From: an uncultured Verrucomicrobiae bacterium
Lineage (GTDB): Bacteria; Verrucomicrobiota; Verrucomicrobiia; Limisphaerales; Palsa-1400
DNA: 64,000 nt
NCBI GenBank assembly: GCA_963707025.1
Contig: CAVPOM010000006.1
Location: 64,001 to 128,000, forward strand
Direction: 5' to 3'
Below, piece by piece: positions 1-64,000 of the stretch. The notes beneath the pieces were generated by a model, which was given only the letters and a program-made list of their open reading frames with translations, made no database searches and was not told the origin of the DNA. Position numbers and translations under genes: made by a program. Numbering within the stretch: position 1 is the stretch's first letter; each line of letters starts with the position of its first letter.

Positions 1-612
1 GATCAAATGGGACTTGATTTGCGCGCCCTGGCAAAGTTTGGACGGATGGGCCAGCAGACCGAGGCCAAAGCGGATGACGCCCGGCCACCGCGCCTGCTCG
101 GCAATGCAAAGCACGTCGGCGCCGTGCTTGCGCAATCCTGCGGCCACCGCCAGCAACAGCGGCCCGCTGCCCGCCACCACCACCCGCCGGCCTTGCGCGG
201 GCCAGCCGTTCTTGACCAGCGATTGCATCCCGCCCGGCCCCATGATCCCCGGCAGCGTCCAGCCGGGAAAGGGCAGGAACAACTCGCGCGCCCCGGTCGC
301 CAGAATTAAACTGGCATAACATATTTCGCGCGGTCCGGCGTCGCACTCGGCCATGAGCAGCCCTGGCCGCGGCGCGGCAATCACGCTGGTGCGGTCCAAC
401 AGCGCCGCGCCGCAACGTTGAAAGCGCTCGATCAAATGCAGCGCCTGGCGGGGGCGTCCTTTTTGGCCGCGCCAGATTTGGCCGCCCAGCCAGGGAGTAT
501 CATCCACCAGCGCCACGCGCCGTCCGCATTCCGCCGCCGCGCAGGCCGCGGCCAACCCGGCCGGGCCGCCGCCCACCACGACAATTTCAAAGTCCAACAG
601 AGCCTCACTCAT
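1..612 (-). CDS. NAD(P)/FAD-dependent oxidoreductase, HcnB/OoxA-like; probable D-hydroxyproline dehydrogenase subunit (3' end runs off window)
   Basis: Translated by hand from ATG 612: MSEALLDFEIVVVGGGPAGLAAA...LILATGARELFLPFPGWTLPG...VVVAGSGPLLL. The frame is open toward the window edge, so it is absent from the ORF track. Overlaps the stop of the upstream 2Fe-2S gene. Confidence 0.85.
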   Translation of the reverse strand, partial: MSEALLDFEIVVVGGGPAGLAAACAAAECGRRVALVDDTPWLGGQIWRGQKGRPRQALHLIERFQRCGAALLDRTSVIAAPRPGLLMAECDAGPREICYASLILATGARELFLPFPGWTLPGIMGPGGMQSLVKNGWPAQGRRVVVAGSGPLLLAVAAGLRKHGADVLCIAEQARWPGVIRFGLGLLAHPSKLCQGAQIKSHLI

Positions 613-997
613 CGGTGAGCACCTCCATCCCTTCCTCGCAAAGCGTCTGGCAACTGCGGCAGTGGGCCCGTCCGTTGATCGTCACACAACATTCCATGCA
701 GATGCCCATGCCGCAGAGCGGCCCGCGGGGCAGGCCGGTCACCGAAGTGCGAAAGCGCGTCACCCCCGCCACGGCAATGGCGCCCGCCACGATCGTCCCC
801 GCCGCCACCGTCACATCCTTTCCATTGATGCGCAGTTTTACATTAGGAGGAGGATAAGCCCTCACCTCACCCTGACCCTCTCCCCTCCCATCGGATGGGA
901 GCGGAGAGGGAACAGCATGGGGAGACGCAATGTTGGACGGAAGTGTGCCGGGCGGCGGCTGGTTCAGGGACGTGAGATTGGCGGCTGGTTCAGGCAT
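605..997 (-). CDS. (2Fe-2S)-binding protein, HcnA-like small subunit, with N-terminal extension
   Basis: RGPLCGMGICMECCVTING...RSCQT Cys cluster. ATG at 997 overlaps the upstream stop (ATGCCTGA). Confidence 0.8.
   Translation of the reverse strand: MPEPAANLTSLNQPPPGTLPSNIASPHAVPSPLPSDGRGEGQGEVRAYPPPNVKLRINGKDVTVAAGTIVAGAIAVAGVTRFRTSVTGLPRGPLCGMGICMECCVTINGRAHCRSCQTLCEEGMEVLTDE
861..910. repeat. Palindromic REP-like element (CTCACCCTGACCCTCTCC...GGAGAGGG)
   Basis: Hairpin ccctctcc-c-ctcccat-cgg-atgggag-c-ggagaggg at 876-910. Confidence 0.7.
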
Positions 998-2129
998 GAC
1001 AAGTTGCTCCCGCTCCACGGGCAAAGCGCGACGGCGCATAAGGCTCCGGTGGAATCTCACAAGGCCGTTGCAACAGCAAATCCGCCAGCAACCGGCCCGT
1101 GGCCAGCGAAGTGGTGATGCCCAGGCCCTCGTGTCCGGTGGCCAGCCAGATGCGGTCGCTCCCGAGGCTGGGCCCAATCAGCGGCAAAGAGTCCGGCGTG
1201 GCGGCGCGATGGCCTGTCCAGACCCGGATGCTGGAAAGCTCCCCCAGCGCGGGCAGATATTCCAGCGAGCGGCTGAGCATGCGGTTGAGAATGGCGAAGT
1301 CAACCGCCGCATCCTCCGCGTCATACTGGCGGGAGGAACCCAGCAGCATCTGCCCGGTCTTGCGCGGCTGGATGTTGAAGGCCACCGAGTCCTTGCTCAC
1401 CGAATGGGCGTTCTTCAGGTAGCCCAGTTCGACAATCTGATGATGGACAAAGCCCGGATGACGGTCCGTAATCACCAGATGCCCCTTGCGTTTGCGCACC
1501 GGCAAACCGGGCGTCAGCTCCGGCGACCAAGGCCCGGCCGCATTGACGGTCCGCCCGGCCGCGATGGTCGAGCCATCCTCCAAGGCCACGCCTCCTTCGG
1601 CGCGCAAGGCGCGCACTGCCGCCCCGAGGCGCGCTTCCGCGCCGTCGCGTTTGGCCTGTTCCAGCAAAAAGCGCGCGGCGCAAGGCGGATAAAGCACCGC
1701 GTCATCGGGCACGCGCAATCCACCGGCCATCCCGGGCCGGAGATGCGGTTCGGCGCTGGCCACGCCGGCCGCATCCAGCACTTCCACGCGGACGCCGCGC
1801 GCGGTGTAAAACTGCTGCTTGCGACGGACCTCGGCCATTTCCTCCTCGTCCGCCGCCAGCCAGAGGGTGCCGCAGGGGTCGTATTCCACGTCGGCGGGCA
1901 ATTCCGGCAGGCAGCGGCGCCAGAGCGCCCCGGAATAAGCGGTGAGGGCAAATTGCGCCTCCGAGTCATCCATCACGACAATATGCCCCATCCCCGCCGC
2001 CGTCGTGCCGCCCGCCAGCGGTCCGCGATCCAGCACCAGCGTCTTCATGCCGCCGCGGGCGCATTCGGCGGCGCAGGCCGCCCCGACGATGCCCGCGCCG
2101 ACAATAATAATGTCATAGGATTGGCTCAC
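990..2129 (-). CDS. FAD-dependent D-amino-acid oxidase family protein (HcnC-like); probable D-hydroxyproline dehydrogenase subunit
   Basis: IVGAGIVG Rossmann motif, VNAAGPWS, ATGHEGLGITTS. Operonic with the Hyp epimerase. Confidence 0.85.
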   Translation of the reverse strand: MSQSYDIIIVGAGIVGAACAAECARGGMKTLVLDRGPLAGGTTAAGMGHIVVMDDSEAQFALTAYSGALWRRCLPELPADVEYDPCGTLWLAADEEEMAEVRRKQQFYTARGVRVEVLDAAGVASAEPHLRPGMAGGLRVPDDAVLYPPCAARFLLEQAKRDGAEARLGAAVRALRAEGGVALEDGSTIAAGRTVNAAGPWSPELTPGLPVRKRKGHLVITDRHPGFVHHQIVELGYLKNAHSVSKDSVAFNIQPRKTGQMLLGSSRQYDAEDAAVDFAILNRMLSRSLEYLPALGELSSIRVWTGHRAATPDSLPLIGPSLGSDRIWLATGHEGLGITTSLATGRLLADLLLQRPCEIPPEPYAPSRFARGAGATCHA

Positions 2130-3055
2130 GCGCGGATGCCGTAACAGAACGGGTCCTTTTCATCCAGCAGCAGCGTCGCCTCGGCATTGATGTAAGCGGT
2201 TCCGGTGATGGTGGGGGCGATTTTTCCAGCGGCGCGGTCCAGCCAGCGGAAACGCGCGGTGAAGGAACTGCCGATAAAACTTTCCTGCACCCAGGGCGCG
2301 CCCTCGGCCCAGGCGCCGTCGGCCGCCATGCAGGCCAGCTTGGCGCTGGTCCCCGTTCCGCAGGGCGAACGGTCGTAAGCCTTGCCAGGACATTGCACAA
2401 AGTTGCGCGCGTGGCCGCGCGCCGTTTGCGGCGGCCCAACCAGTTCAATGTGATCCACCTCCGGGAACCCCTGGGCGTTGACCGCCTGCCGCACCCGCCA
2501 GGCGTAATCGGTCAACCCTTGCGCATTGGCCGGCGACAAATCCTGCCCGTGCTTTTCCAGCAGATAAAACCAGTTGCCCGACCAGGCCACGTCCCCGCTC
2601 ACCGGCCCGATGCCCGGCACTTCAATCACGGCCCCTTTGGCCTTGCGCCAGCTTGGCACGTTGGCCACCGAAACTTCCCCATTGTCATGCAGAACGATGC
2701 TCACCATCCCAACGCACGTCTCCACCCGGTATTCCCCCGGCTGGATCCGCCCCAAATGCGCCAGGGTCGCCCCCAGGCCGATGCAGCCGTGGCCGCACAT
2801 GCCCAAATAGCCGACGTTGTTGAAGAAAATAATGCCCGTGATGCACGAGGCATCCTGCGGCTCGACCAGCATGGCCCCCACCATGACATCCGAGCCGCGC
2901 GGTTCATTGACCACGGCGGAGCGGAATTCGTCGTGCTTTTTGAGCAGATGCAGCTTGTCGGCAATGCTGCCGCCGCCCAGATCGGGGCCGCCGCTGATGA
3001 CGATGCGCGTCGGCTCGCCGCCGGTGTGCGAGTCAATAATAGCAATTCTTTTCAT
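2126..3055 (-). CDS. 4-hydroxyproline 2-epimerase (proline racemase family)
   Basis: DSHTGGEPTR, MCGH and DRSPCGTGTSA catalytic Cys motifs. SDVMVGA and GNWF are more typical of Hyp epimerases than Pro racemases. Confidence 0.88.
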   Translation of the reverse strand: MKRIAIIDSHTGGEPTRIVISGGPDLGGGSIADKLHLLKKHDEFRSAVVNEPRGSDVMVGAMLVEPQDASCITGIIFFNNVGYLGMCGHGCIGLGATLAHLGRIQPGEYRVETCVGMVSIVLHDNGEVSVANVPSWRKAKGAVIEVPGIGPVSGDVAWSGNWFYLLEKHGQDLSPANAQGLTDYAWRVRQAVNAQGFPEVDHIELVGPPQTARGHARNFVQCPGKAYDRSPCGTGTSAKLACMAADGAWAEGAPWVQESFIGSSFTARFRWLDRAAGKIAPTITGTAYINAEATLLLDEKDPFCYGIRA

Positions 3056-3456
3056 GCAATTTGCCGCTCTTGCGCCGCATTGAATTGACCCGGTGGCGCC
3101 GGCCTGCGCCGGTCGGCTGGCGGCGCGACTCCGGCCTGCCTTTCCTGCTCAGACTATTCCTGCGCACGTTCCCTGTCTTGGCTTGGAATGACAGGAAATC
3201 GGTTAAACTGGACGCAAAGCTGCCCAAGAACTCCATTTTCCGCCACTTTTATTTAACGGGGCAGGCCAGGGAGGGTGCTTTCCAGTTTCTTCAATACCGC
3301 CCGCCCCGCCATCCCAGGAAGTTTATCCCCCATCTGGTGAGCCAGCCCGCGCCGCCTTGGTCCTCCGTCGCGGCCCAACCGCTGCGGAGGGTGAACCAGC
3401 CGCCATCAAATCCCGCCCCCTTTTCCATTTTTCATTTTGCATTCTTCATTTGCCGC

Positions 3457-4216
3457 TCACCCTCCGGCTTCCCTGAACTGAGTCGGCGTCATGCCCGTGG
3501 CCGACCGAAAGGCCCGGGTCATCGCACTATGGTCATAAAATCCGGTGGCATGGGCGATGTCGGCGATGGACCGTTCGGTTTCCCGCAATAATTGCGCCGC
3601 CGCCGCCAGCCGCGTTTGCATGATGAGCTGGTTGGGGCTGATGCGAAAAATCCGCTTGATCAGCCGGGCAAAGCGCACGGGGGGCAAACCGGCCTCCCGG
3701 GCCAGCGACCTGGGCGAGTGCGGGTCTTCCGGGCGCGTTTCCAGGGCCTCCAACGCGCTGGCCAGCCGGGCCGGGATGGCATCCGAGTCGCCGGGCGCCC
3801 GCAAATCGTGCGAGATTCCCACCAGCCCCATCACCTGGCCCTGGGCGTTGCGCATCGGCAGTTTGGTTGTCAGACACCAGCCCGTTTTCCGGCTCTCGTA
3901 CCAATGCAATTCCAAATGCTCCAAAATCGGATGTCCGGTTTTGACCACCATCCGATCCTGCCGCTCATAAACGACCGCCAGTTCTTTGGGAAAAATCTCC
4001 CGCACATGGCGCCCGATCAGATCGTGCTTGTCCCGCACCCGGCAGCGTTCGACCATGGACTGGTTGACCGCCAGGTAACGGCCCTGATTGTCCTTGAGGA
4101 AAAAAGCGGTTTCCCGGAACATGGTCAAAAAGCTGTTCCAGCGCCGCCAGCGCGCCGGAAACGCCCGTCGGCTGCCTGGCAACGGCTGTGGAGGGTTGTA
4201 TTAGGCTGAAATTCAC
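3457..4216 (-). CDS. AraC-family transcriptional regulator with N-terminal PAS domain; frameshift near 4113
   Basis: ORF 3965..4216 supplies ...LEQLFDHVP. ORF 3457..4182 continues ETAFFLKDNQGRY... to the AraC HTH (IADIAHATGFYDHSAMTRAF). One extra G in ccggg joins the two. Confidence 0.8.
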
Positions 4217-4400
4217 ATTTTCGGTGTTATTTTAAGCCAAGACGTTTTCCCATGCAATCTATAAATTGGACACAGAGCAGAACCTGTGATCCGCCCGCAA
4301 TGGCTTTTTGGGGTGCTTGCGCACCGCCAAACCAGCGGGGGACGCGAGCTTAAACAATGATGGCTGACGAATGCGCGGAACGGGCAGCTTTGGATAAACC

Positions 4401-4428
4401 TTGACAAAAATGGCCATTCCGGTAGAAC
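4401..4428 (+). promoter_or_regulatory. Possible sigma70 promoter for the giant-protein gene cluster
   Basis: TTGACA-N16-TAGAAC, about 320 nt upstream of ATG 4751. Confidence 0.35.
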
Positions 4429-4750
4429 TGTCGCCATAAGAAAATCCAAAAACGTCCCAAACGAGCATTCAACAGAGAACTCCCGCCGCCGAGGAACCCT
4501 TTGGGCGCAGGCCGGGGCCGGCTGGCGGCATGACACGATGAATTTCGCACTTTTAGCGCTGAACGATCGGGCTGGTTTGGAGGCCGCGTCCGCGCGTGTT
4601 AATCCTTCAGATTCAAATCGTCCTTTGGTCTGCCCGCCCGAAGTGTCCCAAAGAAAATGCCGGTGAGCAACAGATTTTTAAACCCGCAAACTTCAGATCA
4701 ATCAGAATCACAAAACCATCAGTGACCCAAATCAACGAGTCCGAAAGCCT

Positions 4751-7700
4751 ATGAATGATAAAGACATCGCCACCAAGTCGTTTCTCCGCCGGTTGTCTGG
4801 CGGCCAGTCCCCCTCCAACTTCTTATCCCGTTGCCAGGCCGGGTTTTTTGCCCTTTTGGCGTCGGCGCCGCTCCTGGCTGTGCTTATTTCCACCAGCGCC
4901 GTGGCCCAGGTCAAAGTGGCCGGCCAGTTGCTCATTGATCTGAGCGACACTCGCGGCACCAACACGGCCACCGGCATGTCCTCCGTGGCCGGGGAGACCA
5001 ACCTCATCTATTGGACCAACTATGGCACCCTGGGCGGCACCTTCAACATGATAGAGGACTCTGTGTATTCCGTCGGCTACACAGGCGGAACCAATCCTCC
5101 CGTCATGACGCTGCTGACCTCCGGCGCGGTTTCCGCCCTCGCCCCTGATTCCCCCACCGGCCTCCGAATCATGATTGCCAGCTTCCTCACCCCGTCACAA
5201 CTACAGGGAGGCAGCCACTATACCGTCGAAAGCTGGTTTTATAACCTCACCACGGCTAATCCTCGCGGTTTGTTTGACTGGACGCTGGCCGCTCCCACGG
5301 CCGGCTTCGACGCGGGCGAATTCTCCCCAACCTCCACTGCCTCCTGGCACAACGACGGCAACAGCCTGAACTGGAGCGCTGCTGGCACGGCCCCCTCCAC
5401 CGGCGTCTGGCATTACGGTGTCATAACATACGATGGAACCACGGAGAGCGCTTATCTGGATGGTGTCCTGACGGACAGCGCCGTTCACACCCTCAACATT
5501 GACGCGGAAAGCATATATCCAGCCCTCTTCAGCCAGCTTGGCGCGAATCCCCCCACGGGGACCTCGTCCAGCTACAATGGGGCCATCGCGGCGTTGCGGG
5601 TGCATACGGAGGCCTTGGCGGCCTCGGACGTGGCCACCAACTACGCGGCGGGCATTGCGGCGGTGCCGGCGGCCCCGACCAACAGCATCTCGATTGATGC
5701 ATCGCCCGTCACCGCGCTCCTCGGCACCACGGCGACACTGAACGGCATTTTGAACGCCACGACCGATCCGGGCACGACGGCGCTGACCTTCTTCTACGAC
5801 ACCGTGGATCATGGCGACGCGACCAACGCCTGGGGGGTTGGTCACAGCGTTACAGCGACGACTCCGGGGAGCCTGCCGGGGACGTTCTCCGCCAACATCT
5901 CAGGCTTGACGATCGGCACCACCTATTATGTGCGCATTTACGCCGCCGACGCCAATGCCACCAACATGTCGCCCTTTGTCACGTCGTTCATTACCCAGGG
6001 CAAGCCGGTCGTCGCCAACAGCTCCTCCTTTTTCGCGGCGCCGGGATCCGACTACCTGATTGGCAGCCTGGTCAATGACGGCACTGCGGGCGGCGGCGCC
6101 TCCGTCACGATCTACTGGGGACCCACCGACGGCGGCACGACGCCGGCGAGTTGGGCCAATACCGTTCCTTTGGGAACCCAGAACAATGGCAGTTTCAACA
6201 CGCAGGTGTCCGGCCTGACCACCTTGGGCAACTATTATTTCACCGTCTCGGCCCAGAATACTTACGGCACGGCGTTCGCCCCGTCTTCCATGGCCTTCCA
6301 GGAAGGGCTGATGTTTACGCTGAACACGACCAATCTGCCAGCCAACGGAACTGCTGTCGCCTCTTATCCCACCGCCCAGGGTACCCTCGCTTACGATGAA
6401 GGAACCTTTTCCGTATCCGAATTCGGCGGCCAGAAATGGTTGAACGAAACCGCAACCGCTGTTAAAAACATGTGGTTGCCCTTCACCGCCTTCCCTGGAG
6501 GCACGGTTCCGACCACTATTCCCATCAACGGCGGCACCATCGTCGCGGCCTTCAAACCCGAAGGAACTCCGAACACCACTTGGGCTAGTGTTGCGAACGT
6601 GTTTTTCTCTCAACTCGGCATAGCCTTGGATTCCGCCAGCGACGACGTTGCCATCACGGGTAACTCGGTGGCTTCCGTCACGATCAGTTCAGGTGGATCA
6701 GGCTACACCAGCCCGCCCACGGTCGCTTTCGCGCCGCCAGGCGGCATTCCGGCGATGGATGCGACCGCCACGGGAACGGCCCAGATCAGCGCCGGCGGCG
6801 CCGTCACCAACGTCATCATTACTTCCGGTGGCTCGGGTTATCCTTGGCTTGCCTCAGTTGCCAATGCCGGAACCCTCAAAGCCCCCACCGTGACTTTCAG
6901 CGGAGGCGGCGGCAGCGGCGCGGCAGCGACCGCCCACTTGACGGCTGCGACCGGAACTCAACTTCTCCCTGAAGTCAACAGCCAGCGCCCGCCCGACGAT
7001 GCCAACGGCCAGAATGTGGATGGCAACGGCAATGGTGAGAACAGCGCCAACCGGTTGGTCGTTCCCTTCGACCAGGTTTCCGTGGTCAGCGTCGTGGCAG
7101 GGGATGGACGCTCCAGCGGCGTCTCCGGCGATAACAACTACCGCGTTTATGTCAACGGCATCGAGGTGATGGATACCGATTATGGTTTCGTCAGCGGCGT
7201 CTCGTTCACAACGGCGGGTTCCACCAACGGCAACGGCTACACCAACTCCGCTGGGGCCAATGTCGCCCCGACCGTGACCTTCTCCGCCCCCACCGGCACC
7301 AACGGTGTCATCGCCACCGCGACCGGCGTGGCGGTGATGGGCACCGGCGCCAGCCTCGGCACCATCTCCAGAGTCACCATCACCTCGCCCGGCAGCGGCT
7401 ACACCGGTGACGGTTTGGTCAATAACGCTACGGTCACGTTCTCACCCTCTCCATTTGGTGTCACCGCCGTCGGCACGGTTAATCTCGTCAGCCTCGGAGG
7501 TTACACCACGGGTGCCAGCATCATCGGCGCGAAGGCAGCCGGGGAAAACGGCACAGGCATGACGGAACTTGCCTATAACACGCCAACCTATTTTGGAGGT
7601 GCTCCCTATGGTGCCAATGCAACGTTCAACATCGGCAACGATGGCAATTTTAACGACGGTTGGACTTACACGGGCTACCTTGGCAACGTTTCTGTTTACG

Positions 7701-10561
7701 GGGAGGCTCTCAGCGATGCTGCTCGTCAGGCAGTGGAAAATGCCATCGCCGGTCAAGCCGTGCCCACCTCGCCCCTGACCTACGCCATAACCTATACCTC
7801 GGATGCTAATTCCACCATTACTCCCGTCCCCTATTTCTTGAATTCATCGGCGGGCGGGATCACCACGGTCTATGAGGGCGAAAACCAGACCTACTCCTTC
7901 GCAGCGGCCACAGGTTTTGGCCTCCTCTTGTCGGTGGACGGCTCCACTGCCGCCCCGGTCTCCGTTGGAAGCACCTACACCTTCAACAATGTGAACGCCA
8001 CCCATACCATTGCCCTGACCAGCATAGCCATTCCTAACCAGACGGTCACCGTCACCTATGGGGCCACCGGAACAGTCAGCACCAATGGCGCGGTCATCCC
8101 CAGCGGAACGGCCATCGTCGGTGTGCCGGGCGGTTCAACGCTGGTCTTCAATATTGTGCCCAACCCTGGCAATAAAATAACCTCTGTGACGCTCAATGGC
8201 ACGGCGGTGGCTGCCAGCGCGCTGGCGGCGGGTATTTACACCTACCTCAATGTTGGACTGGGCACGGTTGGCACGAACGATGCGGTCAACATCACCTTCT
8301 CCGCCCTGCCGGCCATCAGCCCGGCAGCGAGCCACGTGCCGGAATCGCAGGCCCTGCTCTTCGGAGTGGATACTGCCTCGCTACCTGTGACCAACGGCAC
8401 CACCATCACCAACTGGCCCATTTTTTACTCCAGCACGCCTCAAACTAATCTGGTCAAGGATACCATCAACGCCGGCCTTTCACTCGCGGTGACCTACAAT
8501 GACGCTTCCGGCGTCGTTTGGGAGAACAATATTGATGCGAACAGTACGGCCACCACCTGTTATCAACTCTACCCTACCGTGCTCCCCAATGGCACGTCCC
8601 TCCCGAACACCGGCGGAACCATCATCACGGTCGTCAGCCCCAATGCCGTGGGCATAGGAGCGGGAAACAACAGCGGAGATTGGCATTCCATCGTGGACGT
8701 GTTCTTCGGCTGCTTGGAAATCGGCGTCAGTCCTGTAACTGGCCAGATTCAAGCTTACGTGGATAATGACCAATCCACGCCTTACGACGGCACCGGTTCT
8801 CCCGTCGCCACCAGCACTGTCACCATTCCCAATGGGACCAACGCAGTTCTAAGCTTGGTGGCTCAGCCGGACGGGTCCTTCGCGGTTTATTACAACACGA
8901 TTCTCGTCATCACCAACGCGAGCATTGCCGGGCCTGGCGGGCTCTACCTGACGGCGGGCCGCGAGGGTCAAGCCTTTGCCGCCAACATCACGCTGGGTGA
9001 CGATGGTCCTGACAATTATAATGCCTTCAATGGATTGATCGGTAACACCTACGTTTGGACCACCGCCTTGACTCAGACGGAGCGCACCAACTTGGAAGCC
9101 GCACTCATGACCCAATTCCATGCGGTCGTGCCCCCGAACTTCAACTGGGTTGGCCCCAACAGCGGCAACTGGAGCGACATCAACAACTGGAGCAATACCG
9201 TTCCTTTCGCCGTCACCACCGTCCCAGGATCCGGCGGCGGTCAGGTTCCTCTCTTCTCCCTTGCCGGCGCGGGCGCAACGGTGACCTTGGACGCCCCCGA
9301 ATCGGTCGCCGGCTTGAGCTTCGACACCAACACTGTCATTGTTTCGCCGGCCGGCAATACTCTGACTCTGGACAACGGACCCGGCGATGCCACCGTGACA
9401 GTGGGCAATGGCGCATCGGCCACGATTGACGTCCAGTTGAACGTGCCGCAAGGCCTCAACGTCATTGGGCCAGGCCTGTTGACTTTGGCCACCAATGTCA
9501 CCCTTGGCGCCACGGTCAATGGCTATGTTGAGATTGCGCAAAACGCCAGCAACACCGCCACCCTTGTGCAAACCGGCGGCACGCTCACGACCTTCTCCAT
9601 CGCCCAATCCTGGGCTGTGGGCAATGGCCCCGGCGTCATGCTGGGCGGTGCGGACAATTCTGCCACCTCCGCCACCTATACCCTTAGCGGCGGCACTCTG
9701 ATCACTCCCAACATAGGCTGTGTGACTGAGAACTTCGGGGTGAATCCCGCCGTGTTGGTTCCTCCCAGCACGGATGGCGCCACCGCCATTCTCAATCTGA
9801 ACGGCGGCGTGCTCCAGGCCAGCGACAACGATTCGGTGGACCCAAATGCCCTGGCAGAAGGCAGCGCCCACCTCATCTTTAACACCACCCATACTTACGT
9901 TCAGGCGGGCGGCGCCGTCATCAGCACCGGCTACGCCAATTCCATCTCGGTGCCCCTCGAGCACTCCCCCGCCGGGCCGGGCGTTGACGGCGGCTTGACC
10001 AAGATGGGCACCGGCACCCTGAATCTGCTGGCCGCTTCGACCTATACCGGCCCGACCGTGGTTCAGGCCGGCATTCTGGCCTGCGCGACCGCCGCCTCGC
10101 TGGGTGGCAACTCGGTGACTATCGTCCCCGGCGCTCAACTCCAGTTGGAGTTCACCGGCACAGCCACGGTTTACCAACTGTTCACCAACGGTTCGGCTAC
10201 GTCTGTGCCCCCAGGTGTCTATGGTTCCACCGCCTCCGGGGCCGCTCACGCTGATGACACCGACTTCGTGCCCGGCTCAACCGGGAAACTGACGGTTCTG
10301 GGCGCGATCACGGCGGGGGAGAAACCCTCGTTCACCAGCTCCGCCTTTACCGGCGCCGCTGGCAATGGCAGCTTGCTCTTGCAAGGCACGGGCGGCATCT
10401 CGGGCGGCACTTATCTGGTGTTGGGCAGCACCAACGTGGCGGCCCCTCTGGCCGATTGGGTGACGCTGGGGCAGGGCACGTTCACGGGCGCCGGTTTCAG
10501 CGTCAGCGTTCCGGTGAGTACGGCCGTTCCGCAAGAGTTCATCCGAATTGTTGTGCCGTAA
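4751..10561 (+). CDS. 1936-aa secreted surface protein: LamG/ConA-like x3, FN3-like x2, GSGY repeat modules, InlB-B-like repeats, autotransporter-associated beta-strand repeat, C-terminal sorting-like domain
   Basis: Signal peptide ending AVA-Q; WHYGVITYDG...YLDG (LamG); ISGLTIGTTYYVRIYA (FN3); GLTKMGTGTLNL..STYTGPTVV (passenger repeat); GSTNVAAPLADW...FIRIVVP tail. Confidence 0.85.
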   Translation: MNDKDIATKSFLRRLSGGQSPSNFLSRCQAGFFALLASAPLLAVLISTSAVAQVKVAGQLLIDLSDTRGTNTATGMSSVAGETNLIYWTNYGTLGGTFNMIEDSVYSVGYTGGTNPPVMTLLTSGAVSALAPDSPTGLRIMIASFLTPSQLQGGSHYTVESWFYNLTTANPRGLFDWTLAAPTAGFDAGEFSPTSTASWHNDGNSLNWSAAGTAPSTGVWHYGVITYDGTTESAYLDGVLTDSAVHTLNIDAESIYPALFSQLGANPPTGTSSSYNGAIAALRVHTEALAASDVATNYAAGIAAVPAAPTNSISIDASPVTALLGTTATLNGILNATTDPGTTALTFFYDTVDHGDATNAWGVGHSVTATTPGSLPGTFSANISGLTIGTTYYVRIYAADANATNMSPFVTSFITQGKPVVANSSSFFAAPGSDYLIGSLVNDGTAGGGASVTIYWGPTDGGTTPASWANTVPLGTQNNGSFNTQVSGLTTLGNYYFTVSAQNTYGTAFAPSSMAFQEGLMFTLNTTNLPANGTAVASYPTAQGTLAYDEGTFSVSEFGGQKWLNETATAVKNMWLPFTAFPGGTVPTTIPINGGTIVAAFKPEGTPNTTWASVANVFFSQLGIALDSASDDVAITGNSVASVTISSGGSGYTSPPTVAFAPPGGIPAMDATATGTAQISAGGAVTNVIITSGGSGYPWLASVANAGTLKAPTVTFSGGGGSGAAATAHLTAATGTQLLPEVNSQRPPDDANGQNVDGNGNGENSANRLVVPFDQVSVVSVVAGDGRSSGVSGDNNYRVYVNGIEVMDTDYGFVSGVSFTTAGSTNGNGYTNSAGANVAPTVTFSAPTGTNGVIATATGVAVMGTGASLGTISRVTITSPGSGYTGDGLVNNATVTFSPSPFGVTAVGTVNLVSLGGYTTGASIIGAKAAGENGTGMTELAYNTPTYFGGAPYGANATFNIGNDGNFNDGWTYTGYLGNVSVYGEALSDAARQAVENAIAGQAVPTSPLTYAITYTSDANSTITPVPYFLNSSAGGITTVYEGENQTYSFAAATGFGLLLSVDGSTAAPVSVGSTYTFNNVNATHTIALTSIAIPNQTVTVTYGATGTVSTNGAVIPSGTAIVGVPGGSTLVFNIVPNPGNKITSVTLNGTAVAASALAAGIYTYLNVGLGTVGTNDAVNITFSALPAISPAASHVPESQALLFGVDTASLPVTNGTTITNWPIFYSSTPQTNLVKDTINAGLSLAVTYNDASGVVWENNIDANSTATTCYQLYPTVLPNGTSLPNTGGTIITVVSPNAVGIGAGNNSGDWHSIVDVFFGCLEIGVSPVTGQIQAYVDNDQSTPYDGTGSPVATSTVTIPNGTNAVLSLVAQPDGSFAVYYNTILVITNASIAGPGGLYLTAGREGQAFAANITLGDDGPDNYNAFNGLIGNTYVWTTALTQTERTNLEAALMTQFHAVVPPNFNWVGPNSGNWSDINNWSNTVPFAVTTVPGSGGGQVPLFSLAGAGATVTLDAPESVAGLSFDTNTVIVSPAGNTLTLDNGPGDATVTVGNGASATIDVQLNVPQGLNVIGPGLLTLATNVTLGATVNGYVEIAQNASNTATLVQTGGTLTTFSIAQSWAVGNGPGVMLGGADNSATSATYTLSGGTLITPNIGCVTENFGVNPAVLVPPSTDGATAILNLNGGVLQASDNDSVDPNALAEGSAHLIFNTTHTYVQAGGAVISTGYANSISVPLEHSPAGPGVDGGLTKMGTGTLNLLAASTYTGPTVVQAGILACATAASLGGNSVTIVPGAQLQLEFTGTATVYQLFTNGSATSVPPGVYGSTASGAAHADDTDFVPGSTGKLTVLGAITAGEKPSFTSSAFTGAAGNGSLLLQGTGGISGGTYLVLGSTNVAAPLADWVTLGQGTFTGAGFSVSVPVSTAVPQEFIRIVVP

Positions 10562-10582
10562 ATAAGGAATAGAGATTGATCC

Positions 10583-10615
10583 TGAGAAGCCGGGGCGAGC
10601 CGCCCCGGCTTCTCA
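10583..10615 (+). terminator. Stem-loop (terminator or mRNA stabiliser) after the giant gene
   Basis: tgagaagccggggcg-agc-cgccccggcttctca, a perfect 15-bp stem with only a weak U tract. Confidence 0.7.
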
Positions 10616-10863
10616 TTAAATGTAATAATATTTGGCGGATTCCAAGGATTCTGGGCGCGTGACAGTATGGGGTCTGGCGGGCAGCGCCTTAATTTGGTGC
10701 AGAGTGGAGCCTGTGGCTCGACTTCGGCGCCCAGCGCCGACACTGCAACAATGAAATTAAGGCACTAAAGTCTGGTTCGGCCGGTTGCAAGGAGTTCGGC
10801 CATGTGTTACCGTGGCGCTGAGTGCGCGATGCAGCCAGGGAGAGCATCGCGGAGAGATAAAAA

Positions 10864-11664
10864 ATGACAAATGGAAAAAGAAATCGCGGGCGGGCCTTTA
10901 CGTTGATTGAATTGCTGGTGGTTATTGCCATCATCGCCATTCTGGCCAGCTTGCTGCTGCCGGTCCTGGCCAAGGCCAAGCTGGCCGCGAGGGACGCCCA
11001 GTGCAAAAGCAACCTCAAGCAGATGATGGTCGCCACTCTTTCCTACGTCAATGACAACAAGAGCAGTTTCTTCCCCAGTTACAACAGCACCGATGGCACT
11101 CTCTGGATAGACAGTCTGGTCGCCTTTGCCGCCAACGTGCGCCCGATACTGACTTGCCCTTGCTGCACCCAGCCGCCGCCAACAGGCGGCGGGGCCGGCG
11201 CGTGTGATCAACCCTGGCAGTGGGAAGCCGGCGTGACGGGCAGCTATAATTTCAACGGCTGGCTTTACCAAAACTCGGCCGATTACCGGGGAGACATCAG
11301 CCCACCGCAATTTACCGCGAACTGTTTTGCCAACCAAAATGCCATTTCACACCTGTCCATGACGCCGGTGCTTCAGGATGCCGTCTGGGTGGACTTTTGG
11401 CCCATCGCCTCGGATCCGCCTAACGCAAACCTCTATCTGGCCGGGGGAGAGGAAAACCCGGCGGAGATTGAACGCATCGTCACCCCGCGTCACGGCGGGG
11501 TTAATGCGAGCGCCGCGCCCCGGAATTTTAATATCACCCAAAAATTGCCGGGTGGCATCAACTTGGGCCTGTCTGACGGCCATGTCGAATATTCCCCGCT
11601 GGAACGTCTTTGGCAATACTACTTTAACGCGACCTGGGTCCCGCCCGCAAGACGACCCATCTGA
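10864..11664 (+). CDS. Prepilin-type N-terminal cleavage/methylation protein with H-X9-DG-like C-terminus
   Basis: [23 protein letters not shown]...CKSNLKQ; RH...[13 protein letters not shown]. Confidence 0.9.
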
Positions 11665-11672
11665 CCATTGAA

Positions 11673-12461
11673 ATGAAAACTGAATACAGAAATTCCCGAC
11701 GCGCCTTCACTTTGATCGAATTGCTGGTGGTCATCGCCATCATCGCCATTCTGGCCTCCCTGCTCCTGCCCGCCCTGGCCCAGGCCAAGGCGAAAGCCAA
11801 ACGCATGATCTGCTTGAACGACGAACATCAGCAGATCATTGCCCTGTGTATATACGCCGGCGACTACAAGGATGCTTTTCCCGTCAGCGCCGCCGGCTAT
11901 TGGGCTTGGGACATGCCCGTCCCTGTTGCGACGATCCTCACCAACAATGGCACGACCTGGAAGACGTGGTACGACCCCGGCACCCAGCCCATATTTAGCG
12001 ATCAGGATGACCTGGCGCTGTGGAATTTTGAGCCTGACTACCGGGTGGTCGGTTTTGCCCTGACTTTTCCCGGCACCGCCTCTTACGCGGACAGTGGCGC
12101 ATGGCTGTTTTCCACCAACTTAAATTACAAATTGAGCGCCGGCTCGGTCGTGGACACCGGCTCGGGCGTATCCTATCCCATCCATGCTGCGACGCGCGCC
12201 GTGGTGGCTTGTGCCAACATGAACCAGCTTGGCGACAGCACTTCTCCGCTCATAGAAAAAACCTACACTGGCAACGGCGGTTGGACTGACGTTGATGGCG
12301 GCTATTCTAAACACCATACCAGCGCCCACATGAACGGGCCTGTCCCATTGGGAGGCAACGTTGGGACACTGGACGGCCATGTGAGCTGGGTTCCCTTCTC
12401 ACAAATGCTTCCGCGCTGCGGGGATGGCGGGATCGGCGGCGCGCCGTATTTCTATTATTGA
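11673..12461 (+). CDS. Prepilin-type N-terminal cleavage/methylation protein with H-X9-DG-like C-terminus
   Basis: [23 protein letters not shown]...CLNDEHQ; H...[13 protein letters not shown]. Confidence 0.9.
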
Positions 12462-12476
12462 ATCAATTCCTATACA

Positions 12477-12530
12477 GGCAGGGCCGTCGCGTTGCGACGC
12501 CCGCGGACGGTGCGGCGCGCCGTCCCAGCC
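12477..12530. repeat. Degenerate REP doublet
   Basis: ggcagggccgtcgcgttgcgacgcccg followed by cggacggtgcggcgcgccgtcccagcc: two short palindromes with decayed GGTAG/CTACC ends. Confidence 0.45.
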
Positions 12531-12623
12531 CGGGGAAATGAAGAAATTAGTCCCGCATCCTTCTGCATGCGCCAACAAATTGAACTTGTCTCAATGATGG
12601 ATTCGTGAAAGATGGGGGGAGTC

Positions 12624-15194
12624 ATGCTCAAGTTCACGACCTTCGCCATTTCATGCCTGCTCTTCTACCGATTGCCGGTCACTCCGCTGCCGGCCGCCAG
12701 CGTCACCATCAATATCAACGCCACCAATCCCGGCCCCCGCCTCAATCCCGGGATGTACGGCATCTTCTTGGAGGAAATCAACCACGGCGTGGACGGCGGC
12801 CTTTATGCCGAGATGATCCGCAACCGGGGCTTTGAAGACGCCAAACCTCCCGAAGGGTTCACCTTCCGGCCGGGCAACGGCGGCCGCCCGGGCCGCTGGA
12901 TGGCCGGACAATACGACGTCGAGTCCTTCGCCCGCTCCCTGCGCCTGGATTATTTCAATCCGGACGGCACGATGAAGGATTTTCCGTATTGGTCGCTGAT
13001 CAAGGACGGCGCGGCCCAGGGTTCCATGAATCTCGACACCAACAACCCGCTCGACCCGGCCGGGCCGCGTTCGCTCCGCCTGGAAATTGATGAGGCCGGT
13101 TCCGGCCGCCTCGGCATCGCCAATGAAGGCTTTTTCGGCATCGGCGTCGCGGCGGGCAAAAAATATAATTTATCATTCTGGGCGCGCGGCGAGGGGTTTT
13201 CCGGCCCGCTCACTGCTTCGGTGGAAGACGCCGCCGGCACTCCTTGCGTCGTGCCGGTCACCCTGAACGGCGTGACGGGCCAATGGACGCAGTTTCATGC
13301 CGCCCTGACCGCCACGATGACCGATGCCAAAGCCCGCTTCGTCCTGACCGCCGGCGCCAGGGGCAAAGTTTGGTTTGACATGGTTTCCCTCTTCCCCGCC
13401 GACACCTTCAAAAACCGCCCCAACGGACTTCGGCCCGACCTGGCGCAGTTCCTGGCCGACCTGAAGCCCGGCTTTGTCCGTTTCCCGGGCGGTTGCGTCA
13501 TCGAAGGCGGCAGCGTGGCAACCGCCTTCAACTGGAAGGATTCCATCGGCCCTCTGCCTGGCCGCCAGGAGCAATTCGGTCCCTGGGGCTACCGCCAAAC
13601 CCACGGCATGGGCCTGCTCGAATACCTGCAATTCTGCGAGGACATCGGCGCGGCCCCTCTTTACGTCGGTTTTTGCGGCGAAACCTGCTACTTCCGCAAC
13701 GTGGAGGACGTGCCCATGGAGCAAATGGGCTGGGTCGCCACCAATTTTCTCGATGCCATTCAATTCGCCAATGGCACGGCGTCCACCCCTTGGGGCAAAC
13801 TCCGCGCCCAGAACGGACACCCCGAATCATTCAACCTTAAACTCATCGAAATCGGCAACGAGGGCCACACCCGGAATTTCCCCCCGCGCTACACCATGGT
13901 TCACAAATTGCTCAAATCCGAATACCCAGACCTCACCTACATCAACGACTTCTCCTTCTACTTGGGTCGCGCCCGCTCGCAAATGGGACCGGAACCCTCC
14001 GACATCGAGGACAACCATTGGTACGAAAACCCCAATTGGTTCATGAACAACACCAATCTGTATGATAATCGCGACCGCAGTCTCCCGCCCGTCTATGACG
14101 GTGAAGTCGCCGTCACCTCCGGCGACCACAGCGACGAACACGGCACACTCCTCGATGCATTGAGCGAAGGCGCCTTTCTCATGGGCCTGGAGCGCAACGC
14201 CGACGTCGTGAAAATGGTTTCCTACGCGCCTCTGCTCGCCAATGTCAGCGGCCGCACCGACTGGCACGGCATGATCTACTTCGATTCCCTTCACTCCTAT
14301 GCCACCGTTTCCTATTACCTCTGGAAATTATTTGGCCTCAACCGCCCGGACTACACCGTCGCGGCCGACGTTGCTTATCAGCCCGACCAATCGGCCGCGA
14401 TCACCGGCGCGGTGGGCGTCGGCACTTGGAACAACAGCGCGGAATTCAAAGACATCCGCGTCGAGAAGGACGGCCAGGTCCTTTACGCCTCCGATTTCAC
14501 CAAGGACGCCGCCGGCTGGAAAACGGAAGGCGGCAGTTGGTCCGTCGTGGACGGCGCCTATCGCCAGCGGGACGCCAACCCCAATGGCCTGCTCAGTTGC
14601 ATGGGCGACGAAACCTGGTCCAACTACACCATCACCCTCAAAGCCCGCAAGGTCGGCGCTCGCGGCGAAGGTTTCCTCATCGCTTTCGGCAAGAAGGGCG
14701 GCGACAAATACTGGTGGAACGTCGGCGGATTTGGCAACACCCAGCACGATGTCGAGTTGAACCAGACCATCATTGGCCGGCCCGTGCGGTCCGTCCTGGA
14801 AGCCGGCCGTTGGTACGACGTTAAAATTGTCCTGAAAGACCGTCACATCCAGTGCTTCCTGGACGACAAGCAGATTCATGATATTGAGGTCCCGGCCCAG
14901 GATCGTTTCTTCGCCAACGCCGGCCGGGACGAGGCCAGCGGGGAATTGGTCATCAAAGCCATCAACCTCTCGCCCAATCCGGTTGCCGGCGCCCTTCACG
15001 TCGCCGGTCTCTCCAATTTTGACTCGCAGGGCGATCTCACCGTCCTCTCCTCCGCCCGTCTTGCCGACAACAACACCCTGGCCGACCCCAAAAAGGTCAT
15101 CCCCGTCACCAGCCCCCTGACCATTCCGGGCGGCGCCTTCACCTGCGATTTCCCGGCCAACTCCCTCACCCTGATAAGGGTCAAAGCCAAATGA
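12624..15194 (+). CDS. GH51 alpha-L-arabinofuranosidase, secreted, with an inserted beta-sandwich (DUF1080-like) domain
   Basis: YGIFLEEINHGVDGGLYAEMIRNRGFE, RFPGGC, IEIGNE, GE, LERNADVVKMVSYAPLL. Alternative start at 12612. Confidence 0.9.
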   Translation: MLKFTTFAISCLLFYRLPVTPLPAASVTININATNPGPRLNPGMYGIFLEEINHGVDGGLYAEMIRNRGFEDAKPPEGFTFRPGNGGRPGRWMAGQYDVESFARSLRLDYFNPDGTMKDFPYWSLIKDGAAQGSMNLDTNNPLDPAGPRSLRLEIDEAGSGRLGIANEGFFGIGVAAGKKYNLSFWARGEGFSGPLTASVEDAAGTPCVVPVTLNGVTGQWTQFHAALTATMTDAKARFVLTAGARGKVWFDMVSLFPADTFKNRPNGLRPDLAQFLADLKPGFVRFPGGCVIEGGSVATAFNWKDSIGPLPGRQEQFGPWGYRQTHGMGLLEYLQFCEDIGAAPLYVGFCGETCYFRNVEDVPMEQMGWVATNFLDAIQFANGTASTPWGKLRAQNGHPESFNLKLIEIGNEGHTRNFPPRYTMVHKLLKSEYPDLTYINDFSFYLGRARSQMGPEPSDIEDNHWYENPNWFMNNTNLYDNRDRSLPPVYDGEVAVTSGDHSDEHGTLLDALSEGAFLMGLERNADVVKMVSYAPLLANVSGRTDWHGMIYFDSLHSYATVSYYLWKLFGLNRPDYTVAADVAYQPDQSAAITGAVGVGTWNNSAEFKDIRVEKDGQVLYASDFTKDAAGWKTEGGSWSVVDGAYRQRDANPNGLLSCMGDETWSNYTITLKARKVGARGEGFLIAFGKKGGDKYWWNVGGFGNTQHDVELNQTIIGRPVRSVLEAGRWYDVKIVLKDRHIQCFLDDKQIHDIEVPAQDRFFANAGRDEASGELVIKAINLSPNPVAGALHVAGLSNFDSQGDLTVLSSARLADNNTLADPKKVIPVTSPLTIPGGAFTCDFPANSLTLIRVKAK

Positions 15195-15736
15195 GACGCA
15201 CCAATTTAACCTGGCTCCTTGCCTTGTGTTGCGCCGCCCCGTCCCTCCGCGCCCAACAAGCCGATGCTCCGGCCACCAACACCCCTGCGCCGCTCTCGCC
15301 CATCATCGCCGCCAGCCAACTCACTCTTTCGGATTACGCGCCTCCGCAGCATCAGATGGTTTGGGTCATGCGTCCGATGAGCCGGAGGAAGGATCCGACC
15401 AATTCGACCGACAGCCACTTTGATTGGTGGCCGCACAAAGACACCAACGAATGGATCCAAGCCGCCTTTGCCAAAGCGGAAACCATTTCCGAAACCCAGG
15501 TCTATTGGTTTGACGACTCCCAGAAAAGAGGCGGCTGCAGCACCCCGGTTTCCTGGCGCGCCTTCTACAAGGACGGCGGGCAATGGAAACCGGTCGAGAC
15601 CACCAACGAGTACACCGTCTCCAAGGATCGGTTCGACAAGATCACCTTCAAACCTGTCACCACCACCGGCCTGCGACTGGAAGTGCAACTCAAGCCCGAC
15701 TGGTCCGGCGGCCTTGAGTCATGGAAGGTCAACTAA
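15191..15736 (+). CDS. Small secreted discoidin/F5-8-type (CBM32-like) domain protein
   Basis: Signal peptide, then FDWWPHK..EWIQ..F...VYWFDD...GGC..P.SW....F.PVTTTGLRLEVQL. ATGA overlap with GH51. Confidence 0.7.
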   Translation: MRRTNLTWLLALCCAAPSLRAQQADAPATNTPAPLSPIIAASQLTLSDYAPPQHQMVWVMRPMSRRKDPTNSTDSHFDWWPHKDTNEWIQAAFAKAETISETQVYWFDDSQKRGGCSTPVSWRAFYKDGGQWKPVETTNEYTVSKDRFDKITFKPVTTTGLRLEVQLKPDWSGGLESWKVN

Positions 15737-15748
15737 CCTGAAATTCCT

Positions 15749-18271
15749 ATGCGAAACACACTCAAAGAATTGTTTAAAATCACGATCATTCTGGCGGTTT
15801 TGCTCCCGCTGGCCTCCCGGGCCGACGACGCCCATCCCAGCCCCGGCGGAGGCCGGCGCGGCGCTGGCGGTTTGGGTGGTCCTCCGCAGGGCGTCTATAA
15901 ATCCGTCATCATCCCGCACTGGTTTGCCGGCGACAGCAAGTTTTGGTACCGGAACGCCTTGCGCGGCGGCGCCAGCGAATTCGTGCTGGTGGATGCCGAA
16001 AAAGGAATGCGCCGGGCCGCATTCGATCACGAAAAACTAGCCGCCGCACTTTCCAAAGCCGCCGGGAAGGAATTCAAGGCCGATCATCTGCCATTTACCA
16101 CCATTGAATTCAGCGATGACGGCCAGTCCGTCAAGTTCGACGCCGCCGACAAGTCCTGGCGTTGCGAATTGGATTCGTATCAATGCACTTCCCAGGCCGC
16201 CACGGAAAAGAGCGCGTCGCTGGTTCCGGCCCAACCCCCGGCCATCGCTCCGGCCGGCCTCCCAGACACCGCAGATGCTTATGTCTCCGGCGTATTGGAC
16301 CCTTTCCCCTCTTACGATGAACTCGATCCCGCGCCCCCTCAACAAGACCAAGCCCAGGGACCGGGCCGGGGTGGCCGGGGCGGCCGCGGCGGCGGTCGTG
16401 GCTTCGGTGGCGGCGGTGGCCGCTCCCCGGATGGAAAGTGGTCCGTTACCGTAAAGGATTACAACCTCTACTTGCGCGCCTTGCCTGAGGGCCAGGAAGA
16501 GCAGATCACCCAGGACGGCAAGGAAGGCGACGCCTACGGACGCCTCCAATGGTCCCCCGATTCCAAGACGCTCACCACCTGGCAAACCGTGCCCGGCGAG
16601 CGCAAGCTGGTCTATCTGGTCCAGTCCTCTCCTGCCAATGCAGGCCGCACGGTGGAAACCTCGCGGCCTTACGCGCAGGCCGGCGACAAGTTCACCACCT
16701 ATGAATTGAGCATCTTTGATGTGGCCAGCCACAAGCTGATCAAGCCGGAGGTGGACAAGTTCGAGCACGAATATGAATCGCCCAACATCCATTGGAGCCT
16801 GGACCGTTCCCATTTCACCTATCAGTTGGAAGACCGCGGCCATCAGCGCATGAGGCTCATCGAAGTGGACGCCAGCACCGGCGCGGTGCGCAATCTGGTG
16901 GACGAGCAGACCAAGACCTTTATCTGGACGGCGCACACCGAAGGCCCGCAGCGCTACGGCTTCACGATTTTCTGGTATTTGGAAAAGACCGATGAAGTGC
17001 TCCACCAGTCCGAAAAAGACGGCTGGCGGCACATTTATCTTGTTGACCCAAAAACGGGTGAGAGCAAGCAAGTGACCAAGGGGCAGTGGATCATCCGCGG
17101 CATTTCGAGCGTGGATGAGGACAAGCGCCAGATCTGGTTTGCCGCCAGCGGCATGTATCCGGACCAGGATCCCTATTTCATCAATTATGGCCGCGTCAAC
17201 TTCGACGGCTCCGGCCTGGTCATGCTGACCGACGGCAACGGCAACCACAGCATCGTCTATTCGCCTGACAAGAAATACATTATTGACACATACAGCCGCG
17301 TGGACATGCCGCCCGTCAACGAACTGCGCCGCGCCGCCGACGGCAAGCTGGTCTGCAAACTGGAGGAATCGGACATCACCGAACTGACCGAGCGCGGCTT
17401 CAAGACGCCGGAGGTTTTCACGGCCAAGGGACGTGACGGCGTGACGGACATCTGGGGCGTTATCACCCGCCCGGCCAAATTCGATCCCAACAAAAAATAT
17501 CCCATTTTGGAAAATATCTACAATGGGCCGCAGGACAGCTACGTTCCCAAGTCCTTCAGCGGCGGCGGCGGGCGCGGCGGCGGCTATGGGGCGCTGGGCT
17601 TCATCGTCGTGCAGTGCGACGCAATGGGTACGGCCAACCGCTCCAAGGCCTTTCACGATGTCTGCTGGCACAACCTGGGCGACGGCGGCTTCCCCGATCG
17701 CATCGCCTGGATCAAGGCGGCCGCCGGAAAATATCCGTATATGGACACCAATCGCGTGGGCATATTCGGCACCTCGGCCGGCGGGCAGAACGCGGCGGCG
17801 GCGGTGATTTTTCATTCGGAATTCTACAAGGTGGCGGTGGCCAATTCGGGCTGCCACGACAATCGAATTGACAAGGCCTCCTGGAACGAGCAATGGATGG
17901 GCTACATGCCGCCGGACAAGATCTGGATCAAGAGCGACGACAATTGGTATTCGAAATCATCCAACATAGACAACGCCGCCAGGCTGGGCGGCAAGCTCCT
18001 GCTCATCGTCGGGGAACTGGACCACAATGTCCCTCCCGAATCCACTTTCCGGCTGGTGAACGAATTGATCATGGCCAACAAGGACTTCGAAATGTTGGTG
18101 GTTCCCAACGCCGATCACGGCGCGTCCAGCACACCCACCGGTCTTAATGTCCCGTTCAACCGCACCTACGCCGGGCGGCGGACGCAGGATTTCCTGGTGC
18201 AAAATCTGATGGGCAAAATGCCGCCCAACCGGAACGCCGGCGAAAAGGACCCCGTCAATGCCGCCAATTGA
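15749..18271 (+). CDS. S9 family peptidase, dipeptidyl-peptidase IV-like, secreted
   Basis: Propeller region plus GTSAGG nucleophile elbow, GELDHNV (Asp) and NADHG (His). Confidence 0.88.
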   Translation: MRNTLKELFKITIILAVLLPLASRADDAHPSPGGGRRGAGGLGGPPQGVYKSVIIPHWFAGDSKFWYRNALRGGASEFVLVDAEKGMRRAAFDHEKLAAALSKAAGKEFKADHLPFTTIEFSDDGQSVKFDAADKSWRCELDSYQCTSQAATEKSASLVPAQPPAIAPAGLPDTADAYVSGVLDPFPSYDELDPAPPQQDQAQGPGRGGRGGRGGGRGFGGGGGRSPDGKWSVTVKDYNLYLRALPEGQEEQITQDGKEGDAYGRLQWSPDSKTLTTWQTVPGERKLVYLVQSSPANAGRTVETSRPYAQAGDKFTTYELSIFDVASHKLIKPEVDKFEHEYESPNIHWSLDRSHFTYQLEDRGHQRMRLIEVDASTGAVRNLVDEQTKTFIWTAHTEGPQRYGFTIFWYLEKTDEVLHQSEKDGWRHIYLVDPKTGESKQVTKGQWIIRGISSVDEDKRQIWFAASGMYPDQDPYFINYGRVNFDGSGLVMLTDGNGNHSIVYSPDKKYIIDTYSRVDMPPVNELRRAADGKLVCKLEESDITELTERGFKTPEVFTAKGRDGVTDIWGVITRPAKFDPNKKYPILENIYNGPQDSYVPKSFSGGGGRGGGYGALGFIVVQCDAMGTANRSKAFHDVCWHNLGDGGFPDRIAWIKAAAGKYPYMDTNRVGIFGTSAGGQNAAAAVIFHSEFYKVAVANSGCHDNRIDKASWNEQWMGYMPPDKIWIKSDDNWYSKSSNIDNAARLGGKLLLIVGELDHNVPPESTFRLVNELIMANKDFEMLVVPNADHGASSTPTGLNVPFNRTYAGRRTQDFLVQNLMGKMPPNRNAGEKDPVNAAN

Positions 18272-18328
18272 AATTCTGAATGGCATGGAATACCGTGGCG
18301 CCAACGACGCCGGAAGCGGCCGGCCTGA

Positions 18329-18640
18329 ATGAAAGAGTTGGAAGATTGTTTCGGGCAAAAGGTGCGGATTACGGCGGAGCGGTTGGCGCATATTTTGGAA
18401 CACCCGGAAATGATTGGCATGGCCGCCGAGATTGTGCATGTGCTGCGAGAGCCGCAGTTGGTGCGCCGCTCCGTTTCGGATGCCGCGGCGCGTTTGTTTT
18501 ATGAGTTTTACGCACGCACATTGAGCGGTGGCAATTGGCTCTGCGTTGTGGTTAAATACTTGGAGAATGATGCGTTTGTCGTCACGGCCTACCTGACCGA
18601 CACGCCGAAAGCTGGAGAAGAATTATGGCCGAAAAAATAA
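18329..18640 (+). CDS. Putative toxin, BECR/RelE-like nuclease fold (PBECR2-like)
   Basis: VRITAERLAHILEHPEM...WLCVVVKY...FVVTAY pattern; overlaps the downstream small partner. Confidence 0.65.
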   Translation: MKELEDCFGQKVRITAERLAHILEHPEMIGMAAEIVHVLREPQLVRRSVSDAAARLFYEFYARTLSGGNWLCVVVKYLENDAFVVTAYLTDTPKAGEELWPKK

Positions 18641-18834
18641 AAGTCTGGTTCGATGCCGAGGCCGATTTCCTGGAAGTGCGCTTTTCAGAAGCCGCAGGCT
18701 ATATGAAACAAACCGCCCATGACGCCGTCATGGAACGTTTGGACGCGCAAGGTCATGTCATCGGATTCAGTATTATGGGAGTCAGCCGCTTCAAAAAGGA
18801 CAACCCCATCGAGGCCGACTTGACCGCAGCCTGA
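18625..18834 (+). CDS. DUF2283-like putative antitoxin
   Basis: KVWFDAEADFLEVRF...RLDAQGHVIGFSI. Confidence 0.7.
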   Translation: MAEKIKVWFDAEADFLEVRFSEAAGYMKQTAHDAVMERLDAQGHVIGFSIMGVSRFKKDNPIEADLTAA

Positions 18835-18908
18835 GGTCGCTGTTTCCGCCACAAACCGCGCGGCGGTACGGCGCACTCAAGACCCGCGCGTCACCCCACC
18901 ACATTTTT

Positions 18909-21774
18909 ATGAACCAAATTATGCCAAAAAACATCGGCTGGGTCTTCTGCCTCTGCGTCATCGGCCTTTGGTTCACATCCGCCCAGCAGGCTGAAGCCCA
19001 GCGCCGCGGCGGCGGGGGACCTCCCACCCTGGGCCTGACCAACGGCTACCTCGAATTGGAAACGCCGGACTTCAACCTCAAGCTGGTGAAGGACTCGCAG
19101 ACGCTGGCGGCGTTGCAGCCCAAAAGTGCGAACGGATTCGATTTCACTCCCGCCGACCAACTTCCCGCCCGGCAGGCCAACCGCTTTTATCACATTGGCG
19201 ACCTGACTTTCCGGCTGCGCACCAATAACGCGGAGGCGTGGGCCAATTATTCCACCGCGGCGGCGCGCCAGCCGGTCGCGGCCCTGCCGGTGACCGCCCC
19301 GGCCCTGGCGTCGGCCGACCTTTCCGCCACCTTGCCCGATGTCTGCCCGTTCCAGGTCATCCGCACCTGGACGGTGGAGAAGGACCGGCTGGTGCTGAGA
19401 TTTGATGTCAAGAACAAGTTGGATGTTCCGGTGGAAATCGGCGCGCTGGGCATTCCGCTGATTTTCAACAACAACGCGGGCTACAACGGCAACAAGGGGA
19501 GAGTGCAGTCCATGTCGGCCTTTTCCGATCCGGCCATCGGGCTGGACGGAGGTTATGTGCAGGTGACCCGTCTGAACGGGCATGGGCCGGCGCTGGTCGT
19601 GGTTCCCGAAGGCCAGACACCGCTGGAAGCTTACGAGCCGTTGCAAAGCGACAAGATCGGCGACCTGACGCCGACCACCCAGACCTTTGAGGCGTTTTAT
19701 GAATGGATGGTCCATGGCGCCGCCTACGCCGAAAATGAGTGGAAAGCCGAGGGAGACCGCTGGGTAACCGCTCACGGAATGAGCGCGGACTATGCCGCCA
19801 CGGACTGGAAAACCCTGAAACCCTGGAACAGGCCGACTGCGGAATCGCTCGCGCCCGGTGCTACCAGGACATTCGGGCTGAAGTTCCTTGTCTCGCCGGA
19901 AATCCGTGACATCACCAAAACGCTGATCGCGAACAACCGGCCGGCAGCCCTCGGCATCCCGGGCTACATCCTGCCGATGGGGATGGACGGCCAATTGTTC
20001 CTCAATCATGGCGGGATTGGCATCAAATCGTTTGTCTCCGAGCCGGCTGGAGCCATCGAGGTCATGTCGCATTCCACAAACGGCCCGCTCGGAGCCGGCT
20101 GGTCGTCCGAGTTCACGCTCCACGGCAAAACCTGGGGACGCTGCAACCTGCGGATTGAATACGGAGACGGGCTGGTGCAGACGATCAGTTACGATGTCAT
20201 CAAGCCCGAGGCGCAAGCCCTGGCGGACATGGGCCATTTCTTGTTTACAAAGGACTGGTACACCGACACCAACGATCCCTTTCACCGCGCACCCTCGGTG
20301 ATGACCTATGATCGCGGCCATGACCGGATAGTGTTGCAGGATGCTCTCACCTGGAAGGCCGGCCTGGAGGACGAGGGCGGGTCGGGAGGATGGGTGTCGG
20401 CCTGCATGAAGGAATTTGGCGAACCGGCCAAGGCGGAGGTGGAGAAGGAGGAACAATTCATTGATGGCGTGCTTTGGGGCGGCATCCAATACAAGGACGG
20501 CCCCAAGAAATACACCGTGGTCAACAGCATGTTTTATTACCAGCCGGATGAGATCACCAATTATTACACCAACCGTTTCAGTCCGACAGACTGGACCAAA
20601 TGGAATAAACAGCGCGCGCTCACCGGAGGGCGGGATCGTCCGCGCGCCTATAATTATCCGCACGTCGTGGCGGCGTATTGGTCCATGTACCGCCTGGCCC
20701 GCAACCATGCTGGACTGGTGACCAATCACCCTTGGGACTGGTATCTGGATCAGGCTTACCAAACCGTCAATTCTCTCACCCATAACCAGGTGGGTTACCT
20801 GGATGTGGGCCTGATGGAAGGGGACGTATTTGTGCTGCTTTTGCAGGATTTGAAACGGGAAGGGTGGACTGAGAAAGCAGAGACATTGGAGCAGGCGATG
20901 AAAGGGCGCGCCGAGGGCTGGAACCGGGAGCCTTATCCATTCGGGAGCGAACAGGCCTGGGACTCGACGGGCCAGCCGGAGGTTTATGCGTGGACGGAGT
21001 ATTTCGGTTTCCATGAGAAGGCGCAGATTTGCCTGGACTCGATTCTCGGCTACATGCCGACCGTGCCGAGTTGGGCCTACAACGGCAACGCGCGCCGCTA
21101 CTGGGATTTTTACTATGGCGCCGCGCCGCCCGGACAACAGGAGCGCCAGATCCATCATTACGGCTCGGGCATCAATGCCGTTCCGGTCCTGTCCGCCTTC
21201 CGCACCCATCCTGATGACTTGTATCTTTTGTACGTGGGTTACGGCGGGCTGATGGGCGCCCTGGCCTGCATTGATCAGGACGGGTTTCCCTCCGCCGCCT
21301 TTCACGCCAATCCGGCCATCCTCAAGTGGGACACTTACACCGGCGACTGCGGCCCGAATCTTTTCAGCCTGGCCATCAACACCGGCACCTACCTTGTCAA
21401 TCATCCGAATTTCGGCTGGCAGGCCTTCGGGGGCAACGTCCAAACCGGCGGCGACTGGGTGACGGTCACGCCGCTGGACGCCTTCCGCATGAGATGCTAC
21501 GTCGCGCCGCTGGGCCTGTGGCTGACCCTGGACGCCGGCGCATTTGAATCCGTATCTGTCAATACTAAAACTCACGACGTGCGGGTGGAGCTTTCCCCGG
21601 CGGACCGCTACACGCCCCAGGCGCGCCTCCGCATCGAGCAGCCGGCCAGTGGCCGGCGTGGCCGGTTTTCATCCCGCCGGCGGACTGGCTCCTGCGCAGG
21701 AGCGAGGCGCTTGGGTGATTCCCCTCTCGTCCCGGCCCACGCAAGTTGAGTTAAACGACCTGGCCGTCCGATAA
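18909..21774 (+). CDS. DUF5695-like large secreted putative glycoside hydrolase; probable frameshift near 21648
   Basis: Signal peptide; DPFHRAPSVMTYD, RAYNYPHV, YPFGSEQAWDSTGQPE, YNGNARRYWDF, HHYGSGIN. ORF 18909..21749 degenerates after RLRIEQPA, while another frame gives VAGVAGFHP...ERGAWVIPL to 21774. Confidence 0.75.
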
Positions 21775-21782
21775 ACTTTAAA

Positions 21783-23408
21783 TCACGGAGTGGCCTTCAC
21801 GGGTGTCACTTGCACGAGCACGACGCCGTGATGCGGCACCACGGTGTGGAACTCGCCGGTGAACTTGCCGAGATCCTGCTGCCGCCACAGATCGCGCACC
21901 GTCTGTTCGCCGGCCAGGCCGAGGTCGGACCATTTGGCCACGACATTGGTTTCGGTGTTGTTGCGGTTGAAAAGGCCGACGGCTTTGGAGCCGTCTTCCA
22001 TGTCCTTGGCCCAGATTTCCAGGTTTTGATCCTTCACGACCCGGCCGGCCTGGCGTCCGAGCGGGTCCTGACTGACCGCCAAAACTTCATCGTTGCTCAA
22101 CAGGCTTAAGGTGAAGTCGTCCATCGCCGTCATATCGCAGCCGATCAAAAGCGGTCCCGTCAGCAGACACCACAGGCTGACGTGGACATATTGCTCATTG
22201 GGCGTCAGGCGCGTCGGGTGCAGCGCTCTTCCCGAACCGATGTCCACTTTGCCCACAATCATCATGTCCGGATCATTGAAGTGGCCGGGGCCAGCAAATT
22301 TCTCGTGGCCGAACTGGGAAAAGCCAATGGAGGAAAGGCTGCGCCAATTGTCCTGAATATCCCCTGTGGTGCGCCAACTATTGCCGCCGACGCTCGGCTC
22401 CGCGCCCCACTCCCAGACCTTCCCCCAGCCGTATTGGCACAGGCTGTACATGATGTCGCGCGGCACCTTGTCCAGCGCGGTCCGCATCACTTGATATGGC
22501 TTTTTCAGCGTGGGGAGATCGAAATCATTGGGGCCGCGCCGCCGGCTGGCGTTGGTGCTGGTGGTGCTGACGGGCGCCACTTGGGAGTAACTGCACCAGT
22601 CATATTTCAAGTAGTCAAAGCCCCAATCGGCATAACTTTGGGCGTCCTGCTCCTCGTGCTGATAACTGGCAACACAACCGCCGCAGGTCGTCGGGCCGGG
22701 TCCGGAATAAAGTCCCGCCTTTAAGCCAAGTCCGTGGATGTAGTCGGTCAGGCCTTTCATGTCAGGGAATCGCGGATTGGGAACGATCTTCCCGCTTGCG
22801 TCCCGTCCAGGGCCGCCCAGCGAATCATCGCGGGCCATGCGCCCCCGGTTCTGTTCCCAAAAATCATCGATGTTGATGTAGGTCCAGCCGTGGTTGATGA
22901 GGCCGGTGGCGACCATGGCGTCCGCCGCCGCCTTGACCCGGTCCTGCGTCACCGCGCCTCCCCAAACATTCCAACTATTCCACCCCAGCGCCGGCGTCAG
23001 CCCGATCACCGGGCCGCAGACGATCTTGAACGCGCGGTTGGCGGAACCGAGCCCGTTTTTGGCGCCGAGCGTCACCGTATAGGTTCCTTCCTTCGCGATG
23101 GAGCCGGTGATATGACCGTTGGCGGGGTCCACCGCCAATCCGTCGGGCAATCCCTGGGCGCTGAATGTCATGGGGCGGTCGCCGGTGGCGGCAATGGTGA
23201 AGAGGAAGGGATGGCCGGGGCGGACGCCAAAGACCTTGGCGCCGTTGATGCGCGGCGTGGGCGGCGGCTTGGGGGTGAGAATAATGGCCTCTTCGGCGTT
23301 GGCGGCAGGGGCCGCGGCCTCCTGGGCCGGGACAACCGGGCTTGACAGCAGGGCCATGCCGCAAAAAGCCGCGGCAAACTTCAGAGAATGAACGATCCTT
23401 CTTTTCAT
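21783..23408 (-). CDS. GH27 alpha-galactosidase / beta-L-arabinopyranosidase with N-terminal Ig (He_PIG-like) domain
   Basis: TPALGWNSWN, YINIDDFW, DYLKYDWC, WRTTGDI, NDPDMM; signal peptide from ATG 23408. Confidence 0.9.
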   Translation of the reverse strand: MKRRIVHSLKFAAAFCGMALLSSPVVPAQEAAAPAANAEEAIILTPKPPPTPRINGAKVFGVRPGHPFLFTIAATGDRPMTFSAQGLPDGLAVDPANGHITGSIAKEGTYTVTLGAKNGLGSANRAFKIVCGPVIGLTPALGWNSWNVWGGAVTQDRVKAAADAMVATGLINHGWTYINIDDFWEQNRGRMARDDSLGGPGRDASGKIVPNPRFPDMKGLTDYIHGLGLKAGLYSGPGPTTCGGCVASYQHEEQDAQSYADWGFDYLKYDWCSYSQVAPVSTTSTNASRRRGPNDFDLPTLKKPYQVMRTALDKVPRDIMYSLCQYGWGKVWEWGAEPSVGGNSWRTTGDIQDNWRSLSSIGFSQFGHEKFAGPGHFNDPDMMIVGKVDIGSGRALHPTRLTPNEQYVHVSLWCLLTGPLLIGCDMTAMDDFTLSLLSNDEVLAVSQDPLGRQAGRVVKDQNLEIWAKDMEDGSKAVGLFNRNNTETNVVAKWSDLGLAGEQTVRDLWRQQDLGKFTGEFHTVVPHHGVVLVQVTPVKATP

Positions 23409-23590
23409 GGGAATGTTGTGTTGAACTGGCAATGTGCCGGTGAGTTTGCCTCCAAGCCGCCGGGGCTGTCGAGGGAAATAATAAAGTATAAAGGATAAAG
23501 GATAAATGGAGGCATAGGCGAATCGGGCCGATTGGTCATTGGTATGATAAATGCGGTTGGATGCATGGCAGCCCCCCGCCCAGGCCGGGA

Positions 23591-23650
23591 AGTGAAACCA
23601 GGTGAAATTAAGTGAAACTGGCTGAAATTAGGTGAAATTAGGTGAAATCC
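23591..23650. repeat. Six tandem 10-bp repeats, consensus near GGTGAAATTA
   Basis: agtgaaacca ggtgaaatta agtgaaactg gctgaaatta ggtgaaatta ggtgaaatcc. Confidence 0.9.
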
Positions 23651-24016
23651 CGGGGTTGGTTTTGAACCGCGAAATACTCCAAATACGCGAACCCCGAACT
23701 CTGGTGGTCCCGCCGTCGCCCGGCGTGGCCGACATGGCCGACAAGGGAGTGATGGAGTGGTGGAGCCAGAAATGCAAAATGCATCCTCCTCCGCAGGGCC
23801 TTCCACTTTCGCATCGGCTATGGAAGACAGGACGGTGGACAGGGAATGCAAAATGGGAGGCTGGCCTTTAACGATAAAGCTGATGGCTTTGCGAACTGAA
23901 GCAAACCAAGGCAACGAAGCGGTTGGACGCTGGAGGATGGCGAATGCAGCGCCGGGAAACCTGTCCAGGGCCCGCCGCCGTCTTCCTTTTCTGTCCTTGC
24001 CCGTCTCCACTATGCA

Positions 24017-24044
24017 ATAATAACGGTTACATAGATATTGTCAA
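24017..24044 (-). promoter_or_regulatory. Near-consensus sigma70 promoter pointing toward ORF 23405..24010 and GH27
   Basis: TTGACA-N16-TATTAT, with a GTG 6 nt after the -10 box. Confidence 0.55.
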
Positions 24045-24244
24045 CGGCAAAGTGGCAAGATAATGCAGAATGCAAAATGGGTGGAGGGCGGCGGACCCGA
24101 AGCGGGGATTCCGATGGAAAGAACTTGACGGGGCGACAGGATAGTGCGTCTATTGATCAACCATTAGCAATGCTCATAATTTCTAATAGTGAGTATAAGG
24201 AGAGAGGATGCCGACTTGGATGGCGGACAGGAGAAACGGTTGAG

Positions 24245-27200
24245 ATGAAAACGAGAAATTCAGTGTTAAAAAGGCTCAGTTTGGTTGCCAGCGCCTGGGT
24301 CTGGTGCGCCTTGAACCTGGAAGGGCAGAGCGCCCCCACCATCACCAGCCAGCCGGCCAATCAGTCGGTTTTGCCTGGGACCAATGTTGCATTCAGCGTG
24401 GTGGTGGCCGGCTCCGGCCCATTCGGTTATCAATGGCAATTCAACGGTACAAATCTTCCGAACAATAATATGATCGCAACCGTGGCGGGCAACGGTGGCG
24501 GAAACTACGTGGGGGATGGCGGCGCGGCCACCAACGCCAATCTGAATGCTCCGTCGGACGTGGCGTTGGACGCCCTCGGCGAGCTCTACATTGCTGACGC
24601 CGTCCACCAATGCATTCGCAAGGTGGACAACAACGGGATCATCACCACGGTGGCGGGCACCGGCAGCGCTGGCTATGGCGGAGACGGTGGCGTGGCCACC
24701 AAGGCCTATCTACATCAGCCGTACGGCGAAGTGGTAGATACCTCTGGCAACCTTTATATTGCGGACTACTTCAACAACCGCATTCGCCGGGTGGATCCCA
24801 ACGGCATCATCACCACCGTGGCGGGGACGAACGGCACAGGATACTTCGGGGACGGTGGCGCGGCGACCAATGCCTGGCCTGGCTGGCCCCTACGGGGTGG
24901 CCTTGAATTCAGCGGGCGACCTTTACATTGCTGCCTCCGGAAACGGCCGCGTCCGCAAGGTGGACACCAACGGCATCATCACAACGGTGGCCGGTGGAGG
25001 TATCGCCGGGGATGGCGGCGCAGCCACCAACGCTTCGCTGATTACTCCCAGAGCAGCGGCGGCGGATGCTTTCGGCCACATTTACATTGCTGACACCGGC
25101 CACAACCGCATTCGCAAAGTGGACACGAATGGAATCATCACGACGGTGGCGGGCGGAGGTTCCGGCGGTGATGGCGGCCGGGCTACCAACGCCAGCCTGA
25201 ATACTCCCTGCGGCCTGGCCTTGGATGCCGCGGGAAACCTGTATATTGCTGACGCTACTGACGAACGCGTCCGCAAGGTGGACACCGATGGAATCATCAC
25301 CACTATCGCAGGCAATGGCAATGGAGCCTTCTCCGGGGACGGCGGAGCAGCCGCCACTGCCAGCCTGGATTATCCCGAGGGTCTCGCCTTCGATGCCGTT
25401 GGCAACCTGTATATTGCGGACTCCTCCAACAACCGCATCCGCGAAGTCTATCTTGCCGGGTATCCAACGCTGGCGAACACCAATGTGAGCGCCAGCAATG
25501 CCGGCAACTACGCGGTCGTCATCACCAACCCTTACGGCAGCGCCACGAGCGTGGTAGCCACGCTGACGGTGCAAGGGCCGCCAGTCGTCACCCTTCAGCC
25601 AACAAACCAGACAGTTCTGGCAGGAAGCAGTCCTGTTTTCTCGGTGGCGGTTGCCGGCTGGGATCATTTGGGTATTGGTGGTACTTGGACATGACCAATC
25701 TGGTTCAGAGCGGCACGAACAGCATGCTCGCGCTGCCCGGCGTTTCCACGAATAATGCCGGCAGTTACACGGTGGTGGTAACCAACGCTTATGGCAGCGT
25801 GACCAGCCGGGTTGCTGCTTTGACGATAGCGTTTCCGCCCACAGTGACTGCCCAATCCGGCAGCCTGGCGGTGTTGGCGGGAACCAATGTGAGTTTGAGC
25901 GTCACGGTGGCCGGCACCGGCCCGTTCTCCTACCAATGGCTGTTGAACGGCTCCAATTTCCTGACCAACATCATCACGACCGTGGCAGGCAATGGCAACG
26001 GAACGTACGCGGGGGACGGTGGCCCGGCTACCAACGCCAGCATATCCGACCCTTCCAGTGTGGTTTTGGACGGCTCCGGCAACCTCTATATTGCCGACAC
26101 TTTCAACGATCGCATCCGAAAGGTGGACACCAACGGCACGATGACCACGGTGGCGGGCAATGGCCTCAACACCTACGGTGGCGACGGCGGCGCGGCCACC
26201 AATGCCAGCCTGCATACGCCCTGGGGGGTGGCTATGGATGCCGCAAGCAACCTGTATATTGCAGACTACAACAATCAGCGTATCCGCATCGTAAGCCCCA
26301 GCGGCATTATCAGCACCGTGGCTGGCAATGGCACTTCAGGCTATTCCGGCGACGGCGGCGCGGCCACTAACGCCACGCTGGCTTACCCCGCCGGTGTGGC
26401 CTGTGATGCCGCGGGCAACTTGTTTATTGGGGACCCTAACGAGGCCGCCATCCGCGAGGTGGGTATCAATGGCATCATCACCACGGTGGCGGGCACCGGC
26501 AATATAGGCTATTCCGGGGATGGCGGCGCGGCTACCAGCGCCAGTTTGTTTTCTCCCTACGGCGTGGCCTTGGATGCCTCGGGCAACTTTTATATTGCTG
26601 ACCGCAGCAACAACCGAATCCGCAAGGTGGACTCTCACGGCATCATTAGTACCGTCAGCCGGCTCTGGAAACGCTGGCTTTTACGGGGACGGCGGCCCGG
26701 CCACCAACGCCAGCCTGCAATCTCCCTCCGGGGTGGCGGTGGATTCCTCCGGCAACCTGTATATCGCCGACTACGCCCACAATTGCGTCCGCAAGGTGGA
26801 TACCACAGGCATCATCACCACGGTGGCGGGCGGCCTCGCCCGGGGATCTTCCGGGGACGGCGGCGCCGCCACGAACGCCAGTCTTACTAATCCGTCCGGC
26901 GTGGCCTGTGATGCCGCGGGCAACTTGTATATTGCGGACAGCGGCAACCAGCGCATCCGAGAGGTTTATCTTGCCGGGTATCCAACGCTCGCCCTAACCG
27001 GCGTGGGCACCAACAACGCCGGCAACTACACGGTTGTTGTCACCGGTCCTTACGGCAGCGTGACCAGCGCGGTGGCGACGCTTGCCGTCACCATTCCGAA
27101 CACGCCGCCGCAGATCATCACTGGTGATGCCTTTTTCGGCTTCCTGACCAACCAGTTCGGGTTCAATGTCAGCGGCGCGGCCGGGCAGACGATTGTGGTG

Positions 27201-27329
27201 GACGGCTCGACCGACCTGGTGAATTGGACTCCGCTCTGCACCAACACGGTCTGCAGCAACCTATTTTATTTTTGCGATCCGGCCTGGACCAATTTTCCGT
27301 GGTGCTTTTTCCGGGCCAGGTTGCAGTGA
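24245..27329 (+). CDS. Secreted Ig-domain / NHL-repeat protein (two 6-bladed propellers), split by three frameshifts (~24878, ~25658, ~26657)
   Basis: Four consecutive ORFs continue one repeat pattern (ITTVAG..G..GDGGAATNA.L..P.GVA.D..GNLYIAD..N.RIRKVD); signal peptide; C-terminal GSTDLVNW...FFRARLQ. Confidence 0.85.
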
Positions 27330-27340
27330 GAAACGAACGC

Positions 27341-27407
27341 AGAATGGAGGAGGGGAAGGCGGGATTAAGATTAGGATTAAGATTAAGATTAGGATTGGGA
27401 TTGGGAT
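27341..27407. repeat. Composite repeat: purine leader plus (GATTAR)n hexamer array
   Basis: agaatggaggaggggaaggcgg-gattaa-gattag-gattaa-gattaa-gattag-gattgg-gattgg; related copies at 55143 and 58468. Confidence 0.85.
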
Positions 27408-27487
27408 GCGGAGGGGAAAGGATCGGCAATCCGCGCCTTGACGCGGGGGCCGGTGTCCGGTAGTTTGCATTATTTCTTGTGAACGTT

Positions 27488-28123
27488 ATGGATAATTTTC
27501 TGGTGCCGATGGTGGTCGAACAAACGGGCCGCGGGGAACGCGGCTATGACATTTATTCGCGGTTGCTGCGGGACCGGATTGTTTTTTTGGGCACGCCGGT
27601 GGATGACATGGTGGCCAACCTGATCATTGCCCAGTTGCTCTTCCTGCAGATGGACGATCCGAAGAAGGACATCCATCTTTACGTCAATTCGCCGGGGGGG
27701 AGCGTGACGGCGGGGCTGGCGGTGTATGACACGATGCAGTTTTTGACCTGCGACGTGAACACGTATTGCATCGGGCAAGCGGCGAGCATGGGGGCCATCC
27801 TGCTGTGCGGGGGCACGAAAGGCAAACGGTTCGCGCTGCCCAATTCCAACATCATGATCCACCAGGTGCTGGGCGGGGCGGAAGGGGCGGCCAGCGACGT
27901 GGAAATCCGGGTCAAGTACATGCTCAAGCTCAAGCACCGCCTCAATTCGATCATCGCCAAACACACCGGCAGGGCGTTTGAACAGGTGGAAAAGGACTGC
28001 GACCGGGATAATTTTATGACGGCGCCCGAGGCCAAGGAGTACGGGCTGGTGGATGAAGTGGTGCAGTCGCGCAAGGAAATTCCGGGTTTGACGGATGGAA
28101 AGACAAATGCCCTCATTCCGTAG
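27488..28123 (+). CDS. clpP: ATP-dependent Clp protease proteolytic subunit
   Basis: [38 protein letters not shown]. Alternative GTG start at 27479. Confidence 0.97.
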
Positions 28124-28131
28124 ATTTCAGC

Positions 28132-28479
28132 ATGGCGCAACCTAATAACATCACGCTCTGTAGTTTCTGCGGCAAATCGTACGGGGAGGTCAAAAAGATG
28201 GTTGCCGGCCCCGGCGTCCGTATTTGCGACAATTGCATCAAACTTTGCCACAGCGCGCTCACGGGGCGCCCCGACAACCGCACGCTTTGCAGTTTCTGCG
28301 GGAGAACCCAGGCGGAAGTCAAGATGCTTATTCCCGGCCGCGGCGTTTATATTTGCGAAAAGTGCGTTGTGCTGTGCAAGAGTGTGCTGGACAAGGAGTT
28401 TGCGGCGGATGCCCGGAAGAAGGCGGCCCAGGAAATTCCGGGATTGACCGATGGAAAAACCAATGCCATCATGTCGTAG
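28132..28479 (+). CDS. Stand-alone protein with two tandem ClpX C4 zinc-binding domains and a ClpP-derived tail
   Basis: CSFC...ICDNC and CSFC...ICEKC; ends [16 protein letters not shown] versus Clp[17 protein letters not shown]. Confidence 0.85.
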
Positions 28480-28487
28480 ATTCCGAT

Positions 28488-29780
28488 ATGGCGCGACCCA
28501 ACAACATCACTCTTTGCAGCTTCTGCGGCAAATCGCACGCGGAGGTCAAGAAGCTGATTGCCGGCCCCGGCGTCTTTATTTGCGACAATTGCATCACGCT
28601 GTGCAAGAGTGTGCTGGACAAGGAGCTTTCGGCGGACAGCCGCAAAACGGCGACCAAATTCAGTCCGCCCAAACCGCACGAAATCAAAGCGCACCTGGAC
28701 CGGCATTGCGTGGGCCAGGACCACGCCAAGAAAACGCTGGCGGTGGCGGTGCATAATCATTTCAAGCGGATCATGCAGGATCCGCCTGTGGAGCCGGGAA
28801 AAGGGGGCGACGAACTGGGGGCGGCCCGGCACGCGGAAGTGGAGATAGAGAAAACGAACATTCTGCTGATCGGGCCGACCGGTTCGGGCAAAACGCTCCT
28901 GGCCCGCACCCTGGCCAAAATCCTGGACGTGCCTTTTGCCATCGCCGACGCGACCACCCTGACCGAAGCGGGCTACGTGGGCGAGGACGTGGAGAACATC
29001 ATTTTGCGCCTGCTCCAGAATGCGGACTACGATGTGAAACGGGCGCAGATGGGGATTGTCTATATTGATGAGATAGACAAGATCGCGCGCAAGACGGAAA
29101 ACGTGTCCATCACGCGCGACGTGTCGGGCGAAGGGGTGCAGCAGGCGCTGCTCAAGATCCTGGAAGGCACGGTCTGCAACGTGCCGCCGCAAGGCGGGCG
29201 CAAGCATCCGCAGCAGGAATACATCCGGGTGGACACCAGCGGGATCTTGTTCGTCTGCGGCGGGGCGTTCATCGGGCTGGAAAAGATCATTCAACGGCGG
29301 CTGGGCAACCGGGTGATGGGCTTTGGCGCGGTGGAACAGGGGCACAAAATCACCTCGGTGGACCGGGACAAGGTCCTGCAATTTGTGGAACCGGAGGATT
29401 TGATCGCGTTTGGTTTCATTCCCGAATTTGTGGGCCGCCTGCCCATGACGACGGTGCTGGAGGAGCTGACGGAAGGGCAACTGGTCAGCATCCTGACGGA
29501 AACGAAAAACGCCCTGGTGCGGCAGTACGCCAAACTGATGGCGATGGAGGGGATAGAACTGGAATTCACCGAGGACGCGGTGCGCGAACTGGCGGCGCAG
29601 GCGATGAGAAAAGGGACCGGGGCGCGAGCCTTGCGCAGCTTGCTGGAGAAGTTGATGCTGGATGTGATGTTCGAGTCCCCGTCGAGCGACGACATTGCGG
29701 GCATCAAGATCACCCGGCCGGTGGTGTTGGGGGAGACCAAGCCCTTGCTGCGGCGCAAGCCCAATCAGGCGGCCGCCTGA
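28488..29780 (+). CDS. clpX: ATP-dependent Clp protease ATP-binding subunit ClpX
   Basis: [41 protein letters not shown] loop. Confidence 0.97.
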
Positions 29781-29789
29781 GCACCTCCT

Positions 29790-29881
29790 GTCGCGGCGGT
29801 CTGTGACCGCCGCACTTCAAGAACGGCGGGGCATTTTTCCGAAGAATAATAATGCGACGGTCATAGACCGCCGCTACAGTG
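29790..29881. repeat. Inverted REP pair upstream of RAYT (GTAG-type, GTAGCGGCGGTCTRTGACCGYCGC)
   Basis: 29790-29813 (+, GTCG variant) and 29854-29877 (-). Confidence 0.85.
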
Positions 29882-29889
29882 GATGCGAC

Positions 29890-30369
29890 ATGACTGAGCG
29901 CCTGCACCGGCTGGAACGCGTCTATCTCCAAAGCCCGGCTTATTTTTTGACATGCTGCACCGCGGCCCGGCAACCGCTGCTTGCGTCTCAACAAATCCAC
30001 GACGCGTTTTTACAATTCTGCCGTGCAGCTTTGCCAAGAAACATTTTCGTGGCCCGCTACGTTCTGATGCCCGATCATCTTCACCTCTTCGTGAAATTCT
30101 CAGATCTCGCGCCCGATCTCTCTTCCTGGGTAAAGAGCCTGAAGAATTCATTATCCAAGACGCTCCGTGAGTCTGGCCACCCATCTCCGCACTGGCAGAA
30201 GGGCTTCTTCGATCATATCGTTCGCGACACTGAATCGTATTCCGAAAAATGGCTGTCCATGGCGGAAAATCCTGTTCGTGCCGGATTGGTCAAGGACAGG
30301 ACGGAATGGCCCTGGCAAGGGGAAGTATATCCATTACGACTTGATGAAAACCGTAGCGGCGGTCTGTGA
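29890..30369 (+). mobile_element. REP-associated tyrosine transposase (RAYT/TnpA-REP, Y1 HUH family); catalytic Tyr apparently replaced
   Basis: YFLTCCT, YVLMPDHLH, WQKGFFDHIVR, NPVRAGL...WPW; flanked by five REPs. Confidence 0.9.
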
Positions 30370-30508
30370 CCGCCGCAGATCGAGGTTTGGGGGCGGATTT
30401 AGCCGATGAAGCATAGTGCGACGGTCATAGACCGCCGCTACAAATTAAGGAATTGAGGCATTTTTCCGAAGAATAATAATGCGGCGGTCCTGGACCGCCG
30501 CTACAGTG
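30353..30508. repeat. Three REPs downstream of RAYT
   Basis: 30353-30376 (+, contains the RAYT stop), 30418-30441 (-), 30481-30504 (-). Confidence 0.85.
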
Positions 30509-30513
30509 ATGGG

Positions 30514-31689
30514 ATGGAATTCGAGCCGGAAAAGTTCATCTCGCGGGCGGTGGCGGCCATCCCGCGGTCGGGCATCCGCGATTTTTTTGACATCGTCCAG
30601 AGCATGAAGGATGTCATCTCGCTTGGGGTGGGGGAGCCGGATTTTGTCACGCCCTGGCACATTCGCGAGGCGGCGATTTACGCGCTGGAACGGGGCCGGA
30701 CCGGCTACACCTCCAACTTGGGCCTGCTGTCCTTGCGGGAAGCGATCGCGGCGAGCGTGAGCCAACATTTCAAGGCAGACTACGACCCGGCGCGGGAAAT
30801 CCTGGTCGCGGTGGGTGTGAGTGAGGCGATGGACCTGGCCTTCCGCGCCCTGCTCAATCCGGGCGAGGAGGTGATCTATCACGAACCCTGTTACGTCAGC
30901 TATGCGCCGGGCATCGCCCTGGCCGGCGGGGTGCCGGTGGCCGTCTCCTGCCGGCCGGAGCACGCCTTTTCCGTGACGGCGGCGGCCATCGAAAGAGCGG
31001 TCACGCCGAAAAGCAAGGTGCTGGTGTTGAATTTTCCGACCAACCCGACCGGCGGCACGATGGAGCGCGGGGAATTGGAAAAAATCGCGCGCTTGGTCCG
31101 GCGGCACAACCTGGCGGTCATCACCGACGAAATTTATTCCGAACTGACCTTTGAAGGCGAACACGTCAGCGTGGCGGCGCTGCCCGGCATGAAAGAGCGC
31201 ACGGTTTTCCTGCACGGTTTCTCCAAGGCCTACGCCATGACGGGCTTTCGCATCGGCTACGCCTGCGGCCCGGCGGCGCTGATTGACGCGATGATGCGCA
31301 TTCACCAGTATTCCATGCTGTGCGCCAGCATCATCAGCCAGGAAGCGGCCTTGGAAGCCATTCAACATGGCGAAGCCGACACGCTGGAAATGCGCGAGCA
31401 GTACCGCGCCCGTCGGAATTTTATCGTCAGCGCCTTCAACGGCATGGGGCTGCCCTGCCATCTGCCGCGGGGTTCCTTTTACGCTTTTCCGTGCATCCAA
31501 TCCACCGGGCTGAGTGCAAAGGACTTCGCGCGCCAATTGCTGGAGGCGGAGAAAGTGGCCTGCGTGCCCGGCAGCGCCTTCGGCCCGACGGGGGAAGGCT
31601 ATCTGCGCTGCTGTTTTGCCACCGCGCTGGATCGGATTGAAGTGGCGGTCGAACGGATGGCGCGGTTTGTCAAGCGAGTCCGTTCGTAG
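30514..31689 (+). CDS. PLP-dependent aminotransferase class I/II
   Basis: SLGVGEPDF, NFPTNPTG, TDEIY, GFSKAYAMTGFRIG. Confidence 0.93.
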   Translation: MEFEPEKFISRAVAAIPRSGIRDFFDIVQSMKDVISLGVGEPDFVTPWHIREAAIYALERGRTGYTSNLGLLSLREAIAASVSQHFKADYDPAREILVAVGVSEAMDLAFRALLNPGEEVIYHEPCYVSYAPGIALAGGVPVAVSCRPEHAFSVTAAAIERAVTPKSKVLVLNFPTNPTGGTMERGELEKIARLVRRHNLAVITDEIYSELTFEGEHVSVAALPGMKERTVFLHGFSKAYAMTGFRIGYACGPAALIDAMMRIHQYSMLCASIISQEAALEAIQHGEADTLEMREQYRARRNFIVSAFNGMGLPCHLPRGSFYAFPCIQSTGLSAKDFARQLLEAEKVACVPGSAFGPTGEGYLRCCFATALDRIEVAVERMARFVKRVRS

Positions 31690-31702
31690 TGCGGGCGGGT
31701 CG

Positions 31703-31811
31703 GGCCGGGCGGGACTGAGTCGAGCCGTGACTTTTGCCCAAGAAATCGAGTTTCGGCTCGACGGAGTCTCGCCCTACCGTCGTGCGGCGGGCAGAGACTG
31801 CCCGCCCTACC
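31703..31811. repeat. REPIN-like inverted REP doublet (GGTAGGGCGAGACTCCGTCGAGCCG type) plus a different single REP
   Basis: Arms at 31703-31727 and 31754-31778; cggcgggcagagactgcccgccctacc at 31785-31811. Lies between convergent genes. Confidence 0.75.
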
Positions 31812-31837
31812 ATCCATAACCAACGCTTTGCCCGGGA

Positions 31838-32944
31838 TCAAAGGGCTTCCGCCACCAAATCACCGACTTGCGAGGTGGTGTAACCCATCTTGCCGGCGGC
31901 CAGGCTTTTGACTTTCTCGCGGGTGACTTTGATCACCGCCGTCTCAATGGCCTGGGCCGCCTTGTGCTCGCCCAGGAAAGCGAGCATCATCTGCCCGGCG
32001 CAGATGGCGGCCAGGGGATTGATCACGCCCAGGCCGGTGTATTTGGGCGCGCTGCCGCCGATGGGCTCGAACATGCTGGCGCCTTGGGGATTGATGTTGC
32101 CGCCGGCGGCGATGCCCATGCCGCCCTGCAGCATGGCGCCCAGATCGGTGATAATGTCGCCAAACATATTGTCCGTGACAATGACATCAAACCACTCCGG
32201 ATTCTTGACAAACCACATGGTGGTGGCATCCACATGGGCGTACTCGCGTTTGATGGCGGGAAAATCCCTGGCGCCGACCTCGTGAAAGGCGCGCTCCCAG
32301 AGATCGAAGGCGTAGGTCAGGACGTTGGTTTTGCCGGAAAGGGTGAGTTGGGCTTTTTTGCCCGCCTTGAGGTCTTCCGGCTTGAGGCCGGGCCAGGGCT
32401 TGCCGGCGCGGCGCCGGCCGGCCAGTTCAAAGGCGTAACGAAGGCAGCGCTCCACCCCCCGGCGGGTGTTGACGCTTTCCTGAATGGCAATTTCATGGGG
32501 TGTGCCTTTGAAAACAAACCCGCCGGAGCCGGTGTAAAGCCCCTCGTTGTTTTCGCGGACCACGACAAAATCAATGTCTTGCGGCGTCTTGTCTTTGAGC
32601 GGGCAGAAGCGCTGGTCGTAAAGTTTGATCGGGCGCAAATTGATGTATTGTTCCAGCTCGAAGCGGAGGCGGAGCAGAATGCCCTTTTCCAGAATGCCCG
32701 GCTTGACGCCGGGATGGCCGATGGCGCCGAGGAGGATGGCGGGGAATTGGCGCAACTCATCCAGCACGCTGTCCGGCAGCGCTTCCTTGGTGCGCAAATA
32801 ACGTTCGCCGCCCAAGTCGTAGGAAGTGTAGTTGAGTTTGAGTTTGAACAACCGGCTGGCGGCGTCCAGAACCTTGACCGCCTCGCGCACCACCTCCGGT
32901 CCGGTGCCGTCGCCGCCGATGACCGCAATGTTATAGTTTTTCAT
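31838..32944 (-). CDS. leuB: 3-isopropylmalate dehydrogenase
   Basis: GDGTGPEV, NLRP, VRENNEG, KTNVL, DNMFGDIITD, FEPIGGSAP. Confidence 0.88.
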   Translation of the reverse strand: MKNYNIAVIGGDGTGPEVVREAVKVLDAASRLFKLKLNYTSYDLGGERYLRTKEALPDSVLDELRQFPAILLGAIGHPGVKPGILEKGILLRLRFELEQYINLRPIKLYDQRFCPLKDKTPQDIDFVVVRENNEGLYTGSGGFVFKGTPHEIAIQESVNTRRGVERCLRYAFELAGRRRAGKPWPGLKPEDLKAGKKAQLTLSGKTNVLTYAFDLWERAFHEVGARDFPAIKREYAHVDATTMWFVKNPEWFDVIVTDNMFGDIITDLGAMLQGGMGIAAGGNINPQGASMFEPIGGSAPKYTGLGVINPLAAICAGQMMLAFLGEHKAAQAIETAVIKVTREKVKSLAAGKMGYTTSQVGDLVAEAL

Positions 32945-33097
32945 GGCCTGATTCCGTGCTCACGGGTTGCTGAGTGGCGATGCTAAGGAATTGCCGCCCG
33001 CTGGCAATCCAAATCGCCGGCTCATGCGTCCGTCATTGCATGGCAGGGCGGGCAAATCATCTTTACAAGATGCCGGGTGGCTGCTAACTTGCAGGTG

Positions 33098-33373
33098 ATG
33101 AGCCAAACTGCCATTTCAGTGACCGAGGCCGCCAAGAATTTTCTGCGCGTGGTTGAAGAGGTCGAGCGCAAAGGCGAGCCGGCGGTGCTCACCCGGGAAG
33201 GCAGGCCGGTAGCCACCCTCAACCCCGTGCCGGGTGTCGCCCAAACCTGCGCCGAGCTGGCCGCGCGCTGGCGGGAGTTGGAAAGATTGCCGGTGGATGA
33301 AGCCAGCGACTTTGCCGACGACCTTGAACTTGGGCGCGCCACGCTGCCACCCGTCAAGCTGGCATGGGACTGA
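33098..33373 (+). CDS. Phd/YefM-family antitoxin
   Basis: ISVTEAAKNF...GEPAVLTREGRPVATL; overlaps the PIN toxin gene. Confidence 0.85.
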   Translation: MSQTAISVTEAAKNFLRVVEEVERKGEPAVLTREGRPVATLNPVPGVAQTCAELAARWRELERLPVDEASDFADDLELGRATLPPVKLAWD

Positions 33374-33783
33374 TCCTGGACACTTCGATCTTGATCGCCG
33401 AGGAACGCGGAAGGTTCGACTTGCCCGGCTTTCTCCTCCAATTTCCGGCGCCACAACCACTCATCACGGCCATTACCGCTTGTGAATTGCTTCACGGGGT
33501 CGAACGCGCGCAGGACCCTTCCCGCCGGGCGCGACGCCAGCAACACGTCGAGCAAATCCTGGCTTCCATCTTTGTGCAAAACTTCGATCTGGCCCAGGCC
33601 CGGTTCCATGCCCGCATCTGGGCGGACCTGGAGGTTCGGGGCTTGATGATCGGAGCGCACGACCTGCAAATCGCCGCCGCCGGCCTTGCCTTCGGGCACG
33701 AGGTCGCCACTCTCAATGCCGGGGAATTTCAACGCGTGGCCGGTCTCAGCGTGGTGGACGCCTCGCCGTTTCGCCGCCCCTGA
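33364..33783 (+). CDS. vapC: VapC/PIN-domain toxin
   Basis: LILDTSILI, ELLHG, GAHDLQIAA, TLNAGEF. Confidence 0.88.
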   Translation: MGLILDTSILIAEERGRFDLPGFLLQFPAPQPLITAITACELLHGVERAQDPSRRARRQQHVEQILASIFVQNFDLAQARFHARIWADLEVRGLMIGAHDLQIAAAGLAFGHEVATLNAGEFQRVAGLSVVDASPFRRP

Positions 33784-33879
33784 CTTACTCGCTTGGGTTC
33801 CAGGCGCATTCGTGGGCGCGGCGGGGTGGAGTTGGGTTTGACTTTGAACTATCGGGCGGCAACGGTGTCCAAATTCGAT

Positions 33880-34260
33880 ATGGCCCGCAAAACCAGCAAA
33901 ATGGGTGGATTTACGGTGACTGAAATATGCATCGCGGTTGTGCTCATCGTTCTGTTGGTTGCGGTCGCGATTCCGAGGTTTGTTCGCAAACCCCCTATGC
34001 ACCCGGCGCATATGGCTTGCATCCCCGATCTCCGAATCATCAACGCTGCCAAGGGACAATGGGCGTTAGAATTTCAGAAAAAGAACACGGACACTCCTGG
34101 CGACAGCGACCTCCAGTCATACATAGGCCGCGGCTCTGCGGGCGAATTAACCGTTTGCCCGGTTGATCCCAAGCAAACGTTTGACACCAGTTATTCAGTC
34201 AACAACGTCGGCACCAAGCCGACCTGCAAAATCATGCCGACCCTGCACATTTTGCCCTGA
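33880..34260 (+). CDS. Short pilin/pseudopilin-like protein
   Basis: GGFTVTEICIAVVLIVLLVAVAIPRF...CIPDLRIINAAKGQWALE...CP...Y.VN.VGTKPTC. Confidence 0.8.
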   Translation: MARKTSKMGGFTVTEICIAVVLIVLLVAVAIPRFVRKPPMHPAHMACIPDLRIINAAKGQWALEFQKKNTDTPGDSDLQSYIGRGSAGELTVCPVDPKQTFDTSYSVNNVGTKPTCKIMPTLHILP

Positions 34261-34286
34261 GCAACCAGTCGGCTTTGGACTGGCCG

Positions 34287-34363
34287 GGACCGGCAGAGAC
34301 TCCGTCGGGCCGCGGAATTTTCCCAAGTAATCGAGTTTCGGCTCGACGGAGTTTGGCCCTGCC
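34287..34363. repeat. Second copy of the REPIN-like element
   Basis: Shares the arms and the spacer cccaag(a/t)aatcgagttt with 31703-31778. Confidence 0.75.
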
Positions 34364-34458
34364 ACGCGTGACGCCTTTCCCAGGCACAATCCAAATCGCC
34401 GGCGGAATGAACTTGGAAAGGGGAATTTTCCCGGTAGAGTGCAAAGCCGAGCTTGAAC

Positions 34459-35538
34459 ATGGAACCCATTGCTTTCGTAGCCGCGTCGGCCGAGGAGGCC
34501 GTGGCGCAGATTCGCGCCAGATTGGGGCCGGAGGCGGTGGTGCTCAATGTGCGCCCGCTGCCCGCGCACGGCCTGGCCCGCCTCTGGCAAAAGCCCATGA
34601 TCGAGGTGCTGGCTCATCGTCCCGAAACGGCGCCCCCGCCCGCCGCCCCCCTTTCGCAGGCCCTGGCCGAATTCCGCCAGCGCCTGGACCAAATCGAACA
34701 GCACGTCAAATCGCCCGCCGGAAAGACGGAGGCCGGCCCGGCCGCGCTGCCGGAATTTGCCGCGCCCGTTGCGCCGTTGGACTCCGGCGGCTGGCGCATC
34801 GGCGGGGTGCTGCAACAAACCGGGCTGCTGCCGCTCCATGCCCAGCGCGTGCTTGACCAGGTGCGCTCGCAGCACGGAGAAAGACCGCCTCCATCGCTGG
34901 GAGAGGAAATCGGGCTGGCCCGCGCCTTGCTGGCGGCGGCCTGGCGGCCGTGCCCACCCTGCCCCGAGCACGGCCTGCATGTGGTGATCGGGCCGGCGGG
35001 CTCGGGCAAAACGACCTGCCTTTGCAAATGGCTCACCCAGGCGGCGCTGGTGGAAGGGCGCCTGGCCCGGGTGTGGCGTCTGGACGGAACGACGGCGAAC
35101 ATGGCGGAATCCCTGACCGTATATTGTGAAATTCTGCATGTGCCCAGCGAACGGGCCTGGGGCAGCGGTGTCAAACAAATTGCCGAGGACATTGGTTTCA
35201 TTGATTTGCCCGGGGTGGATTGGCGCGGGCCCGGGGCCATCCAGGAATTGGCCGGCCAGTTGCAGCAACTCGGCGCGCCCCGCCTGCATCTGGCCCTCAA
35301 CGGCGCCTACGATCTGGCTGTGATGGTGGCGCAAGTGCGGGCCTTCGGCGTCCTGCCGGTGGAGGATTTGATCATCACCCACCTGGACGAGGAAAGCCGC
35401 TGGGGAAAGATCTGGAACCTGGTCCTGGGCGCCAACTACCCCATCCGCTTTCTGAGCACCGGCCAGAACATTCCGGGCGATTTCTGCGCCGCCTCCGCCG
35501 AAGTCATCCTGGCCCGGCAGTTTCCCCAGGTACGTTGA
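34459..35538 (+). CDS. FlhF-like SRP-family GTPase
   Basis: N-terminal FVAASAEEAVAQIRARLGPEAVVLNVR; GPAGSGKTT, IDLPG, ITHLDE, GQNIPGD. Confidence 0.8.
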   Translation: MEPIAFVAASAEEAVAQIRARLGPEAVVLNVRPLPAHGLARLWQKPMIEVLAHRPETAPPPAAPLSQALAEFRQRLDQIEQHVKSPAGKTEAGPAALPEFAAPVAPLDSGGWRIGGVLQQTGLLPLHAQRVLDQVRSQHGERPPPSLGEEIGLARALLAAAWRPCPPCPEHGLHVVIGPAGSGKTTCLCKWLTQAALVEGRLARVWRLDGTTANMAESLTVYCEILHVPSERAWGSGVKQIAEDIGFIDLPGVDWRGPGAIQELAGQLQQLGAPRLHLALNGAYDLAVMVAQVRAFGVLPVEDLIITHLDEESRWGKIWNLVLGANYPIRFLSTGQNIPGDFCAASAEVILARQFPQVR

Positions 35539-35638
35539 GGAACTCGTCCTCCGCACATTACGCCAGTTTACAAACGAAGCGGGCAAGAAAAGAGGTCAAC
35601 CCTTTCGGATCACCCATTCGCAATTGCGAGAAGTTGAT

Positions 35639-35932
35639 TTAACTGAGCCGTTTCCGCCAGTAACCTGGCCGACGTTTCATGTGCATGACCGCGACGATCC
35701 ACACACGATCCGGCTGTTCCAGATAAACGACCGAATAAGGGAATTCTTGGGACAACGCGCGCCGCGCGGGCGGACTGAAACGAAAGAAGCGGCCGGGTTG
35801 GTCGCATACGGCATGAATGAGCCGTTCGATTTCGCGGTAAAACCGCGCGCCCAACTGCGGGTCAACTTCGCCGTAATAACGCACGGCTTCGTCAAATTCG
35901 GCATCCGCTTCGGGATGAATCGCGTGTCTCAC
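35639..35932 (-). CDS. RelE/ParE-family toxin
   Basis: HPEADAEFDEAVRYY...FPYSVVY...IVAVMHMKRRPGYW. Confidence 0.88.
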   Translation of the reverse strand: MRHAIHPEADAEFDEAVRYYGEVDPQLGARFYREIERLIHAVCDQPGRFFRFSPPARRALSQEFPYSVVYLEQPDRVWIVAVMHMKRRPGYWRKRLS

Positions 35933-36159
35933 AGGCCCGCGATTTTGCGGATGCGGTCCAGGGATTCTTCAACCGGGATGCCCTGAACCTTGCCGGTTTG
36001 AATCTCCTCGACGCGGCGGGAGATTTCCGTTTGCCAGGCCGCTTCGATTTCCGGGTCGGCCAGGCGCAGGTCTTCAGTCAAACGACCCACCAATTCCCCG
36101 ACCTTCTCCGGCGGCCAATGGCGGGTTTCTTCCACGATTTGTTCCAGCGTTATCGGCAT
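35929..36159 (-). CDS. Addiction-module antitoxin
   Basis: IEAAWQTEISRRVEEIQTGKVQGIP; GTGA overlap with the toxin; TTGAAT-N17-TATGCT upstream. Confidence 0.85.
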   Translation of the reverse strand: MPITLEQIVEETRHWPPEKVGELVGRLTEDLRLADPEIEAAWQTEISRRVEEIQTGKVQGIPVEESLDRIRKIAGL

Positions 36160-36210
36160 CGTGTGTTTAGCATAAGAGATCCCCGTGTTGGATTCAACCC
36201 CCTTTCTTTT

Positions 36211-36291
36211 AATACTATTAAATAGAATAAAATGAATGAAATATGTTGCAAATGATAGTGAATGATGTATAATGCAGTTAAATAGAACAAA
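36211..36291 (+). promoter_or_regulatory. AT-rich promoter (TTGCAA-N16-TATAAT) embedded in 10-bp phased AAT repeats
   Basis: -35 at 36246, -10 at 36268; 7 of 8 consecutive decamers start with AAT; ttaaatagaa(t/c)aaa occurs twice, 60 bp apart. Confidence 0.65.
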
Positions 36292-36298
36292 TTCACCT

Positions 36299-36769
36299 AT
36301 GGAAAACACTGAAAACACGAAGAAAATGAAGTGGTATTCGATCCGGGAGGCGGCCGAATATCTGGATGTGGGCGAGCCGACCCTCTACCGCTGGATGCGC
36401 GACGGCAAAATCACCTTCCGCAAAGTCGGCGATTCCACCCGTTTCTGGCAGGAGGACCTGGATTCGGTCATGCAGATCTCCTACAGCACCAAGGACGTGG
36501 CCAAGGCGCGGGAAGTCTGCCCGGTCTGCCGGCATGACGAATTGGTGGAAGGCAAGGTGCGGGGCGCCGGACTGGTTTATTTCGTGCCCAAAAAGACGAA
36601 ATTCTGGACGCTCAAGGACAGTTTCGTCGAAACGACCGGGCGGATGTGTGCGCGGTGCGGGGCGATTTCTTGGTTTGGCGACACTGCCAAACTGGCCAAA
36701 CTCCGCATCCCATCCCCCGCGAAAGAGGCCGATGAGGTCGCGCCCTCCGCAGAAAAACCGGAACCTTGA
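36299..36769 (+). CDS. Excisionase/BldC-like HTH DNA-binding protein fused to a C4 zinc ribbon
   Basis: YSIREAAEYLDVGEPTLYRWMRDGKI..RKVG..TRF; CPVC...CARCG. Confidence 0.85.
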   Translation: MENTENTKKMKWYSIREAAEYLDVGEPTLYRWMRDGKITFRKVGDSTRFWQEDLDSVMQISYSTKDVAKAREVCPVCRHDELVEGKVRGAGLVYFVPKKTKFWTLKDSFVETTGRMCARCGAISWFGDTAKLAKLRIPSPAKEADEVAPSAEKPEP

Positions 36770-36797
36770 ATTGCACTCACCAACTCGCGAAGGCGTT

Positions 36798-37550
36798 ATG
36801 AAACCAACATTGAATCATCGTCGGACGGCTTTCACTCTCATCGAGGTGCTCGCCATTATCCTTGTGATCGGTGTGCTGGCTTTAATCTATTTGCCGACCG
36901 TGGCCAGGCGCCCATACCACGGCGCCAGTCGTATCGGTTGCCTTAACAACCTCAAGGAAATCGGCGTGGGTTACAGGCTTTGGGCGGGAGATAATGGGGA
37001 TTTAGTGCCTGCCCAGCAGACGGTGATCAGCAACGGATGGAAGGATTTCCTCACCAACGCCAACCAAGGCTCAAACTGCTGGAGGAATTACGCGATTATG
37101 GGGAACGAGCTTGGGCAATCTCCAATACTGGTGATGTGCCCAAACGACGAACGGCAGGCCGCGCTCACTTTCACCAACAACTTCGATAACACTCACGTCT
37201 CGTACTTTGTGGGCGTGAATGCAAACAACGTCTATCCTCAATCAATCGCAGGCGGGGACCGAAACCTCGGCCCCGGCACCGTGCCCGACCCCGATTACGG
37301 CTACTCCCCCAAAAACGGGAAAGGCAACGACGTTACCATCCCAATCACCGGCCCTGTTTCGTGGTCATTGAAAATGCATTCAGGCGGAAACCCTCCGGGG
37401 TCCGGCAACATCTTGCTCGGCGATGGCAGCGGCCAACAAATGTCCAGCGCCAGCTTCAACCGGGACTGGCTGCGCAACGCGCAAGGAACCAACAACTGGC
37501 CGGCCGGCCGCGTCCCCGCCACTCCCTCCATCCGCCTGGTTTTTCCGTGA
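36798..37550 (+). CDS. Pseudopilin-like protein (H..GNILLGDG C-terminal motif)
   Basis: AFTLIEVLAII...CLNNLKEIG; SYFVGV; GDRNL; KMH...GNILLGDGS. Confidence 0.85.
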   Translation: MKPTLNHRRTAFTLIEVLAIILVIGVLALIYLPTVARRPYHGASRIGCLNNLKEIGVGYRLWAGDNGDLVPAQQTVISNGWKDFLTNANQGSNCWRNYAIMGNELGQSPILVMCPNDERQAALTFTNNFDNTHVSYFVGVNANNVYPQSIAGGDRNLGPGTVPDPDYGYSPKNGKGNDVTIPITGPVSWSLKMHSGGNPPGSGNILLGDGSGQQMSSASFNRDWLRNAQGTNNWPAGRVPATPSIRLVFP

Positions 37551-37552
37551 TT

Positions 37553-38299
37553 ATGAAACTCACCTTAAGCCAACGGCGGACGGCGCTCACTCGAACGGAC
37601 GTGATCGCCATAACATTCGTTGGTTTTATGCTGGTGGCCTTGGTCCTCCCCCACACGATGAAACGGAAGTCGGCGGCCCAACGCATCAGTTGCTTGAATA
37701 ATCTCAAAGAAACCGGCAACGCTTATTGTATTTGGGCCGAGGATCATGGCGACCGCAACCCCGCCGAGCAGACGGTGGCCCAGGGCGGATGGGCAGATTT
37801 GCTCACCAATGCCGATCAAGGCGCAATCTGCTGGACCAATTACCTGATCATGGCCAACGAGTTCGAAGGATGTCTGCGGCCGGTCACTTGCACGCAAGAC
37901 GAACGGCATCCGCCAGCAAACTTCAAAACGGATTTCAAGAACAATTCGCACGTCTCATACTTCGTTGGTGTCAGCGCGAACGACACTTTTCCACAGTCCA
38001 TCCAAGGCGGCGATCGCAATTTAGGCTACGGACCCGCGGCTTATCGCGGATATGGCTACTCCCCTGAAACCGGGAAGGGCAACGACGTGGCCATCCAGAC
38101 GAATTCATTATTCAAGCCAGTCTCATGGTCCTCGAAAATGCATTCCGGTGCTGGCAACATTTTGCTCGCTGATGGCAGTGGGCAAACGACCTCCAGCGCG
38201 CATTTCCGCCAAGATTGGCTGAGTCACGCCGAGCCAACCACCAACTGGCCCGCCGGCCGCGTCCCCGCCACTCCCTCCATCCGCCTGGTTTTTCCGTGA
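37553..38299 (+). CDS. Pseudopilin-like paralogue with exact H-X9-DG motif and degenerate N-terminus
   Basis: ALTRTDVIAI (versus AFTLIEV); CLNNLKE; HSGAGNILLADG; same C-terminus NWPAGRVPATPSIRLVFP. Confidence 0.85.
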   Translation: MKLTLSQRRTALTRTDVIAITFVGFMLVALVLPHTMKRKSAAQRISCLNNLKETGNAYCIWAEDHGDRNPAEQTVAQGGWADLLTNADQGAICWTNYLIMANEFEGCLRPVTCTQDERHPPANFKTDFKNNSHVSYFVGVSANDTFPQSIQGGDRNLGYGPAAYRGYGYSPETGKGNDVAIQTNSLFKPVSWSSKMHSGAGNILLADGSGQTTSSAHFRQDWLSHAEPTTNWPAGRVPATPSIRLVFP

Positions 38300-38301
38300 T
38301 T

Positions 38302-40291
38302 ATGAAACCGGCCTTGGATAGACGGCGGACGGTTTTCACAATCATTGGAATGCTCGTGGTCAGGAGGTTTGCCGGCTGCTTGTTGTTCCTTGTTCTGTCG
38401 GCGGCGGCCCAGGAAACCAACGTTGATCGGTCGCAGAGGCGTGGCCCGAAGGAAAGCGTGCCGGCGGTTGGAACAAATCTGGCTCTGCCGTGGTCAAACG
38501 GCCAACCGCCCCTGCTTTGGCGCGCACGTCTCGGCGAAGGCTATTCCGGAACGGCCGTCGCGGAGGAACGGGCCTATACACAAATGCAAACGCGGGCGGG
38601 GCAATACGTGGTGTGCCTGGACCTCGCTTCGGGCCGTCTTCTCTGGCGGACGCGCTGCAATTTCCCTTGGCAAACAGGCGGAGAATTTCCCGGTCCGTAT
38701 GCCACGCCAGTATGCAAATCGGGGAAGGTCTATTATGCCGATTGCCAGGGGCAGGCCGGCTGCCTGGATGCCCGAAGTGGAAGAACCCTGTGGACGGTCA
38801 ATCTGACCAGGAAGTTCCAAGGCGAAGGAACCGGATCCGGGTATGCCTGTTCACCGCTGGTGGACGAGGAGAGGGTCATTCTGCCGGTGGGTGGCCGGGG
38901 CGCCTCTGTGGTCGCCTGCTCAACACGGGATGGTTCCGTCCTCTGGAAATCGGGCGATGACGCCGCCAGTTATTCCTCGACTCTCGCGATTCAAGTGCAG
39001 GGCCATCGCCAGGTGGTGTCCTTTCTCCAAAATGCGCTGGTGGCCCATGATCCGCTGACCGGCCGGGAACTTTGGCGTGACCGCTGGAACTCGCCCGGGT
39101 ATGACGAGCATAACACCGCCCCGCTTTATCAAGAGCCCTACATTTTCTGCGCCGCCTCCTTCAAGAGCGGCGCGCGCGTCCTGAAACTTGGGTATGAAAG
39201 CGGAAGGGCCAAAGCCGAATTGGTTTGGCAGAGCCAGGCTCTCTGCAACGACATTTTTTCTTCGGTCATCGTCGGAGGTTTTATCTATGGTTCTGGCGTG
39301 GAGCAGATCGAGGTCAATCCAGACGGTGGCACGCGCAGCCAATTCAAATGCCTGGAGCTAACCACCGGGCGGGTGGCTTGGTCTTCGGTGGCCCATGGGC
39401 ATGCCAGCGTACTTTTTTATGACGACAAACTGTTTCTGGTCAACGAGTCGGGGGTCCTGATCGTGGTCGAACCCAGTCCGGCCGGCTACCGGGAGTTGGC
39501 CCGGAGCCAGGTCGTCGAAGGGAAAAAACCATGCTGGACAACGCCGAGCATATATCAGGGACGCTTGCTGGTCCGAAATCAAGAGATGCTGGCCTGTTAC
39601 CAGATTGGAAGCCTGCCGCCAGGCGCGGACCCCGGAACCCATGCAAAGGGTCTTGAGAGCACGATCCCCGCGGGCTACGATTTCCCGGCCAGTCTCACCA
39701 CACAAAGCCGGGATTGCACTTTGTTGGAACACCAGTCTTGCCTGGCTGGACCGGCACCATTACTCCGCATACTGGATTCCATCCCCCGGCGAGTTGGCGC
39801 GCTGGTTCGACTGCTGTGCTGGCTTGCTTGGTTTCGCGGCGGGCCTGGCGTGGATGATGCGGAAGTTCGTTGACCCGTGGCTGGCATTTTCGGTTCTGAG
39901 CGTCGTGTTCGGCATCCTGGGGCTTCCCATCTGCTCGGTCTTGACGGGTCAACTGGTGTTTACCTGGCCGGTGGCTTGTCACGCTTGCTTTGTTTTCTTG
40001 CTCACCGCGCGCGGCGGGCCGCTTCGGTTGGGAAAGATCATGCCGCGAGTCTGCCTGGCCCTCTTTGCCCTTGCCTGCATGGGTTATTACTTTGTGTGCC
40101 GTCAATTCTACCTTCTCTCTGGCATGGGTTTCCTGGCCGGATTCCTGCCGGCATTGCCCGCGACCCTGTGGTTTGAGCGCGCCGCGCGTGAAAGGCCCCT
40201 TCGCATCAGGGCGCTGCTGGCGTTCCTCCTTTCCTTCTCACTCTACTTCTGGGGATCTGCCTTGATCATCCTGTGGAGGATGGGGCGGTGA
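38302..40291 (+). CDS. PQQ-like beta-propeller protein with C-terminal multi-TM domain; probable frameshift near 39690-39740
   Basis: LWRARLGEGYS, GPYATP, YACSPLV, YSS, WTTPSI..GRLLVRN. A hydrophobic continuation lies in ORF 39605..40291. Confidence 0.75.
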
Positions 40292-40338
40292 TCTGCGTGC
40301 AAATGCCACCCCAATCATTAAATTGTCGTGCCGAATCA

Positions 40339-40474
40339 TTGCGCCTTTGCGTTAAAAGGTCTTTCTTGGGCGAGGGGGCCTCTCACCACGGGGAGCTATA
40401 GGCCATTGACCACGCGGCGAATTCCATTTTATTCTTTTTTTAACGCAAAGGCGCAAGGGCGCAAAGCCGCCAAG
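40339..40474. repeat. 19-bp perfect inverted repeat of the (GCGCAAAG)n family
   Basis: ttgcgcctttgcgttaaaa 40339-40357 / ttttaacgcaaaggcgcaa 40438-40456, continuing as 8-mer repeats. Confidence 0.8.
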
Positions 40475-40513
40475 CAAGATTTCCATTCCGTGCATCGCGC
40501 TCATGCCTGCAGT

Positions 40514-42352
40514 TTACTCCACCGCGCCCAATTTCTCAAAGCTCTCCTCGATAAAGGTGGTGTTCTGGATGCGGGAAAGTTTGGCGTAGAGGCCGTCCCG
40601 CGCCAGCAACTCGGCGTGGGTGCCGCGCTCGACAATCTCGCCGTGGCGCAAGACCAGGATTTGATCGGCGTTGCGAATGGTGCTCAAACGATGGGCGATG
40701 ACGAAGCTGGTGCGGTTGGCCATGAGGTGTTCGAGCGCCTCCTGGATCAGCTTTTCCGTGGCCGTGTCCACGCTGGCGGTGGCTTCGTCCAGCACGAGGA
40801 TGGGGGTGTTTTTCAACAGGGCGCGGGCGATGCTGATGCGCTGCTTCTCCCCCACGCTCAACTTGACGCCGCGCTCGCCGACATGGGAATCGTAGCCGCG
40901 AGGAAGACGGGCGATAAAGTCGTGGCAGTTGGCGGCGCGCGCGGCGGCCAGCATCTGCTCCTCCGCGGCGGCGGGGTTTCCGTAAAGTATATTTTCGCGC
41001 ACGGTGCCGTTGAAAAGAAAGGCCTCCTGGCTGACCACGCTGATCTGGGCGCGCAAGGAGGCCAGGGAAACGGCGGCGGTGTCCTGCCCGTCAATGGCGA
41101 TCCGGCCCGAATTGGCCTCATAAAAGGCGGGCAGCAAATTGACGAGGGTTGACTTGCCCGAGCCGGTCGGCCCGACCAGGGCAATCATTTCGCCGGGGGC
41201 GGCGCGGAGGGAGATGTTTTTCAGGGCGGCGCGGTTGGGGACGTAGCCGAAGTTGACGTTTTGGTATTCCACCCCGCCGCGGACGGGCCTGGGGAAGGCG
41301 GCCAGGCGCGGCCCGGCGGCGGGAGCGGGCCGCTCTTCGGAGGCATCCAGAATGTCAAAGACCCGTTCCCCGGCGGCGCGGGCGGCTTGCAACATTTGAT
41401 TCAAGCCATGCAACCGGCTGACCGGATCGTAAAAGAGGCCGAGGAAGAAAATGAAGGCGACCAGTTGGCCGACGGTCATGGTTCCGGCCTGGACCTGGGC
41501 GCCGCCGAACCAGAGGACCAAAGCGGTGCCGAGCGAGGCGGCAAAAGTCATGGCCGGCGAATAGACGGCCCAGACGCGCATGACCCCCAGGTTGGCATGG
41601 CGGAGGGCGTCAGCCCGTTGGGCAAAGCGCTGGTCCTCATGATCCTGCCGGCCAAAGGCCTTGATCTGGCGGATGCCTTGCAGGCTGTCCATCAGGAACG
41701 CGCTCATCGCGCTGGAGGCGACCCGTTGCGCGCGGTAGCGGCGGTGGGCCGTCAGGGTGTACCAGAGCACCCCGCCCGTCAGAATGGGAATCGGAAGCAA
41801 GACGATGGCGGCCAGCCCGGCATTTTTGTAAAACAAAGCCGCCAGCACGCCCACCACGCTCAAGGAGGCGACCGTGCCTTGCTCGGTGCCGTCAATCAGC
41901 ACCCGCTCCACCGCGTTGACATCCTCGATCACCCGCGTCATCAAGTCGCCCGAGGCGCGCTGGTCGAAATAGCCGACGGGCAGGCGTTGCAGGCGGGCAA
42001 AGACATCGCGGCGCATGTCGAAAATGACGTTTTGCTCGAAGATATTGTTGACGCGAATGCGCAAACTGTTGAAAAGGTCGCGCAGGAGGAAGGCGGCGGC
42101 CAGCAGGCCGGCCAGGGCCAGATAGTTGGTCCTGGCGCCGCCGATCAAGTTGTCAATGATGGATTGGAGCAACTGGGGAAAGGCGAAGGCACAGCCCAGG
42201 GAAAGAATGGCGCAGCCGACATTGGCCGCCGCCATCCCGCGGTAAGGCTTCAAATAAACCGCCACCCGCCGCACGATTTCCAGGGTGGACCGCTTGCGGA
42301 CCTGGAAGCCCGCCCCGTCGCCGTCATCGAAATGGGCGGGGTGGCGCGTCAT
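40514..42352 (-). CDS. ABC transporter, fused permease/ATPase (MsbA-like exporter)
   Basis: TM domain, GPTGSGKST, LSVGEKQR, VLDEATA, IAHRLST. Start inferred. Confidence 0.92.
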   Translation of the reverse strand: MTRHPAHFDDGDGAGFQVRKRSTLEIVRRVAVYLKPYRGMAAANVGCAILSLGCAFAFPQLLQSIIDNLIGGARTNYLALAGLLAAAFLLRDLFNSLRIRVNNIFEQNVIFDMRRDVFARLQRLPVGYFDQRASGDLMTRVIEDVNAVERVLIDGTEQGTVASLSVVGVLAALFYKNAGLAAIVLLPIPILTGGVLWYTLTAHRRYRAQRVASSAMSAFLMDSLQGIRQIKAFGRQDHEDQRFAQRADALRHANLGVMRVWAVYSPAMTFAASLGTALVLWFGGAQVQAGTMTVGQLVAFIFFLGLFYDPVSRLHGLNQMLQAARAAGERVFDILDASEERPAPAAGPRLAAFPRPVRGGVEYQNVNFGYVPNRAALKNISLRAAPGEMIALVGPTGSGKSTLVNLLPAFYEANSGRIAIDGQDTAAVSLASLRAQISVVSQEAFLFNGTVRENILYGNPAAAEEQMLAAARAANCHDFIARLPRGYDSHVGERGVKLSVGEKQRISIARALLKNTPILVLDEATASVDTATEKLIQEALEHLMANRTSFVIAHRLSTIRNADQILVLRHGEIVERGTHAELLARDGLYAKLSRIQNTTFIEESFEKLGAVE

Positions 42353-42552
42353 GGCCTGCAGCCTCCAGGCGGGCGCGCCGCCACGCGCCGCTCTCCGGCA
42401 AAACATCCGCTCGCATGCATCTTCGGCATAATGTAGTATATTCGCCAAATAAATTGAAGCCATCTGATAAAAGACCGGCGCCCGGAAGGAGAGGCTTTTC
42501 TGGAAATCCTTTTTTTTGGCGGCGCGGTTTGTTTGGCTGGTCCGTTTGCTGA

Positions 42553-43638
42553 ATGATTGCGAAACTGAAATTGGCCGCCTACGTGATCCTGATTGCCCTG
42601 GCCATTTGGTTTGGCCGGGCATTCCATTCCAGCTACGAGAAAATTGGCCAGACAGGCCCCGGACCCGCCACCAACGCCGCGCCGGATTCCGCCACCAACG
42701 CCGCGGCCAGCCAAACCAACCCGGCCGTCCCCCTGCCATCGCCGGCGGTTGTCAGCAACCAATCCACTAATAATCCGGCCGTGACCAACGAGGCCGCCGG
42801 CTCCAATGCCGTCCCGCTCCCCGTCACGCCGGGCGCGCCGGCGACCAACCTGGCCGCGAGTAATGCCGGCGTGGCGGAGGTGCCGACCGCCGCGGCCGGC
42901 GTGCTGGCCCCGAACGCGGCGCAAGGCGGCCGGTCGGTCAGCTATTTGGCCGCCTTTGTGGGGGCGCTGGTCGGTTTGGGCGTGTTGATGGCCTATGACC
43001 TGACGCAGTTCATCGGGTCGCGGGCGGTGGATTATTTATTCGACGATCTGGGCGAAGGGATGCGCGATCCGGAATACGAGCGGGCCGAACAAACCTGGGT
43101 CAACGGCAAGCCGTTGGAAGCGATTGAAATGATGCGGGAGTATCTGAAGAAGCACCCGCGCGAGCAGTATGTGGCGCTGCGCATCGCCGAGATTTACGAA
43201 AAGGACTTGCACAATGATGTGGCCGCCACGTTGGAATACGAGGAAGTGCTCAAGAAAAGGCTCCCCGGCGAACGCTGGGGCTGGGCGGCCATTCACCTTT
43301 GCAACCTTTACTCCCGCCTGGGCCAGCAGGACAAAATGAGGGCGCTGCTGGAGCGCCTGGCCAGGGACTACCCAAAAACGAGCGCGGCCAAAAAAGCGCG
43401 CCGCACTCTGGGCCTGCCCGAGCTGGAGGAGGAGGCGGCGGCTGCTCCCGCCGCCGGGCCGGAGGAGCCTGCCGGGGGACAGACCTATGACACGGGGCAG
43501 GTCTTCGATTTGGATGAGGCGATCGCCGCCACCGATGAGGAAGTCCCCGCCCCGCCGGCCAAGGGCGCGCCGCGGCGGCCGCTGCCGCCGGAGCCGCCCA
43601 AATCAAACCTCCCGCCCGGGTTTCGGAAAAAAGAGTGA
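42553..43638 (+). CDS. Membrane protein with Ala/Asn/Thr/Pro-rich linker and TPR-like domain
   Basis: Two hydrophobic segments, TNAA-rich linker, helical repeat, Pro-rich tail. Confidence 0.7.
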   Translation: MIAKLKLAAYVILIALAIWFGRAFHSSYEKIGQTGPGPATNAAPDSATNAAASQTNPAVPLPSPAVVSNQSTNNPAVTNEAAGSNAVPLPVTPGAPATNLAASNAGVAEVPTAAAGVLAPNAAQGGRSVSYLAAFVGALVGLGVLMAYDLTQFIGSRAVDYLFDDLGEGMRDPEYERAEQTWVNGKPLEAIEMMREYLKKHPREQYVALRIAEIYEKDLHNDVAATLEYEEVLKKRLPGERWGWAAIHLCNLYSRLGQQDKMRALLERLARDYPKTSAAKKARRTLGLPELEEEAAAAPAAGPEEPAGGQTYDTGQVFDLDEAIAATDEEVPAPPAKGAPRRPLPPEPPKSNLPPGFRKKE

Positions 43639-43646
43639 GGCGCGTC

Positions 43647-44894
43647 ATGACCGATTCTTACATTCAGAAGCTGCTGGCCGAGCGGATCGGCGGAAAGAAT
43701 TACGGCAAATCCGGCGCGATTTATAAATTTGAAAAAATCAAACGGGCCAAACGGGCCGCGCTCGCCGCCCATCCCGGGGGAGAAATCATTGATTTGGGCG
43801 TGGGCGAGCCGGACGAAATGGCCTGCCCGGAAGTCGTGACCAAACTGGCGGAGGAAGCGCGCCGTCCCGAAAACCGGGGCTACGCGGACAACGGTGACAG
43901 CGTTTTAAAGGAAGCCGCGGCGCGGTATCTGGAAAAAGTTTGCGGCGTCTGCGGCATCAATCCCGAAACCGAAGTGATGCACTCCATCGGGAGCAAGGCG
44001 GCGCTTTCCCTCTTGCCCGCCGCGCTGATCAATCCCGGGGATGTGGCCTTGATGACGACGCCGGGGTATCCGGTTTTTGGCGCCCACGCCAGATATTATG
44101 GCGGCGCGGTCCATAAATTGCCGCTGGCCGCAGCCCGTCATTTTTTGCCCGACCTGGCCTCCATCCCGTCCGAAGTGCTGGGCAAAGCCAAGGCGCTGGT
44201 GCTCAATTATCCGAACAACCCGACGGGGGCGGGGGCGACGCCGGAGTTTTTCGGGCAAGTGGTCGCGTTCGCCCGGAAACACGGGCTGGCGGTGATTCAC
44301 GACGCGGCTTACGCCGCGCTGGTGTTTGAAGGCAAGCCGCTGAGTTTCCTGGCCACGCCCGGGGCGAAGGAGGTGGGGGTGGAGTTGCATTCGGCCAGCA
44401 AGAGTTTCAACATGACGGGGTGGCGTTGCGGATTTGTCGCCGGCAACGAATTGCTGGTGCGCGCTTACGGGGATGTGAAAGACCACAGCGATTCGGGCCA
44501 GTTTCTGGCCATCCAACATGCCGCCGCCTATTGTTTTGATCATCCGGAAATCACCGAAAAGATTGCGGCCAAGTATTCCAGGCGGATGAGCGGTCTGGTG
44601 GAAGTCCTGAAAAAGTGCGGCTTCAACGCGGTGAAACCCAAAGGCTCATTTTTCCTTTATGTCCCTGCGCCCAGGGCGGCGGTTTTGGCAAACGGCCGCC
44701 GGCTGGAATTCAAGGACGCCGGGGAAGTTTCGCAATGGCTCATAACTGAGAAGCTCATCTCCACCGTGCCGTGGGACGATGCGGGGGCCTGCCTGCGTTG
44801 GAGCGTGACCTTCGTGGCCAAAGACCAGGCCGGGGAGGAGCGTGTCTTGCGCGAGGTGGCGGCGCGGCTGGCGGATGTGAGGCTGGAGTTTTGA
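43647..44894 (+). CDS. dapL: LL-diaminopimelate aminotransferase
   Basis: ERIGG..YGK...YKFEKIKRAK, IGSKAAL, NYPNNPTG, DAAY, HSASKSFNMTGWR. Confidence 0.8.
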   Translation: MTDSYIQKLLAERIGGKNYGKSGAIYKFEKIKRAKRAALAAHPGGEIIDLGVGEPDEMACPEVVTKLAEEARRPENRGYADNGDSVLKEAAARYLEKVCGVCGINPETEVMHSIGSKAALSLLPAALINPGDVALMTTPGYPVFGAHARYYGGAVHKLPLAAARHFLPDLASIPSEVLGKAKALVLNYPNNPTGAGATPEFFGQVVAFARKHGLAVIHDAAYAALVFEGKPLSFLATPGAKEVGVELHSASKSFNMTGWRCGFVAGNELLVRAYGDVKDHSDSGQFLAIQHAAAYCFDHPEITEKIAAKYSRRMSGLVEVLKKCGFNAVKPKGSFFLYVPAPRAAVLANGRRLEFKDAGEVSQWLITEKLISTVPWDDAGACLRWSVTFVAKDQAGEERVLREVAARLADVRLEF

Positions 44895-44907
44895 TTTTCC
44901 GGCGGCT

Positions 44908-45357
44908 TCAACCCATCCGCTCCAGTTCGCTTTGCAGCGCCATCTGGAAGTCCTGCAGGTCGGCGGGGGACGGTTTGTAACCTTTTTCCGCCGGCGTCAG
45001 TCCCAGCCGGCCCATCTGGTCGAGGTACCAGTCGGCGCTTTTGCCATCGCTGAATTTGACTTTGCCGCTGGCCATCGCCCCGGCCCGGGTGATTTGGTCC
45101 AGGGTGAGGCGGACCTTGCTGGCGGGCAGATCGCGCGGAGGTGGATTGTCCGCGGCTTTTGCGGCGGTTTTGGGAGGTGGCGGCGGCGGGGCGGGGTCTT
45201 TGGGGGTCAGTTTGAGATCGTCCACCAGCAGCCGCACCTGGAGGTAGGTCTGGCGCGAACCCCATTGCGCCTCCATCCGTTTTTGGATGTCGGCGATTTT
45301 GAGCCCCTCCTCAATCCAGGCGGCCACTTGTTTTCTTTTTGTTTCGTCCAAGTTCAT
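44908..45357 (-). CDS. Conserved-looking hypothetical protein
   Basis: Folded-looking N- and C-terminal domains with a Pro linker; GTGTCA-N17-TAGCAT promoter 7 nt before ATG. Confidence 0.7.
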   Translation of the reverse strand: MNLDETKRKQVAAWIEEGLKIADIQKRMEAQWGSRQTYLQVRLLVDDLKLTPKDPAPPPPPPKTAAKAADNPPPRDLPASKVRLTLDQITRAGAMASGKVKFSDGKSADWYLDQMGRLGLTPAEKGYKPSPADLQDFQMALQSELERMG

Positions 45358-45604
45358 GGAGGGAATGCTAGCACGCCCGCCCCGATTTGACACGAGCCGA
45401 ATTGAAGAAACTGGAGAAGCACGCCGGCGCGCCAGCCGGCGGCCGAGGCGGCGAGGAGGACATTACAGGGAAATAACGCCTGTGGAAGGTGCTGACCTCA
45501 AGCCAATTATGTCAAAACCAAGCGCATGGCTCAAAGCACATTGTCAAGTGGGCGGCGGAAAGCGCAGTGACGGAGTTGAAATCTTGTTTGATACGGCAAG
45601 CCTT

Positions 45605-47251
45605 TTATCGGACCGCTTCAGACTTCGGTTGATTCCGGAAGCGTCTTGCCAACGGGGCAAAACGATCTCGACCTTCGCAAAGCAATCGTCGTGCAAAAGC
45701 CCAGACGTTGAGATGGGGAGTTTTGACCAAGTTCTGAGCAATGGCTTCTGGATGAATAAAGGCAATTTCGACGGTGCTGCCAGGCTCCACGGGCAAGGAT
45801 TCCCCCGCGTAACTTTCGATGAACTTCATTTCGCCTCCTGGAACGCCCAGACGCATGGCTTCGTTGCGTCCGTTCATGGAATGGGGACGCAACACCGAGA
45901 TGGAATGACATTCCGGCGGAACAGCCACCTGGAGGAGCCTGGAGTGGGCCCGCACGCGAAAAAGGCCGCCCTGCTTCTGCGTTTGGTAATTGTGCCGACT
46001 GATGGCGCTCATGCGCATCCATTGCGCGTTCCCCAGCGCATTGATGGAAGCGGCTACCTCCTCCAGAATGCCCAAGCCTTCGGCCACATCTTCATGGTGG
46101 CCATAAGGAACAATGGGCCGGTGCTGATACGCGGCCAAATGAATCGCGGCGTCACACTGCTTGCTCTTGAAGCGGAAGCGGGCCAGAACGGGCAAACCGG
46201 CGACGACGTTGGAAACTCGTAGTCCCAGGCCATGGGACCATGGCTTGCTCGCATTTGTTTCCAGCAGGCAGGGCACGGCGGTGGACACGGCGTCAAATCC
46301 AAGCCTGGCCAAGGCCTCAAGGACCTCCTCGCCGCAGACACCATGAGGCGGGGCCATCACCCGGCAAATTTCAAGCCGCCCAGCTTTTTCTGCGCGGCCA
46401 ATCCGTTGCAGCGCTTGGACGAGAGACGCGATCGCTTTTTCCTGGGAGCCAAAGGAGGCCAGTTCGGAGTGAAGATGGTCATTGCCATGCATCATCAGTG
46501 AGAGCTGCCCGGAATTATGGCTGAAAACCTCCGCCGTCCGCCTCCGCACCAGCCACGCATCCAATGGCACCGTGGCAAAAGCAACATGGTAGGGCGAGGA
46601 CCGCGCGCTGGCCGCCAAGCGCCTGAAATCCAGCCACCCGTATCGCGCGGCGTGCAAATTCGGATCGTCGAACTGAAAGCAGGCCCTTGGCCCTGAAGAA
46701 AGCCATTTCTCCTCGCCGGTGAGTTGTCGCAGAAAGTCTATCAAGGGAAGCATGGCGATGAAATTGCGAGAATGAAAATAACGGTAGAGGCAGCCCTCGC
46801 TCTTGACCTCCGGCAACGGCATCGCGCTCACGTCGTGTCGAAGAACGCCATTCGCACGGCGGACCCACAACGGTTTGTCTCCCAATCGCGCCATAATCAC
46901 GTCCCCTTCCGTCAAGCCGGGCGGCGCGCCTTGGCAAACATCCTCTTGATAAAACCGGTGCGCGCGAAATGCTTTCGGAACCTCCGCACTTTGGCCGAAT
47001 TGGATTTCAGCAGATGGAAAAGAAAGGTCGCCGGAAGCAGCGCAGGGCAGATGCAGTGAAGGCAGCTCCAGCGCGCTTTCCTCCAGAATCCCGCCCCAGG
47101 CGATCACCGCATCCAGGCCCTTCATTTCGTGGGCGTTGCGGCGTTCGAAACGGACGGGCAAAAGTTCTTCCAGCCAAGCCCAGAGCGGACCGCCACAAGC
47201 TCGGTCGGCGCCTGCCAAGCCCACAATTATATTGGAATCGGGATTTCCCAT
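45605..47251 (-). CDS. Hypothetical protein with polysaccharide-deacetylase-like (NodB/DUF2334-type) motifs
   Basis: FDDPNLH, HGNDH, MAPPHG, YGHH. The start codon lies inside the IS end. Confidence 0.6.
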   Translation of the reverse strand: MGNPDSNIIVGLAGADRACGGPLWAWLEELLPVRFERRNAHEMKGLDAVIAWGGILEESALELPSLHLPCAASGDLSFPSAEIQFGQSAEVPKAFRAHRFYQEDVCQGAPPGLTEGDVIMARLGDKPLWVRRANGVLRHDVSAMPLPEVKSEGCLYRYFHSRNFIAMLPLIDFLRQLTGEEKWLSSGPRACFQFDDPNLHAARYGWLDFRRLAASARSSPYHVAFATVPLDAWLVRRRTAEVFSHNSGQLSLMMHGNDHLHSELASFGSQEKAIASLVQALQRIGRAEKAGRLEICRVMAPPHGVCGEEVLEALARLGFDAVSTAVPCLLETNASKPWSHGLGLRVSNVVAGLPVLARFRFKSKQCDAAIHLAAYQHRPIVPYGHHEDVAEGLGILEEVAASINALGNAQWMRMSAISRHNYQTQKQGGLFRVRAHSRLLQVAVPPECHSISVLRPHSMNGRNEAMRLGVPGGEMKFIESYAGESLPVEPGSTVEIAFIHPEAIAQNLVKTPHLNVWAFARRLLCEGRDRFAPLARRFRNQPKSEAVR

Positions 47252-48371
47252 TTAGATTCTTGCCCGCGACCAGCGTGGGCCTTTTTCGCGATTTTCTTCC
47301 TGTCCACAGATTTGCAAGTCCTTTTTCCTGGCCGCCCTCGGTTTTTCTCTGGCAAAAGGAGCGTTTCGTTGACATTTGTGCCATTCCACACGCTTTTCCA
47401 CCCCGTGCAAAGACACCTCCTCCGTAGTTTCGGGTGTTTTGACATGCTCGGCCTTCATCCTGACGTCGCGGTTGCTAATCGCAGCGGCCCAATCCCTTCC
47501 AAAATGGCCCGGAATAACTCGCGCGGCACCGTCACCTCCGCCATCTGGAAGACTATCTTCCGGGAATGGCGCACGACCTTGGCCCCGATCTTGATCAGTT
47601 TCTCCCGCAGCGTCGTCAACGTCCAATGACGCGCCGCTCGCCAGTCCTTGGCGCTATGCACATCCCCGTCGCGCAGCAGGGACTGCTCCACATCGCCAAA
47701 CTGATTGAAGCAAAACAGCGGGTGGCAGCAGGTGCAGCCGAAATGGCCGTTGCAGGCAGTGCCTTCCTGCTCGCCGTAGGTTTCGCTCACTGAACTATCC
47801 ATGTCCAAGATCAGTTCCCGCAACGGCTGGCGTTCCCGAAGCCGGTCTATCCATTTTCCTGATAGCTTCGTCAACGCCTTCAGGTTGCCTCGTTGTGTCA
47901 ACACCCCGGTCTCAAAGCGTCCCATTTCGCTGGTGGAGGCCGCCGCGCGTTCCGTGGCTCGCCCACCCACCACATGTCGCATGGTGGGACCGACAGAGAA
48001 CCGTTCGGCGTCATGGGTGTCCTCGTAGCCCGCCAACCGGCTGAAGACCGACTGCCGCATCAGTGCCACGATCGAGTGTTGCGTGTTCTTTCCCGTGAGG
48101 CAATCGTGCAGCAGCTCATCCCCCAAGTCGGTCAAACCCAGCGCGTCATCCAGTTCCCGATAGGCCAACAACCCGGCGTCGGATGTGACCTTGGAACCAT
48201 GAAACTCCAGCTTCAAACGACGATCAAAAGCCACCTGCACAGCCTGTTTTTTGCCTGCGCCCATTGGATTTGCCGTTTTTTGCTGCGTCAACATAGATGA
48301 AAGCCTTAGTTTAGGCGGCTTTATTGCGTGTCAATAACATTGGCGTGTCAAGCGAATCTGAGAAATCCGGG
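47238..48371 (-). mobile_element. Internally deleted IS1380-family element
   Basis: Imperfect terminal IRs tcgggatttcccattt / cccggatttctcagat (11/16); no target duplication seen. Confidence 0.75.
47455..48294 (-). pseudogene. IS1380 transposase with in-frame internal deletion
   Basis: LEFHGSKVTSDAGLL, LDMDSS, HPLFCF...HSAKDWR joined directly to HWTLTTLREKLIKIGAKVVRH; 279 aa versus roughly 450 expected. Confidence 0.88.
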
Positions 48372-48824
48372 TTACCGCAACAGGGCCTGTGAAGGGACGG
48401 TGTTTTTCGGACTGGCCGGCGTCGGTTGAGGCGGGCGATTTTCAGGGCTGACCCGGCCAGCCACCCATTTCATTTGGTACAGACAGGAGAAGGTTCCGCC
48501 GCAGACGCATTGGGTCTGGCCCGCATTGACGAATAAGCGGTTGCATTTTTGGCAAATCAAAGAGGTGTGTTGGAAGGCGCGCGGGTGAGTCAGCCAGTGC
48601 CAGGCCGCCAGCGCCAAGACCCCGGCGGCCAGGTTGGCGAGCGTGGGGGGAATGACTTGATGGATGGGCAGAACCAGGCCGCCCAGGCGCTGGCCGTGCC
48701 AGGCCGGAGAGATGGCGACCAGATAAAAGGACATCCCGCCGGACATGACCACGTGCAGAATTCCAAGGAGGCTCCGTTTTGCCCTTGCCATGCGCATTTC
48801 TTCCGCTGTTTTTGCGAGCCACAT
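48372..48824 (-). CDS. Hypothetical membrane protein with C-terminal Cys cluster
   Basis: Two hydrophobic segments, ICQKC...QCVCGG...MKWV. Confidence 0.55.
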   Translation of the reverse strand: MWLAKTAEEMRMARAKRSLLGILHVVMSGGMSFYLVAISPAWHGQRLGGLVLPIHQVIPPTLANLAAGVLALAAWHWLTHPRAFQHTSLICQKCNRLFVNAGQTQCVCGGTFSCLYQMKWVAGRVSPENRPPQPTPASPKNTVPSQALLR

Positions 48825-49011
48825 ATTACGATTCAGGTTCAGGTTCGCGCTGCCCAGCCTGGTTTGTTGTGTGTCGGCCTGCGAGAACCGCTGGAATTTA
48901 ATCCGGGGCGTCGGCTCCGTAAATCGGGGCTTTTACGAAAAATTTGTGCGACTTTACCCCAGTCCGCTGTAGTGTTTTCCCTCTCACAAGGAGCGCCCGC
49001 CCCCGGCCCGG

Positions 49012-49884
49012 TCATCGGATCGTCCCGGGATCCACCGGGCGGGCCGGGGGCGGATGGGGGAGAAGAAACTCTTTGACAGCGGCAAGGACCTCCGCCCGGC
49101 TGGTGAAAATTGCGTCATTGTGATCGCCGTGGATTTGGCGAAAGTATTTTGGCTCGTTGGAGGCCGCGAAGTTTTTTTCGGCATGGGCGAAAGGGATGAT
49201 GGTGTCCTGGCGGCTGTGCAGGAGGAGGACGGGAAGATGCAGCCGGGGCAGCTTGTGGAGGGTGTCGTAGCGGATGGAGCCGGCCAGGCGGACGGGGAGC
49301 CAGGGAAACAACTCGGCGCCAAGGTCCGGCACGCTGGTGAAGGTGCTTTGCAGGATGATTCCGCCCAATGGTTCCCGCAGGGCCAGTTCGGCCAGGACGG
49401 CGCCGCCGAGGGATTCTCCATAGCCGACGATGTTGGTGGCGGCGAAGCCTTTTTGCCGGAGCCATTGCCAGGCGGCCTGGGCATCGCGGCAGGTGTTTTC
49501 CTCGCTGGGCCGTCCCGGACTTCGGCCGTAGCCGCGATAATCGAAAAGGAGCACGCTGGCGCCGGTTTCGAGCAGGAGCCGGCACAGATCGAGGCGGTGG
49601 CTGATGTTGCCGGCATTGCCGTGACAGACAAGGAACACCTGGCGGGCCGCGGGCGCGCCGCCCGGATCGGCCGGGAAGAACCAGGCCTCGATCCTGCCGG
49701 TCTTGTCAACAGGAATATAAACATCCTCCGCGGCGCGCCCCAACCGGGCCGCTTCGCCCTCCAGGGCGGCGGAAGGCTGAAAGACACACTGGTGCTCAAA
49801 CCATCGGAACATGAGGACCCCCAGGAGCGGATAGACGGCCAGCCTGGCGGCGAGGCGCGCCCAACGTTTTTTGAAAAGGTTCAC
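49012..49884 (-). CDS. Alpha/beta hydrolase (ABHD13/YfhR-like)
   Basis: HGNAGN, DYRGYGRS, GESLG, HSRQD, GDHND. Confidence 0.9.
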   Translation of the reverse strand: MNLFKKRWARLAARLAVYPLLGVLMFRWFEHQCVFQPSAALEGEAARLGRAAEDVYIPVDKTGRIEAWFFPADPGGAPAARQVFLVCHGNAGNISHRLDLCRLLLETGASVLLFDYRGYGRSPGRPSEENTCRDAQAAWQWLRQKGFAATNIVGYGESLGGAVLAELALREPLGGIILQSTFTSVPDLGAELFPWLPVRLAGSIRYDTLHKLPRLHLPVLLLHSRQDTIIPFAHAEKNFAASNEPKYFRQIHGDHNDAIFTSRAEVLAAVKEFLLPHPPPARPVDPGTIR

Positions 49885-49902
49885 GCTGACAGCGGGGCAT
49901 GA

Positions 49903-52900
49903 TCAAGCGGCCGGTTCGTAGTTCAAATACGGGCCGAGCCATTTTTCCACGGCGCGCAAGTCCAGGCCTTTGCGCCGCTGGTAATCGAGCACCTGGTCGC
50001 GGCCCAGTTTTCCCACCCCGAAGTATTGGGCTTGGGGATGGGCGAAGTAAAGGCCGCTGACGCTGCTGGCCGGCCACATGGCGCCGCTTTCGGTCAGTTT
50101 GATGCCGGTGTTCTGTTCCACCTCCAGCAATTTCCAGAGCGTCCACTTTTCCGAGTGGTCGGGACAAGCGGGATAGCCGGCGGCGGGACGGATGCCGCGA
50201 TATTGTTCGTCAATCAATTGCTCGACGGTGAGATTTTCATTTTTGCCGTAACCCCATTCGGCGCGGACGCGCCGGTGCAGGTATTCGGCAAAGGCTTCCG
50301 CCAGGCGGTCGGCCAGCGCCGCGGTCAGGATGGCGTTGTAATCGTCGTGGCCGGCCTTGAATTGCCGGGCCAATTCGTCCGCGCCCAGGCCGGCGGTGAC
50401 GGCGAACAGGCCGAGATAATCCGGCCCGGCCTCCCTGGGGGCGATAAAATCGGCCAGGCACAAATTGGGCTGGCCGGCGGGCTTGTCCATCTGCTGGCGC
50501 AGGAAATGGAACGCGGCCAGGGCGGAGTCGCGCGAGGGGCCGGAGAAGACCTCCACGTCGTCGCCCGCGGAATTGGCGGGGAAGAATCCATAGACGCCGC
50601 GCGCAGTCAACAATTTTTCGCGCACGATCCGGTCCAGCAGTTGGCGGCCGTCGTGGAACAGGGCGCGGGCCTCCGCGCCGTATTTGGGGTGATCCAAAAT
50701 GGCCGGGTAGCGTCCGCGCAGTTCCCAGGTGTGGAAAAAGGGGGACCAATCCACGCACGGCACCAGTTCCTCCAGCGGCACGGAGGGGAGCGCGCGGGCG
50801 CCGGTGAATTCCGGCCGGGCGATGTCCTCCGCTTTCCAGGCGATTTTGGGCGCGCGCCGCCGCGCCTCTGCCATGGGCAGAAGCCGGGCCGCCGGGCCGG
50901 CGTGCTGCCGGCGGATTTTCTCCTGGTCCTCGCGGTTCTGGCGGGCGAAATCCGTTTTGGCTTCCGGATTGATCAATTGCCCGACCACGCCGACGGCGCG
51001 CGAGGCGTCAATCACATGGACGACCGGCTGGTCGTAATGGGGCGCGATTTTGACCGAGGTGTGTGCCTTGCTGGTGGTGGCGCCGCCGATCAGGAGGGGC
51101 AGGGAACACCCTGCCCGCTTCATCTCCCGGGCCACATGGGCCATCTCGTCCAGGGAGGGGGTGATCAAGCCGCTCAGGCCGATCATGTCCACCTTGAGTT
51201 CGCGGGCCGTCTGGAGGATTTTTTCGCACGGCACCATCACGCCCAGATCAATGATCTCGTAATTATTGCAGCCCAGGACGACGCCGACGATGTTCTTGCC
51301 GATGTCATGGACGTCGCCCTTGACGGTGGCCATGAGGATTTTTCCCTGGGCCTGGGGCGCGGCGCCGCCCGCCTTCTTCTCCGCCTCCATGAACGGCAGA
51401 AGATAAGCCACGGCTTTTTTCATGACGCGCGCGCTTTTCACCACCTGGGGCAGGAACATTTTGCCGGAGCCGAAAAGGTCGCCGACGATGCTCATGCCGG
51501 CCATCAAGGGGCCTTCGATGACCAGGAGCGGGCGGCCCAGTTTTTGCCGGGCCTCCTCGGTGTCCGCTTCCACGAAATCGGCGATGCCCTTGACCAGGGC
51601 GTGGGCCAGGCGGTCCTCCACCGTGCCCTGGCGCCATTGGTCCACGGCGGTTTCCCCCTTTTCCTTTTTCTTGACAGATTCGGCGAATTTGACCAGGCGC
51701 TCCGTGGCGTCGGGGCGGCGGTTGAGCAGGACATCCTCGACCAGTTCCAGGAGGTCCTGGGGAATCTCCTGGTAAATGCCGAGCATGCCGGCGTTGACGA
51801 TGCCCATGTCCAGCCCGGCTTTGACGGCATGGTACAAAAAGGCGGTGTGCATGGCCTCGCGCACGGCGTCGTTGCCGCGGAAGGAAAAGGAAATGTTGCT
51901 GATGCCGCCGCTGACTTTGGCGCCGGGCAGGTTCTGTTTGATCCAGCGGGTGGCCTCGATGAAATCCACCGCGTAATTGTTGTGCTCCTCCATCCCGGTG
52001 GCGACGGTCAGGACATTGGGGTCAAAAATAATGTCCTGCGGCGGAAAGCCCGCCTGCTCGGTGAGAATCTGATAGGCGCGGGCGCAAATCTCCTGGCGGC
52101 GCTGCAGGCTGTCGGCCTGGCCGCGTTCATCGAAGGCCATGACCACGACGGCGGCGCCGTAGCGGCGGGCCAGGCGGGCCTGGAGGAGGAATTTCGCCTC
52201 ACCCTCCTTCAGGCTGATGGAGTTGACCACGGCCTTGCCCTGGACGCACTTGAGGCCCGCTTCGATGACGGCCCATTTCGAGCTGTCAATCATGATGGGA
52301 ACCCTGGTGATGGCCGGCTCGGAGGCGATGAGGTTCAGGAAATGGGTCATGGCCTTGACGCCGTCGAGCATTCCTTCGTCGAGGTTGACGTCAATGATTT
52401 GCGCGCCGTTTTCGACCTGTTGCCGGGCGACGGCGAGGGCCTCCTCGAATTGGCCGGCCAAAATGAGTTTGGCAAAGCGGGGCGAGCCGGTGACGTTGGT
52501 GCGTTCGCCGATGTTGACGAAATTGGTCTCCGGGCGAATGGTCAGCGCCTCCGTTCCGCTGAGGCGCAGATACGGCTGGACCACCGGCGGCACCCGCGGC
52601 TTGAATTTTCTCACCGCCTCGGCCATGGCCGTGATATGGAGCGGGGTGGTGCCGCAACAGCCGCCCACGATGTTGAGCCAGCCGGCTTCGGCCCAGCCCG
52701 CCAATTGCGGCGCGAGGGAGGCGGGGGTTTCCGGATAGCCGGTGGGGGAGAGCGGATTGGGCAGACCGGCGTTGGGATGGGCGCTCAGGTAAATCGGGGC
52801 CAAGCCGGACAATTCCTCGATTAACGGCCTCATCTCCCTGGGACCGAGCGCGCAGTTCATCCCGACACTGAGGAGCGGCACATGCGAAATGGAATTCCAA

Positions 52901-53688
52901 AAGGCCTCGACGGTTTGCCCGGTCACGCCGCCGGCGGCGCCTTTGACAGCGCCCTGCTGAATGTAGGTGACGGACGCCAAAAGCGGGACGGCGGGCCGCC
53001 CGTTGCCGCCGATGGACTGGCCGGTGGCCGGGTTGCAGCGGAGAGGTTCCAGGCCGCGCTCCTCCAGAATGGTGAGGATGGCAAAGAAGGCGGCTTTGGC
53101 GTTGAGCGTGTCGAAAATGGTTTCGACGAGCAGAAGGTCCGCGCCCCCATCGAGCAGACCGCGCACCTGGTCACTGTAAGCGCCGACCAGTTCATCATAA
53201 TTAGTGGAGCGGGCGGCGGAGTCGTTGGCATCGGTGGAGATGGAGGACATGGCGGTGGTTGGGCCAATGGCTCCGGCGACAAAGCAGACCCGGTTCGGGT
53301 GGGCGGACATGAATTCATCGGCGGCCCGGCGCGCGCATTCGGCTCCTGCTTTGGCCAACTCATGGGCGAGCGGCTCCATATTGTAGGCCGCCAGCGAAAT
53401 GGACTGGGAATTGAAGGTGTTCGTTTCGATGATGTCCGCCCCCGCTTCGAGGTATTGGCGGTGAATGGCCTGGACCAGCGCCGGCTGGGTCAGGTTGAGC
53501 AGGTCGTTGAGGTTCTTGACTTCCTTTGGCCAGTCTTTGAAACGCTCTCCGCGAACGCCCGCTTCCTCCAGGCGGTAGCTCTGGATCATGGTCCCCATCG
53601 CCCCGTCAAGAATGACGATGCGTTCGCGCAGCAGCCGGAGCAGGGCGGCGGCGCGGTCGGAGAAAGGCGGGTTGCGGTCGTTCAGCAT
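49903..53688 (-). CDS. metH: Cobalamin-dependent methionine synthase
   Basis: [41 protein letters not shown]. Confidence 0.98.
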
Positions 53689-53694
53689 GGAGGA

Positions 53695-53747
53695 ATCATA
53701 GACCAGGCCGGGAGATGCGCAAGTTTTAAATCAACGTATCCTGATAT
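53695..53747 (-). promoter_or_regulatory. metH promoter (TTGCGC-N16-TATGAT, leaderless) with an upstream SahR-like palindromic operator at 53728-53747
   Basis: AAATCAACGTATCCTGATAT matches 13/16 positions of ATATCAAG-N4-CTTGATAT (consensus recalled from memory). Confidence 0.5.
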
Positions 53748-53759
53748 GAAGATATGATT

Positions 53760-53852
53760 TTTAAAATCGGTCCGCGAGCAACCGTGGGCGCCTGCCCGGC
53801 GGTCCAGCCGGGCGGCCAGCGGTTCTGGCAGTCTTGCGGAAAATGTTTTCAT
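53760..53852 (-). pseudogene. Truncated CopG/ribbon-helix-helix gene remnant
   Basis: MKTFSARLPEPLAARLDRRAGAHGCSRTDF, then reads into the metH promoter. Confidence 0.5.
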
Positions 53853-53887
53853 GGCCCAACCGCATTGCATCCATGTCAGAACTGCAC

Positions 53888-53932
53888 GACGGATCGGACA
53901 GATCGGACCGATAGGACGGATGGGACGGATCA
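53888..53932. repeat. Five tandem 9-bp repeats (consensus GACGGATCG)
   Basis: gacggatcg gacagatcg gaccgatag gacggatgg gacggatca. Confidence 0.85.
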
Positions 53933-54016
53933 GAAGGACGCGGACAATCCTGGCCGAATATTCCGGCCCGCCGGGATGGGTTGCGTCCGGCCGGGGGGAG
54001 TGGCAGGCTCAGGGGC

Positions 54017-55111
54017 GTGAAGCGATTGTTTTTTTGCCTGGGATTTTTATGTTTGACTGGCTTGGAAGGCGCGGCGGCGGCGGAGAATCCGTACGGGCTG
54101 CCGGACGGGCTTTACGCGGAGATCACCACGACGCGCGGGGTGGTGGTGTGTGAATTGTACTTTACTAAAACGCCGATGACGGCGGCCAGTTATGTCGGGC
54201 TGGCGGAGGGGACGCTGGGGCCGCGGCCGCGCCAGCCGTTTTTTGACGGGTCGGCCTATCACCGGGTGGTGGCGGATTTCGTGGCGCAGGGGGGCGCGGC
54301 GCCGGGCGGCGGCGAGGGGCCGGGCTACTCGTTCCCGGATGAGTTTGTGCCGGGATTGCGCCACGATTCGGCGGGAGTGCTGCAAATGGCCAACGACGGG
54401 CCGGACTCGAACGGCTCGCAACATTGCCTGATGTTGAGCGAGCAGGAACGGCTGAATTATTTGCACACGGTCTTCGGCCATGTGGTGCGCGGCCTGGAGG
54501 TGCTGCCGAAAATCCAGCAGGGGGACCGGATGATGACGGTGAGGATTCTGCGCCTGGGCCCGGCGGCCAGGGCCTTTCGCGCGGATGAAGCGGCCTTCCG
54601 GGAGATGGTGGCCAAGGCCCCGCGCTACTCCGGGCCGCGCCTGCCCGGGGCGGACGCTTCGTTTGATGATCCGGACACGGTGCTGCCAACCGATATTCCG
54701 CGCGCGCTGCATTTTAATTACAAGTTGACGAGTTTTGCGCGGGTCAACGGGCGGAAGATTTATGGGCGGGTCTTTGCCAGGACGCCGGCAGGGCCGGCGG
54801 AGGATTTTGTGCGCGGGCTGGCCGCCCGGCTGGGAGTGGCCAAAACGGGCGCGCTGGCGGTGTATTTCGCGGACCATGACGACTGGCGGATTTGGATTGG
54901 GGAGGAGTCGGTGGCGGGGTTCGGCGGCGGGAAAAGCCTGGACGGGGCGCGGCAGGAATTTCTGGCGGAGGCGCGCCAGAGGGCGGCGGGTTTTGTGGAG
55001 ACGGCCCAAAAAGCAGCCGGGGTGGACAAACCGCTGATGGCGGGACAGAAGATCAAGTATCAGGTGGATGCGGTGCTGGATGGGCTGATTTTTAGAATGG
55101 AGACGAAGTGA
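54017..55111 (+). CDS. Secreted cyclophilin-type peptidyl-prolyl isomerase with an extra C-terminal domain
   Basis: YHRVVADFVAQGG, GPGYSFPDEF, LQMANDGPDSNGSQ, HTVFGHVV. GTG start inferred. Confidence 0.85.
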   Translation: MKRLFFCLGFLCLTGLEGAAAAENPYGLPDGLYAEITTTRGVVVCELYFTKTPMTAASYVGLAEGTLGPRPRQPFFDGSAYHRVVADFVAQGGAAPGGGEGPGYSFPDEFVPGLRHDSAGVLQMANDGPDSNGSQHCLMLSEQERLNYLHTVFGHVVRGLEVLPKIQQGDRMMTVRILRLGPAARAFRADEAAFREMVAKAPRYSGPRLPGADASFDDPDTVLPTDIPRALHFNYKLTSFARVNGRKIYGRVFARTPAGPAEDFVRGLAARLGVAKTGALAVYFADHDDWRIWIGEESVAGFGGGKSLDGARQEFLAEARQRAAGFVETAQKAAGVDKPLMAGQKIKYQVDAVLDGLIFRMETK

Positions 55112-55142
55112 GCCGCCGGCGGAAATGAAGAATGCGGAAAGA

Positions 55143-55198
55143 AGAATGAAGAAGGGGAAGGCAGGATTAAGATTAAGATTAGGATTAAGATTAAGATG
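55143..55198. repeat. Second copy of the purine leader plus (GATTAR)n composite repeat
   Basis: agaatgaagaaggggaaggcag-gattaa-gattaa-gattag-gattaa-gattaa-gat. Confidence 0.85.
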
Positions 55199-55242
55199 AG
55201 GAGCAAGAAAAGGTGGACAGGGGGGGCGAAGGCGGGGGGTGG

Positions 55243-57714
55243 TTATTTTTTGGATTTGGCCTTGAGGATCAGGCGGAGGGCGGCGATGCGCGCCTCCGAA
55301 CCAGTGAAGAGGTTGTCAGGGTATTTGCGGTACGCCAGGAAACTGTCGGAAATCATGGTGGCTTGAGTGAGGTCGGCCGCCAGGCCGGCCAGGTACTGCA
55401 AACGCAGGTTGCGGTCGCTGTTGATCTGGGCGTCGGCCAGCCAGGGCTGCAGGTCGGAGGCCTGCCCGCCATAAGTGGCGAGCAAAACGAAAATGGACCC
55501 AAAGCCCACATCCTTGAGCGATTGGGCCGCGGCGGTCTCGCCCTGCCACCTGGCCTGCAGTTGGTCCAGGTTGATCGTGAGGGGTTCCTCCGTGCCCAGG
55601 ACGACGGTGTCGTAACCGGCGCCGTTGTCGTCGTTGTTCCAGATGGTGCCGTTGGGAAAAACGTCGAAGAAAGTGGCCATTTCGCTTTTGACGGCGTCGA
55701 GGTCGCTTTCGTAGAGGGGCACCCATTGCGTGACGATGCCGCCGGGATTGAGGCGCTGCCAGGCAGATCTGGAAATAATCGCGGGTGTAGAGAGTCGCGG
55801 CGCCTTTGACCCAGGGATGGATCGGGTCGGAGGTGATGATGTCGAATTTGTCATGGCTGGTGAGGACAAAATGGCGGGCGTCGTCGAAGAAGATTTTCAC
55901 GCGGGAGTCGTGGACCACGCCGTAATTTTCCTTGGTGAAGTAAGGGGCGATTTTTTTGGGGATCAAGGGTTCGATTTCACAGATGGTGACGTTGGTCACC
56001 TCGGGATAAGTCAGGAAAGAGCCGGCGGTGACGCCCGCGCCGCAACCGACCACCAGAATGGAGCGGGGGCGGCGATGCAATAACGCGGGCAAGTGGCCGA
56101 GCATGCGTTGCAGGCGCATGTCCTGCGGCTCGGTGGAGGCTTCGATTTTGCCGCTGATGTGGAAATTGAGGACGTCGTTATCCGATCGGGTGACGGCGAT
56201 GGAGGCGTTCAGGCCCTCGCCCATATAGATGAGAGTGCTGTCGTTGCCATTCTTGGCCATGTAGCGGCCGTTGGCCACGAGTCGCCAGGGAACCGGCGGC
56301 ACCGACGCGACGAAAAAACCGGCCAAGCCGGCCGCGAGCACCATTGAGACGACGGCGGCGGCGATGGCGGAGGTGCAGGATTTGCCGGCAGTCGCGCCGG
56401 GCGGCCGCCGCCAGAAAGAGGCAACCAGCAGGACAAGCCCGGAGGCGGCGGAGAGGCCGATGAGCAGCCGCTGGGTGTCCTGCGTGCCGATCCAGGCAAT
56501 CAGGAGAAGGCTGGCGGCGAGCGCGCCAACAATCGCGCCGAGGGTGTTGGCGGCATAGACTTTCCCGCCGATCGTCCGGGATCAAAACCAAGGGCCGAGA
56601 CGGCTGCCAGGGCCAGGGGAAAACTGGCGCCCCAAAGAATGGTGGCGGGGAGCAAAGCCCACAAACAACGGACCAAATCGAGTTGGAAGATGTACCAAGG
56701 ACTGGCGGCGGCCAGTTCCGGATTGACCGGCCAATAAGGCAGGGAGGCGGTCAGCATCCAAGCGGCCCAGGCCATGGCCGCCGCCAGCAACACTTGGCAC
56801 CAGCCCAGCGCGATTTCCGGCCGCGCGCGGCTGCGGGCCAAAAAAGACCCGGCCATGCTGCCCAGGCCAAGCCCGGCCAGAAATACCGCCAGGATGATGG
56901 AAAACGTATAGACCGTCGCCCCGAGCAGCAACGAGAGCAAGCGGGTCCAGATCACTTCGGCGGCCAGGGCGCACAATCCGGACAAGGCGATGGCCAGGCA
57001 AATCAATTTTGAACCGGCAACGGCCGCCGGCGGGCTGGCTTTTTCCGCCTTGGCCGGAGGGCGGTGCGGGGTGAGAAAGGCCAGGAGGAAGGCGGACAAA
57101 GCCACCGTGATGTTGATGGCGGCGGCGGCGAAGGTGGCCGTCGCCATGTCGTAAACGCGCAGGAGGTAGAATCCGGCCAGCAGGCAACCCAGGACGGCTC
57201 CGGCGGTGTTGCCGCCGTAGAAAAGACCGAGCCAGGACATGCCTTGGGCGGTGGATTCCACCCAACGGGAAATGGCAGGCAGGGTGGCGCCCATCAAGAA
57301 AGTGGGCGGCAGCAAACAAACCGAGGCGACGACTCCACGCAAGAGGATGCCGGTCAAGCCCTGGACGGCGTGCGGGGCGTAAAGGCGTCCCACGGTGGGC
57401 ACGGCGAACAGGACCGTCACACCCAGGATGGCCAGGCCCGACTCCAGCAAGGCATAGACGCGCAAGGGATGGCAGCGTTGGGGAATCAGGCGCGCCAGAG
57501 CCAGACTGCCCAGGCACATGCCGCCCATAAAAGTGCCGAGCAACAAACCCAGGGAAACGGCGGACGAGCCGATGACGAGCTGGAGCAACTGCAGCCAGAC
57601 GATCTCGTAGATCAAGGCCGCGCAACCGCTGCCGACAAACAGGAGCACCAGCACCGGCAAAAAGCGGGGCGGGGCGGCAGGCCCAGGCGACGGGTTGGTT
57701 TGGGGTGGCGTCAT
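55243..57714 (-). CDS. Fused MFS-like membrane domain / spermidine-synthase-like SAM-dependent transferase; two frameshifts (~56562, ~55760)
   Basis: SGCAALIYEIVW, PTFLMGATLP, VYAANTLG, LVVGCGAGVT, CEIEP, DDARHF, ITSDPIHPW, LNPGGIVTQW spread over three frames. Confidence 0.85.
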
Positions 57715-57731
57715 CAGCGCTTGGGGGATTG

Positions 57732-57777
57732 AAAAAATTTCGCCGCGCCGAAGGCCGGGGTGCCTCAGCGCGGCGAA
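57732..57777 (-). terminator. Intrinsic terminator after the cytochrome c gene
   Basis: Stem ttcgccgcgc/gcgcggcgaa followed by ATTTTTT on the minus strand. Confidence 0.65.
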
Positions 57778-57796
57778 TGAATTCTCAGCCCGGCAA

Positions 57797-58321
57797 TTAT
57801 TTCGCGCCTTGATCAATCCAGGCGCGAATCAGGCCGATTTGATCGGGCGTCAGTTCTTTGTGAACGGGGCCGCCCCGGCCGCCGGGACCGCCGGGGCCTG
57901 GCGGTGGTGGGGTTGGCCCACCCGCAGGCGGGGCGTTGGTTCCACCGGGGCCGCGGGGACCGCCGCGCGGGCCGCGCGGCGGCGGAGGCATCGGATGCTC
58001 GGGGCCGGCCTCCCAACAGATGTTGATGACCAGGTCGCTCTTGTCACTTTTGCCGGGGACGATCACGTCGCTGTTATCCCGGCTTCCTTTGAGGGCGGCG
58101 GCCAGACTGTCGAGGCGGAGGTTATTTTTGTGGACTTTTTCCGCGTGGCAATCGAAGCAGTTGGCCTGGAAGATGGGTTGAATGTCCTTGGCGTAGGTGA
58201 GGCCTTTTCGGGTGGAGGGCGGAGGCAGCTTGGTGAGGTCAACGGCCAGGACCGTGGTGGCCACTGCCAGAGCCGCGATCACGGCGAGCCGGACTGCGGC
58301 GGTAATATTCTTATGAGTCAT
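57797..58321 (-). CDS. Planctomycete-type monoheme cytochrome c with a Pro/Gly-rich insert
   Basis: Signal peptide, YAKDIQPIFQANCFDCH, LRLDS, IVPGKS, MPP...LIRAWIDQGAK. Start may be 58327 or 58336. Confidence 0.85.
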   Translation of the reverse strand: MTHKNITAAVRLAVIAALAVATTVLAVDLTKLPPPSTRKGLTYAKDIQPIFQANCFDCHAEKVHKNNLRLDSLAAALKGSRDNSDVIVPGKSDKSDLVINICWEAGPEHPMPPPPRGPRGGPRGPGGTNAPPAGGPTPPPPGPGGPGGRGGPVHKELTPDQIGLIRAWIDQGAK

Positions 58322-58353
58322 GATCATTTGTCGCATTGAGATGTTTGGCCCTC

Positions 58354-58381
58354 AGACGGCGACAGCGTTACCCGGGTTACA
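58354..58381 (-). promoter_or_regulatory. Possible ECF-sigma promoter for the cytochrome c gene
   Basis: TGTAAC-N17-CGTCT. Confidence 0.35.
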
Positions 58382-58637
58382 CTGGCCGCCATAAATGGCA
58401 TTGGGGGGTGAACTTGGCACAAAAGCGGATGGAAAAGCAAGCGGAATTTGCGGAATCCCTATTAAGCATTAGGATTAAGATTAGGAGTAGGAAGGCAACG
58501 GTCTCCCCCGCGGCCTGGGTGCCGGAAGGGCTGGTGCGTCCATTACTTGGACAGGTTGGAGGGGGAACCACTTTATATGGTGGTTTTCCCTTTACATTGG
58601 GTTGGGGATTTGGTTTACTGACGCAAGCGATTAATTT

Positions 58638-61600
58638 ATGTACTTAAAGAACTTAACCGTTTTGGGGTTTAAATCGTTCGCCGAAAAAACGTCGCTGAGT
58701 TTTCAGCCGGGGGTCACGGCCATCGTCGGACCCAATGGCTGCGGCAAATCCAATGTGTCCGACGCCGTGCGGTGGGTGCTGGGCGAACAGTCGGCCAGGG
58801 CGCTGCGCGGCGGGGAAATGGCGGATGTGATTTTCAACGGCAGCGATTCACGCAAACCGTTGAGCATGGCGGAGGTGTCGCTCACGATTGGCGGGGTGGA
58901 TGAGGAACATCTGTCGGCCGCGGGGGTGGAGATCGCTTACAACGAGGTGACGCTGACGCGGCGGGTTTTCCGGGACGGAGCCAGCGAGTATTATCTGAAC
59001 AAGACGCCCTGCCGGCTCAAGGACATCCAGCAGTTGTTCATGGGGACGGGGGTGGGCCGGACCAGTTACAGCATCATGGCGCAGGGAAATATCACGCAAA
59101 TTCTGTCCAGCAAACCGGAGGAGCGGCGGGTGATTTTTGAGGAGGCGGCGGGCATCACGAAATACAAGTCGCAGAAGAAGGAGGCGTTGCGCAAGCTGGA
59201 GGCCACCGAACAGAATCTGTTGCGGGTGGCGGATTTGATACGCGAGGTCAAACGGCAGATCGGCTCGCTGCAACGCCAGGCGGGCAAGGCCCGGCGCTAC
59301 AAACAACTCATGCTGGAATTGCAGCATTTGGACACCCAACTGGCGCGGCATCAGTTTGATTTGTTGCAGGTGGAAATCCAGGCCCGCCAGGCGCAGTCGG
59401 AAAAAGCGCGGGCGGAAGCGGAAAGCATGGCGGAGAAGGTGATGAGCCGGGAGGCGGAAATCGGACGGCGCCGCGAGCAACTCTCGGCCAGGGAACAGGC
59501 GATCAGCCAGGCGCAGCAGCACGGGATGGAACTCAAGGGCGAAATGGACCGGCACGAGCACCGCATCCAGTTCAACGAGGACCGGAGGAAGGACTGGCAG
59601 GGGCAAAACGCGCGGGCGACCAGCGACATCGCGCAGGCGGAGGAACGGCGGCTGGTGGCGGCGGAGGAGTTGGCCCAGGCGGGCGGCCGGCTGGCCGCTT
59701 CGACGGCGGCGGTGCAGGCGCATCAACAGGCCATGCAGGCCAAAGGCGAGGCCTTGCAGGCGGTGGAAAACCAGTTGCGCGGCGCGCAGGAGGCCGTGCG
59801 CCAGGCGCAGACGGAGTCCTTTTCCGCGGCGCAGCAATTGAGCCGGGCGCGCAACGAAATCGTCGCGCTGGATCTGCAACAAGAGGGCAACGCGGCGCGG
59901 CTGGAAAAGCTCTCGGCGGAGAAGGCGCAGTTGGAGGAGGAGCGGGCGGGGCTGGCGGCGCGGCTGCGGCAATTCTCGGCGAGCGTGGAAGCGGAGATTT
60001 TAAACGCGCAGGCCCATCGCGGCACGCTGGAGGAGCGGCAGGAGCGTTTGCGCGCGATTCAAGAGGAACTGGGCCGGGCGACGCAGGAGACCGAGGAATG
60101 GCTGCGCCAGCAGGCGGAGAACCGTTCGCGGCTCCATCTGCTCGAACAGTTGGACGCGGAGCGGGAAGGATTCGGGGCGGGGGCGCTCTCGGCCTTGAAG
60201 AACGCCGGGCAGGAGCTGGGGGTGCTGGCCGACGGGATGCGGGCGCCGGAACCGCATGTGGCGGCGGTGGAGGCGGCGCTGGGGCGCCATTTGCAATTAG
60301 TGTTGACGGGGAGCGGGGAGTCGGCCCGGCAAATTCTCGACGGCCTGCGCGCCCACAAATCGGGCCGGGCCAGCGTGGCCGCGCTGGATTGGCAAAACGG
60401 GCACGGCGGCACGGCGGCGGCGGTTCCGGCCGGCATGATCCCGGTTCTCAGCGTGGTGGAGGCGGAGGAGGCGGTGCGGCCGCTGCTGCAGAATCTGCTG
60501 GGGCGCACCGTCATCGCGCCCGATTTGGCGGCGGCCGGGGCGGCGTGGCGGGAGTGCGGGGGCGCGTTTGATTTTGTCACGCCGGCGGGCGAGTTGCTGG
60601 ACCGGCATGGGATCTTCACGGGCGGCTGCGCCAACGGGAACGGAGCGGGCAAGGCGCCGGCTTCGATTCTGGGGCGGAAAAACGAGATGGCGGAATTGCG
60701 CAAGGCGGCGGCGGGGTTGCAGGAGAAGGTGGGCCAGGCCAGCCGGCGCAAAGGTGCGCTGCTGAGCGAACAGACGCAGTTGCAGGCCGGATTGCATCAG
60801 GCCCAGACGGAATTGCGCACGCAGGAAGTGGCCATCGCCACGCGGCAGGGGGAATACAAGGCGCTGCAGAATTCCGCGCGCGTGCTGGAACAGAAGATTG
60901 AGACGGTCGTCTATGAGATCGGCAGCCTGGCCGCGCAAGAGAAGGAAGGGGCGGGGCAGAGGCAGACCCTGGCCGCCCAGGCCGCGGCGCTGGAAGGACG
61001 CGAGCAGCAGGCCCAGGCGGGCTTGTCAGAATGGACGGCCGCGCTGGAAAATCTGCGCCAGCAGCGGGAGGCGGCCAACGCGCTGTTGACGGAAACGAAA
61101 GTGGCGCTGGCCACGGAGGAGCAGTTGTGCGCGTCCTTCGCCAACCAGAAAAGGCCGCTGGAAGAGCGCCTGGTGGAGCTGGGGAATTTGGTGGAACAGC
61201 GGCGGCGCGAGATTCAATCCTTCCTGGAGCGCAACCGCCAGGCGGAGGCGGAGATTGCCGAATCGCGGCAGAAGATCGAGGCGGTGCGGGGCCAGCGCGA
61301 GGAGGTCAACGGGCGGATCGCGCAACTGCTGGAGGAAAAAAGGGCGGAAGAGGAGGAAATCGCCGGCGCGGACGAGGCCTTGCGGGGGCAGCGGCATTTG
61401 TTGACAGAAATGCAGGAGCAGCGCGGCGCCCTGGAGGTGGAACTGGCCCAAAAAAACATGGCGGCGCAAAATTTGCGCGAACGCGCGCGCGAAAAGTACC
61501 AGGTCAACCTGGACGACATCCGCAGCGAGTGCATCACCATCACGCTGGCGGAGGAAGGCCCGCCCAAAGTCCAGACGCTGACGCCGGAGGAAATGGCGGC

Positions 61601-62411
61601 GCACGGGGTGGCGACGGACTGGGAGGCGGTGGCCGGGCAGGTGGCGGCGCTGCAAAGGCGGATTGAGGAAATCGGGCCGGTCAACCTGGTGGCGATTGAG
61701 GAGTACGAGGAAACCGAACAGCGCCACCAGTTTTTGACGGCGCAAAACGACGATTTAACCCAGGCCAAAACGCAGTTGCTGGAGGTGATCCACCGCATCA
61801 ACACGCAGACGCGCCAGATGTTCCTGGAGACCTTCGAGAAAATCCGCGACAACTTCCGCGCCATGTTTGTGGAAGTTTTTGGCGGGGGCACGGCGGACCT
61901 GATTCTGGTGGACGAGGCGGACGTATTGGAATGCGGCATTGAAATTGTGGCGCGGCCGCCGGGCAAACAGTTGCAGAGCATTTCGCTGCTTTCCGGCGGC
62001 GAACAGACCATGGCGGCGGTGGCGCTGCTGTTTTCCATTTACCAGGTCAAGCCCAGCCCGTTTTGCGTGCTGGACGAATTGGACGCGCCGCTGGACGAGC
62101 CGAACATCAACCGTTTCATCCGGGTGTTGCAGCGCTTTCTGGTGCATTCGCAGTTCATCATCATCACCCACAGCAAGCGGACCATCGCCATGGCGGACGT
62201 GCTCTACGGAGTGACCATGCAGGAACAGGGCGTGAGCAAGATCGTGAGCGTGAAGTTCCACAAAGCCGACGAGGCCGCCGGCGAGCAAAAACTCCAGCCG
62301 CTGGAAGCGTCCGAACCCGGGAACGGGAACGGGAACGGCGCGCCCGCCGGGGCGGAGGCGGACAAGCCGGAGGCGCGCGAGGAGGCCAATGAGGTGGTGA
62401 TGGCGAAGTAA
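58638..62411 (+). CDS. smc: Chromosome segregation protein SMC
   Basis: GFKSF, GPNGCGKSN, coiled coils, hinge, LSGGEQ, LDELDAPLD. Confidence 0.98.
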   Translation: MYLKNLTVLGFKSFAEKTSLSFQPGVTAIVGPNGCGKSNVSDAVRWVLGEQSARALRGGEMADVIFNGSDSRKPLSMAEVSLTIGGVDEEHLSAAGVEIAYNEVTLTRRVFRDGASEYYLNKTPCRLKDIQQLFMGTGVGRTSYSIMAQGNITQILSSKPEERRVIFEEAAGITKYKSQKKEALRKLEATEQNLLRVADLIREVKRQIGSLQRQAGKARRYKQLMLELQHLDTQLARHQFDLLQVEIQARQAQSEKARAEAESMAEKVMSREAEIGRRREQLSAREQAISQAQQHGMELKGEMDRHEHRIQFNEDRRKDWQGQNARATSDIAQAEERRLVAAEELAQAGGRLAASTAAVQAHQQAMQAKGEALQAVENQLRGAQEAVRQAQTESFSAAQQLSRARNEIVALDLQQEGNAARLEKLSAEKAQLEEERAGLAARLRQFSASVEAEILNAQAHRGTLEERQERLRAIQEELGRATQETEEWLRQQAENRSRLHLLEQLDAEREGFGAGALSALKNAGQELGVLADGMRAPEPHVAAVEAALGRHLQLVLTGSGESARQILDGLRAHKSGRASVAALDWQNGHGGTAAAVPAGMIPVLSVVEAEEAVRPLLQNLLGRTVIAPDLAAAGAAWRECGGAFDFVTPAGELLDRHGIFTGGCANGNGAGKAPASILGRKNEMAELRKAAAGLQEKVGQASRRKGALLSEQTQLQAGLHQAQTELRTQEVAIATRQGEYKALQNSARVLEQKIETVVYEIGSLAAQEKEGAGQRQTLAAQAAALEGREQQAQAGLSEWTAALENLRQQREAANALLTETKVALATEEQLCASFANQKRPLEERLVELGNLVEQRRREIQSFLERNRQAEAEIAESRQKIEAVRGQREEVNGRIAQLLEEKRAEEEEIAGADEALRGQRHLLTEMQEQRGALEVELAQKNMAAQNLRERAREKYQVNLDDIRSECITITLAEEGPPKVQTLTPEEMAAHGVATDWEAVAGQVAALQRRIEEIGPVNLVAIEEYEETEQRHQFLTAQNDDLTQAKTQLLEVIHRINTQTRQMFLETFEKIRDNFRAMFVEVFGGGTADLILVDEADVLECGIEIVARPPGKQLQSISLLSGGEQTMAAVALLFSIYQVKPSPFCVLDELDAPLDEPNINRFIRVLQRFLVHSQFIIITHSKRTIAMADVLYGVTMQEQGVSKIVSVKFHKADEAAGEQKLQPLEASEPGNGNGNGAPAGAEADKPEAREEANEVVMAK

Positions 62412-62448
62412 GGGGCGAGGCTGGGACATATTCCGAAGGCAGGCCAAG

Positions 62449-62874
62449 TTAATCCGCTTCTGCGATCTGCCCGGTTGGAGGCGGTGGAAGAAGCGGCGCA
62501 ACAGCCAGTTTCAGCCCGTGTGGCACAAAGACCTTGAAATCTTCTTGATTGACGGTTGCAGCTTCTGCTTGCGCCAACATCGCCGTTGCCGCAATGAGGC
62601 AGTCAAGCCGCGATCCGCGCCGCCGTCCGGTCTTGTTGAATAATTCCGCCGCCAATACCGCTTCCGGTTTGGCGAAGGGGATTATTCTCGACTGCAAAAC
62701 CGCTTCTGCCCTGGTAATTTCGAGAGGCGTCGCTGGACCGCTGAGGAATTCCGTCCATGCGATGGCGCTTGCGGCCAGAATTTGTCCGGCCGCAAGCCAA
62801 GCGTCCACATCCGATGCCTGGGGAGAACCCTTTACCAGCAGCCCTATCAGGTAATTCGTATCGAGATGAATCAT
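62449..62874 (-). CDS. vapC: VapC/PIN-domain toxin
   Basis: IHLDTNYLI, WTEFLSG, DCLIAA, TVNQEDF. Confidence 0.85.
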   Translation of the reverse strand: MIHLDTNYLIGLLVKGSPQASDVDAWLAAGQILAASAIAWTEFLSGPATPLEITRAEAVLQSRIIPFAKPEAVLAAELFNKTGRRRGSRLDCLIAATAMLAQAEAATVNQEDFKVFVPHGLKLAVAPLLPPPPTGQIAEAD

Positions 62875-63146
62875 GCCGGATGCCGGTCATCCGCCGCCAA
62901 CCGTTCCTCACGCACTTGGTTCAGATACCGTTCGGCTTGCACGGATGTCAGCCTTCCTTCCTCCTGCAGACGCCGCAACGCCTCGCGTGGCGTTGACTGC
63001 TCCGCGGCGGCGGGTTGGGCTGGGTTGGCCGGGCGCAACTCAACAACTCCATTGCCCTTGCGGATTTGGATTTGCTCCCCGGCCAGCGCCAGGTCCACTA
63101 ACCTGCCCAAGCCGGGTGTGGCTTCTTCAACCGTCAACGTTTTCAT
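62871..63146 (-). CDS. Phd/YefM-like antitoxin
   Basis: MKTLTVEEATPGLGRLVDLALAGEQIQI; ATGA overlap with the toxin. Confidence 0.8.
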   Translation of the reverse strand: MKTLTVEEATPGLGRLVDLALAGEQIQIRKGNGVVELRPANPAQPAAAEQSTPREALRRLQEEGRLTSVQAERYLNQVREERLAADDRHPA

Positions 63147-63153
63147 GCAAGGA

Positions 63154-63182
63154 AGCTTACGTCAAACACGGGTGTTCGACAA
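63154..63182 (-). promoter_or_regulatory. TA promoter TTGTCG-N17-TAAGCT with a palindromic operator
   Basis: gtcaaacac-gg-gtgttcgac (63161-63180) overlaps the spacer; ATG is 7 nt after the -10 box. Confidence 0.6.
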
Positions 63183-63348
63183 GACCACACTGTCAGGGTT
63201 GATTCCAGCTTCCCGGCTGTATGCGCCCATGGGGGCGAATTCCATGCTCCTTGTGTCCACCGGCCGGAGCCGGCTGAACGCTCGCATCTTTTGCGAAACT
63301 TCGCCCCCAGCATCGCGCGTCTATATCTGTGTTCTCAAGAGAAAACCA

Positions 63349-63714
63349 GGTATTTCACCGAAACTTTTGAGAGTGGTGCAGTTGGGACTCGAAGCCCATG
63401 CGGTCGAAGTTCGGTCGCTGTTCGGCGGCACCGGCATTGCCGGCATGGGCGGCGGCAGCACCACCGCGGCTCACTACTGCCAAATTGAGGTGATTCAAGG
63501 TTTTCTTCCCAACGTGCCGCATGAAGCGGAGGACGCTTTGCAGAAGGCGCTGGATAACCACGCGGTGCCAGCCGAGATCAACGCCGCCGTGGCCAGGGTG
63601 CGGGCGGCGCGCCAACAGAAACAAGCGGAGATGACCAAAGCCCAGTCCGATCTCCGCCCTGTGCTGACGCCAAAGCAGGCAGCGGTTTTGGTGGCGCGGG
63701 GCATGCTCGATTAG
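63349..63714 (+). pseudogene. 3' remnant of a helical periplasmic-type protein gene
   Basis: ISPKLLRVVQL...EAEDALQKALD...ARVRAARQQKQAEMTKAQSDLRPVLTPKQAAVLVARGMLD; no convincing start or signal peptide. Confidence 0.5.
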
Positions 63715-64000
63715 CTGGCCATCGCCCGGCCCGCAATCCAGCCTGTCGTCCAGGCGGCCTGGAAATTGAAGCCGCCGGTCAGGCCGTCAATGTCAAGCAG
63801 TTCGCCGGCGAAGTGGAGGCCGGGGGAGACGCGGCTTTCCATGGTTTTGAAATCCACCTGGTTGAGCCGCACCCCGCCGCAGGTGACGAATTCGTCCTTG
63901 TTCAGGCTCTGCCCGGTCACCGGCAGTTCGGTGCGGATGAGCTGCTGCACCAGGGCGTGCCCGGCGGCGCGGGACAAGCCGGACCAGCGCGTGTCCGGCG
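63711..64000 (-). CDS. HI0933/BaiN (YhiN)-family flavoprotein, C-terminal part (5' end beyond window)
   Basis: FVTCGGV..VDFKTMES..PGLHFAGELLDIDGLTGGFNFQAAWTTG. Confidence 0.9.
   Translation of the reverse strand, partial: PDTRWSGLSRAAGHALVQQLIRTELPVTGQSLNKDEFVTCGGVRLNQVDFKTMESRVSPGLHFAGELLDIDGLTGGFNFQAAWTTGWIAGRAMAS

Follow-up and report, generated by a model that had tools for sequence, protein, structure and literature searches.

Between clpP and clpX in the window (the whole stretch of DNA analysed, 64,000 nt from an uncultured Verrucomicrobiae bacterium) lies a separate gene of 115 codons that encodes two ClpX-type zinc-binding domains (ZBDs) and no ATPase domain. With it, this lineage has come by its own route to an architecture that is already widespread, and a decoy role for its product is plausible by analogy with known systems. 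The features of the locus are as follows.

27438..27466, + strand: promoter-like element upstream of clpP (TTGACG, 17 nt, TAnnnT type); hexamer pair conserved, function putative
27488..28123, + strand: clpP, intact; TIGR00493 above cut-off
28073..28260, + strand: direct repeat copy 1 (clpP 3' end, stop, 8-nt spacer, clpX-type 5' end)
28132..28479, + strand: tandem-ZBD gene, 115 aa, without ATPase domain (Pfam/NCBIfam); orthologue at L139 (P0263)
28132..28260, + strand: ZBD1 (aa 1–43)
28261..28287, + strand: linker (aa 44–52), by codon alignment derived from clpX codons 1–9 and since diverged
28288..28428, + strand: ZBD2 (aa 53–99)
28429..28487, + strand: second copy of clpP tail, stop and spacer, source of the last 16 residues and stop codon of the ORF
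28444..28472, + strand: predicted sigma-70-like site within the second tail copy; clpX starts 15 nt further on
28488..29780, + strand: clpX, intact, with its own ZBD; NF003745 and TIGR00382 above cut-off

The frames of clpP, the 115-codon ORF and clpX are open throughout, and the clpP of the window is the only one located by tblastn in its own genome (G000). The named database matches nearest to the start of this ClpX carry the labels Verrucomicrobiales or Verrucomicrobiae, a group to which the organism probably belongs. Pfam places two stretches of PF06689 (zf-C4_ClpX) in the ORF, at 112 bits, and one in ClpX. No AAA family was matched by Pfam in the ORF, which has the N-terminal C4 zinc-binding domain of ClpX and lacks its AAA+ ATPase; against the ClpX models NF003745 and TIGR00382 it reaches 75 bits, where the cut-offs are 359 and 371. 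All eight zinc-ligand cysteines (8/8) are present, as the earlier note on this DNA had stated.

The segment from the clpP 3' end to the clpX 5' end is duplicated at a spacing of 356 nt, with 79% identity over 212 nt, and ZBD2 is 80% identical to clpX over 166 nt. This agrees with the earlier description of clpP end, spacer and clpX start as present twice and of the ZBD as present three times, and the 28-mer quoted there was found in the letters at both 28371 and 28598. The nine linker codons align to clpX codons 1–9, with ATG changed to ACG. Since the linker is a copy of the clpX start, the gene is made up of clpX codons 1–43, a second clpX start that extends to about codon 56 and the last 16 codons of clpP.

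As the copies are only about 80% alike, an assembly echo is excluded, as had been argued before. The marks of a pseudogene or an echo (stops, frameshifts, dN/dS near 1, identical copies) were not found in the ORF, with the qualification that ZBD2 alone is indistinguishable from neutral. The proposed check against reads succeeded for one part of the gene: in run X1, which may share the window's source campaign, one 151-nt record crosses the ZBD2–tail–clpX junction (28374–28524) with 0 differences, but the run has no cover over 28102–28371. A double-ZBD DNA pattern had one match in the window and none in shuffled sequence (0/100). A frameshift into clpX was considered and rejected: the frame of clpX does extend upstream without a stop (518 aa from a TTG), but it reads ZBD2 out of frame, and an open upstream frame is also present in the congener G003.

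Relatives were found by several routes. A protein search gave, among the best 120 of 732 matches, three further multi-ZBD proteins, P0002 (three domains), P0003 (two) and P0004 (two and a ClpP tail), and a profile search added P0121, with four domains, and its cluster mate P0263. A DNA pattern scan of metagenomes yielded at least 120 loci, among which the gene of this lineage lies directly behind clpP (91–98% identical to the window's) in L053, L138 (P0004) and L139 (P0263). L138 has the full layout, including the next clpX-type start, so that the clpP-(ZBD)2-clpX relatives proposed for searching do exist. In L139 a four-ZBD gene follows clpP with the window's exact fusion junction, which keeps ATG where the window has ACG, and several derived ZBD2 codons are in common; the shared junction and codons identify it as an orthologue. 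L053 and L138 have the same layout with two ZBDs and a different junction. The L138 junction may reflect a separate birth or a remodelled copy, both readings being left standing by a 117-nt ZBD2 tree (22 rows, confined to loci of the family), in which common and separate origins of ZBD2 in the window and L053 gave AU p values of 0.52 and 0.41 (0.38 and 0.31 for third positions).

The gene had previously been taken as newly born. This view has to be given up: the same-junction orthologue belongs to a lineage more distant than a congener without the gene, and motor-less tandem-ZBD proteins are widespread. Synonymous distances over the clpP 3' end (66 codons) are 0.12 between the window and G003, 0.30 between the window and L139 and 0.32 between L139 and G003. 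As G003 is without the gene though nearer to the window than L139, the gene was lost there or collapsed in assembly. Plain clpP–clpX is seen in three congeners (G002, G003 and G004), one of which is the same species as L138, implying a gene that is easily lost or else collapsed in assembly. The G004 sequence equals that of L053 over clpP and up to ZBD1 codon 27 (about 380 nt) and then continues as plain clpX, a pattern that would be expected from recombination between the repeats, or from collapse. Across the family, where the gene is rare, 27 of 30 genomes have a ZBD match, each exactly one, these three congeners among them, so the gene is dispensable or often mis-assembled.

More distant genomes gave little. 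The double-ZBD pattern was found in 0 of 400 genomes of the order besides G000, only 12 of these belonging to the family; in 300 genomes of the class, PF06689 had two matches in eight and three in none among the matches listed; and a related-locus search of genome contigs gave one locus from 93 stretches, with a weak partial match. A same-class genome that also has a normal clpX contains a ZBD match within a 108-codon open frame (G565:C5:123573-123686). Besides ClpX, G000 itself encodes a ClpX-like ATPase some 620 aa long in which no ZBD was matched (L163:3579-5450, on G000:C6, minus strand); a link between this paralogue and the tandem-ZBD gene was discarded on finding the paralogue in 5/5 relatives tested.

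Selection was measured between the window and L139, in both of which the frame is open and all 8 cysteines are kept. Over 90 codons dS is 0.55 and dN 0.24, giving dN/dS 0.42 (Fisher p 0.004). The significant signal sits in ZBD1 (dN/dS 0.19); codons 36–52 give 1.02, linker plus ZBD2 0.74 (p 0.51) and ZBD2 alone 0.61 (p 0.40). The departure from neutrality in ZBD2 is not significant, and near-neutral drift of this domain would be compatible with the data. The ZBD of ClpX itself shows pN 0.01–0.03 at pS 0.40–0.50. Judged by these codon comparisons, the tandem-ZBD gene is constrained, far less so than ClpX's ZBD, and purifying selection on it is real but relaxed. The earlier impression of a gene not obviously decaying thus stands for the open frame and the overall dN/dS but not for ZBD2 alone; likewise, a real gene made by partial duplication and under some purifying selection is upheld by the overall ratio and the orthologues, without significant selection for ZBD2 on its own.

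In neutral simulations the probability of keeping a frame without stops and with 8 cysteines was 0.0008–0.002 at d 0.3 and 0.008–0.014 at d 0.2, values that are biased by the finding of the relatives with Cys-rich queries. The comparison of each copy with clpX, proposed as a check, was run and gave dN/dS 0.25 and 0.40; it was set aside as biased low, since half of the path runs along the constrained clpX. The repeats of L138 differ at only 2/125 nt, which leaves ZBD1 open to refreshing by conversion from clpX.

The protein could be a tolerated by-product with no useful function, its frame kept by conversion from clpX, by a need for clpX upstream DNA or coupling and by weak selection against misfolding, while the gene is being lost through repeat recombination. 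We consider this unlikely, though well worth keeping in mind. The linker and ZBD2 that are not distinguishable from neutral (dN/dS 0.61–1.0), the near-identical L138 repeats, the switch of G004 from the L053 sequence to plain clpX, the lack of the gene in G003 and the loss of one zinc-ligand Cys from ZBD2 of P0003 all speak for it. It leaves unexplained why the unique linker, which is not convertible from clpX, keeps its length and frame in two lineages, why the same ZBD2 positions are changed in five proteins in a pattern that matches unrelated tandem-ZBD proteins, and how one lineage grew to four intact ZBDs. If true, the locus would still illustrate plainly how conversion can hold a partial duplication in place.

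The architecture extends well beyond this lineage. Among the top 150 profile matches, a motif pattern found two to six zinc-finger motifs in 78 of the 142 new proteins, only one of these 78 having a Walker A motif, and three-ZBD forms made up 10/142. Proteins of about 95 residues in which a 16-residue linker joins two ZBDs form a conserved family, represented at L037, L038, L043, L045, L055, L070, L075, L085, L099, L107 and others; at L075 and L085 a class-V aminotransferase gene is found nearby. Other tandem ZBDs are joined to a Clp_N domain (L125:1-579) or to an HTH-like N-terminus (L084:2731-3246, L095:180-686, L109:1818-2351), and L087, L114, L143 and L152 fall in the same Clp_N/HTH-like set. 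Pfam gives HTH matches in L095 and none in L084, L087 or L109. These fused forms recall ligand-sensing repressors of the ClpC2 type, an analogy of architecture. L066 carries two adjacent motor-less ZBD genes, one two-domain and one single-domain (63-638 and 693-1211). Ten pattern matches in viral contigs included no tandem-ZBD ORF.

The stand-alone proteins annotated as ClpX C4-type zinc fingers share with the window's protein at least two PF06689 domains and the lack of an ATPase, and their short-linker forms show the same strand/helix asymmetry (below). They differ in setting and origin: the gene of the window's lineage derives from its own clpX, whereas a clpP match was found at only 4 of at least 120 pattern loci, where flanks are often short (40 loci had only 300 nt). 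Besides the three loci of the lineage, this match was at L113, where a tandem-ZBD gene lies about 50 nt behind a distant clpP homologue, 48% identical over 75 residues (L113:1-752), possibly the same layout in an unrelated lineage. In the open-access literature searched, no title on motor-less tandem-ZBD proteins was found, nor any functional study of the stand-alone zinc-finger proteins.

The two domains of the window's protein have diverged in complementary ways. ZBD1 keeps a ClpX-like strand-loop (E. coli positions 26–31) and has a shortened helix, with Ala at the I46 position and Arg at the Y34 position. ZBD2 has an altered strand-loop (K26M, A29P and P31R in E. coli numbering) and keeps the full helix, with Val at the I46 position, as in the window's ClpX. 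F16 is kept in both. In 5/5 proteins of the lineage ZBD1 keeps A29-G30-P31, and in ZBD2 P31 is changed in 5/5 and A29 in 4/5. The 26–31 strand is said to have been found by Park in 2007 to bind the SspB tail. F16 and I46 line a pocket common to trigger factor, lambda O, SspB and RssB (PMC7804408).

The same asymmetry was counted in unrelated tandems (136 proteins, clustered at 60% identity; the lineage's own proteins and L130 left out). Where the linker is short (at most 24 residues), ZBD1 has the better-kept strand by 25:4 of 32 clusters and ZBD2 the better-kept helix by 23:6 of 31, compared with no bias for long linkers (strand 14:11, helix 11:14); both types of query favour a canonical first domain. 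For the protein-search matches alone the strand bias is 11:1 of 15 at 70% dereplication (p 0.006), and at 60% it is 6:1 of 9 (p 0.13), with the helix at 5:3 and the bias not significant.

AlphaFold2 models of the monomer have both domains folded (pLDDT 82 and 86, and >90 in most domain blocks), each as the four-Cys treble clef of the ClpX ZBD. ZBD1 superimposes on 2ds5 with an rmsd of 1.1 Å over 41 residues (Z 4.6), and a domain model does so with 0.5 Å over 36 residues. A wide fold search with the two-domain model gave no match at Z of at least 5, which is no evidence of a new fold. The pTM of the monomer is only 0.43 and 0.51, so that a closed single chain is not established. In the presence of zinc the two-copy model scored 0.51 against 0.01 for the best of three controls, passing a mark that is reached by 20/30 solved pairs and 1/23 single chains, counts that are only rough here. 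Its runs agree in at least 88% of contacts with pLDDT of at least 80, and in all 25 of the best contacts listed the partners are ZBD1 from one chain and ZBD2 from its mate; the ZBD1 strand lies against the ZBD2 helix. As the ZBD homodimer is already solved (2DS5–2DS8), the pass may reflect likeness only. On these models a head-to-tail dimer, with ZBD1 and ZBD2 paired in trans, is most likely and is favoured over a closed single chain; the covalent single-chain dimer put forward in the earlier note is therefore not supported by the models. From the contacts and substitutions taken together, we infer that one composite pocket, made of the ZBD1 strand and the F16 and helix of ZBD2, would stay ClpX-like while the other is free to change.

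ZBD dimers are reported to be stable. Pairing could also involve ClpX itself: in a reading that we regard as improbable, the ZBDs would swap with those of ClpX, and the mixed dimers would silence, reprogram or cross-link the docking sites of the hexamer. In its favour, most interface positions are preserved, pairing in trans is what the model prefers, products of adjacent genes would be made at the same place, and three-ZBD proteins (P0002 and the 10/142) would leave one domain unpaired in a closed chain. A fixed ZBD1:ZBD2 pairing accounts better for the complementary loss of the strand in ZBD2 and the helix in ZBD1, and exchange may be slow if the dimers are stable.

Another reading, a closed single-chain dimer whose ClpP-like tail tethers the protein or its cargo to the protease, appears very unlikely. 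The complementary asymmetry would also fit pairing within a chain, over 14 codons the tail copy differs from clpP by 4 synonymous and 2 non-synonymous changes (p 0.02), and the L138 gene also ends in a tail copy. Opposed to this are the low pTM values despite well-folded domain blocks, the missing tail in P0121/P0263 and P0002, and the nature of the tail as a forced product of the duplication boundary that carries a promoter-like element.

That element resembles the one upstream of clpP, where TTGACG-17-TAnnnT is present in 16/16 sequences (the window and 15/15 family loci scanned). A promoter scan found one sigma-70-like site in the tail copy where 0.8 would be expected by chance, which is weak alone; at the equivalent site of copy 1 (28088-28116), ahead of the tandem-ZBD gene, the A at position 2 of the -10 hexamer is lost. 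In 15/17 family loci the clpP tail has the clpP-type -35 hexamer or a near match, 17 nt and then the A and T of a -10, a count confounded by Lys and Ile/Leu codons and drawn from family kin that are not independent. The Leu codon at the -35 position is TTG in 14/16, against a background of 28%. Throughout the family (loci L003–L030) the element lies within the last clpP codons, 8–23 nt ahead of the clpX start, and would give a nearly leaderless clpX transcript. The ClpP tail is best read, from these comparisons, as clpX upstream DNA carried along as a passenger. The role once proposed for the tail peptide is thus disfavoured, both by the tail-less orthologue and by the conserved element in the DNA.

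In the mechanism that we favour, tandem duplication of the clpP-end/clpX-start segment, with a second ZBD copy, would have taken place in an ancestor of part of the genus, giving a gene that is probably co-transcribed with clpP and clpX. The product, predicted to be two folded ZBDs, would form a head-to-tail dimer and hence two ZBD-dimer modules without a motor, in each of which one ClpX-like pocket is kept and the other remodelled. Such modules may bind, and not unfold, whatever docks on the ZBD of ClpX (substrates, adaptors, trigger factor, hostile ligands), and so shield ligands from ClpXP, or ClpX from ligands, as ClpC2 does for ClpC1. The direct repeats would make the gene easily converted, expanded to three or four domains, or deleted.

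The protein may thus be a decoy for ClpX ligands with one ClpX-like pocket per domain pair, a proposal that we hold at a little under even confidence. It draws on the same-junction orthologue, the open frame with 8 cysteines, the asymmetry, the two-copy model and the precedents of the free ZBD and ClpC2: the E. coli ZBD on its own inhibits the degradation of sigmaS through RssB in vitro (PMC7226468), and ClpC1 is protected by ClpC2, which acts as a sponge for its ligands (PMC10030653). Relaxed selection, the lack of significance for ZBD2, absence from congeners and the weakening of the asymmetry under stricter dereplication count against it. Trigger factor is present in G000, and SspB was not found in this genome (88% complete); SspB is missing from most bacteria (PMC7804408). 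One RNA run contained no record at least 95% alike to the locus, and run X20 contained only contigs of relatives; stretches lacking cover in the four runs carry no weight either way.

The protein resembles the ClpX ZBD (2ds5) in sequence, four cysteines per domain, predicted fold, predicted dimer contacts and the kept F16, and departs from ClpX in having two domains per chain, asymmetric divergence, no AAA+ motor and a gene of its own. Like mycobacterial ClpC2 it is a motor-less partial homologue of the N-terminal domain of a Clp unfoldase; the sponge role shown for ClpC2 (PMC10030653) is here proposed by analogy. ClpC2 has the Clp repeat domain of another unfoldase and represses its own gene, whereas the tandem-ZBD protein is a C4 zinc finger without a DNA-binding domain, encoded in a clpP–clpX cluster. 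With only PF06689 in the ORF and no Clp_N domain, it may work like ClpC2 and is not a ClpC2. The proposed outcome, a block of adaptor-dependent delivery to ClpXP, would be that of the anti-adaptors IraD, IraM and IraP; these are unrelated proteins (PMC7226468), whereas the tandem-ZBD protein would block as a copy of the docking platform itself.

A zinc buffer or general holdase unrelated to ClpXP specificity is scarcely credible: each chain offers two to four C4 sites, and the human CLPX ZBD binds hydrophobic peptides broadly (PMC7647994), but this reading does not account for the retention of the strand-loop in one domain and its loss from the other. ClpXP is regulated through its docking domain, and a genome-encoded ZBD decoy, if true, would be a new control point parallel to ClpC2/ClpC1. 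A wider proposal, which we put forward as doubtful, is that ClpXP has an overlooked and widespread class of regulators in the motor-less tandem-ZBD proteins, which would be for ClpX the counterpart of ClpC2. They would be born repeatedly from clpX, converge on ZBD1:ZBD2 pairs that are asymmetric, one pocket being kept and the other changing fast, and intercept host substrates or phage or antibiotic ligands that target the docking domain of ClpX; birth, expansion and loss within one genus would be on view at this locus. The making of the gene can be followed here: the linker still reads as a ClpX start, and the relatives display two-, three- and four-domain forms and apparent deletions.

Some features of the surroundings were also observed. 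Directly behind clpX lies a REP-associated tyrosine transposase (window 29926-30369; NF047646 above cut-off), flanked by REP-like inverted repeats at 29781-29886 and 30350-30500. Upstream of clpP, a large Ig/NHL-repeat gene (24038-27329) is apparently split across several frames, which suggests frameshifts or sequence errors, and a short run of a 6-nt tandem repeat occupies the intergenic region at 27363-27404.
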